Virus record (IMG/VR): IMGVR_UViG_3300042549_005911
Coordinates: 1 to 52,887 of that record
Reading direction: 5' to 3' (one strand)
Source of the DNA: a virus
Taxonomy: Duplodnaviria > Caudoviricetes
Length of the DNA stretch: 52,887 bases
Each line of letters begins with the position of its first letter. Within the stretch, counting starts at the first letter, position 1. Shown piece after piece: positions 1 to 52,887 of this stretch. Made by a program: the position numbers and the translations under genes. Below the pieces are notes generated by a model. The model did not search any database. It saw only the letters and a program-made list of their open reading frames with translations, and was not told the DNA's origin.

Positions 1-580
1 AACGGCCCTGCGCGTCAACAGTGAACGTCGCGACCCCAGATGCAGTGCCATAAGCCCCCGCCGTAACGGCGGTATCAGCGAGTGCTAGAGTGCGGTCAGC
101 GGAGAGAGCGCCACCACCGCTCAAGCCTGTCCCGGCAGAGACGCTGCGCGTATCAGGCACAGCGCCGATCCCCGCAGGGGTGATGCTCACGGTAGAAGCG
201 TTGGTCAAACGGCCCTGCGCGTCAACAGTGAACGTCGCCACCCCAGACGCGGTGCCATAAGCCCCCGCCGTAACGGCGGTATCAGCGAGTGCTAGAGTGC
301 GGTCAGCGGACAGAGCGCCGCCACCGCTCAAGCCCGTCCCGGTGGAGACGCTGCGCGTATCAGGCACAGCACCGATCCCCGCAGGGGTGATGGCCACAGT
401 AGAAGCGTTGGTCAAGCGGCCCTGCGCGTCAACAGTGAACGTCGCGACCCCAGATGCAGTGCCATAAGCACCCGCCGTAACGGCGGTATTAGCAAGGGCT
501 AGAGTGCGGTCAGCGGAGAGAGCGCCACCACCGCTCAAGCCTGTCCCCGTGGAGACGCTGCGCGTATCAGGCACCGCGCC
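1..580 (-). repeat. 207-bp (69-aa) coding tandem repeat, at least 2.8 copies
   Basis: a(a/g)cggccctgcgcgtcaacagtgaacgtc recurs at 1, 208 and 415. Unit approx. VPDTRSVSTGTGLSGGGALSADRTLALANTAVTAGAYGTASGVATFTVDAQGRLTNASTVAITPAGIGA. Confidence 0.95.
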
Positions 581-3373
581 AGATACATCCGCTACGGCAA
601 GGCTCTTAGGCTCCCATCGCTGATTGGCGTTGCTCCACGCCAACACCTGACCACTCGTGGGGCTCGTTGCCACCACGTCAGCCAGATTATCAAGCGTGCG
701 GCCATCCACATAAGTCTTGACGGCGAACTGCGTCGGCGCCGTATTACCGTCGTTCTGGCCCGTGCTAGCAAGAAGCGTGGCGTTGTTTGACACTTCTTGC
801 AACTGCACGCCAACGGCGACACCATTGCGCTTGAAAGGCCCAATAGCTGAAAGGCCACCCAAATTGAATTGATCGCTATTAATTGTCACCGTGCCCGTAG
901 ACTGCTCCACGGAGAAGAACGGACCAATAGAGAAATTGCCCGTCTCCGTCAGCATCGCATAGTAGATGCGCCCAGGTGCCGTGGTTGAGACAGCATTGGT
1001 TGGGTTTGGGATGCCGCCAAATTTGGGAAGTGCGTTGTAAGTGACACCACTCCCCACATATTCCGTGACAAGGGAGCCAGATGTAATCAATGAAACGTCA
1101 TAAACGTCAACGGCGTTACCCGCGTCAACAGCCGGGATACCTGGGTAGACGGATAGCGTGCTTTTACCGCCAACAAGCGGCGATGCACCTGTAATTGAAT
1201 AGAAATTACCACCGATCTTGGCAACCGTAGTGCCTACATCGGGGCGACGTGAAAGCCCCGCGACCGTAATGCTGCCAGAACTCGCCAACTGTGCCGAAGC
1301 CGCGGCATCTGAACCGTTGCCGCCCGAGAACGAGACGCTAGGCGCACTCGTATAGCCGCTACCAGCGAACGTGACGTTCACAGCGACCACGGCGCCATTT
1401 TCAATAACTGCGACTGCCGTAGCGTTGCCAGAAACTGCAACCGTGGGTGGGCTGGTGTAGTTGCTACCGCCATTCGTAACCGTGAAGCCAGCAACCGTGC
1501 TGCGAAGATTGGCGTCCGCCGTGCCGCTTACCTGTGCCACAGGGTAGTAGCCCCGCGCACGCAAACCGTAAGTGCCAAAGTCAAGCACGCTATTTGAGAC
1601 GTTGGCGAAACCACCTGCGCGTGCTTCGTAACCCGTATGCGAGAATGTGGTGAAGCAAGAAACGAACTGCGCGTAGCCCTTATTTAGAACTAGATGGCCA
1701 GGGCCACCTTGGTTAATCTGAGTAAAGGCATCAGCCACGAAACTGGTTAGCGGACTACCGCTCGCCACCACCTGCCCATCCACACGGATGCCGCCACCGG
1801 CACCCCGAGGATCAACAATACGCCCTGTGCCCGCTACGTTATTTTCATCGTATGGCGGCACGATTAGGTTGGAGGCAAAGGCCACGCCTGTCGTGTCAAA
1901 CGGCCCTGTGATGGACGAGCAGTTCTGTATATAAGGCGAACTTGTGATGGAAGGCGGAGATGGGTCCTTAATCGAGACACAAGGGCGATCAGCCGCATCA
2001 TATCCAGAGCCGCCTTCCACTATCGTGAAACTTGTAATCAGGCCACCCGACATATTTGCTGTCGCGGTCGCCTGCGTGCCCCCGTTGAACGGAGGCTCAA
2101 TCCATACCTCAGGGGCAGACGAGTATCCAGACGGGCTGTAAAGCAGTGTCAGGCCCGTGATGACGCCGCTGCCATTAACCGTTGCGCGTGCCGTGGCGCA
2201 TGGGAAGGCGCAAGCGTATGCGGGCGCGGCATGGTCGCGAAATGTAACGCCGTAGACATAGCAACCCGACCGCAAATGATAAATATCAAGAGTAGGGTTG
2301 GTTGGGCGGACATCCACGCGACGCAGATTATCCCCAACAAGGGAGACACGCGCAGGGAAATTGATTGGGTTCTGTTCTACGTAGTTTCCTGATTCAACAA
2401 AAACCGTTGTGCCCGCAGCAGCGGATTCCACGGCAGCCTTGATAGTGCGCTTGGGCAACGCAGGGGATGTGCCCGCATTGCTGTCGCTACCTGTGGTCGT
2501 CACGTAGAGGCGCAGGGATGAATTGAGCGCAGCAGCAGCAGCCGCAGCGGCCCCTGCCGAATCGACAGGCGTTAGGCCAAGTGCGTTGATGACATTGGTG
2601 CTGCTAAGGCTAAGCGTGCCATTGCCAGCGAGACTTAGGTTTGAACCGCCAATGACTGCCCCCGCCGTGCTACCTGTGGCTAAAGGCAGACGCGCGGCGT
2701 CAAAGGTTCCGGAAATAATATCCCCCGCGCCCAACACCACCGCATCAGTTCGACCAGCCACGGATTGCACCGGAGCCGCAGCAGCGGCCCCTGCCGAATT
2801 AACTGGCGTCAGGCCGAGGGCGGAAATGACGTTGGTGCTGCTAAGGCTAAGAACGCCGTCTTGGCTGAGGGTTAGGTTGGCGCCACCGCGCACGCCACCG
2901 AGGTTATTGGCGGTTGCAGCAGGAAGCGTATAGAGAGGAGTATCATCCGTGACCCAAGTGACGATACCCGAGCCATTCCAGACCACGTTGAAGGGGCTGC
3001 CGTTGGTGGCTACCTGCGATCCACCAAAATCCACAAATGCAACCGGAGGATCGTCTGTATCAGTATCGTTATAGAGGATACCATAACTGGCAGTAATTGA
3101 ACCGCCCGTCGCAGTCAAACCGATATCATCAGCATCAAAGCGAGCCGCATTGAGGGCAACCACCACGATGGAAACACCAGTCAGTGTGACGCCACCAGCA
3201 GGGTATCCAGTCGAAGAACCAGATTGGGTTCCGCCCGTCTGAGCCAGAGTTGTATGAGCCGCGTCAAAAGTCGCGGCAGTCAGCAGCTTAAACTTATATG
3301 TGTCGCTGGCGGCGTTGGCACCCGACGCAAAACGCGCAACGGTATGGTTGTAGAGCGAAAGGGTAATTGGCAT
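1..3373 (-). CDS. Large tail fibre/spike-like structural protein (>1120 aa, 3' end runs off the window)
   Basis: Absent from the ORF track, consistent with no stop in the window. Hand translation from ATG 3373 gives MPITLSLYNHTVARFASG; frame spot-checked at 2160-2400 and 1-60. Contains the beta-helix/pectin-lyase-like start RLYVTTTGSDSNAGTSPALPKRTIKAAV...GNYVEQNP...VSLVGDNLRRV and Gly/Ala/Thr-rich repeats. Confidence 0.85.
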   Translation of the reverse strand, partial: MPITLSLYNHTVARFASGANAASDTYKFKLLTAATFDAAHTTLAQTGGTQSGSSTGYPAGGVTLTGVSIVVVALNAARFDADDIGLTATGGSITASYGILYNDTDTDDPPVAFVDFGGSQVATNGSPFNVVWNGSGIVTWVTDDTPLYTLPAATANNLGGVRGGANLTLSQDGVLSLSSTNVISALGLTPVNSAGAAAAAPVQSVAGRTDAVVLGAGDIISGTFDAARLPLATGSTAGAVIGGSNLSLAGNGTLSLSSTNVINALGLTPVDSAGAAAAAAAALNSSLRLYVTTTGSDSNAGTSPALPKRTIKAAVESAAAGTTVFVESGNYVEQNPINFPARVSLVGDNLRRVDVRPTNPTLDIYHLRSGCYVYGVTFRDHAAPAYACAFPCATARATVNGSGVITGLTLLYSPSGYSSAPEVWIEPPFNGGTQATATANMSGGLITSFTIVEGGSGYDAADRPCVSIKDPSPPSITSSPYIQNCSSITGPFDTTGVAFASNLIVPPYDENNVAGTGRIVDPRGAGGGIRVDGQVVASGSPLTSFVADAFTQINQGGPGHLVLNKGYAQFVSCFTTFSHTGYEARAGGFANVSNSVLDFGTYGLRARGYYPVAQVSGTADANLRSTVAGFTVTNGGSNYTSPPTVAVSGNATAVAVIENGAVVAVNVTFAGSGYTSAPSVSFSGGNGSDAAASAQLASSGSITVAGLSRRPDVGTTVAKIGGNFYSITGASPLVGGKSTLSVYPGIPAVDAGNAVDVYDVSLITSGSLVTEYVGSGVTYNALPKFGGIPNPTNAVSTTAPGRIYYAMLTETGNFSIGPFFSVEQSTGTVTINSDQFNLGGLSAIGPFKRNGVAVGVQLQEVSNNATLLASTGQNDGNTAPTQFAVKTYVDGRTLDNLADVVATSPTSGQVLAWSNANQRWEPKSLAVADVSGAVPDTRSVSTGTGLSGGGALSADRTLALANTAVTAGAYGTASGVATFTVDAQGRLTNASTVAITPAGIGAVPDTRSVSTGTGLSGGGALSADRTLALADTAVTAGAYGTASGVATFTVDAQGRLTNASTVSITPAGIGAVPDTRSVSAGTGLSGGGALSADRTLALADTAVTAGAYGTASGVATFTVDAQGR

Positions 3374-3522
3374 CAGATGTCCCTTGGAAATCAGCAGCAG
3401 GGCCTATCCTGTTCCCTACCATATGGCATCGCTCAAACACAATAGGAAAGCACTTGCCAGCGCCGTCAAGGGGTAGTAAGTTGCGCGTCCTGCAAAACCA
3501 CTAAGCCTGGAAAGGGAACGCC

Positions 3523-4479
3523 ATGTCTCTCACCACTGCGTCTATCGGCTACAAGCCTTTCCGCTATCCATGGGCCTATGACGCTTGGCTTCAGCAGCAG
3601 CGTATCCATTGGCTTCCCGAGGAAGTGCCTTTGGCTGACGATGTGCGGGATTGGCAGAAGCGCCTAGAACCTTCTGAAAAGAATCTGCTGACACAGATTT
3701 TCCGCTTCTTCACGCAAGCTGACGCTTCCGTGGCGGAGAACTATGTCCACAACTACCTGCCCATCTTCAAGCCGACTGAAGTGGTTATGATGTTGACGGC
3801 GTTTGCGAATAGCGAAACGACGCACGTAGTTTCTTATTCGCATCTCCTTGACACGGTTGGTATGCCTGAAAGCGAATATACTACTTTCATGCAGATTAAG
3901 GAGATGCGTGACAAGTATGACTACTTTAGCAGCTTCTCAACGGATAATCCGCGAGAGGTAGCTAAAACGCTTGCAGCCTTTGGAGCCTTTACTGAAGGGC
4001 TACAGCTTTTTGCGTCTTTTGCCATGCTCCTCAACTTCCCTCGCTTCGGGAAGATGAAAGGCATGGGGCAGATCATTGCTTGGTCCGTCCGTGACGAGAC
4101 GCTACACTGTGAGAATATCATCCGGCTTTTCCACACCTATTGCGCGGAAAACCCAAGTCTCTTTGACGACTCGCTCAAGGCTGAAATCTACGAAATCTGC
4201 AAGACTATCGTAGAGCATGAAGATGCGTTCATTGACTTGGCGTTTGCTCTAGGCCCCGTGCAGGGCATGACAGCGGATGAAATCAAGCAGTATATCCGCT
4301 TCATCGCAGATAGGCGCCTTCTTCAGTTGCGTATGGTGCCCGTCTACAAGGTCAAGGACAACCCCCTACCTTGGCTTGATGAGTTGCTGAATGCGCCAGA
4401 GCATACCAATTTCTTTGAGAACCGCGCCACCGAGTATAGTAAGGCAGCGACCAAGGGCGAGTGGGGCGACGTATTTTGA
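3523..4479 (+). CDS. nrdB: Ribonucleotide reductase class I beta subunit
   Basis: HWLPEEVPL, FFTQAD, ETTHVVSY (radical Tyr), EGLQLFASF, RDETLH, C-terminal NFFENRATEY. Confidence 0.97.
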   Translation: MSLTTASIGYKPFRYPWAYDAWLQQQRIHWLPEEVPLADDVRDWQKRLEPSEKNLLTQIFRFFTQADASVAENYVHNYLPIFKPTEVVMMLTAFANSETTHVVSYSHLLDTVGMPESEYTTFMQIKEMRDKYDYFSSFSTDNPREVAKTLAAFGAFTEGLQLFASFAMLLNFPRFGKMKGMGQIIAWSVRDETLHCENIIRLFHTYCAENPSLFDDSLKAEIYEICKTIVEHEDAFIDLAFALGPVQGMTADEIKQYIRFIADRRLLQLRMVPVYKVKDNPLPWLDELLNAPEHTNFFENRATEYSKAATKGEWGDVF

Positions 4480-4943
4480 TCCTTGGTATTGACCCTGGCC
4501 TGAGCGGCGCAATCGCGCTGCTCAGCCAAGAGGGCAACGTCCTCGCTATTGAGGACATGCCGACCGTCGAAATTGTCGTCAACGGTAAGAAGCGCAGGAC
4601 CGTGCCCCCTGCGGCACTCGTGGCCTTGCTAAAAAAGATGGCGCCGCAGAAGGCGTTCCTTGAGAATGTTGGCGTTCGACCGGGGGAAGGCGCTGTCGGG
4701 GCTTTCTCTTTTGGGCGCAATCTCGGACAGATTGAAGGCGTCTTAGCGGCACTTCAAATCCCCACTACGCTTGTCCACCCAGCAACGTGGAAGCGGCGCA
4801 TGGACATCCCTGCTGATAAGGGAGGCGCGCGTCTAAAGGCGATGGCGTTGTTCCCCGACAAGGTAGATTTGTTCAAGCGCGTGAAGGATGACGGCAGGGC
4901 AGAAAGTGCGCTCTTGGCTTACTACGGGCTAAGCAATGCCTGA
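4476..4943 (+). CDS. RuvC-like Holliday junction resolvase
   Basis: ILGIDPGLSGAIA, FLENV, FSFG, PATWK, DGRAES. TTG start overlaps the nrdB stop. Confidence 0.88.
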   Translation: MILGIDPGLSGAIALLSQEGNVLAIEDMPTVEIVVNGKKRRTVPPAALVALLKKMAPQKAFLENVGVRPGEGAVGAFSFGRNLGQIEGVLAALQIPTTLVHPATWKRRMDIPADKGGARLKAMALFPDKVDLFKRVKDDGRAESALLAYYGLSNA

Positions 4944-6348
4944 TTGGCAAGCGGGCCTTCTCCCTTACCAGATTGAAGGCGTCAATTTCCTCGTCGCCAA
5001 GAAGACCGATCAAGCCAATGCCGGTCTTTTTGACGACATGGGGCTTGGCAAGACGGCGCAAGCCATTCGCGCTGCCGACGCGCTCAATCTAAAGCGCATC
5101 CTTGTTGTCTGCCCTGCTGTGGCGCGGATCAACTGGCAGCGCGAAATGCTAAATTGGCAGATAATTCCACGAACAACTTTCGTGATTAAAAATATCAAGT
5201 CTGAAATTCCACTCGAAGCAGATGTGGTTATCGTCAGCTATGATATGCTCGCCAATCCTGTCCTCCGCGCTAAAATTCTTAATATAGAGGAGTATGACCT
5301 CCTTATCATTGATGAGGCCCATGCGCTCAAGAACAGGACGGCTCTGCGCACAAAGGCGGTCTACGGCGAAAGGCTCAACGGCCAAGGAGGCATCCTAGCC
5401 GCTACCAAACGCACTTGGATTCTGACTGGCACTCCGCTGCCAAATAATGCTTCTGAAATCTACACGCACTTACGCGCACTAGCCTCCGAGCGGCTACAAA
5501 CGCCAGATGGACGTATGACGTATGCCCAATTCGTAAAACACTTTTGCGTTCTGGACATACTGCATTTCGGTATGAGAACAGTCGAACGCATTAAAGGCAA
5601 CAAAAACACAGGCGAGTTGCGCCAACGTATTGATGGTTTCTTCATCAGACGTAAAAAAGAAGAAGTTCTGACGCAGTTGCCTGCCCTACAATGGGGCACA
5701 ATTGTCCTTGAGCCGCCCAAGTCCGCGCTCAAGGAAGTGATGGCGCTTGAGAAGACCCAAGCCATCTCAGAAGTCAAAGCTGTCCTGGCCGCAGCGGCAG
5801 CGAGTTATCATAACAAAGATGGCACATTATCAGACGATATTCTCCGCAATGCGGACAAGCAAGCCCTCGCTTCTTTGCGCCGCGCTGTCGGGATTGCGAA
5901 GGTAGAGCCGACAAGTGATTTCATCAAAGAAGAATTGGAGAATGGCGCGAAGAAGATCATCTTGTTCTGCTATCACCGCGAGGTTATTTCGCAAATAGCA
6001 GAAAAGCTCAAAGCCTTCTCCCCTGTCGTGATTACAGGAGATACCGCACGCAATGCACGGCAGAAGGCGATTGATGACTTCCAAAGCAACGACGAAGTTC
6101 GCCTATTTATTGGGCAGATCACAGCCACCAACTCTGCCATCACTCTGACGGCGAGCGACAATGTTCTGATTATGGAACCTTCATGGACACCAGCCGAGAA
6201 CGTCCAAGCCGCAGCGCGGGCGCATCGCATCGGCCAAAAAAGTTCTAGCGTGCTTGCCAGATACGTGGTATTGGCGGGCTCGATTGATGAAGATTTGACC
6301 CGCGTTATCATACGTAAGTCAAAGCAAATCAGCGAAATCATGCTCTAA
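4936..6348 (+). CDS. SNF2-family (SF2) helicase
   Basis: PYQ, DDMGLGKT, IIDEAH, LTGTP, QAAARAHRIGQ. Confidence 0.95.
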   Translation: MPDWQAGLLPYQIEGVNFLVAKKTDQANAGLFDDMGLGKTAQAIRAADALNLKRILVVCPAVARINWQREMLNWQIIPRTTFVIKNIKSEIPLEADVVIVSYDMLANPVLRAKILNIEEYDLLIIDEAHALKNRTALRTKAVYGERLNGQGGILAATKRTWILTGTPLPNNASEIYTHLRALASERLQTPDGRMTYAQFVKHFCVLDILHFGMRTVERIKGNKNTGELRQRIDGFFIRRKKEEVLTQLPALQWGTIVLEPPKSALKEVMALEKTQAISEVKAVLAAAAASYHNKDGTLSDDILRNADKQALASLRRAVGIAKVEPTSDFIKEELENGAKKIILFCYHREVISQIAEKLKAFSPVVITGDTARNARQKAIDDFQSNDEVRLFIGQITATNSAITLTASDNVLIMEPSWTPAENVQAAARAHRIGQKSSSVLARYVVLAGSIDEDLTRVIIRKSKQISEIML

Positions 6349-6358
6349 GGGATAGAAG

Positions 6359-6901
6359 ATGGACCGCAACGAAGCGATTGCACGGATTGCCGAGACGGCA
6401 ATCGAAGGCATCTACAAAATCTCCAACGACGCTATCCACCTTCTTGGGGGCGTAAGCCTTGGTGAAGCTGTGGTGGGCGTGGCAAGTCAGCCTGAAAGCA
6501 CGCTGACGCTTGCCTCTACTGGCGAAAAGCGACCGCGTGGCAGGCCGCGCAAGACGGACGCTTCTACGGTAGTCTCTGTGGCGGTTGAGGAGCCGCAGCC
6601 GACCGAAGAAGCCACGCTAACTGCCGAAATCACCGACGAAATGGACGCATACCACAGCGACAAGTTTGATGTGGAAGAACGCGCTTTCCCCATGTTTGAG
6701 GACGGTTGGTTCGCCGCCAATCTTGAGGAAGCACGCAAGTATTGCCGCGAGTTGCTTTCCGCGCGTATCTCGGAAATCGGCACGGACGCGACTCGTAAGG
6801 AGATTGTGGATACGACAGGCAGGGTCAAGGTATCCGACTTTGACGGCGAGGCGTGCATGAAGTTCTACCGCGCCGTGACGAGGGCTATCGTCAATGTCTA
6901 A
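6359..6901 (+). CDS. Hypothetical protein with AT-hook-like motif
   Basis: Fills the gap between coupled genes; contains KRPRGRPRK and an acidic middle. Confidence 0.65.
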   Translation: MDRNEAIARIAETAIEGIYKISNDAIHLLGGVSLGEAVVGVASQPESTLTLASTGEKRPRGRPRKTDASTVVSVAVEEPQPTEEATLTAEITDEMDAYHSDKFDVEERAFPMFEDGWFAANLEEARKYCRELLSARISEIGTDATRKEIVDTTGRVKVSDFDGEACMKFYRAVTRAIVNV

Positions 6902-8120
6902 CCTGCCTGTCCATGCTGATCGCGCCCATGCTTCCTTGGGCGCGAGTTCAGCTTCCCGGTGGATAGCCTGCCCCGGTTCTGTCAATCTATCTGAGGGGAT
7001 GCCTAACATCTCCTCTGAATATGCACGCGAAGGCACCGCAGCACACGAGTTGGCAGAGATGTGCTTGCGCCAAGGCAAGCCTGCTTCTGACTTTTTAGAG
7101 CAGGAGATCGAGGGCTTCGAAGTCACGGAAGATATGGCTGAGGCGGTGCAGGTCTATGTTGACGCTGTGTTGGCCGAAGCCGAAGGCAACAAACTGTTCA
7201 TTGAACAACGGTTTACGCTAGAGGCTCTTAATCCTCCTGTCCCGATGTTTGGCACAGCGGATGCGGTCATTTGGAATGAACGCGAAAAGCGCCTAACCGT
7301 GATGGACTTGAAGTATGGCGCTGGCGTGCCTGTGAAGGTGCAGAACTCCCCACAGCTTTCCTACTACGCACTAGGCGCCATGTTGGCTTTGGAGGCGCAG
7401 GAAGGCATCTTCCCGCGCCATATCCGCATGGTCATCGTGCAGCCCCGCTACCGCCATGCTGACGGGCATATCAGGTCTTTCGAGACGGACGCCTATTCGC
7501 TCCGCATCGAGTTCGCGGACGACCTTCTTGCCGCAGCACACAAGACGCAGGAAGCTGATGCCGCCCTTAACGCAGGCGACCACTGCCGCTTCTGCTTGGC
7601 CCAACCCAAGTGCCCACGCCTGCACGAACAGGCTGTGGCGCTGGCACAGGCGGAGTTTGACGATGGTTTTTTGCCTCCTGAGCCCGAGGGCCTGAGCGAA
7701 GAACAGATCGGCCAGATTCTTGCCAAGGCTGATGTGTTTAAGGGGTGGATCAACTCTGTCCAGGCTTACGCACAGCGTAAGCTGGAGCAGGGCGGCGCTG
7801 TCCCCGGCTACAAGCTCGTAGCCAAGCGGGCGCAGCGCAAGTGGCAAAGCGAAGACGACGCCATCGACCTCCTGAACAGCATGGGCCTTGAAGATGACGA
7901 CATCTTCACGCGCAAGCTAATCTCGCCCGCTCAAGCCGAAGAAAAACTTGGCAAGAAGAAGGCGATTAAGGATAGACTGGCGGAGGTCATTGTGGCAGTA
8001 TCTTCAGGCAACACCATCGCATCGCTATCCGACAAACGGCCCGCAGTTGTGGTCCAGATTGGCGGAGAGTTTGATGACACGCTGGCGTTGGACCATGACG
8101 GCTTTCGCAACTACGAATAA
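6894..8120 (+). CDS. DUF2800-type PD-(D/E)xK (Cas4-like) exonuclease
   Basis: HASLGASSASRWIACPGS, EGTAAH, FGTADAV, DLKYG, HCRFC...CP. Typical nuclease-SSB-PolA order. Confidence 0.9.
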   Translation: MSNLPVHADRAHASLGASSASRWIACPGSVNLSEGMPNISSEYAREGTAAHELAEMCLRQGKPASDFLEQEIEGFEVTEDMAEAVQVYVDAVLAEAEGNKLFIEQRFTLEALNPPVPMFGTADAVIWNEREKRLTVMDLKYGAGVPVKVQNSPQLSYYALGAMLALEAQEGIFPRHIRMVIVQPRYRHADGHIRSFETDAYSLRIEFADDLLAAAHKTQEADAALNAGDHCRFCLAQPKCPRLHEQAVALAQAEFDDGFLPPEPEGLSEEQIGQILAKADVFKGWINSVQAYAQRKLEQGGAVPGYKLVAKRAQRKWQSEDDAIDLLNSMGLEDDDIFTRKLISPAQAEEKLGKKKAIKDRLAEVIVAVSSGNTIASLSDKRPAVVVQIGGEFDDTLALDHDGFRNYE

Positions 8121-8211
8121 TTTTGCCCCTCTTTAACATCGTGGCTGGGCAATGGTGTGCGCGCACAAGGGGCAAAATGCACGCTAACCCGGCTCCAAGG
8201 AGAACGCTCAG

Positions 8212-8784
8212 ATGAGCGAGACTAATGTAGTTACCCCCAAGGCTCGACTTGCTTTCCCCGCTCTGTTTGAGCCTCGTGGGTTCAATGGCAATACGCCGAA
8301 GTTTTCCTGCGTTCTTGTGTTCGACAAGGCCGCGCAGGAGACAGCGGAGTTCCAGAACTTGAAGAAGGCGGCTGGCGCTGCTGCTAAGGCCAAGTTTGGT
8401 GACAAGCCGCCGAAGAATGTGCGTTCGCCTTTCCGTCCTGGTTCCGACAAGGAAGGCACCGCTGGCTTTGACGACGATTGCATCTTCATCACCGTGAGCA
8501 GCAAGAAGCAGCCCAAGGTGGTGGACCGCAAGAAGGTCGAAGGCAAGTTCCCTGTCATCACCGACGAAGATCGTCTCTACCCTGGCTGCTTCGTGCGCGC
8601 GAGCATCAACGCTTTCGCTTATGACACCAGCGGCAACAAGGGCGTGTCGTTCGGCCTGAACAACGTGCAGTTCATTGACGATGGCGAGCGCATCGCCACG
8701 GGCGGCGGACGCAGCGCGGACAACGACTTTGATGATGTTGAGGGTAACAATATCAGCGAAGGCGATGCCAAGGACTTGTTCTGA
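8212..8784 (+). CDS. DUF2815-type ssDNA-binding protein
   Basis: RLAFPALFEP, LYPGCFVRAS, GNKGVSFGLNNVQ, acidic tail ending in F; AAGGAG RBS. Confidence 0.9.
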   Translation: MSETNVVTPKARLAFPALFEPRGFNGNTPKFSCVLVFDKAAQETAEFQNLKKAAGAAAKAKFGDKPPKNVRSPFRPGSDKEGTAGFDDDCIFITVSSKKQPKVVDRKKVEGKFPVITDEDRLYPGCFVRASINAFAYDTSGNKGVSFGLNNVQFIDDGERIATGGGRSADNDFDDVEGNNISEGDAKDLF

Positions 8785-8793
8785 GGTAGAAGG

Positions 8794-8822
8794 AGAAGGG
8801 GCAGAAATGCCCCTTCTTTTTT
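8794..8822 (+). terminator. Intrinsic-terminator-like hairpin between SSB and polymerase
   Basis: AGAAGGGGCA-GAAA-TGCCCCTTCT followed by TTTTT. Confidence 0.7.
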
Positions 8823-8825
8823 CCA

Positions 8826-9278
8826 ATGCACGATACACCCACATATCACATCGACTACGAAACCAAATCCACCGCCAACCTTAAACTCGTTGGCGTCTAT
8901 CGCTATGCCGAACACCCCAGCACCGACATTCTGTGCATGGGGTTTGCGCGCAATAACGAGCCTGTCCAGATATGGACGCCAGACTTCCCGTGGCCCGTGG
9001 AACTGAACGAGCATATCAGGCAGGGCTTTCCGATCTTTGCGCACAACGCGCAGTTCGAACGCCTGATTACCAAGAACATCGCCGTAGCGCGCTACGGCTG
9101 CGCCCCTGTGGCGTTGGAGCAATGGTTCTGCACGGCTGCTATGGCCGCAGCCATGGCCCTTCCACGGTCACTAGAAGGGCTTGGTGAGGCACTTAGCCTG
9201 CCGATCCAAAAGGACATGGAAGGTAGCAGGCACATGTTGAAGATGACGAAGCCAAGGAAGGGGCAGAAAGTCGCGTGA
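8826..9278 (+). CDS. Family A DNA polymerase, N-terminal 3'-5' exonuclease fragment
   Basis: ExoI HIDYETKS, ExoII AHNAQFER, LPRSL. Confidence 0.88.
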   Translation: MHDTPTYHIDYETKSTANLKLVGVYRYAEHPSTDILCMGFARNNEPVQIWTPDFPWPVELNEHIRQGFPIFAHNAQFERLITKNIAVARYGCAPVALEQWFCTAAMAAAMALPRSLEGLGEALSLPIQKDMEGSRHMLKMTKPRKGQKVA

Positions 9279-11731
9279 TAGATGACGATGACGACGATCT
9301 CGCCCACGTCCGTTGGTGGGACGACTTTGAAATCACTGGCAAGACAGAAGCGACACGCGAAAAGCAGCGTGCCGAATATCTCGCGCGCCTTGAAAAACTA
9401 TATCAATATTGCCGCACGGACGTAGAGGCGGAGCGCCTAGCCGAGACAAAACTTTACCCGCTTTCTCCATCGGAGCGGCAAGTCTATCTGCTTGACCAAA
9501 CTATCAACGACAGAGGTATAAGCGTAGACCTTGAAACTACGCGCATGGCCTTGGAGTTGGTGGAGAAGGCGGGTGGGCGGCTTAACGAGCGTATCGCTAA
9601 AATCACTAATGGTCTTGTCACCACGATCAACCAACGTGACAAGATGATCCAGTGGTTCGGTATGCAAGGCTGCCATTTCACGAGCCTCGATAAGCAAGGC
9701 ATCGTGAACGCGCTCAAGGACACGTCGCTACCGCCACAGGTGCGCGAAGCCCTAGAGATACGCCAGATCGGCGCCAAGTCCTCTACCAAGAAGCTGCAAG
9801 CCATCCTCAACATGGCTGACAGCGAAGGCCGCATCCACGGCAACTTGCTCTACCACGGGGCATCGACAGGCCGCTTCTCGGGTAAGGGCGTTCAGTTGCA
9901 AAACCTACCCCGCCCTGAAATCCTCAAACAGCCCGAAGACGCAATCCCTTATATTAAGAAGGGGGATATTGACCTTATTGAGATGTGCTTTGGTCCAGTG
10001 CAGACCGTAGCCGCTGATGTGATCCGCAGCCTTGTTATGGCGGCGGAAGGTAAAGTCCTTTACGCGGCAGACTTTGCGGCCATCGAAGCCCGAGTTCTGG
10101 CGTGGTTGGCGGGGCAGCAAGACCTTGTTGACCAGTTTGCAGACGGCGATGACATTTACTGCAACTTTGCGAGCCTGGTTTATAAAAAACCTCTTAATAA
10201 AAAGGACAATCCTAAAGAGAGGCAACTAGGAAAGGCGTGCATTGCCGAAGGGACTCTGGTATATACGGACCACGGGCTTGTCCCGATAGAACAAATCACT
10301 TTTGATATGAAAGTTTGGGACGGTGAAGAATGGGTAGAGCATCTGGGAGTCTTGTCGAATTGCACGCGAAGCGTGTTGCCTTTGTGCGGGATTTGGTTGA
10401 CTCCGGATCATCGAGTGTTGTGCGGGACGAGTTGGTTGGACGCCGGGTTTCTGGCGCAAGACAGAGATTCCCTACCCCTAGCATTGGCCACCGCAGCGGG
10501 AAACTTACCGTCACCGGATATTTTATTGGAGTCAGGGGAGGGATCGCGGGCCTTATTGTCCAGTGCGATTGCAGCCCCGGAGAATACTCCGTGCCAAATA
10601 ACTCGTATAGAAATTTCACCAGCACGCGATGCGCGCTGTGCGCCAACACTAAAAGCGGAACTACGCGAAAGAATTTTTGGGGTTATGCGGATATTTGCCC
10701 CGAAGATGACCATAGGACGCGGCTCCTTAACCGGATATCTGCGATCATCAACAGGTGCTGCAATCCCAACGATTCAGGATACGCGCATTATGGTGGACGG
10801 GGTTTGCGTGTCTACGAGCCTTGGATCAAAGACCGAAGGGGATTTCTCAAGTATCTGCTCAGTCTTGAAAACTGGGATGTCCCTGAGTTTGAGCTTGATA
10901 GGGCTGACAACAATCTCGGCTATCTCCCCGGAAATTTGCGGTTTGTCTCCCGTAAAGATAACGTCAACAATAGGCGGAGTGTCGGGGAACTGCAACGTAG
11001 AATCCAAGACCTTGAAGCCCGTCTACGATCTTGTAAATGCGGGGCCGCGCAACAGGTTCATGATACACACGGATCGCGGACCCTTAATTGTTCATAATTG
11101 TATATTGGGTCTGGGCTACGCCATGGGCGCCTCTAAGTTCGCTTTGACTTGCGCCAAGGACCAGATTTTCTTGGAAGAAGAAGAATACAAGCGCGTCGTT
11201 ACTTTGTATCGTGAAACCTACAGCCAAATCCCCAAATTTTGGTATGCCTTGGAGCGCGCCGCGATGCGGGCGATCAGCAACCCCAACAGCGTGGTCACGC
11301 TGCGGAACATGAAGTTTAGGATGCGCGATGGCAACTTGCGCTTGCTTCTACCGTCAGGCCGTGCGCTCAACTACCCAGAAGCCCGCGTCTGCAAGGTCAA
11401 GACGCCTTGGGGCGAGATGAAGAACGGCGTCGAGATCAGCGCTGTTAACGCTCTTACCCGCAAGTGGGAACGCGCCACCATAAGCCCTGGCACCTTTACC
11501 GAGAATGTCGTGCAAGCCGTTTCGCGCGACCTCATGATATCGTCAATGTTCCGACTTGAGGAACACAACTATCCCGTGTTGTTGACAGTTCATGACGAAG
11601 TGGTTTCCGAGGTTGACGAGGGCTACGGAAGCGTGGCAGAGTATGAAGCGTTGGTAGCCGCCACGCCCGATTGGGCGGCAGGGCTGCCCGTCAAGGCTGA
11701 AGGCTGGTCTGGTAAAAGGTATAGAAAATGA
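9275..11731 (+). CDS. polA: Family A DNA polymerase, main part (intein-containing)
   Basis: ExoIII YCRTDV, TGRFSG..VQLQNLPR, motif A ADFAAIEARVLAW, motif B RQLGKA|CILGLGY interrupted by an insertion, motif C LTVHDEVV. Confidence 0.95.
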   Translation: MIDDDDDDLAHVRWWDDFEITGKTEATREKQRAEYLARLEKLYQYCRTDVEAERLAETKLYPLSPSERQVYLLDQTINDRGISVDLETTRMALELVEKAGGRLNERIAKITNGLVTTINQRDKMIQWFGMQGCHFTSLDKQGIVNALKDTSLPPQVREALEIRQIGAKSSTKKLQAILNMADSEGRIHGNLLYHGASTGRFSGKGVQLQNLPRPEILKQPEDAIPYIKKGDIDLIEMCFGPVQTVAADVIRSLVMAAEGKVLYAADFAAIEARVLAWLAGQQDLVDQFADGDDIYCNFASLVYKKPLNKKDNPKERQLGKACIAEGTLVYTDHGLVPIEQITFDMKVWDGEEWVEHLGVLSNCTRSVLPLCGIWLTPDHRVLCGTSWLDAGFLAQDRDSLPLALATAAGNLPSPDILLESGEGSRALLSSAIAAPENTPCQITRIEISPARDARCAPTLKAELRERIFGVMRIFAPKMTIGRGSLTGYLRSSTGAAIPTIQDTRIMVDGVCVSTSLGSKTEGDFSSICSVLKTGMSLSLSLIGLTTISAISPEICGLSPVKITSTIGGVSGNCNVESKTLKPVYDLVNAGPRNRFMIHTDRGPLIVHNCILGLGYAMGASKFALTCAKDQIFLEEEEYKRVVTLYRETYSQIPKFWYALERAAMRAISNPNSVVTLRNMKFRMRDGNLRLLLPSGRALNYPEARVCKVKTPWGEMKNGVEISAVNALTRKWERATISPGTFTENVVQAVSRDLMISSMFRLEEHNYPVLLTVHDEVVSEVDEGYGSVAEYEALVAATPDWAAGLPVKAEGWSGKRYRK
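10238..11098 (+). mobile_element. Intein (287 aa) in PolA motif B
   Basis: Block A CIAEGTLVYTDHGLVPIEQI, block B LTPDHRVL, block F VYDLV, block G LIVHN followed by +1 Cys. Removal restores RQLGKACILGLGYAMG. Confidence 0.95.
10330..11097 (+). CDS. HNH-family homing endonuclease nested in the intein, alternative (-1) frame
   Basis: IGHRSGKLTV, CDC..RCALC, RCCNPNDSGYAHYGGRGLRVYEPW, ELDRADNNLGYLPGNLRFVSRKDNVNNRR. The start codon is uncertain. Confidence 0.88.
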   Translation: MGRASGSLVELHAKRVAFVRDLVDSGSSSVVRDELVGRRVSGARQRFPTPSIGHRSGKLTVTGYFIGVRGGIAGLIVQCDCSPGEYSVPNNSYRNFTSTRCALCANTKSGTTRKNFWGYADICPEDDHRTRLLNRISAIINRCCNPNDSGYAHYGGRGLRVYEPWIKDRRGFLKYLLSLENWDVPEFELDRADNNLGYLPGNLRFVSRKDNVNNRRSVGELQRRIQDLEARLRSCKCGAAQQVHDTHGSRTLNCS

Positions 11732-12144
11732 CAGGAACGCTTATCTTCAAGAAGCACATCTCTAAGCGAGATGTGCTTGAAAGGTTCCCGAATACGCTTT
11801 TTCTTTTTGGTGACAATATGCGGCGCCAAGGCTACGGTGGACAGGCAAGAGTTATGCGGGATCACCCGAATTGCTTTGGGGTGCCTACAAAGTGGGCACC
11901 AGATACGCAAAAAGCGTCTTATTTTAAGGATGAAGACTTTGAGTTTGTCGAGGATGCCATCCGGTTTCCGCTTACTATCGCATACTCATTCATGATGATA
12001 GGAAAGACGGTAGTGGTGCCCACGGACGGTCTTGGCACAGGACTAGCTGAGTTGCCGACACGAGCGCCAAAGATTTTTGCGTTTATTGAGAATCGTATCG
12101 CCATGTTGGCGAACAACGCAACAACCATCAACCACGAGGACTAA
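11728..12144 (+). CDS. Conserved phage protein
   Basis: ATGA-coupled to polA. FLFGDN..GYGGQA..MR..PN.FGVPTK and DGLGTGLA resemble a recurrent phage family. Confidence 0.75.
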   Translation: MTGTLIFKKHISKRDVLERFPNTLFLFGDNMRRQGYGGQARVMRDHPNCFGVPTKWAPDTQKASYFKDEDFEFVEDAIRFPLTIAYSFMMIGKTVVVPTDGLGTGLAELPTRAPKIFAFIENRIAMLANNATTINHED

Positions 12145-12149
12145 GCCCC

Positions 12150-12401
12150 ATGTCTGAAGTAGGCCACAACTCCGTCTCCTCTGACCGACTTCTTTCTATC
12201 ATTGAGCGTATCGAACGCCTCAATGGAGAAAAGAAGGATATCCAAGATGCTATCAAGGATATCATGGCAGAGGCTAAGGGAGCAGGTTTTAACCCCAAGG
12301 TCATCCGCGAAGTTATCAAGATGCGCGCGGAAGACAGGGACGACCGAGAGGAGCGCGAGGCAATTCGAGACGCCTACCTAAAGGCGCTCGGTATGTATTG
12401 A
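12150..12401 (+). CDS. gapR: GapR/DUF2312 (UPF0335) DNA-binding protein
   Basis: RLLSIIERIERLNGEKKDIQDAIKDIMAEAKGAGFNPKVIREVIKMR...YLKALGM. Confidence 0.9.
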   Translation: MSEVGHNSVSSDRLLSIIERIERLNGEKKDIQDAIKDIMAEAKGAGFNPKVIREVIKMRAEDRDDREEREAIRDAYLKALGMY

Positions 12402-12407
12402 AAAATG

Positions 12408-12439
12408 TGCCGCCACAAAAAAGTGGCGGCATTTTTTTT
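12408..12439 (+). terminator. Intrinsic terminator ending the replication operon
   Basis: TGCCGCCAC-A6-GTGGCGGCA followed by T8. Confidence 0.85.
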
Positions 12440-12542
12440 AAGGCCGAGGATATTCGTTTAAGCGAGAAAGGTAAGTCAAGGCATTGCTTAGTGCTATCAA
12501 CCTTTCTACTTTTTAGTGGCTAAACCTGCATAGGAGACTTCA

Positions 12543-13364
12543 GTGGCCGCAATCCGTCTGACCAAATCTCAGAAGCGCCAGACCCGCAAAGCCACAAAGA
12601 CCCCCAAAACCCAAGCGCCTGAGTTTAGTCTTGCTCCTCTTTCTCCAAAAAACCCTGCCCAATCCAAGTATCTCTCAGCAATTCAGAAATACCAGCAAGT
12701 ATTTGCGTTAGGCCCCGCAGGCGCAGGCAAGACCTACCTCGCTACACATTACGCCGTGCAAGAGATACTGGCAGAACGATGCAGGAAGTTCATCGTCGCT
12801 CGACCCATGATTTCTTCTGACCGCAGCGAGAATATTGGTTTCCTTCCTGGCGACCTCAATATGAAGTTCACGCCATGGGCGATCCCTATTATAGACGTGA
12901 TTGAAAAGCTCGTTGGCAAAGTGCGCGCACAAGAATGGCTTCGTAAGGGGACCATTGAGTTCGCGCCTTTCCAATTCATGCGAGGCCGCACTTTCGACGG
13001 CGGCGCTATCGTCCTGCTTGACGAAGCGCAGAACTGCACCAAGGAGCAGTTGCGCCTTTTTGTCACCCGCCTTGGCGATTGCAAGGTTATCATCTCGGGC
13101 GATCCCCAGCAGAGCGATATCCGCGACTCTGGCCTAACCTACGTAGTTGCTTTGGCGAAGCGATACCAGATTGGCGCTGAGGTCTGCCGCTTCAACAGTA
13201 AGGATATTGTTCGCAGCCGACTTTGCCAAGCATGGGTTGAGGCTTTTGACAGCGAGAGTGATTTTGATATTGACATGAAAAAGCAAAGCGAGCATAGAAG
13301 CGACGCTATCCTCTATGTGCGTCCTCCTCTGGACTTTTCCTCTGAACGGTTTGATGCAGATTAA
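12543..13364 (+). CDS. phoH: PhoH-family ATPase
   Basis: GPAGAGKT, GFLPGDL, FMRGRTF, LDEAQN, GDPQQSD. Confidence 0.95.
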   Translation: MAAIRLTKSQKRQTRKATKTPKTQAPEFSLAPLSPKNPAQSKYLSAIQKYQQVFALGPAGAGKTYLATHYAVQEILAERCRKFIVARPMISSDRSENIGFLPGDLNMKFTPWAIPIIDVIEKLVGKVRAQEWLRKGTIEFAPFQFMRGRTFDGGAIVLLDEAQNCTKEQLRLFVTRLGDCKVIISGDPQQSDIRDSGLTYVVALAKRYQIGAEVCRFNSKDIVRSRLCQAWVEAFDSESDFDIDMKKQSEHRSDAILYVRPPLDFSSERFDAD

Positions 13365-13390
13365 GTTTTTTTATTGGCGCTGCGGAGATC

Positions 13391-13702
13391 ATGGCGCGGC
13401 ATAATAAGCCACCCCCCGACATAGGCTATTGGACGGAGTGGGATTTACGCCAAGCGCGTGATTGGAAACGTGCGGGATTCACGATCCCTGAAATCGCTCA
13501 GGCGCTTGGCAGGGACGTGACGCATGTCCAAATAAAATGGGAAATGGACGCTTTTTCTTTAGAAATTAAACCAAAAATCCCAAAAAAATGCTTGTCGTGT
13601 TCGCAAGTCTTTGATAGTGATGGCGCGCATAATCGCATCTGCGATAAATGCAGACTCAAGCAGTCTACAAGCGCATCTGTTATCGGAGAGTATGGCACAT
13701 GA
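13391..13702 (+). CDS. HTH (GcrA N-terminus-like) plus CxxC-CxxC zinc-ribbon protein
   Basis: WTEWDL...GFTIPEIAQALGR and CLSC...NRICDKC. Confidence 0.6.
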   Translation: MARHNKPPPDIGYWTEWDLRQARDWKRAGFTIPEIAQALGRDVTHVQIKWEMDAFSLEIKPKIPKKCLSCSQVFDSDGAHNRICDKCRLKQSTSASVIGEYGT

Positions 13703-13917
13703 CCTTGGCTTTCAACACTTGGATCGACATTGGTGAGCGTAACCGTGAAGTGCGCCCGCTCCTATGGAAAACATATCCGATGGCCCCTATGACGGTCGGA
13801 CAGGCATACGACATGGCTGTGGCCAATCGCATCTACATGATGCACCGTCATGAACCGAAGCGGGTTGTGATGCAGGTTTGGATTCCCAAGCCTATCGACA
13901 AGAAGATTTATGGATAG
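13699..13917 (+). CDS. Hypothetical protein
   Basis: ATGA overlap with the upstream gene; GGAG RBS. Confidence 0.6.
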   Translation: MTLAFNTWIDIGERNREVRPLLWKTYPMAPMTVGQAYDMAVANRIYMMHRHEPKRVVMQVWIPKPIDKKIYG

Positions 13918-13925
13918 AGGGTGAC

Positions 13926-14360
13926 ATGCAACTGCCGACAGTGAAGTTACGCCATAAGGCGACAGGTCGAACAAAGATTGTCAATCAGACCAAGTATGCT
14001 GATAACCTCAGTGCTTGGTCAGGATGGCAACTTGTCTCCATGCGCGGAGGTTCAGCCCCGGATGCTATGGTGGCGCTGGAACGGCAGCAAGAGCGTATCG
14101 AAGAAGATCGCAAGCACAACCCCAACTCGCCCGCATACGCCGACCCGCAACGTGCCTTCGAAGCACGTTCGGGCCTTACGATCACAACCTACGACCCCAA
14201 AGAGAGCGAGTTCACAACCGCTATCTCTGACCCCGTAGAGGCACCGGAGGAAGCCGAAATTGAAACGCGCGAAGTGCCCGTCATTGGCGGCAGCCAAGTG
14301 GTGAAGGTCAAGGGCAAACCCGGTCGAAAGCCGAAGTCAATCAGTGATGAGGTTCTATGA
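13926..14360 (+). CDS. Hypothetical protein
   Basis: GAGGG RBS before MQLPTVKL; coupled to the next gene. Confidence 0.65.
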   Translation: MQLPTVKLRHKATGRTKIVNQTKYADNLSAWSGWQLVSMRGGSAPDAMVALERQQERIEEDRKHNPNSPAYADPQRAFEARSGLTITTYDPKESEFTTAISDPVEAPEEAEIETREVPVIGGSQVVKVKGKPGRKPKSISDEVL

Positions 14361-14569
14361 GCAATCGAGTAATTGTTGACGCTACGGCGTTGAATACGCT
14401 GTGCGAGGAAGCCGCCCGGCACATGGCTTTGCGCGACCTTGTGGGGCAAGTGCGGTCCAGCGTCAAGGCAATGCCAAAGTCGAAGGCGAAGCCCAAGCCC
14501 GAGCCAGAGCCTGAGCCAGAGCCTGAAGTCTATCCTGTCCCCGCACCGCAGTCCGACGAACCGATCTAA
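14357..14569 (+). CDS. Hypothetical protein with (PE)n tract
   Basis: ATGA overlap, GAGG RBS, KPKPEPEPEPEPE. Confidence 0.55.
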   Translation: MSNRVIVDATALNTLCEEAARHMALRDLVGQVRSSVKAMPKSKAKPKPEPEPEPEPEVYPVPAPQSDEPI

Positions 14570-14584
14570 AATCAGAGGCGCACT

Positions 14585-15370
14585 ATGAAGTATCTAGCGA
14601 TTACGTCCTTTAGCCAAGAGGGCTACGAGGCGTATGGCAGGAATATGATTGAATCATACCTCGCCAATCCACTAGCCGATTCTCAACTTTGGGTTTTCAG
14701 TGATACGGCCCTTCTTCACGATACCGAAGACACTCCGCTTGTGAAGTTCTTCGCTCTGGACGAGGAAGCAACAAGCCTTACGGAGTTCAAGGCGCGGCAC
14801 AATTCCCCCGTAGTCCATGGTCGCTTTGGGCGCACCTACGACTATCGTTTTGACGCGGTGAAGTTTTCCCATAAGCCCGCTGCGATTGCTGCGGCCCTCC
14901 GCATCTTTAGCGCACTGGATTTGAAGGATCAGCCTGAAGTCTTGGTCTGGTTTGACGGGGACACGGTATTCAAGACGCCCCTTACGGATGCGTTCTTGGT
15001 TGATAAGTTCCCGACCTGGGCACACATCGGGCATTTTCCTCGCAACAATAACCATACAGAAGCGGGCATCCTTATGTTCCGCGTCAACAACGCCAATGTC
15101 GTGGCGATGCTCCGCATCTTCTGGCAGGTCTATGTTGAGGACCAAGTTTTCCGTTTGCCCGCTTGGACGGATTGCCATGTGTTCGATACACTTGTGGCAG
15201 GTGGGGTGAAGGATGGCATGGTGCGCGCCGTCAATCTCGGAGACGATCTCTCGTTCAATACAAGCCACCCCATCGTCAATTCTGATTGGCGTGGGTATGT
15301 GGATCATTTGAAGGGTGCACGCAAGCAGGCGGGCGCTTCATACAGTTCTGATGTGGTGGTGCAAGCCTGA
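14585..15370 (+). CDS. Putative glycosyltransferase (GT-A/DxD type)
   Basis: ITSFSQEGYEAYG, DAVKFSHK, LVWFDGD, WTDCHVFD, DHLKGARK. Confidence 0.75.
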   Translation: MKYLAITSFSQEGYEAYGRNMIESYLANPLADSQLWVFSDTALLHDTEDTPLVKFFALDEEATSLTEFKARHNSPVVHGRFGRTYDYRFDAVKFSHKPAAIAAALRIFSALDLKDQPEVLVWFDGDTVFKTPLTDAFLVDKFPTWAHIGHFPRNNNHTEAGILMFRVNNANVVAMLRIFWQVYVEDQVFRLPAWTDCHVFDTLVAGGVKDGMVRAVNLGDDLSFNTSHPIVNSDWRGYVDHLKGARKQAGASYSSDVVVQA

Positions 15371-16074
15371 TGACAGATATCAAGAAGGTGGCGGGGATTT
15401 GGCTCCCCGCCACAGAGGAACACCTTCTGCCTTTCCTTGAAGGCGCTGCTAAGCAGAACAGCAAGGGCGAGGGGAGTTACCAGCTTCACACCCTCGTAGC
15501 TATGCTCAACCACACGCCTTCAAACCGACGCAGCCTAGTGCTGGACGTAGGTGGGAATGTTGGCATGTGGTCTATGCACTTCGCCCGTGCTTTTGACCGT
15601 GTTGTGGCCTACGAGCCTATCGAGATCAACCAACGGTGCTTCATGCTCAATACCATCGAGCATCCAGAGAAGCCCACGTCGAACGTCGAACTGCGGCGGG
15701 TTGCTCTAGGTAATACGATTGGCGAGGTAGTCATGGAGTATCGCCCCGACGTTACGGCGGGCACCCATGTCGCTTCGCAAGATGCCGCAAAGCGAGAGGC
15801 ATCTTCGATCAACTACACGGTGCCCTTAACTACGCTCGATGCGGAGAACCACCCTTTTGTAAGTGCGATCAAGATGGACGTTGAGGGGTATGAATATCCC
15901 ATCGTTCTTGGCGCTGAGGGCACAATCCGGCGATGCAAGCCTATTATTTGTATCGAGCAAAAGCCGTGGGATATCTTCGAGTGGAAGCAGTACGCGGCAC
16001 TCGATCTGCTTTTGTCTTGGGGCGCCACAGTTAAGCAGCGCGTCGTTGACGATTTTATTCTTGGGTGGGACTAA
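15370..16074 (+). CDS. FkbM-family SAM methyltransferase
   Basis: VLDVGGNVGMWS, VAYEP, IKMDVEGYE, KPIICIE. Confidence 0.9.
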   Translation: MTDIKKVAGIWLPATEEHLLPFLEGAAKQNSKGEGSYQLHTLVAMLNHTPSNRRSLVLDVGGNVGMWSMHFARAFDRVVAYEPIEINQRCFMLNTIEHPEKPTSNVELRRVALGNTIGEVVMEYRPDVTAGTHVASQDAAKREASSINYTVPLTTLDAENHPFVSAIKMDVEGYEYPIVLGAEGTIRRCKPIICIEQKPWDIFEWKQYAALDLLLSWGATVKQRVVDDFILGWD

Positions 16075-16817
16075 TGGTGCCGACCGTTTATATGGGCTAC
16101 GACAGCCGAGAAGTCGAAGCGTATAAGGTCGCAGAGTTCAGTTTGAAGCGGCGGGCCTCTGTGCCCGTTAGCGTTGTCCCTCTCAAAATTGATGACTTGC
16201 GCGATCAAGGGATGATCTGGCGACAGACTGAAACGCGAGAGGGCAAACTGTGGGACGTGATCTCAGAAGCCCCGCAGTCTACAGAGTTCGCGATCAGCCG
16301 GTTTTTGACTCCCATCCTGCACAGGGCAAAATATGGCTATGCCGGATGGGCCATCTTTGTCGATTGCGATGTTCTGTTCTTGGAGGACATTGCGAAATTG
16401 TTTGACTTGCTAGAAAGCAAGTATGCAGTGATGTGCGTCAAGCACGAGTATAACCCATCCACTATGCTAAAGATGGACGGACAGATTCAGACGCACTATA
16501 GTTTCAAAAATTGGTCCTCAGTCATGGCCTTCAACTGCAATCATTTTGCGAATGATTGCTTGAACCTTGCCCATATCAATTCTGTGCCTGGGCGAGATTT
16601 ACATAGGTTTGACTGGATCAAAAACCCTGACAAGCATATTGGCGCGCTACCACGAGAGTGGAATGCCCTTATTGGTGAGCCTGGGTATGATATCCAAACT
16701 GCGAAGATTGCGCACTATACGCTAGGCGGCCCTTGGATGGGCAACACCATTTCACCTGAAGCAGATGCTATCTGGCTTGCCGAACGAGATGCCTTTGTAA
16801 AGTCTGGTGGAAATTGA
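16074..16817 (+). CDS. Glycosyltransferase (GT8-like)
   Basis: VYMGYDSRE, STEFAISRFL, AIFVDCDVLF, KNWSSVM, WNALIG, AHYTLGGPW. Confidence 0.85.
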   Translation: MVPTVYMGYDSREVEAYKVAEFSLKRRASVPVSVVPLKIDDLRDQGMIWRQTETREGKLWDVISEAPQSTEFAISRFLTPILHRAKYGYAGWAIFVDCDVLFLEDIAKLFDLLESKYAVMCVKHEYNPSTMLKMDGQIQTHYSFKNWSSVMAFNCNHFANDCLNLAHINSVPGRDLHRFDWIKNPDKHIGALPREWNALIGEPGYDIQTAKIAHYTLGGPWMGNTISPEADAIWLAERDAFVKSGGN

Positions 16818-16849
16818 TATAACCCGAACCTTCGGATGGGGTGGAAGTC

Positions 16850-17341
16850 ATGGCTCTTATTCTTGAAGATGGTTCGGGTAAAACCAATTCACAGACCTAC
16901 GTTCTTGGCGCGGACGTTGCAGCGTACGCACGTCTCTATGGCCTCGCTCCCCCGGTATCGGCGGACGCTGATATCATGAAGGCTATGCGGTATATCGAAG
17001 GCGCGTATTATGAGCGCTGGATCGGGCTCAAGAAAACGGAAAATCAGGCCCTTTCTTGGCCCCGCGCTTATGCTGTTCGCCGGGACGGATGGACAGTTGA
17101 TGAAAGTGAACTTCCAAAAGAATTAAAAGATGCAGTATGCGCTTTAGCACTACGGTCCCGTGATGGAGAAAATCTCATTCCTGACCTGACGCGAAATGAT
17201 TCCGTTCTTGAAGAACAGATCGGGCCTATCCGTGTGAAGTATGATTCTAGGGCAAGGTCTGTGACTCTGTTTCGGGATATCGAGTTCATCCTAAAGCCTA
17301 TTTGCCAACCCCTCGGTTTCCCACAGATCGTCAGGACATGA
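16850..17341 (+). CDS. Head-tail adaptor (DnaT-like annotation family)
   Basis: MALILEDGSG...YV, QALSWPR, IGPIRVKY; first gene of the neck cluster. Confidence 0.8.
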   Translation: MALILEDGSGKTNSQTYVLGADVAAYARLYGLAPPVSADADIMKAMRYIEGAYYERWIGLKKTENQALSWPRAYAVRRDGWTVDESELPKELKDAVCALALRSRDGENLIPDLTRNDSVLEEQIGPIRVKYDSRARSVTLFRDIEFILKPICQPLGFPQIVRT

Positions 17342-17715
17342 GCGCTAGTATCTTCGAACGGCTTCGCGACGGAACTGGTCTTCGCCTACTTCAGAAATAT
17401 GGCGACGTTTTCCGAGTCACGAAACGGAGCGATCAGGTTTTCACCCCGTCAACAGGGTCAGTCACGGCAAGCACGGCCACACAAGATTTACGCGGAAAAT
17501 CTTTTTCGCGTGATAGTCGTTTTGATGACCCCGAGTTTGCTGAAACCTCAGAGGTTGAAATCTATTTGACTGCAAGCGGGGCGGCGTTTGCACCAAAGCC
17601 AGGAATGACAATCGGCTCCCCGGTATCAACTACCGAGCCTTATAAAATCACAAGGGTGCAGGCCATACCTGAGAGTGGCACGGTTGTGATGTATCGGCTT
17701 TTGGCTCAAAAATAA
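17338..17715 (+). CDS. Head-closure/stopper protein (putative)
   Basis: Position and size; RLLQKYG motif; coupled on both sides. Confidence 0.65.
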   Translation: MSASIFERLRDGTGLRLLQKYGDVFRVTKRSDQVFTPSTGSVTASTATQDLRGKSFSRDSRFDDPEFAETSEVEIYLTASGAAFAPKPGMTIGSPVSTTEPYKITRVQAIPESGTVVMYRLLAQK

Positions 17716-18218
17716 TGTTCGCAGAGCAAGTCGCTAAGTTCGCCCAAAGGACGGAACGCCGACTTGCTCGAACGGTTTCCGGCGCCGCGACTAAACTTGC
17801 GACAAATATCATCAAAGCCACGCCGATTGACCTAGAGTATGGCCCTAAGGGTAAGTCTTGGCTGCACGACCCCAGCAGCGTAGGCCGGGCACGCGGCGGT
17901 TGGATTGCAGGGTTTGACACTAATCTTAGTTCAAATAATACGCCGCTAGACCCCACGGGAGATGCGACTTCTCGTAACGCTGCGGGCACATATGCCTTAT
18001 ATTCTCCGCGTGTCCACACGACGCTCTACCTCGTCAACACGGTGGGTTATATCGGCACATTGGAATTTGGTAGGTATGAAATACCAGATGATTTCCGAAA
18101 CAAGACGCTCCCCTCCGGATTTTCTTTCCAAGCGCCTTATGGCATGATGCGCGTCAATGCCAAGGCGTGGCCCTCTCTCGTCTCCAATGCGGCCCGCGCG
18201 GCTAGGACAGTTCGATGA
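17715..18218 (+). CDS. Neck protein, HK97 gp10-like
   Basis: TPID...GRARGGW, YLVNTVGYIGTLEFG, QAPYGMMR. Confidence 0.75.
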   Translation: MFAEQVAKFAQRTERRLARTVSGAATKLATNIIKATPIDLEYGPKGKSWLHDPSSVGRARGGWIAGFDTNLSSNNTPLDPTGDATSRNAAGTYALYSPRVHTTLYLVNTVGYIGTLEFGRYEIPDDFRNKTLPSGFSFQAPYGMMRVNAKAWPSLVSNAARAARTVR

Positions 18219-18625
18219 GTTTGAAGTCAATCCGCAATGCCCTAAACGCGCGTCTCAACAGCCTTTCTTCGCTTCCTAGTGTGGCGTGGGAGAATGTGTC
18301 TTTTACGCCCAAGACCACGGAAATCCATTTGCGGGTGAACTTCTTACCTGCGCCAACGCGCCCCGCCGCCAACCATAAGAGCGCTATGGATTTCGAGAGT
18401 GGCGTCTATCAGGTTGACGTTTACGCGCCGCAAGATCAAGGCCCCAACCCCGCTTCTGACTTGGCGGAGAGGATTAGGCAGCACTTCTATCGGGGTCTAG
18501 CTGTGACAAGCGACTCTATTTCAGTCAACATTGAAGCCACGCCGAGTATGGCCTCAAATGACCGAGAAGGCCCGTTCTGGCGTATCCGACTGACTGTTCC
18601 TTGGTTTGCTTACGTCCCGACTTAA
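18215..18625 (+). CDS. Tail terminator
   Basis: VAWENVSFTP, GVYQVDVYAP, AERIRQHF; lies before the tail tube gene. Confidence 0.8.
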   Translation: MSLKSIRNALNARLNSLSSLPSVAWENVSFTPKTTEIHLRVNFLPAPTRPAANHKSAMDFESGVYQVDVYAPQDQGPNPASDLAERIRQHFYRGLAVTSDSISVNIEATPSMASNDREGPFWRIRLTVPWFAYVPT

Positions 18626-18726
18626 CAACGCATTGACTTGCTAGGAGCCATTCAATTATACGTGGAAAGGTATATATTTTTTAGCGGCAACGCATTTTTG
18701 CCGCCCTAAGTTCTCAGGAGAACAAC

Positions 18727-19926
18727 ATGAGCGGTTCAATTGCAGCGGGCTCACTTACCGAAATTGGCTATGTTGCTGAAGTCACTTTCGGCACAACCCC
18801 GGTCAGTTCGGCTTTTCAGCGCGTTCGCGACGTAAGTTTCTCGGTCAATCTTCAGAAGGAAGCCTATCAGTCGGAGGAGCGTCGCTCTGACCGTATGCGC
18901 CAAGATGTGCGCCACGGCTATCGCTCTGTCACTGGTGACATTGTTGGTGAGCTTTCTCAGCAGTCTTGGGATGACTTTATTGAAGCCATCATGGGCGGCA
19001 CTTGGGCAACCGGCGCTTCGGCTCCTTTCACCAGCGTTGCTTCCAACTCGGCCACCAATCGCATTACGGTAGGCTCAGCCAACTTCCCGACGCTTGGGGT
19101 TCGCGTTGGCGACGTTTTCGCAATCACCGCAACCCCCGCAGTGGCGGGTTTGACTGATCGCTTCTTCACCGCACTGAGCGTCGGCGTGTCCACCATTGAG
19201 GTTGAGCCCGGCACTATCGGGACCACGGCTACCGCTTCCGCTGTTATTGCAGTTGCAGGCCGCAAGGTTGCCATCGGCACTACCTATCGCTCTTTCACCA
19301 TCGAGCGTTGGTTGACAGACCGCAGCCTATACCAGCAGTTCCGTGGCGTCCGTTTGAACCAGATGACCATTTCCATCCCGGCTTCTGGCCTAGTAAGCGT
19401 GACGTTCGGTGTTATCGGACAGAACGGCACAGGGTTCTCTGCATCTTCTGTGGCTTCTACCTACACCGCTGCACCGCAGACCACCCCCTTTGCTGCTGTC
19501 AACGGCGAGTTGTATGAAGGCGGCGCTGTTCTTGGCCTTGTCACCGCTGCCGAGTTGACTGTCAACAACAACATGGCAGGGCCTCAGGTAGTTGGCGCCA
19601 ACGTGACGCCTGACCTTCTTTTTGGTCGATTTGCCGATGTGAGCGGCACGATTACCATTTTGTTCACCAATGCTGACATGCACAACAAGTTCGTGAACGA
19701 GACGGAATCGACACTTATTCTGCGGCTTCAGAATAAGGATTCGCTCGACAGCACGACTGAGTTTGTAACCCTCGTTCTACCCCGTATCAAGTACAGCGGC
19801 GGTGACGTGGACGATAGCCCCGACACGGGCATCACCGTGACCATGCCTTTCGTGGCGCTGAAGCCCCTTGCAGCCAACGTCACGCAAGGCACGTCTTCGC
19901 TCTCGATCCAGCGCGGTAACGCGTAA
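18727..19926 (+). CDS. Major tail tube protein
   Basis: YVAEVTFGTTP, GDIVGELS, SFTIERW, LPRIKYSGG; AGGAG RBS; position. Confidence 0.88.
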   Translation: MSGSIAAGSLTEIGYVAEVTFGTTPVSSAFQRVRDVSFSVNLQKEAYQSEERRSDRMRQDVRHGYRSVTGDIVGELSQQSWDDFIEAIMGGTWATGASAPFTSVASNSATNRITVGSANFPTLGVRVGDVFAITATPAVAGLTDRFFTALSVGVSTIEVEPGTIGTTATASAVIAVAGRKVAIGTTYRSFTIERWLTDRSLYQQFRGVRLNQMTISIPASGLVSVTFGVIGQNGTGFSASSVASTYTAAPQTTPFAAVNGELYEGGAVLGLVTAAELTVNNNMAGPQVVGANVTPDLLFGRFADVSGTITILFTNADMHNKFVNETESTLILRLQNKDSLDSTTEFVTLVLPRIKYSGGDVDDSPDTGITVTMPFVALKPLAANVTQGTSSLSIQRGNA

Positions 19927-19936
19927 TAAGGCCCTC

Positions 19937-19970
19937 GTCAACGGCAAAAGAGCAATCTTTTGCCGTTGAC
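19937..19970 (+). terminator. Perfect 15-bp hairpin after the tail tube gene
   Basis: GTCAACGGCAAAAGA-GCAA-TCTTTTGCCGTTGAC. Confidence 0.6.
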
Positions 19971-20000
19971 AAGGCCTCTCTTTGATTTGAAAAATAAAAT

Positions 20001-20279
20001 ATGAGCGGGTATTCATACTCCTTCCATCGCTTTGACGATAGAGACGGTTTTCTACAGGCCTGCCTTGACGCAGGTTTTCAATTCCATGAAGGCGTCCCGT
20101 GCCCGAGTGAAGGCGACGCTATTGACGACATCGGCACTCTGGTTGACCAAGAGAGTGAGGATGACCTTCCTGTTGTTCTGCCAGGATACCATGTTAACAT
20201 GGCTTGGAAGAACGATATGAACTCTGCGTTTGCGGCTTCGGAAGTCTTCCCGCAAAATCCACGCAGGCTTTGGTTTTAA
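20001..20279 (+). CDS. Small acidic hypothetical protein, possible fibre-associated factor
   Basis: DDIGTL, PGYHVN, PQNPRRLW motifs resemble small phage proteins found next to fibre genes (from memory, low certainty). Confidence 0.6.
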   Translation: MSGYSYSFHRFDDRDGFLQACLDAGFQFHEGVPCPSEGDAIDDIGTLVDQESEDDLPVVLPGYHVNMAWKNDMNSAFAASEVFPQNPRRLWF

Positions 20280-20311
20280 CATATTTAGTGATGGGGTGAA
20301 AAAGCGAGGCG

Positions 20312-22744
20312 ATGAGCGGTAGTATCGCAGCAGGCTCGCTTGCCGAATATACTTATGTCGCGGAAAGCGTCTTTGGCTCTACGCCTGTAGGCCAACCGTT
20401 TAAGCGTATCCGTGACGTAAATCTCAACGTCAACCTACAAAAAGAAACTAGGCAACCTGACGCTAGGCTCTCGTCCCGAGTGCGACAAAATCTATTCCAC
20501 GGATATAGGAGTGTAGCGGGGGACATTGTAGGCGAGGTTTCAGAACAGTCTTGGGATGATCTGCTTGAAGCAGCCATAGGCGGAACGTGGGCGACGGCGG
20601 CACCTATCGCGAGTGCGTTTACGGCGAGTGTTGATGCAGCGAACAGCCGCATCACCTGCCTAACCGCAGGCTATGACCTGATTTCAAACGGCTTCAGGGA
20701 TGGCGAAGTTTTCTACCTTACTTCTCCAAATGGGCCTGTGGCTGGTATAACGGGTGTATATCTTACCGCAGTTAGCGTTTCCGCATCGACAATCCAAGTA
20801 GAGCCGGGGACTCTTACCTCTACTTCTTCAAGTGTCGCCGTCAATCGTGTGTATGAGGTAGGGCGCAAAGCATCGCTTGAGGGCACGTATCGTTCTTTTA
20901 CTGTTGAACGTTGGCTCTCAGACCTCAATCTCTACCAGCAGTTCAAGGGTATCCGAGTTAATCAGGTCACGTTCTCTGTGCCTGCTTCCGGCCTCGCTAC
21001 TCTTTCCTTCAATCTTATAGGCCGGGATGCTTCTTCTTTCTCCTCTACAAGCACTGCCTCTACATATGCGGACGCCGCACAAACAACGCCATACACAGCT
21101 ATAAATGGCACGCTCTTTGAAGGCAGCAATGTCCTTGGCGTGGTTACTGCGGCTGAAATTTCGATCAACAACAGCATGTTGGCGCCGCAGACGGTGGGCT
21201 CCGAAACTGTATCTAATATCTTCTTCGGACGTTTTGTAGAAGTAACGGGGCAGATTAGCGTTCTTTTTTCAAGTTCATCCGCTTTCGATAAGTTTATCCA
21301 AGAGACAGAATCCAAACTTATACTGCAATTGCAGAATACACAGGCCCTAGACGCGGATACAAAATTCATAAGCATCGTCATCCCACGCCTAAAATACTCT
21401 GGCGGCAGCATAGATACTACTTCGGATAGCGGGGTTACTGTCTCACTCCCCTTTGTGGCGTTGACACCACTTGCGGCAAATCCGCAACAGGGCACAGCGC
21501 CTATTTATATCCAAGCAAGCAACTTAGTCCCTAGGACGCAGACTTTTAGTTTTCTAACTGGCGTGCCTTCAGGATGGACCTACAGCCGCGCCAGCAACGC
21601 TACGTATTTCAATAGTTCAGGTGTTTTGACTGTTGCGAGTGCGGATGTTGCGCGGGTTGACTACAACCCGAATGGTTTGGCGTTGCGAGGCTTGGCGTTA
21701 GAACCCTCTCGCACAAATTGGGTTCGCAACAGCATCGCTAGTGCTACGGTAGCAGGAACGCCGGGAACGCTACCTACGACTTGGAGCGGGGGCACTCAAA
21801 CAAGCGTAACACGGCAGATCGTCGGGGCAGGCACCGAGGATGGTATCGAATATATTGATATAAGATGGGCAGGAAATGGCGGGGAGGCTGCGTTTGAATT
21901 GGTTCTCGATGGAGGAACGCACGCTTCTGCGGCAAACGGGCAAGTCTGGGTAGGCACCGTTTTTCTAAAATTGGTCGCTGGTTCTTTTACAGGATTAGGC
22001 GGGACAGGCCCAAGAATTTATGAATTTCCCGGCGTGTCACAAACCACAACGGACATAAGAAGCACTGTGACCGGCGCTACTCTTAGAACTCAGCGAATCC
22101 AGGTAACAAGAACAAATGTAAACGCGGGCACTACCTACGAGCAAATGCGTTTTCTCATAACACCATCGGCAACAGCATGGGACTTTACGTTGCGTTTTGG
22201 CCTACCACAACTAGAACTAGGCAATACGATTACCAGCCCGATCAAGACTTCAGGAGCAACAGTCACTCGCGCTGCTGACCGCTTAACTTATAGTCTAAGT
22301 GCAAATGCACCTTGGTTCCAATCTCCTAACGGGTATGCGTATTCAGTTGAATTTTTGTCCGCAAGCAACTCGCAAGGTAGTGGCATAGTGTATGCTGGGA
22401 CATCAGGTGGCTCTTTTAGCAATACCTCATACTTTACTGAAAATTTCACATATCTCATAAACGGGGTAGGAGATAACGGCGTTAGTCTGACCGCTCAATT
22501 CCGCGCCGCCTTCACCGCCAATAAAGTAGGCGCTTCAATCAATTATGCTGGCGCTCGATATTCAATAAACGGAGCAGCCCTTACCGCATCTACGTTTGCA
22601 CGCGCAGGCTATGCGGCTATGACAAACGTATCTGTTTTAAGCTCACCTTGGGGAGGAGGTAACTACGTTATCGGCTGGGCGCGCTCAGCTACGCTCTCAA
22701 ATTACTTTTACTCTGACAGTGAATTGCGAGCCCTTACAACTTAA
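20312..22744 (+). CDS. Second tail-tube paralogue with a ~400-aa C-terminal spike/lectin-like extension
   Basis: First ~400 aa are colinear with 18727..19926 (MSGSIAAGSL, SFTVERW, PRLKYSGG). Then YSRASNATYFNSSGVL..ARVDYNP..GLALEPSRTN and TSPIKTSGATVTRAAD. Confidence 0.85.
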   Translation: MSGSIAAGSLAEYTYVAESVFGSTPVGQPFKRIRDVNLNVNLQKETRQPDARLSSRVRQNLFHGYRSVAGDIVGEVSEQSWDDLLEAAIGGTWATAAPIASAFTASVDAANSRITCLTAGYDLISNGFRDGEVFYLTSPNGPVAGITGVYLTAVSVSASTIQVEPGTLTSTSSSVAVNRVYEVGRKASLEGTYRSFTVERWLSDLNLYQQFKGIRVNQVTFSVPASGLATLSFNLIGRDASSFSSTSTASTYADAAQTTPYTAINGTLFEGSNVLGVVTAAEISINNSMLAPQTVGSETVSNIFFGRFVEVTGQISVLFSSSSAFDKFIQETESKLILQLQNTQALDADTKFISIVIPRLKYSGGSIDTTSDSGVTVSLPFVALTPLAANPQQGTAPIYIQASNLVPRTQTFSFLTGVPSGWTYSRASNATYFNSSGVLTVASADVARVDYNPNGLALRGLALEPSRTNWVRNSIASATVAGTPGTLPTTWSGGTQTSVTRQIVGAGTEDGIEYIDIRWAGNGGEAAFELVLDGGTHASAANGQVWVGTVFLKLVAGSFTGLGGTGPRIYEFPGVSQTTTDIRSTVTGATLRTQRIQVTRTNVNAGTTYEQMRFLITPSATAWDFTLRFGLPQLELGNTITSPIKTSGATVTRAADRLTYSLSANAPWFQSPNGYAYSVEFLSASNSQGSGIVYAGTSGGSFSNTSYFTENFTYLINGVGDNGVSLTAQFRAAFTANKVGASINYAGARYSINGAALTASTFARAGYAAMTNVSVLSSPWGGGNYVIGWARSATLSNYFYSDSELRALTT

Positions 22745-22830
22745 AATACGTTTACGCTTGACTTGGCGATGTTCCTTTGCCAAAACACTTTCGGTCCCAC
22801 TTTGAAAAGACCCAGGAGGTCTCGCTTCTC

Positions 22831-23232
22831 ATGTCACTAGACGCCCTCGCCGTCGATGTTTCCAACGCCGTCCCTATCACCATCCTACACCCAAAGACGC
22901 GCCAACCGCTGCGCGATGCGGCAGGTAAGGAAGCCTTCATTTCCGTGGTCAGCCTTGACAGCCCCGAAGTGCAGAAGGTGCAGAAGGCCGCGCTCAACAA
23001 GCGCCTGAAGATGCGTGGGCGCGTCACCATGACCGCTGATGAGCTTGAGGCGGAGCGTGCTGAGGCGCTGGTTGCTGCCACCAAGGACTGGTATCTGGTA
23101 GGCCTTGACGGCTCTCCGCTGAACGCGCCGCTGAACGATACGACTGCGCGCACGATCTACACAGACCTTCGCTTCTCGTGGATCAAGGAGCAGGTTAGCG
23201 AGGCGCTTGACGACCGCGCCACGTTTCTTTGA
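22831..23232 (+). CDS. Tail assembly chaperone (G-like)
   Basis: AGGAGG RBS; position before the tape measure gene; ends WIKEQV...DDRATFL. Confidence 0.8.
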   Translation: MSLDALAVDVSNAVPITILHPKTRQPLRDAAGKEAFISVVSLDSPEVQKVQKAALNKRLKMRGRVTMTADELEAERAEALVAATKDWYLVGLDGSPLNAPLNDTTARTIYTDLRFSWIKEQVSEALDDRATFL

Positions 23233-23698
23233 GGATAGCTTATCCTTTCTCAAGGAACACGCGGAACGCTACTTCGCGCTTAACCTGAAGAAAGAAGACG
23301 GGTCGAGTGAGGCGGATAGCCTCACTCGCGCCCTATCTGCGGTTAGCCGCAGAACAGACAGCGCCTCAAAGCAGCAGAAACTTGAGATTGAGGCGCGGCT
23401 AGACCTACCCCCCATGCCAGAAGAATTTACTTTTGCGTGGGGGAGTTTTGTTGACCTGCAATCAACCCGTGGGTCAAATGGGTTCTCGTCAAACCCGATC
23501 ACTTATTTAGAAATAGAAGCCTATATCCGCCTATCCGGCCGCGTATTGCTTCCGCATGAGATACGCGCTATAAAAGTAATTGACACCGCATTTCTCGAAG
23601 CCCAAGCCGACCTCGCCAAAGCAGCAAGGGCCGCTAAAGATGCGTCAAAGAAATCTGAACAAATGCCTGCGCCAAAGAGATCGACTAGACGGGGGTAG
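23207..23698 (+). CDS. Tail assembly chaperone extension (T-like), probably reached by frameshift
   Basis: Overlaps the G-like stop in the +1 frame; W..F..L..TR.SNGF..NPITYLEIEAY...E...IKVID. Confidence 0.75.
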   Translation: MTTAPRFFEDSLSFLKEHAERYFALNLKKEDGSSEADSLTRALSAVSRRTDSASKQQKLEIEARLDLPPMPEEFTFAWGSFVDLQSTRGSNGFSSNPITYLEIEAYIRLSGRVLLPHEIRAIKVIDTAFLEAQADLAKAARAAKDASKKSEQMPAPKRSTRRG

Positions 23699-23700
23699 GG

Positions 23701-26700
23701 TTGTCGGATTCAGTTGCTAATCTTACAGTCAAAGTTGATACCAAGTCGGTCAGCGCCGCAGTTCAGGCGTTGGATAAACTTGCGGCGGTTGCGGCTAAGG
23801 TAGAAGAGTCTCTAAAAGGTATTGGTGGTAAGGCTCCAGGACTAGGTAGGGGAGCGGGAGGGGCTGAGGAAGGGGCTAAGAAGTCTGAGCGCGCATTGGC
23901 GAAAATGGAGAAGCGCCTAGAAGACGGCGCCAAGAAGTATGAGCAGATTACCCGGCTAGTCAACAAATATGCTTTGTCAGAAGGTATGCGCGCGGACACT
24001 ATGAACCGCGTTAATCGTGCTTTTGAGCAGTATAACCGCGTGGCGGGCAACGTCAATGCAACCACAATTCAGATGGACCGTGCGACCCGCCGCTACAATC
24101 AAGCGATTGAGCAGACTAAGACGGGTATTGACTCTGTTATTAAACTTGAGAATCAGCGCAATGCAGAAAGACGGAAAAGCGAAAGAGAGCAAGACGCCGC
24201 AACTAAAGCCGCTGAAAAGGCGCGGCAACAAGAAATCAAAGATACGCGTGCTCTTGAACGGGTCTTACAACAGGCACAAACCCGTGTGTCTGGTATATCT
24301 CTGCGCGCTAGCAGGCAGACTCCGTTAGAACAAGCGTTCCGCATTGACGATAGTGCGCAACGGGCGCTGAACCAATACGCTTCAACCCTAAAACAATACG
24401 GGACGGGCAGCCTCCAAGCTGAGACAGCTTCGGGTAAATTCAACCGTTCAATGCAGGCTTTGAGCAACGAAATTGCTAAAACTGGCGGCCTTCTCACGCG
24501 TGTGAGCGACAACGCCCGCGTCTTCTCGGCAGCTTTTGGCGCGGCTAACGCCTCGTTGGGCGGCTTTAGTCGCGTAGCGTTCAATACCTCGGCGGCACTG
24601 AGCGCGCTTTCAGGCACTCTTGCATTGCGTGAGATCATTCAAGCGGGCCTAGAAATTGATAAGTTTGTTAACACGTTAAAAACCGTTTCAGAAGGCTCTC
24701 TGGGTTTTCAACGTAATCTTAATTTCCTTTTTGAAGAAGCAAACCGAGTTGGCTTTGCTGTTGGCGATGTAGGCAACTCTTTTGCGCGCCTATCTCTGGC
24801 TATGAAAGGTGCTGGCTTCCAAGGCGCAGAGACACGAGAAGTCTTCTCTGAGTTGGTAGCTGCCTCTCGTAACTTCGGACTTTCTTCTGCTGAGACAATG
24901 GGCGTCATTCGGGCCTTGGAACAATCCATGTCCAAGGGCAAGTTCATGGCTGAAGAAGTGCGAAATCAGATGGGCGACCGCCTGCCTGTTGCGATGGCAG
25001 CACTTGAGCGCGCGGTTACAAAGGTTGACGGCAAGCAATCGGATTTGAATAAGCGGTTTGAAGAAGGCACGATTGATACAAAGCGCTACGCAGTAGAATT
25101 TGTTCGGCAAATCTACGCCATGTCTGGTGGCGCGGAAACCCTCAACCGCACGTCACAGTCTGTTGGTTCTGCGTTCGGCAGGCTCACGACCGAATTGACC
25201 AAAACCAATATGCTTTTCAAGGAAGCGGGTTTTGATGAAGCATTGATTTCTACTACTGACCAAATCCGCAAGTTGATTGAAACCGCCCGTGAATCTGGCG
25301 CGGTTGAAGTCCTTGCTAAGTCGCTTGTAACTCTAGCCAATAACCTCGATTTGGTGGCGGGGGCTCTTACCGCGTTTGCTGCTGTTGGTTTCGTTCGTAT
25401 TCTAACGGCGCTAGCGTCTAAGTGGGTGGCCATCGGCCTCGCCGTTGCAGCGGTTGGTGCGGGTATCGCGGGTTTGATGCGCGGCCCTGCGAGAGACTTG
25501 GATCAATTTGATAAGACAGTAAAGCAATTTGATAAAACATACGCGAATTTGTCCGAACGCATCAACGCGGTGAACGCCTCTTTGATATCCGGCACTTCGC
25601 GAGCAGCTTCAAGTGCAGAAAGTGATTTTGAAAAGCTGATTACTTCTTACAGGAAACTTGGATACGAGGCTTCCAAGGCGCTGGTTATGGCGCTCAAAGT
25701 GCAGGAAGAAGAGGCCAAGAGGAGCGTAAAAGAACTTGAAACTCGGATAGAAGAGGCTCAGAACCGCCTTTCTTCTATCATGCCCAAAGCGGAGTTTTTT
25801 CAAGTTGTCAGTTTCTTGCAAACAGCAGCGGGAGCGCTCCCTGCGTATAACACGCAGATTCTTAAGGCTGTAGAAAACCTAAACACTTGGTATGAAAGTG
25901 TTAAAAAAGGGGAAATGCCTCTAGCGGATTTTGTAGAAAAACTTTCTAAAATTCAATCAGAAATGCAAGTTATTATCGAAAAAACGCCAGACGGTTCAGG
26001 AGCACTATCCGCGTTCTCTAACGCAGCAGCAAATTTTATAAAGATTATCCAAAGCCCCGTCAATTTGCAGAATATCGGTAACGCTATTTCTGAAGTTCTC
26101 CGGTTAACTGGATTGCTTGGCACAGCCCAACAAGGCTTACAATCTCTTACTTCGCTCCGCCAAAATATTGAAGGCGGTCGTCCCTTAGAAGCAATTCCCC
26201 CGGTAGAAAACCTACCTATGGCCCCGGGGTCACGAACGCGACTGAATTTTAGCGGATATGTTTCAGTTAAAGAGGCCCAAGACTTAAAGGCTGGCGAACA
26301 AGTTCTCCAAGACGCATACCGGCGAACAAACAAAGACGCTAAGGCTGTTGTCAATACGACTTTGTATTTGGAGCAAGTCAGAGAGGCAGCGAGGCTCGGG
26401 GACGTAAATGCAATAAAAATTTATGCCGACTATAACGCCGCACTCGCCAAAAACGATACAAAGATAACAGGCACAGAAAAAAGCCTCCGTAAATACACGG
26501 AAACGCTTCAAATTGAGCTTGACACACACCAAGGGCTCCTGGAAGCCTACAAGCAAAGCACGCTTGCTGGCGACGATATGGAAGTGCAGATCAAGGCGCA
26601 GACCAAGGCGCTTGATTACGGCACCAAGGGTTCTATTGAGTATAAGAACGCGCTTGCGGCCATCTTGCCTTTGATGCGCCAAAGGTCAGACCAAGAAAAA

Positions 26701-29298
26701 GACACAGAGGCGGTAAAGGCCAACACCAAGCAGCGCGAGCAAGAGATTTCGCTACTTGAAAAAGAGCGAAGCCTTATCGGAATGAACATAAATCTGCGAG
26801 AGCAGGAGCTTGCCGCTTTCCGCGCTCGCCAGCAAAACGAAGGCCGCGCTCCTGACGTTATATTGGCGGCAGAAGACCAAGCTCGCAAAATTGTCCGCAT
26901 TCGTCAAGAAACTGACCAGCTTGATAACTCTTATAAAGAGATGGCCAACATCGGCGTTCGCGCCTTTGAGCAAGTTGGCGACGCCATTACAGAAGCCTTT
27001 GCTAAGGGCGAAATCCGCGCTCTTAACTTCGGCAACGTCATCCGTGGCGTCATGTCGTCCATCGTCCAATCTATCCTGCGCCTTGGTGTTATCAACCCAA
27101 TTATTAATTCGATCTTCTCTGGCACCATGCTCCCGACGCTAGGCGCGGGCCTTTCTATTCTAGGTGGCGGTGGCGCTGCGGCAGCGGGGGCTGCGGGCGC
27201 TGCGGCGGGTGGCGGCGGTATCCTTTCTAGCCTTGGCCAGTTGACAGGCCTTTCGAACCTACTGCCGAGCGGTGGACTCAGTGGCATGATGGCGAGCGCC
27301 AACAGCTATCTGTTTGGCACGCCGGCATCCATGGCTATCGTGGACCCCACAGGCATCCCATCGGCGGTGGCCGGCACTTCGGGCCTTCTCGGCTCTGGCG
27401 GCTCCATGTCGCTGGGGGCTCTCGGCGCCGGGTTTGGCGTTGGCATGTTCACCAACAGCTTGTTGGGTGGAAATCAACTCGGCGGCGGGATCGGGTCGGG
27501 CGTCGGCTCTCTGGCAGGCATGGCGCTTGGCAGTATGATTGGGATGCCATTTCTAGGCGCTATTCTAGGCGGCGCCGCTGGCGGCGGTCTAGGCGGCCTC
27601 ATTGGCCCCAAGCCTTCCAGCAAAGGCTTTAGTTACGCCCTGCGGTCGCAGGACGGACAACTTGCTATGACTGATACGTATTACAACGAACAAGGCCGCG
27701 CTCAGTTCGAGGAAGCAAACACTAAGATACCTGCTATTAACGCATATCTTAGGCAACGCGGCCTCACAGTATCTGGCGTCCGCGCTGTGGGCGGTAATAA
27801 ATATGGCATGGGCAACCTTGGCTACGGCGAAGCGGCAAGTTTCAATGAAGCCCTCGGTTCTCTAAAGTTTGCAGCTACGGCCAACGAAGAATTGAATAAG
27901 GCGCTTTCAACTCGTTCCTTTGCTGGCCCTGAAAAGCTGCAAGAGTTTGTGGACGGCTTTATCGCCCTACAAGACACGATTAAGGGCCTGACTGCGGACC
28001 CCGTGCCTGAGTTCAAGAAGCAGATGGACGCGCTGATTGACTCCTTCGCCCAAGCCACAGCCAAAGCCCGTGAATATGGTATTGGCGAAGAAGAACTGTT
28101 GGCTGCGCGAGATAAGCAAATCGCCAAGCTGGAAGAACAACGTAGTCTGACTATCCGTGATACGGCCCTTGAGATGCATGTGCGTCGCCTCATGGCGGAA
28201 GGCATGGACCAAGAGGCGCAGCGTATCGAGCTTGCTTATAAGACTCAGAAGGAAATCGAATCCTTCACCGCATCGCTTGACGCGCTAGGTATTTCTGCCG
28301 AAGAAAAGTCTCGTCTGCTTGTTGAACTTGAAAGGACACAGGCCGCAGAACGAGTTAAGATTCTGAAGGATGCTAATAAGAACATCCGTGATTATCTTGA
28401 CTCGCTTCGCACCAGCAGCCCGCTGTCGGGCACAACGACCATGGGGCGCCTCGGCGCCGCGCAAGAACTATTTAACCGCGACTTGGCGGCGGCCCAAACA
28501 GGCAACGTGGATGCGCTTAATCGCATCACGCAATCGGCAGACACGCTCCTCAATCTAGCTCGCGAAGTGTATGCCTCTACAGGCGGCTTCCACGATATCC
28601 GTGGCCGCGTTGTCTCGGGTCTAGAATCGCTCGCTACCACGCCTATGTCCCAGCAGAGCCTTCCTGATTTGGCGAGTGTGCCCTTGGTCGCAGAAATGAC
28701 CAACCTACGCACCAACGCCGCGATTGCCGAGACGGCAGAATACACGAAGCGGTTTGATAGCAAGTTGGCTGAGTTGCTGCCAATCGCACAGGCGATCCAG
28801 GCTGCGGTGGAGCAGGCAAACCAAAACACGTCAACTTCTTCAGGAAGCGTAGGTTTTGGGGATTATGCGGGGCCAGATTCCAATTCAAGTGGGAGTTTCG
28901 GTGGAAGCATAGAATCACAAGGGGCGATGCCTGCCGCACTAGGCGCTGTCATGAAATATGGCCGCGTCATGGCCTACGCCAACGGCGGCATCCCCGACTA
29001 CGTAAATAGCCCCACGCTTGCACCTATGGCCCTCTTTGGCGAAGCAGGCCCCGAAGCTATTATGCCGCTTCGCCGTGGCCCTGACGGACGCCTTGGCGTT
29101 GAGGTCAACGGTTCTGATAATCAAGCCGTTGTCTCTGAATTGCGCGCAGTCCGCGATGAGATTGTCTCGCTCCGTGAGGCTACAGTGGATTCGGATGGCA
29201 ACGAAAGCACAGGGCTAGTTGAAGCCATTGCTGAACTTCGAGTACAGGTAGGAGGGCTTCGTGAAGAACTCCGCACGGCTCGTCTGAGGGCGCAATGA
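23701..29298 (+). CDS. Tape measure protein (1865 aa)
   Basis: Long Ala-rich helical ORF; tape-measure motif ALEQSMSKGKFMAEEVRNQMGDRLP; C-terminal GEAGPEAIMPL. Confidence 0.95.
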   Translation: MSDSVANLTVKVDTKSVSAAVQALDKLAAVAAKVEESLKGIGGKAPGLGRGAGGAEEGAKKSERALAKMEKRLEDGAKKYEQITRLVNKYALSEGMRADTMNRVNRAFEQYNRVAGNVNATTIQMDRATRRYNQAIEQTKTGIDSVIKLENQRNAERRKSEREQDAATKAAEKARQQEIKDTRALERVLQQAQTRVSGISLRASRQTPLEQAFRIDDSAQRALNQYASTLKQYGTGSLQAETASGKFNRSMQALSNEIAKTGGLLTRVSDNARVFSAAFGAANASLGGFSRVAFNTSAALSALSGTLALREIIQAGLEIDKFVNTLKTVSEGSLGFQRNLNFLFEEANRVGFAVGDVGNSFARLSLAMKGAGFQGAETREVFSELVAASRNFGLSSAETMGVIRALEQSMSKGKFMAEEVRNQMGDRLPVAMAALERAVTKVDGKQSDLNKRFEEGTIDTKRYAVEFVRQIYAMSGGAETLNRTSQSVGSAFGRLTTELTKTNMLFKEAGFDEALISTTDQIRKLIETARESGAVEVLAKSLVTLANNLDLVAGALTAFAAVGFVRILTALASKWVAIGLAVAAVGAGIAGLMRGPARDLDQFDKTVKQFDKTYANLSERINAVNASLISGTSRAASSAESDFEKLITSYRKLGYEASKALVMALKVQEEEAKRSVKELETRIEEAQNRLSSIMPKAEFFQVVSFLQTAAGALPAYNTQILKAVENLNTWYESVKKGEMPLADFVEKLSKIQSEMQVIIEKTPDGSGALSAFSNAAANFIKIIQSPVNLQNIGNAISEVLRLTGLLGTAQQGLQSLTSLRQNIEGGRPLEAIPPVENLPMAPGSRTRLNFSGYVSVKEAQDLKAGEQVLQDAYRRTNKDAKAVVNTTLYLEQVREAARLGDVNAIKIYADYNAALAKNDTKITGTEKSLRKYTETLQIELDTHQGLLEAYKQSTLAGDDMEVQIKAQTKALDYGTKGSIEYKNALAAILPLMRQRSDQEKDTEAVKANTKQREQEISLLEKERSLIGMNINLREQELAAFRARQQNEGRAPDVILAAEDQARKIVRIRQETDQLDNSYKEMANIGVRAFEQVGDAITEAFAKGEIRALNFGNVIRGVMSSIVQSILRLGVINPIINSIFSGTMLPTLGAGLSILGGGGAAAAGAAGAAAGGGGILSSLGQLTGLSNLLPSGGLSGMMASANSYLFGTPASMAIVDPTGIPSAVAGTSGLLGSGGSMSLGALGAGFGVGMFTNSLLGGNQLGGGIGSGVGSLAGMALGSMIGMPFLGAILGGAAGGGLGGLIGPKPSSKGFSYALRSQDGQLAMTDTYYNEQGRAQFEEANTKIPAINAYLRQRGLTVSGVRAVGGNKYGMGNLGYGEAASFNEALGSLKFAATANEELNKALSTRSFAGPEKLQEFVDGFIALQDTIKGLTADPVPEFKKQMDALIDSFAQATAKAREYGIGEEELLAARDKQIAKLEEQRSLTIRDTALEMHVRRLMAEGMDQEAQRIELAYKTQKEIESFTASLDALGISAEEKSRLLVELERTQAAERVKILKDANKNIRDYLDSLRTSSPLSGTTTMGRLGAAQELFNRDLAAAQTGNVDALNRITQSADTLLNLAREVYASTGGFHDIRGRVVSGLESLATTPMSQQSLPDLASVPLVAEMTNLRTNAAIAETAEYTKRFDSKLAELLPIAQAIQAAVEQANQNTSTSSGSVGFGDYAGPDSNSSGSFGGSIESQGAMPAALGAVMKYGRVMAYANGGIPDYVNSPTLAPMALFGEAGPEAIMPLRRGPDGRLGVEVNGSDNQAVVSELRAVRDEIVSLREATVDSDGNESTGLVEAIAELRVQVGGLREELRTARLRAQ

Positions 29299-30932
29299 GC
29301 GTAACTATTACGGCGGCTAGCGCCGCGATTGAAGAATCTGTTTGGCTTATCGAGATCAACCCTGACCCGCAAGGTGTCGGTGATCCTCGTCCACCCCCGT
29401 TATTTATGCCCTCCGGTGCCCCTATGGCAGCGATAGATACGCGAGGCTCCTCGGTTGCAACAGCGCCAACCATCGTGGCCTCTGACCGTGGCTGGGTGCA
29501 GGAGCCCGGTGACACTGGCACCATCGCCGTCTACCCCCCTCGTATGCTCGAACCCCCTGCGGTCGAACGGTTTATCCCTGTCTATCCCGGCGAGGGCAGG
29601 CGCGCTCAAATAGAATCGGGCGAATTGCGTTTCTCCAATACGGACGGCGCGCTAGATACCATTGCGGGTGAATGGGCGGTGGCAGGGCGCCGGGTTAAAC
29701 TGACCAGGGCACCCCACAGGCGCCCCACACACGCCCCACGATCCACTTGGGTAGAAGTCGCATCCCTTCGCGCCTCAGAAGCCTTCGAGGGCACTGACAC
29801 CCTGCGTATGCCTCTGCGTTCGGCTGCTGCTGACTTACAGACCACCGCCAATTCCCTTTACACAGGCACGGGCGGGACGGAAGGCAGCGTCGGCCTTGAA
29901 GGCGTATCTAAGCCTCGGATTTTTGGCTTTGTGCGGAACATGCAGCCTGTTCTCATAGATGATGTGAACAGAATATACCAATTACATGACGGGGCGGTTC
30001 AACAAATTGTAGCGGTAAGGGATAGTGGCTTAGACCTCGTATTCCATGCGGACGTAAGTTCATACGCGTCCTTGGTTGTGGAAAGCCCTGGCGCGGGCAA
30101 ATACGCTTCATATAAAGGCGGCGGATTTATTAAACTTCACGACGATCCTATCTTTTTAACTTCGGACGTGCGTGGAGAGACGGACGGGGGCTACGTCTCT
30201 ACGGCGAGCCACGTCGCCGCGCAAATCTTGCGTGTGGTCGGAGGGGTAGCGAGCGCCACTGCTTCTTCGTTTACGGCATGGCCTCAAGAAGAGGTAGGCA
30301 TCATCGTTCGGGAAGGCACAGTCGAAGACGCCATGAACCAACTGGCCGCAGGTCTTGGTTCCGCATGGTGGGGCGCTAATACACTCGGCCAGTTTGAAGG
30401 CAGCATAATCTACGCCCCCGTCGCCACCGCATCTACTATCGCTATTGAACCATATATGCAGTTGAGCGCACCTGAAGAAACGTCAGGTTCCACGCCCCCT
30501 TGGTGGCGGATAAAGGTGTCATATCAAGAAATCGAGACGACGCAAGAAGGCGGGGATATAGCCACAGCGGCTTCCACTCATATACAAGAATATTACGGAA
30601 AGAAACGCCGCTTCGCTGTTGCTTCTGATATTACGGTTAGAACCCGATATCCCTTGGCAGTAGACGGGCCTGAATTGCCCGGAGTTTTAGATTCCAAAGC
30701 TGCCGCGTCTACATTGGCTCAGTCTTTGCTAGAAATTTATAAAGTGCCACGGCGCACATGGTCCGCGCGTGTCGGTCCTAGAGCGGGTGGTCTTAATTGG
30801 TGGACTATTCCAATAGGCACAACAGTTACGCTAAGGTGGCCCGGCATCCCTACGTTGGCAAACGGAAAGGCTTTTATTGTGCGCGGTATCTCTGCTAGAG
30901 GCGACTACGCCGAGTTGGAGTTGTGGGGTTAA
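29295..30932 (+). CDS. Tail tip/hub protein
   Basis: Coupled to the tape measure gene; YTGTGGTEG, KPRIFGFVRN, YQLHDG. Confidence 0.75.
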   Translation: MSVTITAASAAIEESVWLIEINPDPQGVGDPRPPPLFMPSGAPMAAIDTRGSSVATAPTIVASDRGWVQEPGDTGTIAVYPPRMLEPPAVERFIPVYPGEGRRAQIESGELRFSNTDGALDTIAGEWAVAGRRVKLTRAPHRRPTHAPRSTWVEVASLRASEAFEGTDTLRMPLRSAAADLQTTANSLYTGTGGTEGSVGLEGVSKPRIFGFVRNMQPVLIDDVNRIYQLHDGAVQQIVAVRDSGLDLVFHADVSSYASLVVESPGAGKYASYKGGGFIKLHDDPIFLTSDVRGETDGGYVSTASHVAAQILRVVGGVASATASSFTAWPQEEVGIIVREGTVEDAMNQLAAGLGSAWWGANTLGQFEGSIIYAPVATASTIAIEPYMQLSAPEETSGSTPPWWRIKVSYQEIETTQEGGDIATAASTHIQEYYGKKRRFAVASDITVRTRYPLAVDGPELPGVLDSKAAASTLAQSLLEIYKVPRRTWSARVGPRAGGLNWWTIPIGTTVTLRWPGIPTLANGKAFIVRGISARGDYAELELWG

Positions 30933-31729
30933 TGGGCGCTGTTCTCTCATGGAAAAATTGGGCGGAGCAAAGTGGTTCTTCGCTGACTGTTTCCAGCGAA
31001 GCCACAGGGCTTGGGCCGCGTGGTATGCTTACGTCACAGGTGCAGAATTATTGGCGTAGTGGCGATTGGAAACAATTTGCAGATGTTGTCATAGACCTTG
31101 ATTTTGGCGTCAGTAGGGCGGTCAAAGTCATTGCATTTGCAGCGCCCCGCGACGGTGCTTTACCCCCGTCTGGTGCCACCGTTGCTATTAGAGCAAGCGT
31201 TTCAAGCCAAAGCGGCACAGATGCCCTTAACCTTACTGCAACTAGTTTTACGCTTAATCCTTGGGGTGTGTGGGGTTGGCGGTCTGCAACAGGCATCACA
31301 GCGCGCTATGTGCGTTTGACTTTTGAAAGCCCCGTGCCCCCGCTGTCCTCAGAAAATAGTTATTTGCAGCTTGGCAGACTGTGGGTTGGCGACGGCCTAG
31401 TAACTACTGACTCTTACGCTTATGGCCATGCTCGCTCTTTCCGTGATCCTGGCCTTTCAAGCAGGGCAGGGCTGACCGGCGTCCGTTATGCCACGCGAGG
31501 TTTGCCTTACCGCGTAGAGCGGATTGCTTTCCCTATTTTGACTGAAAGCGAAGCCTCAAGTATCATTACAGCTTCAAGCGAAGTAGGGACAACCGGGCAA
31601 GTATTTTTTGCTCGTGAAGAAGACTATCTTGGCGAAGGGTTATTTGGTCAATTTTCGGACGTGCCTGTGGTAAATCGAGAATTGGAAGATTTGTGGACAA
31701 CCGATTTTCAGATCGAGGAAGATAACTAA
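30932..31729 (+). CDS. Minor tail protein
   Basis: TAATG coupling; ARYVRLTF...YLQLGRLWVG. Confidence 0.7.
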   Translation: MGAVLSWKNWAEQSGSSLTVSSEATGLGPRGMLTSQVQNYWRSGDWKQFADVVIDLDFGVSRAVKVIAFAAPRDGALPPSGATVAIRASVSSQSGTDALNLTATSFTLNPWGVWGWRSATGITARYVRLTFESPVPPLSSENSYLQLGRLWVGDGLVTTDSYAYGHARSFRDPGLSSRAGLTGVRYATRGLPYRVERIAFPILTESEASSIITASSEVGTTGQVFFAREEDYLGEGLFGQFSDVPVVNRELEDLWTTDFQIEEDN

Positions 31730-32925
31730 TGGGCGTCCCTGTTAATGTTGGTGATCGAGTTCTCGTCGCAACAGGCACTGCGGGCACAGGGGCTTACGAT
31801 CTAGGCGCTGCTGTGGGTGGATACCTGACACCTGCTTTAGCCGGTGTGGTTTCTGGCTCTCGCGTTTCTTACGTAGTCGTGGACAGCCTTTTGAGCCCTT
31901 CGCTTTTTGAAATTGGCGAAGGCACTTATACCTCTGCGGCCATACCAACCGTAAGCCGAACACTTATTGTCCGCAACAACACAGGGGGCACTTCGGCTGT
32001 CAGTTGGTCCTCTGGCACAAAGTATCTGTTCTTTGCCCCGTCAGCTTCTCGCTTTGTCATGTATGACAGCGATGGCGGCATGACTCTCAATACACATCTT
32101 ACCCTTGTAAGTGGCGCAGCAGCTTCGGTTGCGGTCTCGACACCGGGGGACCGCAACACGGGGCTGTTTTTCCCCGGTCCTGACCGTGTGGCGCTTGCCA
32201 CAAACGGCTCTAGCCGACTTGAATTTAACGAAACGGGTGCTGCCTTATTTAACAGTAGCCACGGCACGAGCGGGCAAATCCTCCGCACGAACGGGTCTAC
32301 TTCTGCGCCTACTTGGGCCTCGCTTACAGCCGCAAACGTGGGTGCGGTTGATAAAACGGGCGACACTATGACAGGCCCCCTATACGTCTCTGGCACCGCT
32401 GGCGTCTTTGGTGGTGCGGCCACAGAACGGATTTTCTCTTGGGCGACTGGCGCTACCACGCGGTTCCAAGCTGTAGTTACCAATGCAGCGGAGTCGGGAT
32501 CAAACGCGGGTAGTAACTTTGCCTTGCGAGCATTCAGTGACGCGGGTGCATCACTAGGCGATGTGTTTGAAGTCACGCGTTCTAACCGCAAGGTAGATTT
32601 CAAACAAAACCCGTCTATCAACGGTAGTGAGGTCATAAAGGCCTCTGACTTTGTGACCAACGCAAGCACTACGGGGAGCATGACCTTCCCGAATGGTATC
32701 ATCCTGAAATGGGGAGGAGGGTCTACATCAGGCGGCACGGCGACCATCACATACGCGACTGCTTTTCCTACTGCTACCTTACGTGTCCATCTTACACTTT
32801 CAGGGACCGGGCCAGCAACTGCCAACTCAATAATAGTGGATACTAACCCTTCTAGGACAGCGTTTAACGCTTATAGCCCTGCCGGAGTTGCTTACGGTTT
32901 TAACTGGTTGGCTATAGGCATCTGA
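31729..32925 (+). CDS. Tail fibre/receptor-binding protein
   Basis: DRV...TAGTG N-terminus, NTGLFFPGPD, VDKTGDTMTG, C-terminal FPNGIILKWG...AFPT...WLAIG. Confidence 0.8.
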   Translation: MGVPVNVGDRVLVATGTAGTGAYDLGAAVGGYLTPALAGVVSGSRVSYVVVDSLLSPSLFEIGEGTYTSAAIPTVSRTLIVRNNTGGTSAVSWSSGTKYLFFAPSASRFVMYDSDGGMTLNTHLTLVSGAAASVAVSTPGDRNTGLFFPGPDRVALATNGSSRLEFNETGAALFNSSHGTSGQILRTNGSTSAPTWASLTAANVGAVDKTGDTMTGPLYVSGTAGVFGGAATERIFSWATGATTRFQAVVTNAAESGSNAGSNFALRAFSDAGASLGDVFEVTRSNRKVDFKQNPSINGSEVIKASDFVTNASTTGSMTFPNGIILKWGGGSTSGGTATITYATAFPTATLRVHLTLSGTGPATANSIIVDTNPSRTAFNAYSPAGVAYGFNWLAIGI

Positions 32926-33299
32926 TGCTCAGTCTCGTACCCTCTTTTTTAACCCTACCAGTATTGCTAGTCAGTCTTGTATCCGGCGGATATATCTGGC
33001 TCAAGTTTCTCCACGAACCGGCTATCCGGCGTGAGTATGCCACAGAACTTTCTATCCTAGTTGCTCAAGAGCGGGCACGCTTGCAGGAAGAATCTCAGGT
33101 CACTTTGGAAGCATACCATAAGACTCAGCAAGAGCGTCAACAGGCTGTGACCGTTATTCGAGAAGGGGTTGCCCGTGCGCCACAATCCATCTCCTGCGTT
33201 TCTTCTCCTGCTATGCGGGCTGCTCTTGACGGCCTGCGCGGGGCCTCCGCAAGCCCTCCTACGCCAGCCAATCCCGCAAAGCCTCCTCACGTGCCCTGA
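32925..33299 (+). CDS. Inner-membrane spanin (Rz-like)
   Basis: N-terminal TM helix followed by a coiled coil; overlaps a lipoprotein ORF. Confidence 0.7.
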   Translation: MLSLVPSFLTLPVLLVSLVSGGYIWLKFLHEPAIRREYATELSILVAQERARLQEESQVTLEAYHKTQQERQQAVTVIREGVARAPQSISCVSSPAMRAALDGLRGASASPPTPANPAKPPHVP

Positions 33300-33426
33300 C
33301 GTGCCTAAACCCGCTGAGCGCATGTCTGACACCGAACTCGCATACTGGATTTTAGAACTAAACTCTGTTGCTGCCGAATGTCGTGATAAACTCACCCGTG
33401 TGAAGGAGCTTCTTGCTCATGAGTAA
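33169..33426 (+). CDS. Outer-membrane spanin lipoprotein (Rz1-like)
   Basis: Lipobox LLLTAC, Pro-rich PIPQSLLTCP; overlaps the Rz-like gene in another frame. Confidence 0.75.
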   Translation: MPVRHNPSPAFLLLLCGLLLTACAGPPQALLRQPIPQSLLTCPDVPKPAERMSDTELAYWILELNSVAAECRDKLTRVKELLAHE

Positions 33427-33646
33427 CGAGATCGCCAAGCCTGGGGAATGGAAACGCAGGCGCCGGATTATCCACGCCACTCTTTCGTATTGCGCTCTTG
33501 CCGTTCCGGCGTTGACCGTTTGGAGCCCTGATAGTAATTTGACGCACCAGACGGTCCTTGCCTTGATTGGTTTGTCAGGTGCAGTCATCGGTAGTTATGT
33601 GTTCGGCGCCGTGTTCGATGACGCCAACGCCCGTAAAAACCAATAA
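33419..33646 (+). CDS. Holin-like membrane protein (2 TM)
   Basis: WKRRRR followed by two hydrophobic helices, GSYVFGA; in the lysis cluster. Confidence 0.6.
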   Translation: MSNEIAKPGEWKRRRRIIHATLSYCALAVPALTVWSPDSNLTHQTVLALIGLSGAVIGSYVFGAVFDDANARKNQ

Positions 33647-33727
33647 ATCCCCGTTGTATTGATCGGCCTTGCGCTTTTAGGTTATACCTGTTCCCCTTGC
33701 TTGTCGCCAAACGAGGAGCGCAGCGCC

Positions 33728-34033
33728 ATGCCTATTGATGATCTAGGAGTAAGGGATTTGGCGACGCATGGCGCAGTTGCAGGGGCCATGGGTATCCTAG
33801 GTCGCCTTTTAGCTCTTGCTACCTCAGCCCGCAGACCGAGTGGTTGGAACCTACTTTGGGAAATCCCTCTCGCCATTGCCATGGGTGTTATCGGTAAAGG
33901 CATCGCTGACTATTTTGTTTTAACCGGATTTCCAAATTTCGCAGTCATCATCGCCGTGTCATACTCCGGTCCTCGGATTATTGATATCATGCTGTCGCGC
34001 TACAACGAGGGTAAGTCTCTTAAAATCACATGA
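33728..34033 (+). CDS. Holin-like membrane protein (3 TM)
   Basis: GAGGAG RBS; three hydrophobic segments; coupled to the endolysin. Confidence 0.65.
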   Translation: MPIDDLGVRDLATHGAVAGAMGILGRLLALATSARRPSGWNLLWEIPLAIAMGVIGKGIADYFVLTGFPNFAVIIAVSYSGPRIIDIMLSRYNEGKSLKIT

Positions 34034-34506
34034 CATCTTTTGACAAGGCTTTTGAGATTCTGATTGGCCATGAAGGCGGCTATGTAAATGATTCGGCCGA
34101 CCGAGGCGGTGAAACGAAATACGGCATCAGCAAACGGGCATACCCGCATATCGACATTGCTAATCTGACGCTTGCTCAGGCCAAGGAAATCTACCGGACT
34201 GATTATTGGGACAAGGTAAAATGTTCTTCACTGCCGCCAGACTTGGCCCTTCTTGTCTTTGACGCAGCGGTGAATAACGGGGTGGGTGCCGCTTCTCGGT
34301 GGCTTCAAGGGGCCGCAAATGTAGCAGTTGACGGGGCTATCGGGCCTAAAACTATCGCCGCGTCGTTTTCTAGTGGCGTGGCAGAACGCTTCCATGCTGT
34401 GCGCGTTGACGCAATGACCAAAATGCCTACGTGGCCCAATCACGGTCGCGGATGGGCGAAGCGATTAGCGTCGTTGCCTTTTAATGCGGCAGAGATGTTG
34501 AAGTAA
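34030..34506 (+). CDS. Endolysin, glycoside hydrolase family 108
   Basis: HEGGYVND..DRGGETKYGIS, FDAAVNNG, DGAIGPKT, GRGWAKR. Confidence 0.93.
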   Translation: MTSFDKAFEILIGHEGGYVNDSADRGGETKYGISKRAYPHIDIANLTLAQAKEIYRTDYWDKVKCSSLPPDLALLVFDAAVNNGVGAASRWLQGAANVAVDGAIGPKTIAASFSSGVAERFHAVRVDAMTKMPTWPNHGRGWAKRLASLPFNAAEMLK

Positions 34507-34520
34507 AACAGGGGTTTTGA

Positions 34521-35522
34521 GTGCAAGTCACGTCAGCCGAAGACTTCGCCCGCATTTGGGTTGAAAATGGTTTTTCCCCTACCCAAACGGCTAAAGCTCT
34601 TGGCATTCATATCCGCAACGTCCATGCAAGGCGCAGCAAGCTGGAAGCTCTTGGATACGTGCTTCCCACTATTACCGACGATCTGACTGAACGAGACACC
34701 GCATACCCTTTGCGGGAAAACCACTTTATTGAAGACGGCACCGCAGTCATTGTGAGCGACCGCCACAAGTGGCCCGGAGATGGCGTAACCGCCGCAGAAG
34801 CAGCCCTCTATACCCTTCTGCCCACCTTACGGCCTGACTTCTTTGTGATGAATGGCGACCTCTTTGACGGCGCCGGTCTTTCTCGTCATCCGCCTTTGGG
34901 TTGGGAGCGCAAGCCCGATGTGAAGTCAGAACTTGAGGCTTGCCAAGAAGTTCTTGCCAATATTGAAGGGCTTTTGCTGCCGGGGACGCCAAAGTTCTAT
35001 ACGGTCGGCAACCACTGCCGACGATTTGATTATAAGTTGGCGCTGACGGCTTCAGACTATAAGGGTATCAGCGGCTTTCGCCTCCACGATCATTTCGCAA
35101 ATTGGAAAATGTCGTGGTCCTTGCACGTCAATGCAAACATTCTTGGTGGGCACACAGTTATCAAGCATAAGCATCGCCAAGGGGTCGGTGCTGCCCGCAA
35201 TAACGCCGCAGTGGCGGGCGTGACTATGGTGACAGGGCATACCCATGCCCTGACGGTGACGCCTATTGAGGACTATAGGGGACGGCGGTGGGGTGTGGAG
35301 TGCGGCTTCCTAAGCCACAAACGCCACGCCGCTTTTGAGTATGCCGAAGACGGGCCTTCCTACTCGCGGCCCGGGTTTGCCGTATTGACATGGCGCGGTG
35401 GTGTGCTATTACCCCCTGAGTTGGTTGAGGTAGATGACGCTGGCGTTGCTTGGTTCAGAGGCGATGCAGTGGCCGTAAATAAACCACGAGTGAGGGTGAG
35501 AGCAAACTATGGAAAAGTTTAA
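34521..35522 (+). CDS. Calcineurin-like metallophosphoesterase with N-terminal HTH
   Basis: SDRH, NGDLFD, GNH, GHTH motifs. Confidence 0.88.
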   Translation: MQVTSAEDFARIWVENGFSPTQTAKALGIHIRNVHARRSKLEALGYVLPTITDDLTERDTAYPLRENHFIEDGTAVIVSDRHKWPGDGVTAAEAALYTLLPTLRPDFFVMNGDLFDGAGLSRHPPLGWERKPDVKSELEACQEVLANIEGLLLPGTPKFYTVGNHCRRFDYKLALTASDYKGISGFRLHDHFANWKMSWSLHVNANILGGHTVIKHKHRQGVGAARNNAAVAGVTMVTGHTHALTVTPIEDYRGRRWGVECGFLSHKRHAAFEYAEDGPSYSRPGFAVLTWRGGVLLPPELVEVDDAGVAWFRGDAVAVNKPRVRVRANYGKV

Positions 35523-36150
35523 GCCGGTTCCGGTTATTGGCCTTTATAGCCCCTACATGCAAGCAGGCAAAAGCACGCTTGCAGAAGCGCTGATCTATGA
35601 ACGCGGCTTCACACGGATCAAGATGGCTGATGGCCTAAAGGCTATGTTGAGGGGTCTTTTGGCTTATCAGGGCCTTAATGACGAAGGGATCACTCGGCGC
35701 ATTGAGGGTTCTGCCAAGGGAGAAGCCTCGCCTTGGCTCTCTGGCCATACGCCGCGTTATGCTATGCAGACGCTAGGGACGCAGTGGGCGCGTGATTGCA
35801 TGGGTGAAGATTTTTGGGTTGAAGTGGCTTATTCAAAAATCCATACGTCTATTGCCTCGGGCATTCCGGTCGTCATTGACGATATCCGATTTGAGAACGA
35901 ATACGACATGGTGCAAGGGTTCTCGATGGGTCTTATGGTTAAGATCACTCGGCCAGACGCAGACCCTCAGGCCAACATGCCTTGGTGGAGGAAGGCCATT
36001 ACTAAAAAGCCGCGAAGCGAAGGCAACTTGAATAAAATGCAATTTGACCTGTCATTCGTGAATGATTTTTCTGACGCCAAAGCGTTCACCAAGAACGCGA
36101 TGGATAAGATTGACCAATATCTTTGGGACTGCGGCTACAAGCCGCGCTGA
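35509..36150 (+). CDS. Deoxynucleoside monophosphate kinase
   Basis: AGKST, ADGLK, TPRYAMQTLGTQWAR, VVIDDIRFENE. Confidence 0.88.
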   Translation: MEKFKPVPVIGLYSPYMQAGKSTLAEALIYERGFTRIKMADGLKAMLRGLLAYQGLNDEGITRRIEGSAKGEASPWLSGHTPRYAMQTLGTQWARDCMGEDFWVEVAYSKIHTSIASGIPVVIDDIRFENEYDMVQGFSMGLMVKITRPDADPQANMPWWRKAITKKPRSEGNLNKMQFDLSFVNDFSDAKAFTKNAMDKIDQYLWDCGYKPR

Positions 36151-36161
36151 GAGGATAGTAT

Positions 36162-36398
36162 ATGCCCCGCAAGAAGCAGGAAGTCGCTAGGTCGCAGTTG
36201 ATGGCGCAGGCAGAGCGCCTTGCTGAAATTGGCGTTGCCAAGGCTGCCATTGTCTTTTTTGACAATGATGGCGACATGGGAATGTGCTTTGCGGGTGGCA
36301 TCAGCAATATGGAGCTTGTGTTCGCTTTTGAACAGGCCAAGATGGCAGTGTTAAATGGCGAGCATGAAGACGACGAGGACGATGACGAAGAAGGGTAA
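36162..36398 (+). CDS. Hypothetical protein with acidic tail
   Basis: GAGGA RBS; its stop codon overlaps the tRNA 5' end. Confidence 0.65.
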   Translation: MPRKKQEVARSQLMAQAERLAEIGVAKAAIVFFDNDGDMGMCFAGGISNMELVFAFEQAKMAVLNGEHEDDEDDDEEG

Positions 36399-36471
36399 GC
36401 GTAGCTTAATCAGGTAGAGCGGCCTGCTCATAACAGGCTGGGTGCGGGTTCGAGTCCTGCCGCTTACACCA
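36395..36471 (+). tRNA. tRNA with CAT anticodon (elongator Met or Ile2)
   Basis: Acceptor GTAAGCG/CGCTTAC, anticodon arm GCCTG-CTCATAA-CAGGC, T arm GCGGG-TTCGAGT-CCTGC, encoded CCA. Lacks initiator features. Confidence 0.92.
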
Positions 36472-36488
36472 AAACTAAAGGCACAAGA

Positions 36489-36890
36489 ATGCACGAGGGT
36501 ATTTTCAATACGCTGCGCGTGCTGGCGGAGGACGTGGCCCCGATTAAAAGCTCACGTATGACCGCAGCCATCGTGCGTGGCAAAGACATCATATCGCTCG
36601 GCGCCAACCAAATGCGGACGCATCCGTTCCAAGCCAAATTTGGCAAAAACCCTGAATCTCTTTTTTGGCACGCAGAGACAAACGCCATCTACAATGCCTT
36701 GCGCGTAATGGACGTAGAAGGTTTGAAGAAGGCAGACCTCTACGTTTGTAGGGTCAAATATTTCAGCACCAAACGAGAGCAATTTATTTTTGGCAGCGCC
36801 AAGCCTTGCGCGGGTTGCGCTAAGTGCATTGCTGACTTCGGGATAAAGCGGGTGTTCTATACCACCGAAACGGGATACGAGTGCCTTTAA
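36489..36890 (+). CDS. Zinc-dependent cytidine/dCMP deaminase-fold protein
   Basis: HAE, LYVCR, KPCAGC, GIKRVFYT. Confidence 0.88.
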   Translation: MHEGIFNTLRVLAEDVAPIKSSRMTAAIVRGKDIISLGANQMRTHPFQAKFGKNPESLFWHAETNAIYNALRVMDVEGLKKADLYVCRVKYFSTKREQFIFGSAKPCAGCAKCIADFGIKRVFYTTETGYECL

Positions 36891-36978
36891 GGAGGCGTGG
36901 CGGAACTGGCATACGCGGCAGACTCAAAATCTGCTGACCTTAACGGTATTGTGGGTTCGAGTCCCACCGCCTCTACCA
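36891..36978 (+). tRNA. tRNA-Leu(CAA)
   Basis: Acceptor GGAGGCG/CGCCTCT, anticodon arm GCAGA-CTCAAAA-TCTGC, long variable arm, GTGGG-TTCGAGT-CCCAC, CCA. Confidence 0.93.
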
Positions 36979-36980
36979 AC

Positions 36981-37019
36981 AAAAAAAAGCCGGGCATTTC
37001 TGCCCGGCTTTCTTGTTTT
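36981..37019. terminator. Bidirectional intrinsic terminator between convergent units
   Basis: A8-GCCGGGCA-TTTC-TGCCCGGC-TTTCTTGTTTT. Confidence 0.85.
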
Positions 37020-37032
37020 AGGCCGCTTGGCT

Positions 37033-38169
37033 TTAGCCAGCGACGCGGACGGCGAGGGCAGGGCGAACTGCCTTGGCGCCGTATAGCACGTCCACAGCGA
37101 AGCGCTCTTGCTTGTTGTGGCGGGTCACTTCCATACGCATGGTCAGGCCAGACACCGGATCGGTCATCTGCGAGATGATCGAGCCAAGCTCGGGGCCACC
37201 ACCCACGCCAGCCAGCGGACGGTTCACGAAGGCGAAGGCTTCGCGCTGGAAGGCAAGGTTGACCACATGCGAAGCGCGCTTGGACACGTCAGAGCCGCTA
37301 GACGCAATCGCCACCAGCGGAGGGCTGATAGTAATAGCGGCCTTGGTGCTGGTGTAGGTCGCGTTGGCCGAAGTCACCACGTAGGTCTGGGTGTTGCCTG
37401 CAATGCTGAACACGTCGCCACGGCGCAGGGTGCCTGCCACGGAGGCGAGGATATCCAGCGAGGTAGCACCAATAGCCGTGGTGGAAGCCACGGTGATGCT
37501 TGCGGCGGTGCCAGCAACGTGGGTCACAACGTTGGTGGACTGGAAGAAGTCGAAGCCGAACTTACGGCCAAGCATACCCTCGATCTTCACTTCCTGGTCG
37601 CCGGTTTTTTCCAGATCGGACATAGCAGGAATCTGAAGAAGCTGAGCCTCGGCATCCGGGTTCAGGACCATGCGGCGGTTGCCCATGGGGGAAAGCTGAC
37701 GGTTTAGGGCCGCACGAGCGTTCACCACGTCAGCAATGGTGCTGAACGGGGTCTGACCGGCAACGCCCACGTATCCATACACGTCCACATACTGGCTGTG
37801 GATGTAGCCGTCCATGGAGTTGGCAAGAGCGCGAACAGTCTCGGAGACGTTCATCGGGAGGAAGGATTCGCTCTCCATGATCTCCATGCGCTGCTTGTCA
37901 GTGATGAAGAAGGGAACTTCCTTCCACTGGTCAAGAGCGATCTGCACGAGGCCGGGGGTGCTGTCCTGAGCCGAAGCGGGGGTCATGGACGGAGCAACGT
38001 CGGTGGCGGTAAAGGTGTTGCTGATCGGAATGTCGATGGTGGAACCACGCATCGCACCTTCAGACGAGTAATCAAGGTTGACTAGGCGCGGCATGATCGC
38101 CTGCTCACGTAGAGCAAGAAGACCACGAGCGAGAAGCCGGGGAATGAGGTTTGACAAACTATTGGGCAT
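37033..38169 (-). CDS. Major capsid protein (P22 coat-like family)
   Basis: LALREQAIMPRLVN.DY, GSTIDIP, GRKFGFDFFQS, NLAFQREAFAFVNRPL, DVLYGAKAVRP; AGGAG RBS. Confidence 0.9.
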   Translation of the reverse strand: MPNSLSNLIPRLLARGLLALREQAIMPRLVNLDYSSEGAMRGSTIDIPISNTFTATDVAPSMTPASAQDSTPGLVQIALDQWKEVPFFITDKQRMEIMESESFLPMNVSETVRALANSMDGYIHSQYVDVYGYVGVAGQTPFSTIADVVNARAALNRQLSPMGNRRMVLNPDAEAQLLQIPAMSDLEKTGDQEVKIEGMLGRKFGFDFFQSTNVVTHVAGTAASITVASTTAIGATSLDILASVAGTLRRGDVFSIAGNTQTYVVTSANATYTSTKAAITISPPLVAIASSGSDVSKRASHVVNLAFQREAFAFVNRPLAGVGGGPELGSIISQMTDPVSGLTMRMEVTRHNKQERFAVDVLYGAKAVRPALAVRVAG

Positions 38170-38375
38170 AGTAATCTCCTGTGCTTATAGGGTTTACCGG
38201 CACTCCCGCCGTTGAAACCCGAAGGATTCCGCGAACCGCGCACAACCCACAAGGGAGGCGGGAATTAATTTCGACCCCACAAGGGCAAGAAATGTAAACG
38301 CTCTTTTCTTATGGTAAAGTAAACCACAAAGTCAATACCTACGGGGTTTTAGGCCCCGTAGGTATCTGTTTTTGC

Positions 38376-39161
38376 TTACGCGACCACTGCCTTGCCAGAC
38401 GCAATCGCTTCAAGATTGCCGCTGATTGCCTTGGCGTCAGTGGCGTTGATCCTAACCGGAGCGCGGTCGCCGCCTCGGCCATTGCCGCCGCCTGCGCCAC
38501 CACCAGAAGGGATGCCAAAGAAGAACGGGTTGGTATCGCGAAGTGACTCCACCCACGTATCGAGCGTATGGGGGTTGCCGCTGCGATCAATCACATCAAC
38601 GCCTTCACGCAAAGCAGGCTTGCCGCTTTCGTCGTCAAGCACGAACATCTGCTCGGCCTTGATACGAATATACTCGGCAGCCTCAGGCAACGCCTTAGCC
38701 TTACTGACGGCGGAGGTTACTTCATAGTTCAGCCGCTCAGACCGCCAACGGTTCTGCGCTGCTTCTGCGCGTGCGGCGGCATCCTGCGCTGCCCGCTCTG
38801 CGGCTTCCTTGGCGGCGCGTTCAGCCCCAACCACAGACTTAGTGCGGCGGGTAAGCACGTCCTCAAACGCCGCCTTGCCGCCCTCCACAATCATGCGAAG
38901 GTCCGCATCGGCCTGCATACGCTCCATGAGGTCACGGGCCTTATTGATATCGTCTTGGCTGCCCATACTCTGAATCTGAACTTCATAGGTCTTGCGCTTT
39001 TCGCGCTCTGCCTTGACCTCGTTTAGAAGTTCATCATTCTTTGACTTGAGGCCTTGGGTGGCCTTTGCCACTTCAGCGGCAACTAGGGCCGCAATGTCGG
39101 GCGCACCGCCTCCGCCCTCTGCATTGTAATTCATTTGGTTCTGAAGGGACCGGATAAACAT
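38376..39161 (-). CDS. Capsid scaffolding protein
   Basis: Coiled coil GLKSKNDELLNE; C-terminal PFFF..PSGGGAGG; directly upstream of the capsid gene. Confidence 0.8.
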   Translation of the reverse strand: MFIRSLQNQMNYNAEGGGGAPDIAALVAAEVAKATQGLKSKNDELLNEVKAEREKRKTYEVQIQSMGSQDDINKARDLMERMQADADLRMIVEGGKAAFEDVLTRRTKSVVGAERAAKEAAERAAQDAAARAEAAQNRWRSERLNYEVTSAVSKAKALPEAAEYIRIKAEQMFVLDDESGKPALREGVDVIDRSGNPHTLDTWVESLRDTNPFFFGIPSGGGAGGGNGRGGDRAPVRINATDAKAISGNLEAIASGKAVVA

Positions 39162-39290
39162 TTTACAAACTCTCCACAGGAGATCGCAATTAACCGATGC
39201 GATATACGGGCACGGCTCAGCCGCACGGTTGACTATTAGTGCCTAGATCATTGTATACGGTAAATGCAACACCCTTATGAGGGAAAAGCC

Positions 39291-39671
39291 ATGGCTCCGC
39301 CGAAGAAGTATGAGAAAATTGATTTTACTCCGCCGCAAGGCGTGCAGAGCGCCGCCGAACGCGGGCTCGAACAGCGCCGTAAGTATGGGCGTGGCGGCCT
39401 TACTACCGCAGAAGCGGGCAAGCAAGGCATTGGCTCTGGCGTTGCCCGTGCTGCTACTTTGGCCGCAGGTAAGGACATCTCTCCTGAAACGGCCAAGCGC
39501 ATGAAAGCATTTTTCGACCGGCATGGCGACGCGCCGCAGGCTAAGCCTTCCGATGGTGGGCCGAGTGCGCGTGCAATCGCTATCAATCTTTGGGGCGGAC
39601 GTGCTGGTGAAGCATGGTCTGGTAAGTTGGTGCGGCAAATGAAAGCCGCTGATGAGAAGGCGAAGAAGTGA
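39291..39671 (+). CDS. Basic conserved phage protein
   Basis: GAGGG RBS; PPQGV..AAERGLE, KRMKAFFDRH, IAINLWGG motifs. Confidence 0.7.
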   Translation: MAPPKKYEKIDFTPPQGVQSAAERGLEQRRKYGRGGLTTAEAGKQGIGSGVARAATLAAGKDISPETAKRMKAFFDRHGDAPQAKPSDGGPSARAIAINLWGGRAGEAWSGKLVRQMKAADEKAKK

Positions 39672-39835
39672 TGGACAAGCCGCTTTGGGAAAAGAAGAAT
39701 CCCCGTAAACGCTCAACGGCGCTTAGCCCGCAAGATAAAGTTGCTGCCAAGCGCCGTGCTGAAAAGGCGGGCCGCCCCTACCCGAATGCGGTTGATAACA
39801 TCGCTCAAGCCCAAAAGGCTAAAAAGCGCGGTTAA
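39671..39835 (+). CDS. Small basic protein (54 aa)
   Basis: Hand translation MDKPLWEKKNPRKRSTALSPQDKVAAKRRAEKAGRPYPNAVDNIAQAQKAKKRG; TGATG coupling; below the ORF-track cutoff. Confidence 0.65.
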   Translation: MDKPLWEKKNPRKRSTALSPQDKVAAKRRAEKAGRPYPNAVDNIAQAQKAKKRG

Positions 39836-40683
39836 CTGCCGCTTGGAATAACACGTTCCAAGAAAGCATCTGACTTTGCGGCCAAGGAGGCAGCGAGGCT
39901 GTCACCGATAAAATCAAACTTGCCTGGACTGGCCTTGGCCTTACGAGCAAGGGACATGGCGCTGGGCAGCAAGTCCGCCTTGGAGAACCACCGCTTGCCG
40001 TCTACGCGGCCTTGGTCATCGAGCGTAGGCCCTGAGGCGTTGCCCGCAGGCTCAGTCACCGTAGGCGCGTAGTAGTCTTCATCGTCGCGCCAGCCAAAAG
40101 GCGCTCCTGCAATGCAAATGCGCTTAGCGCCCATCCAACTAGCAACAGCAACAGCACGGTTTACAACGGTAAAACCGCCACTAGCCACACTTTCGTAGCT
40201 ACAATTTTCTGGAAAGTATTTTTCATAGATTTCCATTTCGCATAGATTTTCAAATGCAGCACCGCAAGCAGAATGGAAAAGCACCACATTTGCGCCGCCC
40301 TTTAAGAGATAATCAAACATTCTTGGATGACAAGAGGTAGCCACAAGGTATGTGACGCGCGAATCAAGAGGCGTCTTCTTAATCTGCTTCTCTCCGGGGT
40401 CCATCGCCACAGAGAAATCGGGGATGATGCCGTACTCCGGTAGAATACGAATCGCCTGCTTTACTGCAAAAACCTTATAGCCAAGGCTTTGCAGCCGCTT
40501 GATTTCTCGCAGAGAGGACGCCTTGACCAAAGATGGCGCTGTGCCACAGACAACAACGCCTTTCAGATCGGCCAGCGCGTCCTTTTGCACGAAAGGCAAA
40601 TTGAGGCTTGCTGCGTATTCGATATTCATAGGAAGAAAGCCAACTTCAGGGTTGACCAGTTTCATGAAGTTGGGCGGTGCCAT
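39832..40683 (-). CDS. DUF115/Maf/MptE-like protein (putative sugar transferase fold)
   Basis: VVVCGTAPSL, VFAVKQA..L..YGIIPDFSVAMDP, GGFTV..RA...A.WMGAKRI...G. Confidence 0.7.
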   Translation of the reverse strand: MAPPNFMKLVNPEVGFLPMNIEYAASLNLPFVQKDALADLKGVVVCGTAPSLVKASSLREIKRLQSLGYKVFAVKQAIRILPEYGIIPDFSVAMDPGEKQIKKTPLDSRVTYLVATSCHPRMFDYLLKGGANVVLFHSACGAAFENLCEMEIYEKYFPENCSYESVASGGFTVVNRAVAVASWMGAKRICIAGAPFGWRDDEDYYAPTVTEPAGNASGPTLDDQGRVDGKRWFSKADLLPSAMSLARKAKASPGKFDFIGDSLAASLAAKSDAFLERVIPSGS

Positions 40684-40716
40684 GTCTACCTAAAATTAAA
40701 ATCGAGTTGCACCGCC

Positions 40717-42123
40717 CTATGCGGATGCTTCTTGCGCCATATCTGCCCGCATCTGTGGCGCCATGTCAATCATCTTCTTGACTTGGGCCGGGCCATAAGT
40801 GGACGGAAGCATCTCGCCTTCAAATAGGACGCGGTAATAGGTTTCGTCATCAATATTACCGGCTGCATGAGCCCTGTCCAACTGCAACCAAGTGCGGTAT
40901 TCGAGTGCTGCATCAACGAAATCACGGTTCAACTTGACTTCTACGCCCTGCGGATTGCGGCCGTTCCACCGGACCCAGATTTTCAAAAGTTCTGTCAGGC
41001 CCTTCTCCGCACTGTCTACAATCTCGTAAAGCAAGGAAGTCTCTCCCTTGCCGCGCATCTCTGCAACCTGATTGGATTCGCCCGCCGTGTTCTTGCGGTC
41101 GGCCACGAGGCGCGCGCCAAGGCTTGCCATCTGCGCCTCAAGTTGTGAGCAAGCAGATTCAAGATACTTAAGCCCTTCACCACGATATTCCAAAATACCG
41201 CACGAGTTGGGTTGATCCACAAGCCAAACAGTGTTGGGACCAACACGGTATTCAGGCAATTCATCGCCAAGGTTAGGTGCAATCGCCCAATAGGTCGGTG
41301 TAGCCGTATAGAACTGGCCGTGAGCCAATTGCGCGCTGCGTTGGAAGTGCAGGACGTTCAACTCAGCAATATCCAGAATAGGTGGGCGCTGCACCTTCAT
41401 GCCTGTCTTCATAGGCCCAAAGCAAATGAAGGGCATCTCGCCTCGGAAGAAGCCGCTGTCCGCCAACATAGGGGACACTACGCTTCCAGGCTGGTAGGAA
41501 GTGCTGTTGTCCTTGCTCTTGACCGGAAGCCAAAGGCGCTGGCGATAGATACCCGTCTCGTCAAGATAGAGTTCGCGGTAGACGGTCACTTCCTCAGAAC
41601 CAAAACCTGTTTGGCTATCTACAAGGAAATCTTCTTTCAGCACAATTTGGTTGGCAACGAGGCGCCCGTTGTCGTCGCGCATGTTGCGCCAGTTGGTGAT
41701 GTTCTCTGCCATATAGGTTGTGAAGTAGGGTGCGCCGCCATTAGTTGGCGCATCTACCAACGCACCTACGCGCCCCATGCTTAGAATTTCACGGACAATA
41801 GCACGGGCAAAAACAGTAAACGGTTGATTATCAACGGTGCAGGTTTCAAGCTGAGGCCGCAGCATTTCAGCGCCGTTCAGGATAATCTCTGGCTCCTTGC
41901 GGAAGATCATGCCGACAAGCCCATTGAGCGTGCGGGCAGAAGCGTTGAAGAACTGAGCGCGCTTCTTATACGCTTCATACTCCCCGTAACTCATACCAGA
42001 TAGCTGAGGCAGATACTTCTGGCCGCCTTCTCGGATGGCCTTGGCGCCCTTCAGCACATCCCGGATCATTTGCCAGTCATCTTGGTTGGCGCTGTATTCC
42101 GGTGCAAGGTCGGTGACGGCCAT
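40717..42123 (-). CDS. Portal protein (DUF4055-type)
   Basis: YLPQLSG, YEAYKKRAQFFN, GMIFRKEP, PPILDIAELNVLHFQRSA. Confidence 0.9.
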   Translation of the reverse strand: MAVTDLAPEYSANQDDWQMIRDVLKGAKAIREGGQKYLPQLSGMSYGEYEAYKKRAQFFNASARTLNGLVGMIFRKEPEIILNGAEMLRPQLETCTVDNQPFTVFARAIVREILSMGRVGALVDAPTNGGAPYFTTYMAENITNWRNMRDDNGRLVANQIVLKEDFLVDSQTGFGSEEVTVYRELYLDETGIYRQRLWLPVKSKDNSTSYQPGSVVSPMLADSGFFRGEMPFICFGPMKTGMKVQRPPILDIAELNVLHFQRSAQLAHGQFYTATPTYWAIAPNLGDELPEYRVGPNTVWLVDQPNSCGILEYRGEGLKYLESACSQLEAQMASLGARLVADRKNTAGESNQVAEMRGKGETSLLYEIVDSAEKGLTELLKIWVRWNGRNPQGVEVKLNRDFVDAALEYRTWLQLDRAHAAGNIDDETYYRVLFEGEMLPSTYGPAQVKKMIDMAPQMRADMAQEASA

Positions 42124-42258
42124 GGTGCAAATCCTGAAAAGCAATATAAGGTTGCAGGGGTAACGCTTTGGCAGGCAAGAAGTCAATGCAGCCTTGACTT
42201 TAACATGCGAGCGAGTGGATAAACAACGTTAGTAACGTTTTTTAGGAAGAATCTAATC

Positions 42259-42954
42259 ATGTCAAGCGACAAGGCCGAGAAAGTGACGCCTATTCGCCCC
42301 GATATGAAGGTGCAGCGCAAGCAAAAAGCGCGCAAGTGGAAGTCTGGCGCGAATTGGGACGTTATTGAGCATTACTATAGGATTGGCTGGGCTTTAAGCG
42401 ATTTGGCCCGGCTGCCTGAAGCCAAAGGCGTCACGTCACAAGCCATCTCTAATCGTATTCGGCGTTACAATTGGACGCGAAATTTAGAGCCTCGCGTAGC
42501 TGACGCTGCTCGTGCCATGATGGTCATGGGGATGGACGAAACCGGCAGACCGTCGCCAGAGGCGCTATCCCTTCTGCGGGGCAACAAAGCCCGCGAAGAC
42601 GAAGTAATCCTGTCCTCAGCCGCACAGATCGCAGAGCGCTTGACCACGACGCGCAAACGGTCAAAGCGCCTTGATAGTATTATCGACCGCATTTCCAATC
42701 TGCTTGAGACTGAAATTGAGCATTTGGAGAGTGAAGCACAAACCCGCGAAAATCCCGCCAGTGTGCGTGTGGAACTCAACCGCCTCACCAAGTCAATTGG
42801 CCAGCTTGTCACCGCTGTCTCCAAGGCCAACGAGGAAGAACGCAACGTCCATGACTTGCGCCGTCTCATGAAGCCGAAGGAAGAAATCATGCCGATGATT
42901 GTGAAGAAGCGTGCCGTGCTTGATTCTGAGGATGTATCTGAAGGCGACGAATGA
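42259..42954 (+). CDS. Terminase small subunit (putative)
   Basis: N-terminal HTH (WDVIEHYYRIG..LSDLA...AISNRIRRYNW); ATGA-coupled to TerL. Confidence 0.7.
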   Translation: MSSDKAEKVTPIRPDMKVQRKQKARKWKSGANWDVIEHYYRIGWALSDLARLPEAKGVTSQAISNRIRRYNWTRNLEPRVADAARAMMVMGMDETGRPSPEALSLLRGNKAREDEVILSSAAQIAERLTTTRKRSKRLDSIIDRISNLLETEIEHLESEAQTRENPASVRVELNRLTKSIGQLVTAVSKANEEERNVHDLRRLMKPKEEIMPMIVKKRAVLDSEDVSEGDE

Positions 42955-44279
42955 ACGCGATTAACAAACTGACGTGGGAGCCCAATCCCGTTTTAGCGGA
43001 TCGGGCGACAAGCAACCTTGGCCTCATGCCCTGGCAGGCGCATGTTTACCTCCATCCATGCCGTTATCGCGTAGTGGTGGCAGGACGGCGAAGTGGCAAG
43101 TCGTTCCTTAGCAAGCACGAACTATATCGTGCCGCCAATGCTGTCACCAAAGGCCTCGTGGTCTATATTGCGCCGACTTTGAAGATGGCCAAGCAGATCA
43201 TGTGGCGCGAGTTGATGGACAGCATCCCGCCTGAGATGATCTCCGAAATCAATCGTAGCGATATGTCGATTGTATTGAAGAATACAGGCACCATGATCCG
43301 TCTCTTTGGTGCTGAAGTGCCAGACCGCCTGCGAGGTCTGTCTATTTCTTTCGCTATTTTTGATGAAGCTGCCGACATTACTGAAGTGATGTGGACTAAG
43401 ATCGTCCGCCCTGCTTTGGCTGACCAACAGGGCGACGCTTTGTTCCTTGGCACCCCTAAAGTCAGCGCCGGTAGCAAGTGGTTCTATGAAGCCTACTGCG
43501 ACGGCTTAGACCCCGGCAAGAAAAATTGGTTTAGTTATACCATTAAGACCGTGGATGCCGGGATTGTGCCTGCTTCGGAAATCGAAGAAGCACGGCAAAG
43601 CATGAATCCCTACGAGTTCAGGACAGAGTTTGAGGCGTCGTTCGAGTCGCCTACCGGCAAGGTCTATCAGCCTTTCCAACGCAGCACGCATGTCATTTCT
43701 CATATTGATGATGACAAACGGTGCAACCTTCATCTTGGTTTGGACTTTAACCGCTTCCCGATGTCGGGCATCGTTATGGTTAAGTTCCTGAATGCAGAAG
43801 GCGAGGAGTGCTTTTGCGCTATTGACGAAATATTATTGCCGAACGCTACCATCCAACGCTATGCGGACTTACTCTCGGAGCGGTTCAAAGGCAGGAATAT
43901 TACAATCTATCCTGACGCCTCGGGTAATCAGCAGCATACCTCTGCGGGCGGTAATACAAACCATAGCGTGCTGCGGGGCTTGGGCTTCAAACTTGTTATG
44001 CCGCGCAAAAACCCACTCGTCAGTGATCGTATCAATATCGTGAACGGCGCCTTTCTATCAGCCGCCGGTAAGCCACGGTTGTTTGTGCATCCGCGCTGCA
44101 AGGAACTAATTACGTCTTTGGAGAGCCTTGGCTTTGATGATAACGGCAACGTCGCCAAGGTCGCACAAGGCAAATACACTCACTTGCCTGACGCCCTTGG
44201 CTACGCGGTTATGAACTTGTTGCCAATCGTTCGGCGCCGGGTGGGTTCTGGCGTGGTCAAGATGGCGGGGGGTTATTAA
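42951..44279 (+). CDS. terL: Terminase large subunit
   Basis: VVAGRRSGKS, LRGL, FAIFDEAA, GTP, GLDFN, YPDASG, HLPDALGY. Confidence 0.95.
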   Translation: MNAINKLTWEPNPVLADRATSNLGLMPWQAHVYLHPCRYRVVVAGRRSGKSFLSKHELYRAANAVTKGLVVYIAPTLKMAKQIMWRELMDSIPPEMISEINRSDMSIVLKNTGTMIRLFGAEVPDRLRGLSISFAIFDEAADITEVMWTKIVRPALADQQGDALFLGTPKVSAGSKWFYEAYCDGLDPGKKNWFSYTIKTVDAGIVPASEIEEARQSMNPYEFRTEFEASFESPTGKVYQPFQRSTHVISHIDDDKRCNLHLGLDFNRFPMSGIVMVKFLNAEGEECFCAIDEILLPNATIQRYADLLSERFKGRNITIYPDASGNQQHTSAGGNTNHSVLRGLGFKLVMPRKNPLVSDRINIVNGAFLSAAGKPRLFVHPRCKELITSLESLGFDDNGNVAKVAQGKYTHLPDALGYAVMNLLPIVRRRVGSGVVKMAGGY

Positions 44280-44467
44280 TTGATTTCGTAGGTAGAAAAC
44301 TCGTCCACCCAAACTTGCTTTAGTGATACGCCTTGCAACTCCTTAGGGCATTCAATTCTAACTTCATACCCCGCTTTTGCGGCCCATTCAGCAATAAATT
44401 GACTTCGCCCACTGAGCCGCAGGTCTGCATGGGGTGTGACGATCAAAAATACTTTTGTGCTTTTCAT
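44276..44467 (-). CDS. Small hypothetical protein
   Basis: Last gene of the leftward unit; its stop overlaps the terL stop. Confidence 0.45.
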   Translation of the reverse strand: MKSTKVFLIVTPHADLRLSGRSQFIAEWAAKAGYEVRIECPKELQGVSLKQVWVDEFSTYEIN

Positions 44468-44477
44468 GGATTGTCAT

Positions 44478-44801
44478 TTAGTCGAGCGCGCGGATCGCGG
44501 CGGCAATGCGCGCTGCGGCATGTGCGGCGCCCTCCGATTGGAGGCGCCCCATTTCATCGCCTCCTTGCGTAGCCATGTCGATATCCAGCGCCGCATCGCT
44601 ATGTTCTGATTGTGCGATGGCGAGGGCGCGCTCCCGCTCCTGTGCCGCGATGAGGGGCGCGACGGCGGCGAGGATGAATTCGACCTCATCGCGGCTGGGG
44701 ATATCCAACTCCCCATCGCTGTCAGCCCGCATTTCGGTCATCAGCCGGTTCATGTAGGCGCCAAGAACGGCGCTGTGCATCTCCCCCGTCACCACGCTCA
44801 T
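44478..44801 (-). CDS. Hypothetical protein
   Basis: ATGA coupling, GGGAGG RBS; starts MSVVTGEM. Confidence 0.6.
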   Translation of the reverse strand: MSVVTGEMHSAVLGAYMNRLMTEMRADSDGELDIPSRDEVEFILAAVAPLIAAQERERALAIAQSEHSDAALDIDMATQGGDEMGRLQSEGAAHAAARIAAAIRALD

Positions 44802-45166
44802 CGCCCTGCCTCCCCATTGATGCGGGCGAGGATGGCGCGGGCTTCGTCGTGCATGGCTATTGCGTCGGCATTCCCACTTGTCGCCAACAGCCAAAGCGCA
44901 GGAATAAACCGCTCGATTGCCTCCGCCATCGCCGGGGCTTCTGCAATCAAGCGGGCATCTGCCTCAGAAACGTCGAGGTGGTTGCCAGCCCAATGATTTC
45001 TGTCGATGCTGATAGGTCCGATACTGCGCGGCACACGCCAGATTACGTCGCCAACTTTTAGTTTAGTTCTACCTTTACTGCGTTCATAAGCCACATCATA
45101 AGCGTCAGCTCTGCAACTAAACCAGTCAGTTTTCCAAGGCCCCGGCGTCCAAGCGGTTTTGCTCAT
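44798..45166 (-). CDS. Hypothetical phage protein
   Basis: WTPGPW...DARLIAEAPAM motif typical of early phage ORFs. Confidence 0.7.
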   Translation of the reverse strand: MSKTAWTPGPWKTDWFSCRADAYDVAYERSKGRTKLKVGDVIWRVPRSIGPISIDRNHWAGNHLDVSEADARLIAEAPAMAEAIERFIPALWLLATSGNADAIAMHDEARAILARINGEAGR

Positions 45167-45516
45167 CGCCCTGCCTCCCGGTAGAGGGCCAACGCGGCGC
45201 CAATCTGAGCGCGAACGGCTGGCGTAGTGCCTGACGGGCTGCGTTGGTCGATGTATTCCAATTGCAGATCGGCGTGCTTCAACGCCTCCACCAGTGCGGC
45301 GACGGTGGCGGGCGGTGTGACGGGGGCGAGATAGACTAAGCCCATATGATGAGCTCGTTCTGGGCTCAACTGATCAAGTCCACCATCAGTTTGCCAAAAA
45401 CCGCCACTAAAATTAATCCACAGCATAGGGCCAACGCTGTATGCCCCCTGCACCCAATGCCACCCATCCTTCCCGCGCCATTCCGGCGGTGGCTCGCAGC
45501 GGTTTTCGTCGGCCAT
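45163..45516 (-). CDS. Hypothetical modular protein
   Basis: GGAGGAG RBS; MADENRCEPP...TPPATVAALVEAL...ALALYREAGR. Confidence 0.7.
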   Translation of the reverse strand: MADENRCEPPPEWRGKDGWHWVQGAYSVGPMLWINFSGGFWQTDGGLDQLSPERAHHMGLVYLAPVTPPATVAALVEALKHADLQLEYIDQRSPSGTTPAVRAQIGAALALYREAGR

Positions 45517-46121
45517 CACTCCTCCTCCTCCCCGCGATACAGGGCGAGGGCAATGCGGGCGAGGCGGACAGGGCAATCATCGTCGCCGCAGTCGTGCGTG
45601 GCGTGCTGCGTGTCCGCCAGTAAGTCATCCAACGCCACTACCAACGCGGCGACGGTAGCGGGGGGAGTGATGTGGGCGTTTGCTTTCCCCCACATTTCGC
45701 GGATGGCGCGCACGGCATCGCCTGCGCGCACATTACCAAGCACCCGCGCGTCAGGTCGCCAACTCAGAAAGCAGCGGGTCAAAGCTGCCAGCACGGTTTC
45801 GGCGGGGGCGCCGTCTGTGTCGTCTTCCAGCCATGGCTCACTTCGTTTTTCGTCAGTCATGTCTATTCCTGTTTCTTTTGCGCGGGCGAGAGCGTTCCAA
45901 GCCAATTCAAGCACCGCCGATTGATCCGACATTACACTTATATCCTCCAACGCCGCCACCAGCAGGGCCACGGTTCTAGGGGGTGTGATCGCAGATAGGC
46001 GATAACGTATGCCGCGCCATTGGATGCCCGCCGCATCATCAGGGATATGCACTACGTAGTTTAGTTTTCCCTGCGGGGGCTCGCATTTCTTTTCGTCTGT
46101 CATGTCTATTCCCTTTTCCAT
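45516..46121 (-). CDS. Hypothetical protein made of two related modules
   Basis: GIDMTDEK and ITPP.TVA.LV.AL each occur twice. Confidence 0.7.
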   Translation of the reverse strand: MEKGIDMTDEKKCEPPQGKLNYVVHIPDDAAGIQWRGIRYRLSAITPPRTVALLVAALEDISVMSDQSAVLELAWNALARAKETGIDMTDEKRSEPWLEDDTDGAPAETVLAALTRCFLSWRPDARVLGNVRAGDAVRAIREMWGKANAHITPPATVAALVVALDDLLADTQHATHDCGDDDCPVRLARIALALYRGEEEE

Positions 46122-46144
46122 CTACGTTGGCCCTTACGCTACCC

Positions 46145-47008
46145 TCAGAAATCCGGCAGATCAAGCAAAAGAACAAAGTCCCGCAACTCCCGCCCGCTCA
46201 TGCCGAACTTCTCCGCCAAGACCTTTTCGCCTCTCGCTTCTTCAACCATATCAATCCACTGAGTCTTGATATTTGACCGCCGGATAAGGGCCGCAAGCAA
46301 GTCTAGGTCCATGCGTGAAAGCATCTTAGCTTGTTGCTGGTAGTCCTCCCATGCCTCTACGGCGTAGGGGAACAAGGGCCGGATGATATCGAGAATGGCG
46401 TCCGCGTAGTCCCTGATCTCCTTTTGCGCGTGGCTATCCGTCCTGAGCGTCAGGAAGTGCAAAAGGTTATGAAGGTCGATCTTCCAGTAAAGCGAGGAAT
46501 AGGCAGTCAAAGGCAAGGTGATGCGGGCAAGCTCCCGCGCCAAGTCTTCGCCAAGCAGGGCCTTGTAGGATGCGAAGGAATATTCGTTATTAGCCTCAAT
46601 GACGTTGCGAATAGCCTTTTGCTTGTGCAACGGAAATTCGCCTTCCCGCCCTTGCTTGTTGTCTAGCGACTGCGGTGCTAGGTCGCCCAAAGCAGGGGAG
46701 AAAAACATTTCGCGGATTTCGCTGTAGCGGCCCGATTCTTCATTAATCGAAGCCGTACGATGTCGCAGCAACTGGCGCAACACGAAGATCGGAGCGCGGA
46801 TGTGCAACTTGACTTCACACATTTCTAGGGGGCTGGTATGCTTATGGCGCATAAGGTAGCGGATAAGCGCCCGGTCAGTCCTCGTCGCCTTGGTGCCAGT
46901 CTGATAGGATACTCTCGCCGCCTCCACAATGGCAGCATCACTACCCATGTGGTCCACGAGGCCAACGAAACCGTGGTCGTGTATTTTGATATAGTGGTCA
47001 GGTAGCAT
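46145..47008 (-). CDS. thyX: FAD-dependent thymidylate synthase
   Basis: AARVSY, HTSPLE, RQLLRHRTASINEESGRY, ARELAR, LRTDSHAQKEIR. Confidence 0.96.
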   Translation of the reverse strand: MLPDHYIKIHDHGFVGLVDHMGSDAAIVEAARVSYQTGTKATRTDRALIRYLMRHKHTSPLEMCEVKLHIRAPIFVLRQLLRHRTASINEESGRYSEIREMFFSPALGDLAPQSLDNKQGREGEFPLHKQKAIRNVIEANNEYSFASYKALLGEDLARELARITLPLTAYSSLYWKIDLHNLLHFLTLRTDSHAQKEIRDYADAILDIIRPLFPYAVEAWEDYQQQAKMLSRMDLDLLAALIRRSNIKTQWIDMVEEARGEKVLAEKFGMSGRELRDFVLLLDLPDF

Positions 47009-47411
47009 ATCGGATCACATGCCTCGTGCAGAGAGTGAAGCCCTCAAAGGGCGGCTTGTTTTTAGGCGAAAAAGGCTTCCAGACGGGAAGCCCGTAAGTC
47101 TTGGCCTTCTTCGCCATATCATTCGTGCCTCTGGCGCCTGGAAAAACGACGCAGGCATCCGGGCTGCCCTCCGTCAGCATCCTCGTGTTTCGGTCATGCC
47201 CCGCCATAAGTCCGTGGCGTTTCCAGTCAGGCAAGAAGATGACTTGGTGGACGCTATGAAGGCAAGCCCATTGGCCTGCGTGGCTATCCGCGCCTCTGGC
47301 GCCCCCATGAATGAGGACGCCAATGGCGCAGTGCCGGTGCAACTGGCTTAGCACGTCATAGACTAGGGCCGCTTCATCGAAATTTCGCCCGCCGGTTACG
47401 AGTAGGCGCAT
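46998..47411 (-). CDS. DUF2493/YspA (SLOG) family protein
   Basis: MRLLVTGGRNF, LIHGGARGAD, AGHDRNTRML, FPGARGT. Confidence 0.85.
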   Translation of the reverse strand: MRLLVTGGRNFDEAALVYDVLSQLHRHCAIGVLIHGGARGADSHAGQWACLHSVHQVIFLPDWKRHGLMAGHDRNTRMLTEGSPDACVVFPGARGTNDMAKKAKTYGLPVWKPFSPKNKPPFEGFTLCTRHVIRYAT

Positions 47412-47579
47412 TTGGTTGGTGAAGCCGTTCAAGTGATCTGCTCCACCCGCCAGCCATCACGCTCAGCGTGTGGCCAACGGTAGTTTTGGTTGGTGCTAGC
47501 TTTGGCGAGTGCGGCGATGATAGCCAAGGGTCGGCTGGGGGCTATAACTTTTTGCACCCCATTGGTTGCGACCCATTGG

Positions 47580-47783
47580 CTAGCCATGCGTTCCGTCCTG
47601 CTTTTGAGTTGAAGCAGGGATGATCTTACGCAGATTGGCAATTGAAGCAAGCGCTACTTTGTCCTGGCTGTGCTTCCGGCTATGCTTCAAGAGCTTGCGG
47701 AGCTTGTTGCGCTCACGCCTGCCTTCTGTCTTGTAAGCCTTGCACTTGGCAGCATTCTTGCCTTTGCTGGAACCTTTGGCCAT
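47580..47783 (-). CDS. Small basic hypothetical protein
   Basis: AAGGAG RBS; Lys/Arg-rich. Confidence 0.55.
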   Translation of the reverse strand: MAKGSSKGKNAAKCKAYKTEGRRERNKLRKLLKHSRKHSQDKVALASIANLRKIIPASTQKQDGTHG

Positions 47784-47801
47784 CGGTATGAACTCCTTTC
47801 T

Positions 47802-48674
47802 CTAAGCGGCCTTCTCAGCCGCAACTTTCCCATATCGCTCAGGCGCGCATCGCTGCACCACGGCAAGCAAGGTCGCCTCGTCGGTTGCCATGTAGATTGC
47901 CGTTGTGCTGACACTAGCATGGCCTAGCAGGTCCGCCAAGGTCCGAATATCCCCGCCATTTTGGTAGATATGCGTGGCGAAGCTGTGGCGAAGGCTATGG
48001 GGCGAAGCAGTAGAAGGAAGGCCTAGAGCCTCGCGAAGCCGCTGCATGAGGCGGCGCAAGTCGCGGTCAGAGAAGCCTTCAAATAGTAACCCTTCGGGCG
48101 AGCGTAGCCGCCGGTAGGTGTTCACAGCCTGCGCCACAACAGGCAGCAAAGGGACTAGGCGCTCACGTCTGCCTTTGCCTAAGACTCGTATCGCATCGGC
48201 GTCTACGTCTACTGCCGCCGGTAGGCTCAAAGCCTCGGCAGAACGTAGGCCTGCGCCATACAAAAGCAATATAATCGCGCGGTCGCGTGCTACCTTCCAG
48301 GCGTCGCGCTCAGGGGCAGGGCGGGAGGCGAGGCTGATAAGGGCCTCAGTCTGATTGGTGCTGAGGGCCTTGGGCAAGTGCCGTGGCCTGCGAGGGCCTT
48401 GTAGCGTTGCCGCCGTTTTGATGAGGGGCGCCGCCGGTTGGTCGCGCCTTACAAACTTGGCGAAGGTCTTGATAGCCGCAATGTGGCGCAGCTTAGTCGT
48501 GGCCATGCTCTGCGCTTGAGTGGCGAAGAAGCGCCGCAGATCGGCGGGCCTAGCGTCAATCAAAGGCATGGGGTCAAGTGCCGCCTGCGCCGCCTGTAGG
48601 GTCTTGCTGTAGGCCAGCAAGGTCTGCGGGCTATAGTTGCGCGCCCGCAGGTCCGTCAGGAACTCCGAGATCAC
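47802..48674 (-). CDS. Tyrosine recombinase, XerC/D-like
   Basis: RDRAIILLLYGAGLR, GKGRRER, HSLRHSFATH, LLGH, catalytic Tyr in TTAIY. Confidence 0.93.
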   Translation of the reverse strand: MISEFLTDLRARNYSPQTLLAYSKTLQAAQAALDPMPLIDARPADLRRFFATQAQSMATTKLRHIAAIKTFAKFVRRDQPAAPLIKTAATLQGPRRPRHLPKALSTNQTEALISLASRPAPERDAWKVARDRAIILLLYGAGLRSAEALSLPAAVDVDADAIRVLGKGRRERLVPLLPVVAQAVNTYRRLRSPEGLLFEGFSDRDLRRLMQRLREALGLPSTASPHSLRHSFATHIYQNGGDIRTLADLLGHASVSTTAIYMATDEATLLAVVQRCAPERYGKVAAEKAA

Positions 48675-48676
48675 GG

Positions 48677-48889
48677 CTAGGCCCTGTAGCTATCGTGGCC
48701 GTTTGCCTGCCACGTTGCCCAAAACTGCGCGGGAGTAGTCAGGCGCATGATGTCGCCCATGTGACCAGCGGCGGTATGGAAGCCCCGTGTCACAAGGAAG
48801 TCATGGACCGCCTGCCAAGCAGGCGCCATCTTATGCCGCGACACGCGCAAGTGCTGCGTGGCGCTGATCTGCTTGGCGAGGTCAATCAC
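48677..48889 (-). CDS. Hypothetical protein
   Basis: Tightly packed between neighbouring genes. Confidence 0.55.
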   Translation of the reverse strand: MIDLAKQISATQHLRVSRHKMAPAWQAVHDFLVTRGFHTAAGHMGDIMRLTTPAQFWATWQANGHDSYRA

Positions 48890-49098
48890 TGCTTCGGCTC
48901 CTGCAAAAATGTCCGCCGGATGCGTCGAATACCCTTTGTAGCGTGCAACTGGTATTCGACGCCATCGCGCTCGAACGTTGAGATGATCCGCCGGTTACGA
49001 CTTCCACGCAACTGCGCGGAAGCGGGGCCGTGGGTGTGCTTGGTGCGCTTCTCCCATGCGGGGAAGTCGGCTAGGGTAACTGCGGGCTTGGCGGTCAA
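48886..49098 (-). CDS. Hypothetical protein
   Basis: AAGGAG RBS; GVEYQLHATKGIR. Confidence 0.6.
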   Translation of the reverse strand: MTAKPAVTLADFPAWEKRTKHTHGPASAQLRGSRNRRIISTFERDGVEYQLHATKGIRRIRRTFLQEPKQ

Positions 49099-49099
49099 G

Positions 49100-50032
49100 T
49101 TAATCTCCTTCTACGAGAGCCACAGCATGAATGGCGCGGCGGTGAGCGCGTCCAAAGGCTGGATTAGCGTCTTCGTCGTATTCCGGCAAGTGCAAAAGCA
49201 GTTCAGCCAGAACAGACTTCATTTCTTCGTAGAGGGGAAGGGAGGGGGGAGGCGTGCCCTTATCCCGCTTCTTACGCTCGGGCTTGGTGCCGGTTACGAC
49301 TTCAGCCACGGTGCTGGCCGTCGCCTTCTTCTTGCCGCGCGCCTTGGCCGTCTCGGCTGCTACCGTCAGGACTTCCGCCGCCTGTTCATCGCCGCGCTCT
49401 TGAATAGTTTCGAGTGCGAGCGTAGCGGAGACTTGCCCCGTCGCCACAAGTTCAAGGACCGGCTCGGGTGCGGCTTGGAGGTCAATATAGCGGCTGACCT
49501 GTATTGACTGAGCGCCAGTCCGCCGGGCGATCTCCGCTTCTGTCCAGCCTAGGTTCAGGAGGCGCTTGTAGACGGCGCCTTGCTCCAAGGGCGAGAGGCG
49601 CTTGCCGCCGTTTCTGATAATCTGCGAAAGCAGGCGGTCCTTTTCGTCGCTGCCCTTCGGCTCAGTCTTGACGGGGATGGAACGGATTTCCGCCCCGTAA
49701 GTCTCGATTGCTCGAAGCGTAGCAAGCAGCCTGCAATGCCCGTCAGTCAGGACGGGCTTGCCGCCGTCCATGTAAACGGTAAGCGGCTCCTGCACGCCGA
49801 TGGCCGTAATAGACCGGGCCAGTTCATCAACATGCGCCTGATTGTCAGGGTCGCGCATGTCGCGGCTGTTCCAGCCGTCCTTGACCGTGATGTTGTAGGG
49901 ATTGAGCCGAAAGAGGTCGCTGCGGTCAGTGGACAGCGCCTTAAGGCCGCCGGTTCGGCTTTCCGCTTCGGCTTTTAGGGCCTGCGCTGCGGTGCTGGAA
50001 GGGGTGGCGTAGGTGGCAAAATCGAAAGACAT
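49100..50032 (-). CDS. ParB-like (ParB/Srx N-domain plus HTH) protein
   Basis: GWNSR, ELARSI, LTDGHCRL, LSPLEQG..YKRL..LGWTEAEIARRTG. Confidence 0.85.
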   Translation of the reverse strand: MSFDFATYATPSSTAAQALKAEAESRTGGLKALSTDRSDLFRLNPYNITVKDGWNSRDMRDPDNQAHVDELARSITAIGVQEPLTVYMDGGKPVLTDGHCRLLATLRAIETYGAEIRSIPVKTEPKGSDEKDRLLSQIIRNGGKRLSPLEQGAVYKRLLNLGWTEAEIARRTGAQSIQVSRYIDLQAAPEPVLELVATGQVSATLALETIQERGDEQAAEVLTVAAETAKARGKKKATASTVAEVVTGTKPERKKRDKGTPPPSLPLYEEMKSVLAELLLHLPEYDEDANPAFGRAHRRAIHAVALVEGD

Positions 50033-50100
50033 GGTTTTGGGTTCCTTGCGGGTGTTTGTAGTCGGATCGTTTATGCCCGTTTCGGGCGCCTCAGTCAATA

Positions 50101-50289
50101 CTAATTTTCGCCGCCAATGAGTGCCGCCCGTGCGAGTCCGACAGCCTGCCGGGCGCGCTGGATATGCTCGGCAGCTTCCTGCCGCCGGTTGCCTCCCAAA
50201 GTCATGCGGTCGATGTCGCGAAGCATCTCGGTCAGTTCGTGCCGGTAGACTTCTAAGGTCCGGGCGATTGCGGCAGAGGTTCGTGGCAT
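50101..50289 (-). CDS. Small hypothetical protein
   Basis: GGAGG RBS before MPRTSAAIARTLE. Confidence 0.55.
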   Translation of the reverse strand: MPRTSAAIARTLEVYRHELTEMLRDIDRMTLGGNRRQEAAEHIQRARQAVGLARAALIGGEN

Positions 50290-50366
50290 ATCTTTAGCCT
50301 CCATGGGGTATGAAGGCTGATAAGCCACAAGCCCAGGCGCAGCGTCAAGCAATTTCGCCTTGGCGC

Positions 50367-50822
50367 CTAGCCCGTTTCCTTGCGGGATTTGTAGAATATG
50401 TGGCTCCCGATTTTGATTGTTTTCTGCAAGTGGGGCCAATGGGGGTGGACGTAGGAGGCATGGAAGTAGGTTGCCCCCCTTGTGGGGTCCGGCAGCTTGC
50501 CCATGATGGCAAAGCGCGCAATCTCTTGCGCCACTCCCCACTGCAAGGGGTCTTTGACTTGGCGCAGGGTTCTTGCGTTGCAAACCCATGAAAATTGGCA
50601 GCGGTTGCCAGTTTTTTGGTAGACGACAGCGCAAATGGACTGCGGGAAGGCCGGGGATTTCCGCCGGTTAAGGACAACTTGCGCCACGGCAAGCTGCCCT
50701 TTCACGGTCTGGGTCTTGGCTTCGTAATAGACGGCCTCCGCCAAGCAAACGAGGTCTGCCGGTGGGGGTCCGTGGGATATGTGCAGGGCGTAGGCTAAGG
50801 CGATGGCCGGGGCATCCATCAT
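50367..50822 (-). CDS. SleB/Hydrolase_2 cell-wall hydrolase
   Basis: CLAEAVYYEA, AVAQVVLNR, ICAVVYQ, CQFSW, GATYFHA, IGSHIFY. Confidence 0.92.
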   Translation of the reverse strand: MMDAPAIALAYALHISHGPPPADLVCLAEAVYYEAKTQTVKGQLAVAQVVLNRRKSPAFPQSICAVVYQKTGNRCQFSWVCNARTLRQVKDPLQWGVAQEIARFAIMGKLPDPTRGATYFHASYVHPHWPHLQKTIKIGSHIFYKSRKETG

Positions 50823-51043
50823 CTGGGGCTGTTCTCCTTCCACCATTGGCGCAGTTTGCGGAGAAAGTCGGCTTCGGTTTGCGGTATTTTGGTGGCGCCG
50901 GTTAGCCACTGGTGAACAGTGGCTTTAGACTTATAGCCGAACCAGCCCGCAATGTTGCCGTGGGAAACGCCAAGGCTCTTGAGGTCGGCCAGGGCGGCGC
51001 GAAGCTCGCCCTGTTCCATGTTGGAAGGGGTGGCGTGCCTCAT
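50819..51043 (-). CDS. Small HTH DNA-binding protein
   Basis: GVSHGNIAGWFGYKSKATVHQWLTGATKIP; ATGA couplings. Confidence 0.65.
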   Translation of the reverse strand: MRHATPSNMEQGELRAALADLKSLGVSHGNIAGWFGYKSKATVHQWLTGATKIPQTEADFLRKLRQWWKENSPR

Positions 51044-51287
51044 GCCACGCGCCACACTCGAAGGCCTTCGGGGAGGCGGCGGCTGGCATACTTAGCGCCG
51101 CGCTTTCGGGCATGGTAGATCATGAGGCACGAGATGACGCCCCGCTTTGCCTTTGCCTTCTTGGGGTCGGCTGACAGCTTAAGAATAAAGCTGTCACCGA
51201 TTTCCATATCGGGGAAGGGGTAGCGCGCGTTGCGCCCCGCCTTGTCGTATGCGCGAGGGGGATATTCTTCTCAATCTGCATTGTCAT
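51040..51287 (-). pseudogene. Small DNA-binding-like gene with a 1-nt frameshift in a homopolymer
   Basis: MTMQIEKNIP, then in a shifted frame RAYDKAGRNARYPFPDMEIGDSF...GLRVWRVA. Adding one G to G5 at 51257-51261 joins the two parts. Confidence 0.7.
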
Positions 51288-51358
51288 GTTGTCCTTGAGT
51301 TAGGCCAGTTCTTCCGGCTGGCCGTTGGTGTTTTGGAGAGAAAGGGATAGGTTAGGGG

Positions 51359-51922
51359 CTACTCGCCCCCTTCCTCCTCCGCCTCCTCAGGGGTCCAAGT
51401 GTACGAAAGCCAGATGCCTGCCACCTTACGGGCCACGGCGCGGCAGCCTTCAAGCTCGCCCTCAGTCCAGAAGCATGTGCCTTCGGCATCTTCGCGGTCA
51501 TGGGCAGCCCAGCCGTGCGGGCAGTCGCTGGAAATGCGGGGGTCGGCGGGGTCTTCAAGGCCATGCGCCTCCGCCGCGTCGCGGAGGTCGTCAGCAGCCT
51601 GCTCAATATCGTCGATCAGGCTGTGGACGTTCTGGCTGATGACGGTATAGGCGACGGCGTACGCATACGCGCACATCGCTTGCTGCCAGTCGGCGGCCTT
51701 GTAGGTGGCGCCGCCGGTCATGTCCTCAGCGTTGGGCGCGTCCCGTTCATACCTGTTAATGATTTCCAGGCAGTCGCTATTGTAGGTGCAGGCGCTATCG
51801 GCGGCGCTGCTAATCAAGTCTTCAACGCCGTCGCGGAGCGCGTCAAGGTCAAGCGTGCCCGTGCCGTAAATGGCGTCGTTGATGCAATCGGCGGCGGCGG
51901 CTTCAAGGTTGGGTCGGGGCAT
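51359..51922 (-). CDS. Acidic hypothetical early protein
   Basis: AAGGA RBS; 187 aa; Asp/Glu-rich. Confidence 0.7.
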   Translation of the reverse strand: MPRPNLEAAAADCINDAIYGTGTLDLDALRDGVEDLISSAADSACTYNSDCLEIINRYERDAPNAEDMTGGATYKAADWQQAMCAYAYAVAYTVISQNVHSLIDDIEQAADDLRDAAEAHGLEDPADPRISSDCPHGWAAHDREDAEGTCFWTEGELEGCRAVARKVAGIWLSYTWTPEEAEEEGGE

Positions 51923-51961
51923 TGGTTTGGTGTTCCTTGCTGGTAGGGAGTTTGTAGCCGG

Positions 51962-52189
51962 TTAGGCGCTAAAGCGCAAGAGAAGAAAGGTATCAACCGC
52001 GCGCTTTTTTGCAGTGGCAGCCCGCCGGTCAGCCACTAGGGCGGCGGCTTCGGCGGCACGGATCGCGGCGGCGGTGGCGCGGGCGGCTTCCTTGCGGGCA
52101 CGGTCAACCTTGCGTTCGGCGGCTGCTACGGCTGCAAGGGCGGCGGTGGCGCGGGCGGCGGTCAGGCGGGCGAGGGTGTCGGAGGTCAT
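51962..52189 (-). CDS. Ala/Arg-rich hypothetical protein
   Basis: AAGGA RBS; low complexity. Confidence 0.5.
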   Translation of the reverse strand: MTSDTLARLTAARATAALAAVAAAERKVDRARKEAARATAAAIRAAEAAALVADRRAATAKKRAVDTFLLLRFSA

Positions 52190-52362
52190 TTGTTGGGGTT
52201 CCTTTGTGGGGTTTTTATAGGCTGGCCAATCGCCAAGGGCGGCGCCGTGGCGATAGGGCAGCCTGCCCCCTAGGTTAAGGGGGCAGGGTTGGCGGGAGGG
52301 GACTAGGCGGCGGTGGGGAGGGTTGGCCTGGGAGGGGGTCGCCTTTTCTTGGGTTGCCGTTT

Positions 52363-52545
52363 TTATACGCCGTAAATGCGCTCTTGCTCAGCATGCCAGT
52401 TGTGCATCGCCTCGTGTTCCTCAGCCGTGTTGAATCCGTTGTGCTTCGCAGTAGCGAGGCGCTGCGCCGCCTCGTCTCGCAAATACGCCCTGTGATCGGC
52501 GGGAGTCCATTGCGACCAGTGCTTGTCGTGATAAGATGCGCTCAT
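52363..52545 (-). CDS. Small hypothetical protein
   Basis: AAAGG RBS before MSASYHDKHW. Confidence 0.55.
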   Translation of the reverse strand: MSASYHDKHWSQWTPADHRAYLRDEAAQRLATAKHNGFNTAEEHEAMHNWHAEQERIYGV

Positions 52546-52752
52546 GGTGGGGTTGCCTTTGCTTAGGTGGTTGCCGTCGTTGGTAGGGACTTTGTAGCCG
52601 GATCGGCGGTGGGGGTCGACGGGGTTTTTCAATTATTTTGATTTTTTTGGTGCCGCCGGTTAGGTCTATCGTGTTCCGCCGGTTAGGTGCCGCCGGCTAG
52701 AGGTCGGCTGGGTGTTCCGCCGGTTGGGTGCCTAGGTTTTTGCGTGTTTGGT

Positions 52753-52887
52753 TATATTCGTATATTCGTATATTCGTATATTCGTATATTCGTATATTCG
52801 TATATTCGTATATTCGTATATTCGTATATTCGTATATTCGTATATTCGTATATTCGTATATTCGTATATTCGTATATTCGTATATTC
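52753..52887. repeat. Perfect 8-bp tandem repeat (TATATTCG)n, about 17 copies, running off the window
   Basis: Directly visible; no spacers or mismatches. Confidence 0.97.

Follow-up and report, generated by a model that had tools for sequence, protein, structure and literature searches.

The homing nuclease of textbook inteins is an in-frame domain of the intein protein. Out-of-frame intein nucleases, a rare layout, have been reported for other nuclease types in preprints from 2025-26, which cite Gorbalenya 1998. For one such intein, found in actinophages, the authors of the preprint propose an origin through invasion of the intein by a free-standing phage nuclease. A cyanobacterial dnaX intein carries a LAGLIDADG nuclease in the +2 frame (Phillips, DeSimone and Gogarten, bioRxiv 10.64898/2026.09.14.751524, which cites Gorbalenya 1998). 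The ShiLan 'hidden HNH' insertion is found in mycobacteriophage DNA methylases, and the translation route of its nuclease is an open question (Arsenault et al., Genes 2025, PMC11855218). In 'fractured genes' a homing nuclease gene stands on its own between the parts of a split intein (Dassa et al. 2009, PMC2677866).

The locus considered here lies in a tailed-phage DNA of 52,887 nucleotides (Caudoviricetes; IMG/VR record IMGVR_UViG_3300042549_005911), referred to as the window. It probably represents a mobile class-1 intein in motif B of a phage family-A polymerase, with an HNH-like nuclease encoded in the -1 frame that is likely made separately and would home to intein-free alleles. A first-pass annotation of the sequence had considered the architecture possibly novel, subject to a literature check. 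It is not new in kind, having been reported in 1998 and 2025-26 for other nuclease types. What differs is the nuclease family, and no description of this HNH-like PolA intein family was found in the literature.

The polymerase gene and its intein

The polymerase ORF (9275-11731, 818 aa) matches Pfam DNA_pol_A (E=2.4e-24), and the best-matching stretch stops at residue 322, the first residue of the intein. The upstream ORF, without a Pfam hit, lies in another frame and overlaps the polymerase ORF by 4 nt; the same split of the polymerase into two ORFs occurs in an independent contig. The intein is flanked by RQLGKA on one side and CILGLGYAMG on the other, which we take to be PolA motif B (consensus R..(A/G)K......YG). 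Coordinates are collected in the table.

Features of the polymerase locus in the window
Feature	Position	Strand	Remarks
Upstream ORF	8826..9278	+	150 aa; aligns with the beginning of the L007 polymerase, a single ORF
N-extein, PolA-type polymerase	9275..10237	+	Ends ...ERQLGKA (motif B Lys); Pfam DNA_pol_A; aligns with L007 polymerase
Whole intein	10238..11098	+	861 nt, 287 aa, Cys1 to His-Asn; Cys+1 at 11099
N-terminal splicing (Hint) domain	10238..10513	+	Intein residues 1-92, including block B T-P-D-H
Shine-Dalgarno-like element	10317..10326	+	GGGACGGTGA; from intein W-D-G-E codons; last three bases TGA
HNH-like nuclease ORF	10330..11097	+	-1 frame; 255 codons plus TAA; proposed internal start ATG 10330
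Part of -1 ORF under purifying selection	10432..11030	+	N-terminal Zn-ribbon/beta-barrel domain, helical region, putative beta-beta-alpha core
In-frame read-through of nuclease gene	10514..11005	+	Intein residues 93-256; linker, no predicted structure, stop-free
Beta-beta-alpha-metal-like core	10888..10971	+	Model residues 153-180; DSSP of model and invariant columns in 50 sequences
C-terminal splicing domain	11006..11098	+	Blocks F and G: VYDLVNAGPRNRF ... IVHN
C-extein	11099..11731	+	From CILGLGYAMG (remaining motif B) through motif C (LTVHDEV); aligned with L007 polymerase

The translation of the insert is free of stops over 287 aa, running from C-I-A-E-G to I-V-H-N and followed by Cys. Cys1, the nucleophile of class-1 inteins (10238-10240), is invariant in 8/8 aligned loci and is also present in the cultured phages Sodalis phage SO-1 and Jerseyvirus S10. 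Block B TxxH reads T55-P-D-H58 in the window; its His is kept in seven of the eight aligned loci and is Gln in L020. The window intein ends in IVHN before Cys, and His-Asn plus Cys is found in nine environmental loci (including the partial L021; Ser in L017) and in both cultured phages. The stop-free translation, Cys1, the His-Asn/Cys junction and the flanks confirm the first-pass view of a canonical Cys...His-Asn/Cys intein interrupting PolA motif B. By these sequence features the segment is a class-1 intein in that motif, predicted to splice.

Profile searches of both frames had been suggested as a check at the first pass. The in-frame product gives a phrog_93 match and a weak Hint_2 match (E=0.1, 13.4 bits against a Pfam cut-off of 28.4), the score below threshold being a limit of sensitivity and not a defining biochemical feature. 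The AlphaFold model of the intein frame has a pLDDT of 79-90 for residues 1-92 and of 86-89 for residues 257-287. Residues 93-256 lie at about 29, with 164/164 below 50. The commonest residues in the central 163 are S, I, G, L and T, in line with the earlier reading of the in-frame middle as a Ser/Thr/Ile-rich shadow translation. All top Foldseek matches of the intein model are inteins or Hint domains, the best being the Mtu RecA mini-intein (E=3.2e-3, probability 1.00, TM-target 0.43); the E-values are modest because of the long unstructured insert.

Removal of the insert at the RNA level, as a group I intron with an HNH homing-endonuclease ORF, is very improbable. HNH ORFs are known in group I introns of phage polymerase genes (I-PfoP3I), and the GenBank note for SO-1 gp38/gp39 reads 'type I self-splicing intron'; against this, a search of 10000-11400 brings up no Rfam family at E<=1, the length of the insert is divisible by three and the host frame open in 10/10 loci, and stop avoidance in that frame is significant (see below). 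The residues of an intein are present (Cys1, TxxH, and His-Asn followed by Cys or Ser), and the ends of the element evolve as host-frame protein and fold as a Hint domain.

The nuclease reading frame and its probable start site

The intein frame and the -1 frame are both open over 10327-11094, a measured 768 nt where about 770 had been estimated, and the third frame is closed. The nuclease TAA sits within the terminal CAT-AAT of the intein, as the first-pass annotation had pointed out, but this overlap is incidental since the distance from the HNH stop to the intein end is 1, 25, 31, 43 or 61 nt depending on the locus. The conserved HNH part (~10432-11030) lies between block B (end ~10420) and block F (start ~11017).

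The -1 product matches PHROG profiles of HNH-endonuclease families, namely phrog_374 (E=3.1e-26 over residues 52-218) and phrog_3377, phrog_2081 and phrog_8790 (~1e-17); no match was found among Pfam (HNH models included) or NCBIfam. Its AF2 model reaches a mean pLDDT of 87.5, with at least 90 in 147/221 residues. Among the viral predicted structures of BFVD, 96 match the model at E<=1e-3, and several of these bear the name HNH homing endonuclease. Foldseek against the PDB returns nothing at E<=1e-3, and the best solved-structure match, PacI, is weak (Z 5.4, rmsd 3.5, 89 aligned), too low a score to establish a common fold. At the sequence level, no solved HNH enzyme is matched significantly (I-HmuI E=0.63, PacI E=0.64).

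Cys45, Cys67 and Cys70 of the HNH protein are invariant and Cys47 is nearly so. In the putative core, DSSP assigns strands at 153-157 and 169-173 and a helix at 174-180, at a pLDDT of about 97. Residues at similar spacing in I-HmuI are D74/H75...N87...N96. Here an invariant D156-R157 pair, encoded at 10897-10902, is followed by N168 and N177; in an alignment of 50 sequences D156 and N168 never vary, and conservation reaches at least 90% at N177 and N180. From their spacing, D156, N168, N177 and N180 may serve as the metal-ligand and conserved Asn residues. The position of the general-base His of HNH enzymes is occupied by Arg157, invariant in 50/50 aligned sequences. Nuclease activity is thus not assured, and the protein is termed HNH-like and not filed as a canonical HNH enzyme. 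The earlier assignment to the HNH family therefore stands as regards the 255-codon ORF and its PHROG families, and fails for the catalytic His.

Intein nt 93 is a start codon in 10/10 loci, ATG in nine and GTG in one, and corresponds to ATG 10330 in the window. The TGA that closes the Shine-Dalgarno-like (SD-like) element is the last HNH-frame stop before the nuclease ORF. In the window the duplex of this element with the anti-SD reaches -10.7 kcal/mol, a value that ranks within the top 0.9% across the gene. The upstream duplex lies within the top 0.2-12% of gene positions in 9/10 loci, the exception being L024 with a weak SD at the 24th percentile. In 8/10 loci the RNA at the start belongs to the least-folded 14% of windows; L019 and L020 have no open RNA there. 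Conserved intein residues (W-D-G-x-x-W) partly force these signals, which could hence be by-products. A second possible start is found at nt 192-201 in all loci but L025, and it seems to have a strong SD-like element in L007, L020 and L023. A contig from an RNA library covers 10782-11019 and may be DNA carry-over.

Separate production of the nuclease by internal initiation at ATG 10330 on the polymerase mRNA is moderately probable. A quite unlikely route is a -1 ribosomal frameshift within the N-terminal intein region, whose product would join the polymerase N-extein and part of the intein to the HNH domain and terminate near the intein end. In favour of such a shift, the offset between the HNH and polymerase frames is exactly -1 at every locus, and the first ~34 codons of the nuclease ORF are not conserved as HNH-frame protein, so that function does not demand a start ahead of the domain. 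The shift would have to take place, however, in the ~100 nt left by the HNH-frame TGA ending 3 nt before ATG 10330. Intein nt 1-270 hold no in-frame X_XXY_YYZ heptamer in 6/10 loci, the seven heptamers of the remaining four are at non-homologous positions, and the start codon at nt 93 with its upstream SD-like element is kept in every locus. Internal initiation accordingly remains the preferred reading.

Conservation and selection in the two frames

The -1 arrangement with a closed third frame is present in all eight full-length environmental loci and the partial L021, each within a long polymerase ORF, and at the DNA level in SO-1 and S10. It is also found inside an SNF2 helicase gene, and it is kept down to 39-54% HNH identity. 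The sole exception among 16 entries examined is L018, a distant, free-standing relative. When the same central DNA is compared with the window, identity is 41-78% in the HNH frame versus 21-49% in the intein frame, in 9/9 comparisons.

The window and L019 differ at 154 positions, with zero indels. In the N-splice region (nt 1-192), intein codon position 3 takes 15 of 18 differences, and in the centre HNH codon position 3 takes 78 of 134. The central synonymous/nonsynonymous counts are 28/106 in the intein frame versus 77/57 in the HNH frame, and the substitution pattern switches frame at ~10431. In an independent pair, SO-1 and S10, intein position 3 takes 17/25 differences in the N-splice and 11/12 in the C-splice region, and HNH position 3 takes 69/114 in the centre. 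Judged by such simple site counts on two independent sequence pairs, selection changes frame at both borders of the central region, with the HNH frame evidently under purifying selection and the host frame relaxed in the overlap.

The intein frame is also kept free of stops. When synonymous codons were shuffled with the HNH protein held fixed, only 1.1% of 5000 trials on the window intein left it open, and the share at seven other loci was 0.1-2.8%; the third frame carries 9-19 stops. The stop-free intein frame exceeds chance. The homologue comparison proposed at the first pass has thus found the HNH frame conserved and the intein frame stop-free, and the dual-coding reading put forward there gains support from conservation, frame-switching selection, the contrast in predicted folding and the absence of indels.

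This last point bears on an assembly artefact, in which two compensating indels would mask an ordinary in-frame HNH intein. Its probability is negligible, and no support for it was found. Three full-length independent contigs carry 7, 7 and 9 substitutions relative to the window in the intein and no indel, contigs from three further runs show no indel over 10238-11098, and the -1 relation recurs in all diverged loci and cultured phages examined. Among 1024 candidates, no protein of more than 387 aa with this HNH in frame was found, which is weak evidence.

Taken as a dual-coding element, the cassette would work as follows. The polymerase frame would read through the whole of it, with ~92 N-terminal and 31 C-terminal residues forming the Hint splicing domain; the 164-residue unstructured linker would have to do no more than lack stop codons, allowing synthesis and splicing of the precursor. 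The central DNA read in the -1 frame would give an HNH-like (His-Me-finger-like) DNA nuclease of ~220-255 aa that carries a zinc-ribbon domain at its N-terminus, most likely from the internal start with its SD-like W-D-G codons and weakly folded RNA. Population patterns suggest that this nuclease may cut or nick intein-free polymerase alleles of co-infecting phages and that the empty site may then be filled during repair by a copy of the entire cassette together with adjoining extein sequence. The most likely origin of the cassette is the entry of a free-standing phage HNH gene into a mini-intein, and it would move as one unit between two insertion points four codons apart and into other genes.

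Evidence for mobility of the cassette, and its relation to known systems

The protein P0119 has exteins identical to those of the window at 282/285 and 157/158 positions and an intein identical at only 124/287, and the flanks of its intein are intermediate (24/36 and 38/52). The pattern marks a conversion tract that surrounds the intein of a polymerase otherwise 99% identical to that of the window. Intein-free Jerseyvirus polymerases occur at 96-97% extein identity, and in run X8 a minor contig is short of exactly 861 nt net at the insertion site. Together, the intein-free alleles and the conversion tract indicate mobility. The same cassette is found in the SNF2 helicase gene, mini-intein relatives lacking the centre sit in the same motif, and free-standing relatives of the HNH protein are known (P0111-P0113, L018). 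The scale of the family is given by 462 related intein-bearing proteins and 112 called -1-frame ORFs; tblastn finds the nuclease in 179 cultured-phage records, mostly labelled 'DNA polymerase'.

In the polymerase clade of the window the intein is present in 5/5 same-length relatives inspected (P0114, P0115, P0116, P0119, P0122), which fits long vertical persistence as well as homing. The -1 frame might then encode a former homing nuclease that lost catalysis with the exchange of Arg for His, and is kept for another role such as DNA binding or has only recently been released from selection, the intein being inherited mainly vertically because its precise loss is hard. The invariant Arg and the lack of significant matches to Pfam HNH models or solved HNH enzymes agree with this account, which is nonetheless unlikely. 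Purifying selection acts on the -1 frame in two independent pairs, and the same Arg in all 50 sequences, including the free-standing P0111-P0113 and L018, points to a family trait and not to decay. The account is further opposed by the tract around the P0119 intein, by intein-plus and intein-free alleles side by side among the 96-97% identical Jerseyvirus polymerases and in one sample, and by the transfer of the cassette into the helicase gene. A mobile element with a presumably active nuclease remains the favoured interpretation.

A wider reading, which we hold to be evenly poised, is that of a large, hitherto undescribed family of dual-coded mobile inteins. Its HNH-like nuclease would have been captured from a free-standing phage gene and be expressed inside the polymerase mRNA by a start signal made of the conserved W-D-G-x-x-W codons of the intein. 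The cassette would retarget as a unit between two motif B points 12 nt apart, without tracking cassette phylogeny, and into an SNF2 helicase gene. If true, this would be the first genetically tractable system for the cooperation of a separately translated nuclease with a splicing domain and for the birth of full inteins. Natural intein-plus/intein-free pairs exist among Escherichia and Salmonella phages; since these phages are easily grown and provide empty-site alleles, translation, cleavage and homing are directly testable. Overprinted separate nucleases are relevant to the acquisition of nucleases by inteins (the 'splicing first, nuclease invades later' model) and reveal hidden coding capacity in alternate frames of phage genes, and this family adds an HNH-like example that is abundant and has strong evolutionary support. 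Gene callers annotate the polymerase or the nested ORF but rarely both, and one reference genome calls the element an intron, so that 'polymerase' proteins in databases hold ~160 residues of meaningless read-through.

The nearest relatives are homologues. SO-1 gp38/gp39 and the Jerseyvirus 'intein-containing DNA polymerase precursor' share the insertion site (GKA before C, and HN before CELGLGY) and the ATG at intein nt 93, and the core of their -1 HNH ORF is 39-44% identical to that of the window. The SO-1 record annotates the nested ORF, but as an intron endonuclease in a group I intron, and in Jerseyvirus records the intein is annotated, mostly without the nested ORF; no record or paper joining the two was found in GenBank annotations or the literature. 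Canonical in-frame HNH inteins and free-standing I-HmuI share with the present element the presumed homing job and a similar Asp, Asn, Asn spacing in the putative beta-beta-alpha core. The nuclease described here differs in forming no part of the spliced-out protein and in having Arg for the general-base His.

The actinophage nuclease lies, as in the window, on the same strand in 'frame 3' (equivalent to -1) between the splicing blocks of an intein of phage hosts, and its in-frame read-through has no recognisable structure. That nuclease matches T4 endonuclease VII (1E7D), whereas the one described here matches PHROG HNH families with a weak likeness to PacI and I-HmuI. The hosts of the present family are phages other than actinophages (environmental phages, Jerseyvirus, Dhillonvirus), its site is PolA motif B, and it is far more numerous, to judge by the main text of the preprint. 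The dnaX intein resembles the present one in that the in-frame model has low confidence and the alternate-frame model is confident, the alternate frame is under purifying selection, an SD motif precedes the nuclease start, and mini-intein relatives and coexisting intein-free alleles occur; it differs in having a LAGLIDADG and not an HNH-like nuclease, and a cellular host gene instead of a phage polymerase. ShiLan likewise has an out-of-frame HNH gene in a host ORF open throughout, with a stop in the last bases of the insert, but it is described as having no splicing domain and staying in the mature protein as a loop, whereas a complete Hint domain flanks the window insert, which presumably leaves by splicing. 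Fractured genes also lodge the nuclease as a separate product between intein halves. Their host gene and intein are physically divided over two ORFs and joined by trans-splicing, whereas in the window the host frame is open and cis-splicing is possible.

The intein and the frame nested in it

The window is a viral contig of 52.9 kb. Its family-A DNA polymerase belongs to a replication module that also encodes a PD-(D/E)XK/DUF2800 nuclease and an Enc34-type ssDNA-binding protein. It is interrupted by an intein whose flanks, RQLGKA and CILGLGYAMG, we take to be PolA motif B. The polymerase frame and the -1 frame are jointly open over 768 nt with the third frame closed, and the -1 product matches PHROG families of HNH endonucleases (phrog_374 at E=3.1e-26, three others at about 1e-17). 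Intein, flanks, nested ORF and doubly open stretch are, in all details, as the first-pass annotation had described them. It had also drawn attention to the TAA of the nested ORF lying within the terminal CAT-AAT codons of the intein. The position is correct but incidental, since the distance from the HNH stop to the end of the intein varies between 1 and 61 nt among loci.

Coordinates of the features discussed (on the window unless another locus is named)
Feature	Position	Size	Characteristics
First polymerase ORF	8826-9278	150 aa	terminates in TGA
Main polymerase ORF	9275-11731	818 aa	Pfam DNA_pol_A, E=2.4e-24
Intein	10238-11098	861 nt	no stop in polymerase frame; C-I-A-E-G ... I-V-H-N, then Cys
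-1-frame ORF	10330-11097	255 codons	
Intein borders in motif B	10232-10240, 11096-11110		intein sits at one of two insertion points 12 nt (4 codons) apart
Asp-Arg pair at catalytic-His position	10897-10902		D156-R157
Block F	11011-11052	42 nt	VYDLVNAGPRNRF
Split polymerase of contig L002	2497-2949, 2793-5402		two ORFs
Helicase of contig L028	1282-3603		SNF2 family
-1 ORF of contig L028	1548-2702		HNH-like
Helicase of Jerseyvirus S10 (L025)	4639-5633		annotated as intein-containing

The polymerase itself is split over two overlapping ORFs. The first aligns with the beginning of the polymerase of another locus (L007), where it is a single ORF, and the polymerase proper resumes in the -1 frame relative to it. 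The same split occurs in an independent contig (L002) and so is not an error specific to the window; by eye, no canonical slippery heptamer is seen at the overlap. The split polymerase may represent two proteins or a frameshift product.

A frame shift inside an intein could be an assembly artefact, with indels masking an ordinary in-frame intein. The element is present in five near-identical contigs of other samples; of the three that span the intein completely, two differ from the window by 7 substitutions and one by 9, with zero indels, and contigs from three further public runs likewise contain no indel within 10238-11098. At the level of assembled contigs, the indel check posed by the first-pass annotation therefore argues against an artefact, and the frame shift is not one.

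Diverged relatives of the -1 protein are found in viral and metagenome contigs. In 15 of the 16 entries examined the HNH match lies inside a long ORF at +1 relative to it, the sole exception (L018) being a distant, free-standing gene. Full-length inteins can be delimited in eight environmental loci (283-293 aa) and in two cultured phages, Sodalis phage SO-1 and Jerseyvirus S10 (both 299 aa), and in all ten the length is divisible by 3. Searched at the DNA level, cultured phages yield only a 123-nt match to the complete polymerase region, so that a protein-level search is needed. By tblastn against 50,697 phage records the HNH core matches 179, of which 165 at a coverage of at least 80%, and nearly all of the better matches lie under features named DNA polymerase. 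The weakest, at about 30% identity, come from Enterococcus, Staphylococcus and Butyrivibrio phages and look free-standing, since the features over them are called HNH endonuclease or hypothetical protein instead of polymerase. A large protein collection contains 112 matching proteins (E<=1e-5) with a length like that of the -1 ORF; most of the 22 inspected carry 'shadow' motifs of the intein blocks, which identifies such proteins as the same nested ORF called by gene finders. A further 462 longer proteins match the intein region and are mostly PolA. None of 1024 candidates among longer proteins carries this HNH in frame, which is weak evidence.

Selection, probable translation and predicted fold

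The window and locus L019 differ at 154 positions without indels. In intein nt 1-192, 15 of 18 changes fall at intein codon position 3 (S/N 15/3 in the intein frame, 3/15 in the HNH frame), and in nt 193-780, 78 of 134 fall at position 2 of the intein codons and hence at position 3 of the HNH codons (S/N 28/106 and 77/57, respectively). In the unrelated pair SO-1 and S10, intein codon position 3 takes 17 of 25 changes in the N-splice part, HNH codon position 3 takes 69 of 114 in the centre, and 11 of 12 at the 3' end are again at intein position 3, a switch back. In nine of nine comparisons with the window the central DNA gives 41-78% identity for the HNH-frame protein against 21-49% for the intein-frame protein. 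When the HNH protein and its codon pool are held fixed (5000 shuffles per locus, eight loci), the intein frame is stop-free in only 0.1-2.8% of shuffles, which means that the open host frame is actively maintained. By these site counts and shuffles the HNH frame is selected in the centre and the intein frame is preserved. A stretch of about 80 nt (10432-10513) appears to be under constraint in both frames: one encodes the final helices of the N-splicing domain, the other the region of the nuclease's first strand.

The HNH-like nuclease would be made from its own start at intein nt 93, inside the polymerase mRNA. All ten loci have a start codon there (ATG in nine, GTG in one), which arises from the base preceding a conserved intein Trp codon, and the Shine-Dalgarno-like element upstream is formed by the conserved W-D-G codons. 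The duplex with the 16S tail ranks in the top 0.2-12% of positions in nine of the ten loci (-10.7 kcal/mol and top 0.9% in the window), and the RNA near the start is weakly folded in eight. This start is probably the route to nuclease translation. Another candidate start, in the window TTG 10432, lies at nt 192-201 of the intein in nine of the ten loci and coincides with the switch in selection; it ranks second because it is missing in Jerseyvirus S10 and its anti-SD duplex in the window is weak (-4.0 kcal/mol, 25th percentile). Production by -1 ribosomal frameshifting is unlikely, as nt 1-270 contain no slippery heptamer in frame in six of the ten loci, and in the other four the heptamers lie at differing places.

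A sigma-70 promoter scan of 9800-11300 yields 2 sites against 1.3 expected; the candidate at 10302-10331 on the plus strand (9/12 matches) is discarded because the total is not above chance. One metatranscriptome run contains a 238-nt contig identical to 10782-11019, possibly DNA carry-over, and among the metatranscriptome contigs, whose cover is incomplete, none bridges an intein border.

An AF2 model of the -1 product from 10432 onward, built on a 50-sequence alignment, has a mean pLDDT of 87.5 and comprises three parts: a beta-rich N-terminal domain that contains the cysteines of the CxC...CxxC motif, a middle made of helices, and at 153-180 a beta-beta-alpha unit. In the predicted intein-frame product a confident fold is confined to residues 1-92 and 257-287, for which solved inteins and Hint domains occur throughout the Foldseek list; the 164 residues in between (93-256) all score under 50 in pLDDT (block means 25-41). 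The HNH model has 96 matches at E<=1e-3 among predicted viral structures. Its best match is a protein of 247 aa from Salmonella phage LPSE1, labelled 'uncharacterized protein' (42% identity), and many of the others bear the name HNH homing endonuclease or AP2-domain protein. Because the tblastn match in the LPSE1 record lies under a 'hypothetical protein' feature, we take the LPSE1 protein to be putatively the same nested ORF.

The -1 frame had been read as a recognisable HNH-family nuclease. PHROG bears this out, but the Pfam and NCBIfam scans return no nuclease family for the product; the sole Pfam family among 50 family members is the CapR homology domain (PF21817), in 11 of them (best E=6.3e-6). 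Searching solved structures with a sequence profile gives nothing significant, the top matches being a Cox5B zinc-ribbon likeness (E=0.16), I-HmuI (0.63) and PacI (0.64). Foldseek of the model against the PDB has no match at E<=1e-3, and VIA-align returns only PacI, weakly (Z 5.4), with the N-terminal domain aligning to Tudor/SH3-like barrels. Nor does the canonical catalytic His stand: its position is an Arg in 50 of 50 aligned members, free-standing relatives included. Owing to this Arg and the weak links to solved HNH enzymes the protein is called HNH-like and its nuclease activity putative; the family may use another general base, or may only nick. The dual-coding interpretation put forward in the first pass is supported by frame-specific selection, the conserved arrangement and the HNH-frame fold; translation, cleavage, splicing and homing we infer for the window element.

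Insertion sites, signs of mobility and possible origin

The exteins of P0119, a related protein, are identical to those of the window at 282 of 285 and 157 of 158 residues, and the intein at 124 of 287; the residues flanking the intein (36 and 52) are identical at 24/36 and 38/52. At the level of sequence this pattern is that of a conversion tract. A Jerseyvirus precursor matches 712 phage records. In 160 of them a single match covers at least 80% of it; in many others the match is broken in two (72% coverage, 96-97% identity), and these are therefore intein-free alleles. In public run X8 a minor contig (depth 4.4 vs 231) has 77 other letters in place of 10170-11107, a net loss of exactly 861 nt, with diverged flanks around the missing intein. 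An empty-site allele of a related phage thus occurs in the same sample.

Two insertion points are used in motif B (^ marks the junction). Site a, GK(x)^C(I/E)L..GY, is occupied in six loci (the window, L019, L020, L023, L024 and L025) and site b, GKxxxxx^(C/S)GY, in four (L007, L015, L017 and L022) plus the partial L021. Site use does not track cassette similarity: L022, at site b, is nearest to L020 (67%) and L023 (65%), both at site a. The lack of correspondence points to repeated re-targeting or to a nuclease whose cut lies away from the insertion point. This intein, again with an HNH-like ORF in the -1 frame, also interrupts a helicase gene of the SNF2 family; the contig (L028, 46 kb) is assigned to a bacterial MAG. 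This intein-bearing copy comes from a genome collection; the SNF2 helicase loci of viral contigs L026 and L027 are intein-free alleles.

Mini-inteins with a closely similar N-terminus (CIAEG.LVLTD.G.VPI...) occur at site b of other polymerases, and at least one relative of the nuclease (P0105) looks free-standing. A mini-intein would have captured a free-standing nuclease gene, and the signs of mobility, the mini-inteins and the free-standing relative fit such a capture. Mini-inteins would also result if full elements lost the nuclease by deletion.

Three other phage PolA proteins (P0153, P0159 and P0170) contain two or three mini-inteins of the same splicing-domain family without the central region, at various sites including site b of motif B. 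Two further proteins (P0117 and P0118) have a second, longer intein near the C-terminal motif; its Arg/Gln-rich centre looks like another non-coding read-through and may conceal a nuclease encoded in some other frame or by the opposite strand. In Jerseyvirus S10 the helicase gene adjoining the polymerase is likewise annotated as intein-containing, and as tblastn finds one HNH-like place per record, that intein lacks this nuclease. Three runs contain separate contigs, about 920 nt long, that match the window just at block F (38/42 letters) and diverge on either side, so other members of the intein family coexist in those samples.

Comparison with known systems

The GenBank record of Sodalis phage SO-1 annotates the nested ORF and labels the element a group I intron. 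The insert of the window matches no Rfam family. Out-of-frame and antisense intein nucleases are the subject of two preprints, both of which cite Gorbalenya (1998). In actinophage inteins, according to one preprint, an endonuclease VII-like gene lies in 'frame 3', and antisense LAGLIDADG or VSR-like genes also occur. Cyanobacterial dnaX inteins are described in the other as carrying LAGLIDADG in the +2 frame (bioRxiv 10.64898/2026.09.14.751524), with the same lines of evidence as for the family of the window. In ShiLan, an out-of-frame HNH is reported within a non-splicing methylase insertion (PMC11855218). In the literature covered, with most subscription journals outside its scope, no paper describes an out-of-frame HNH either in the intein of a PolA or in the polymerases of Jerseyvirus or Dhillonvirus. 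The novelty that the first-pass annotation had left to a literature check is thus confined to the family: this PolA/HNH-like group was not found described, and out-of-frame intein nucleases are already in print. The kind of element is not itself new, and the PolA/HNH-like inteins are a very well-populated addition to this recently recognised kind.
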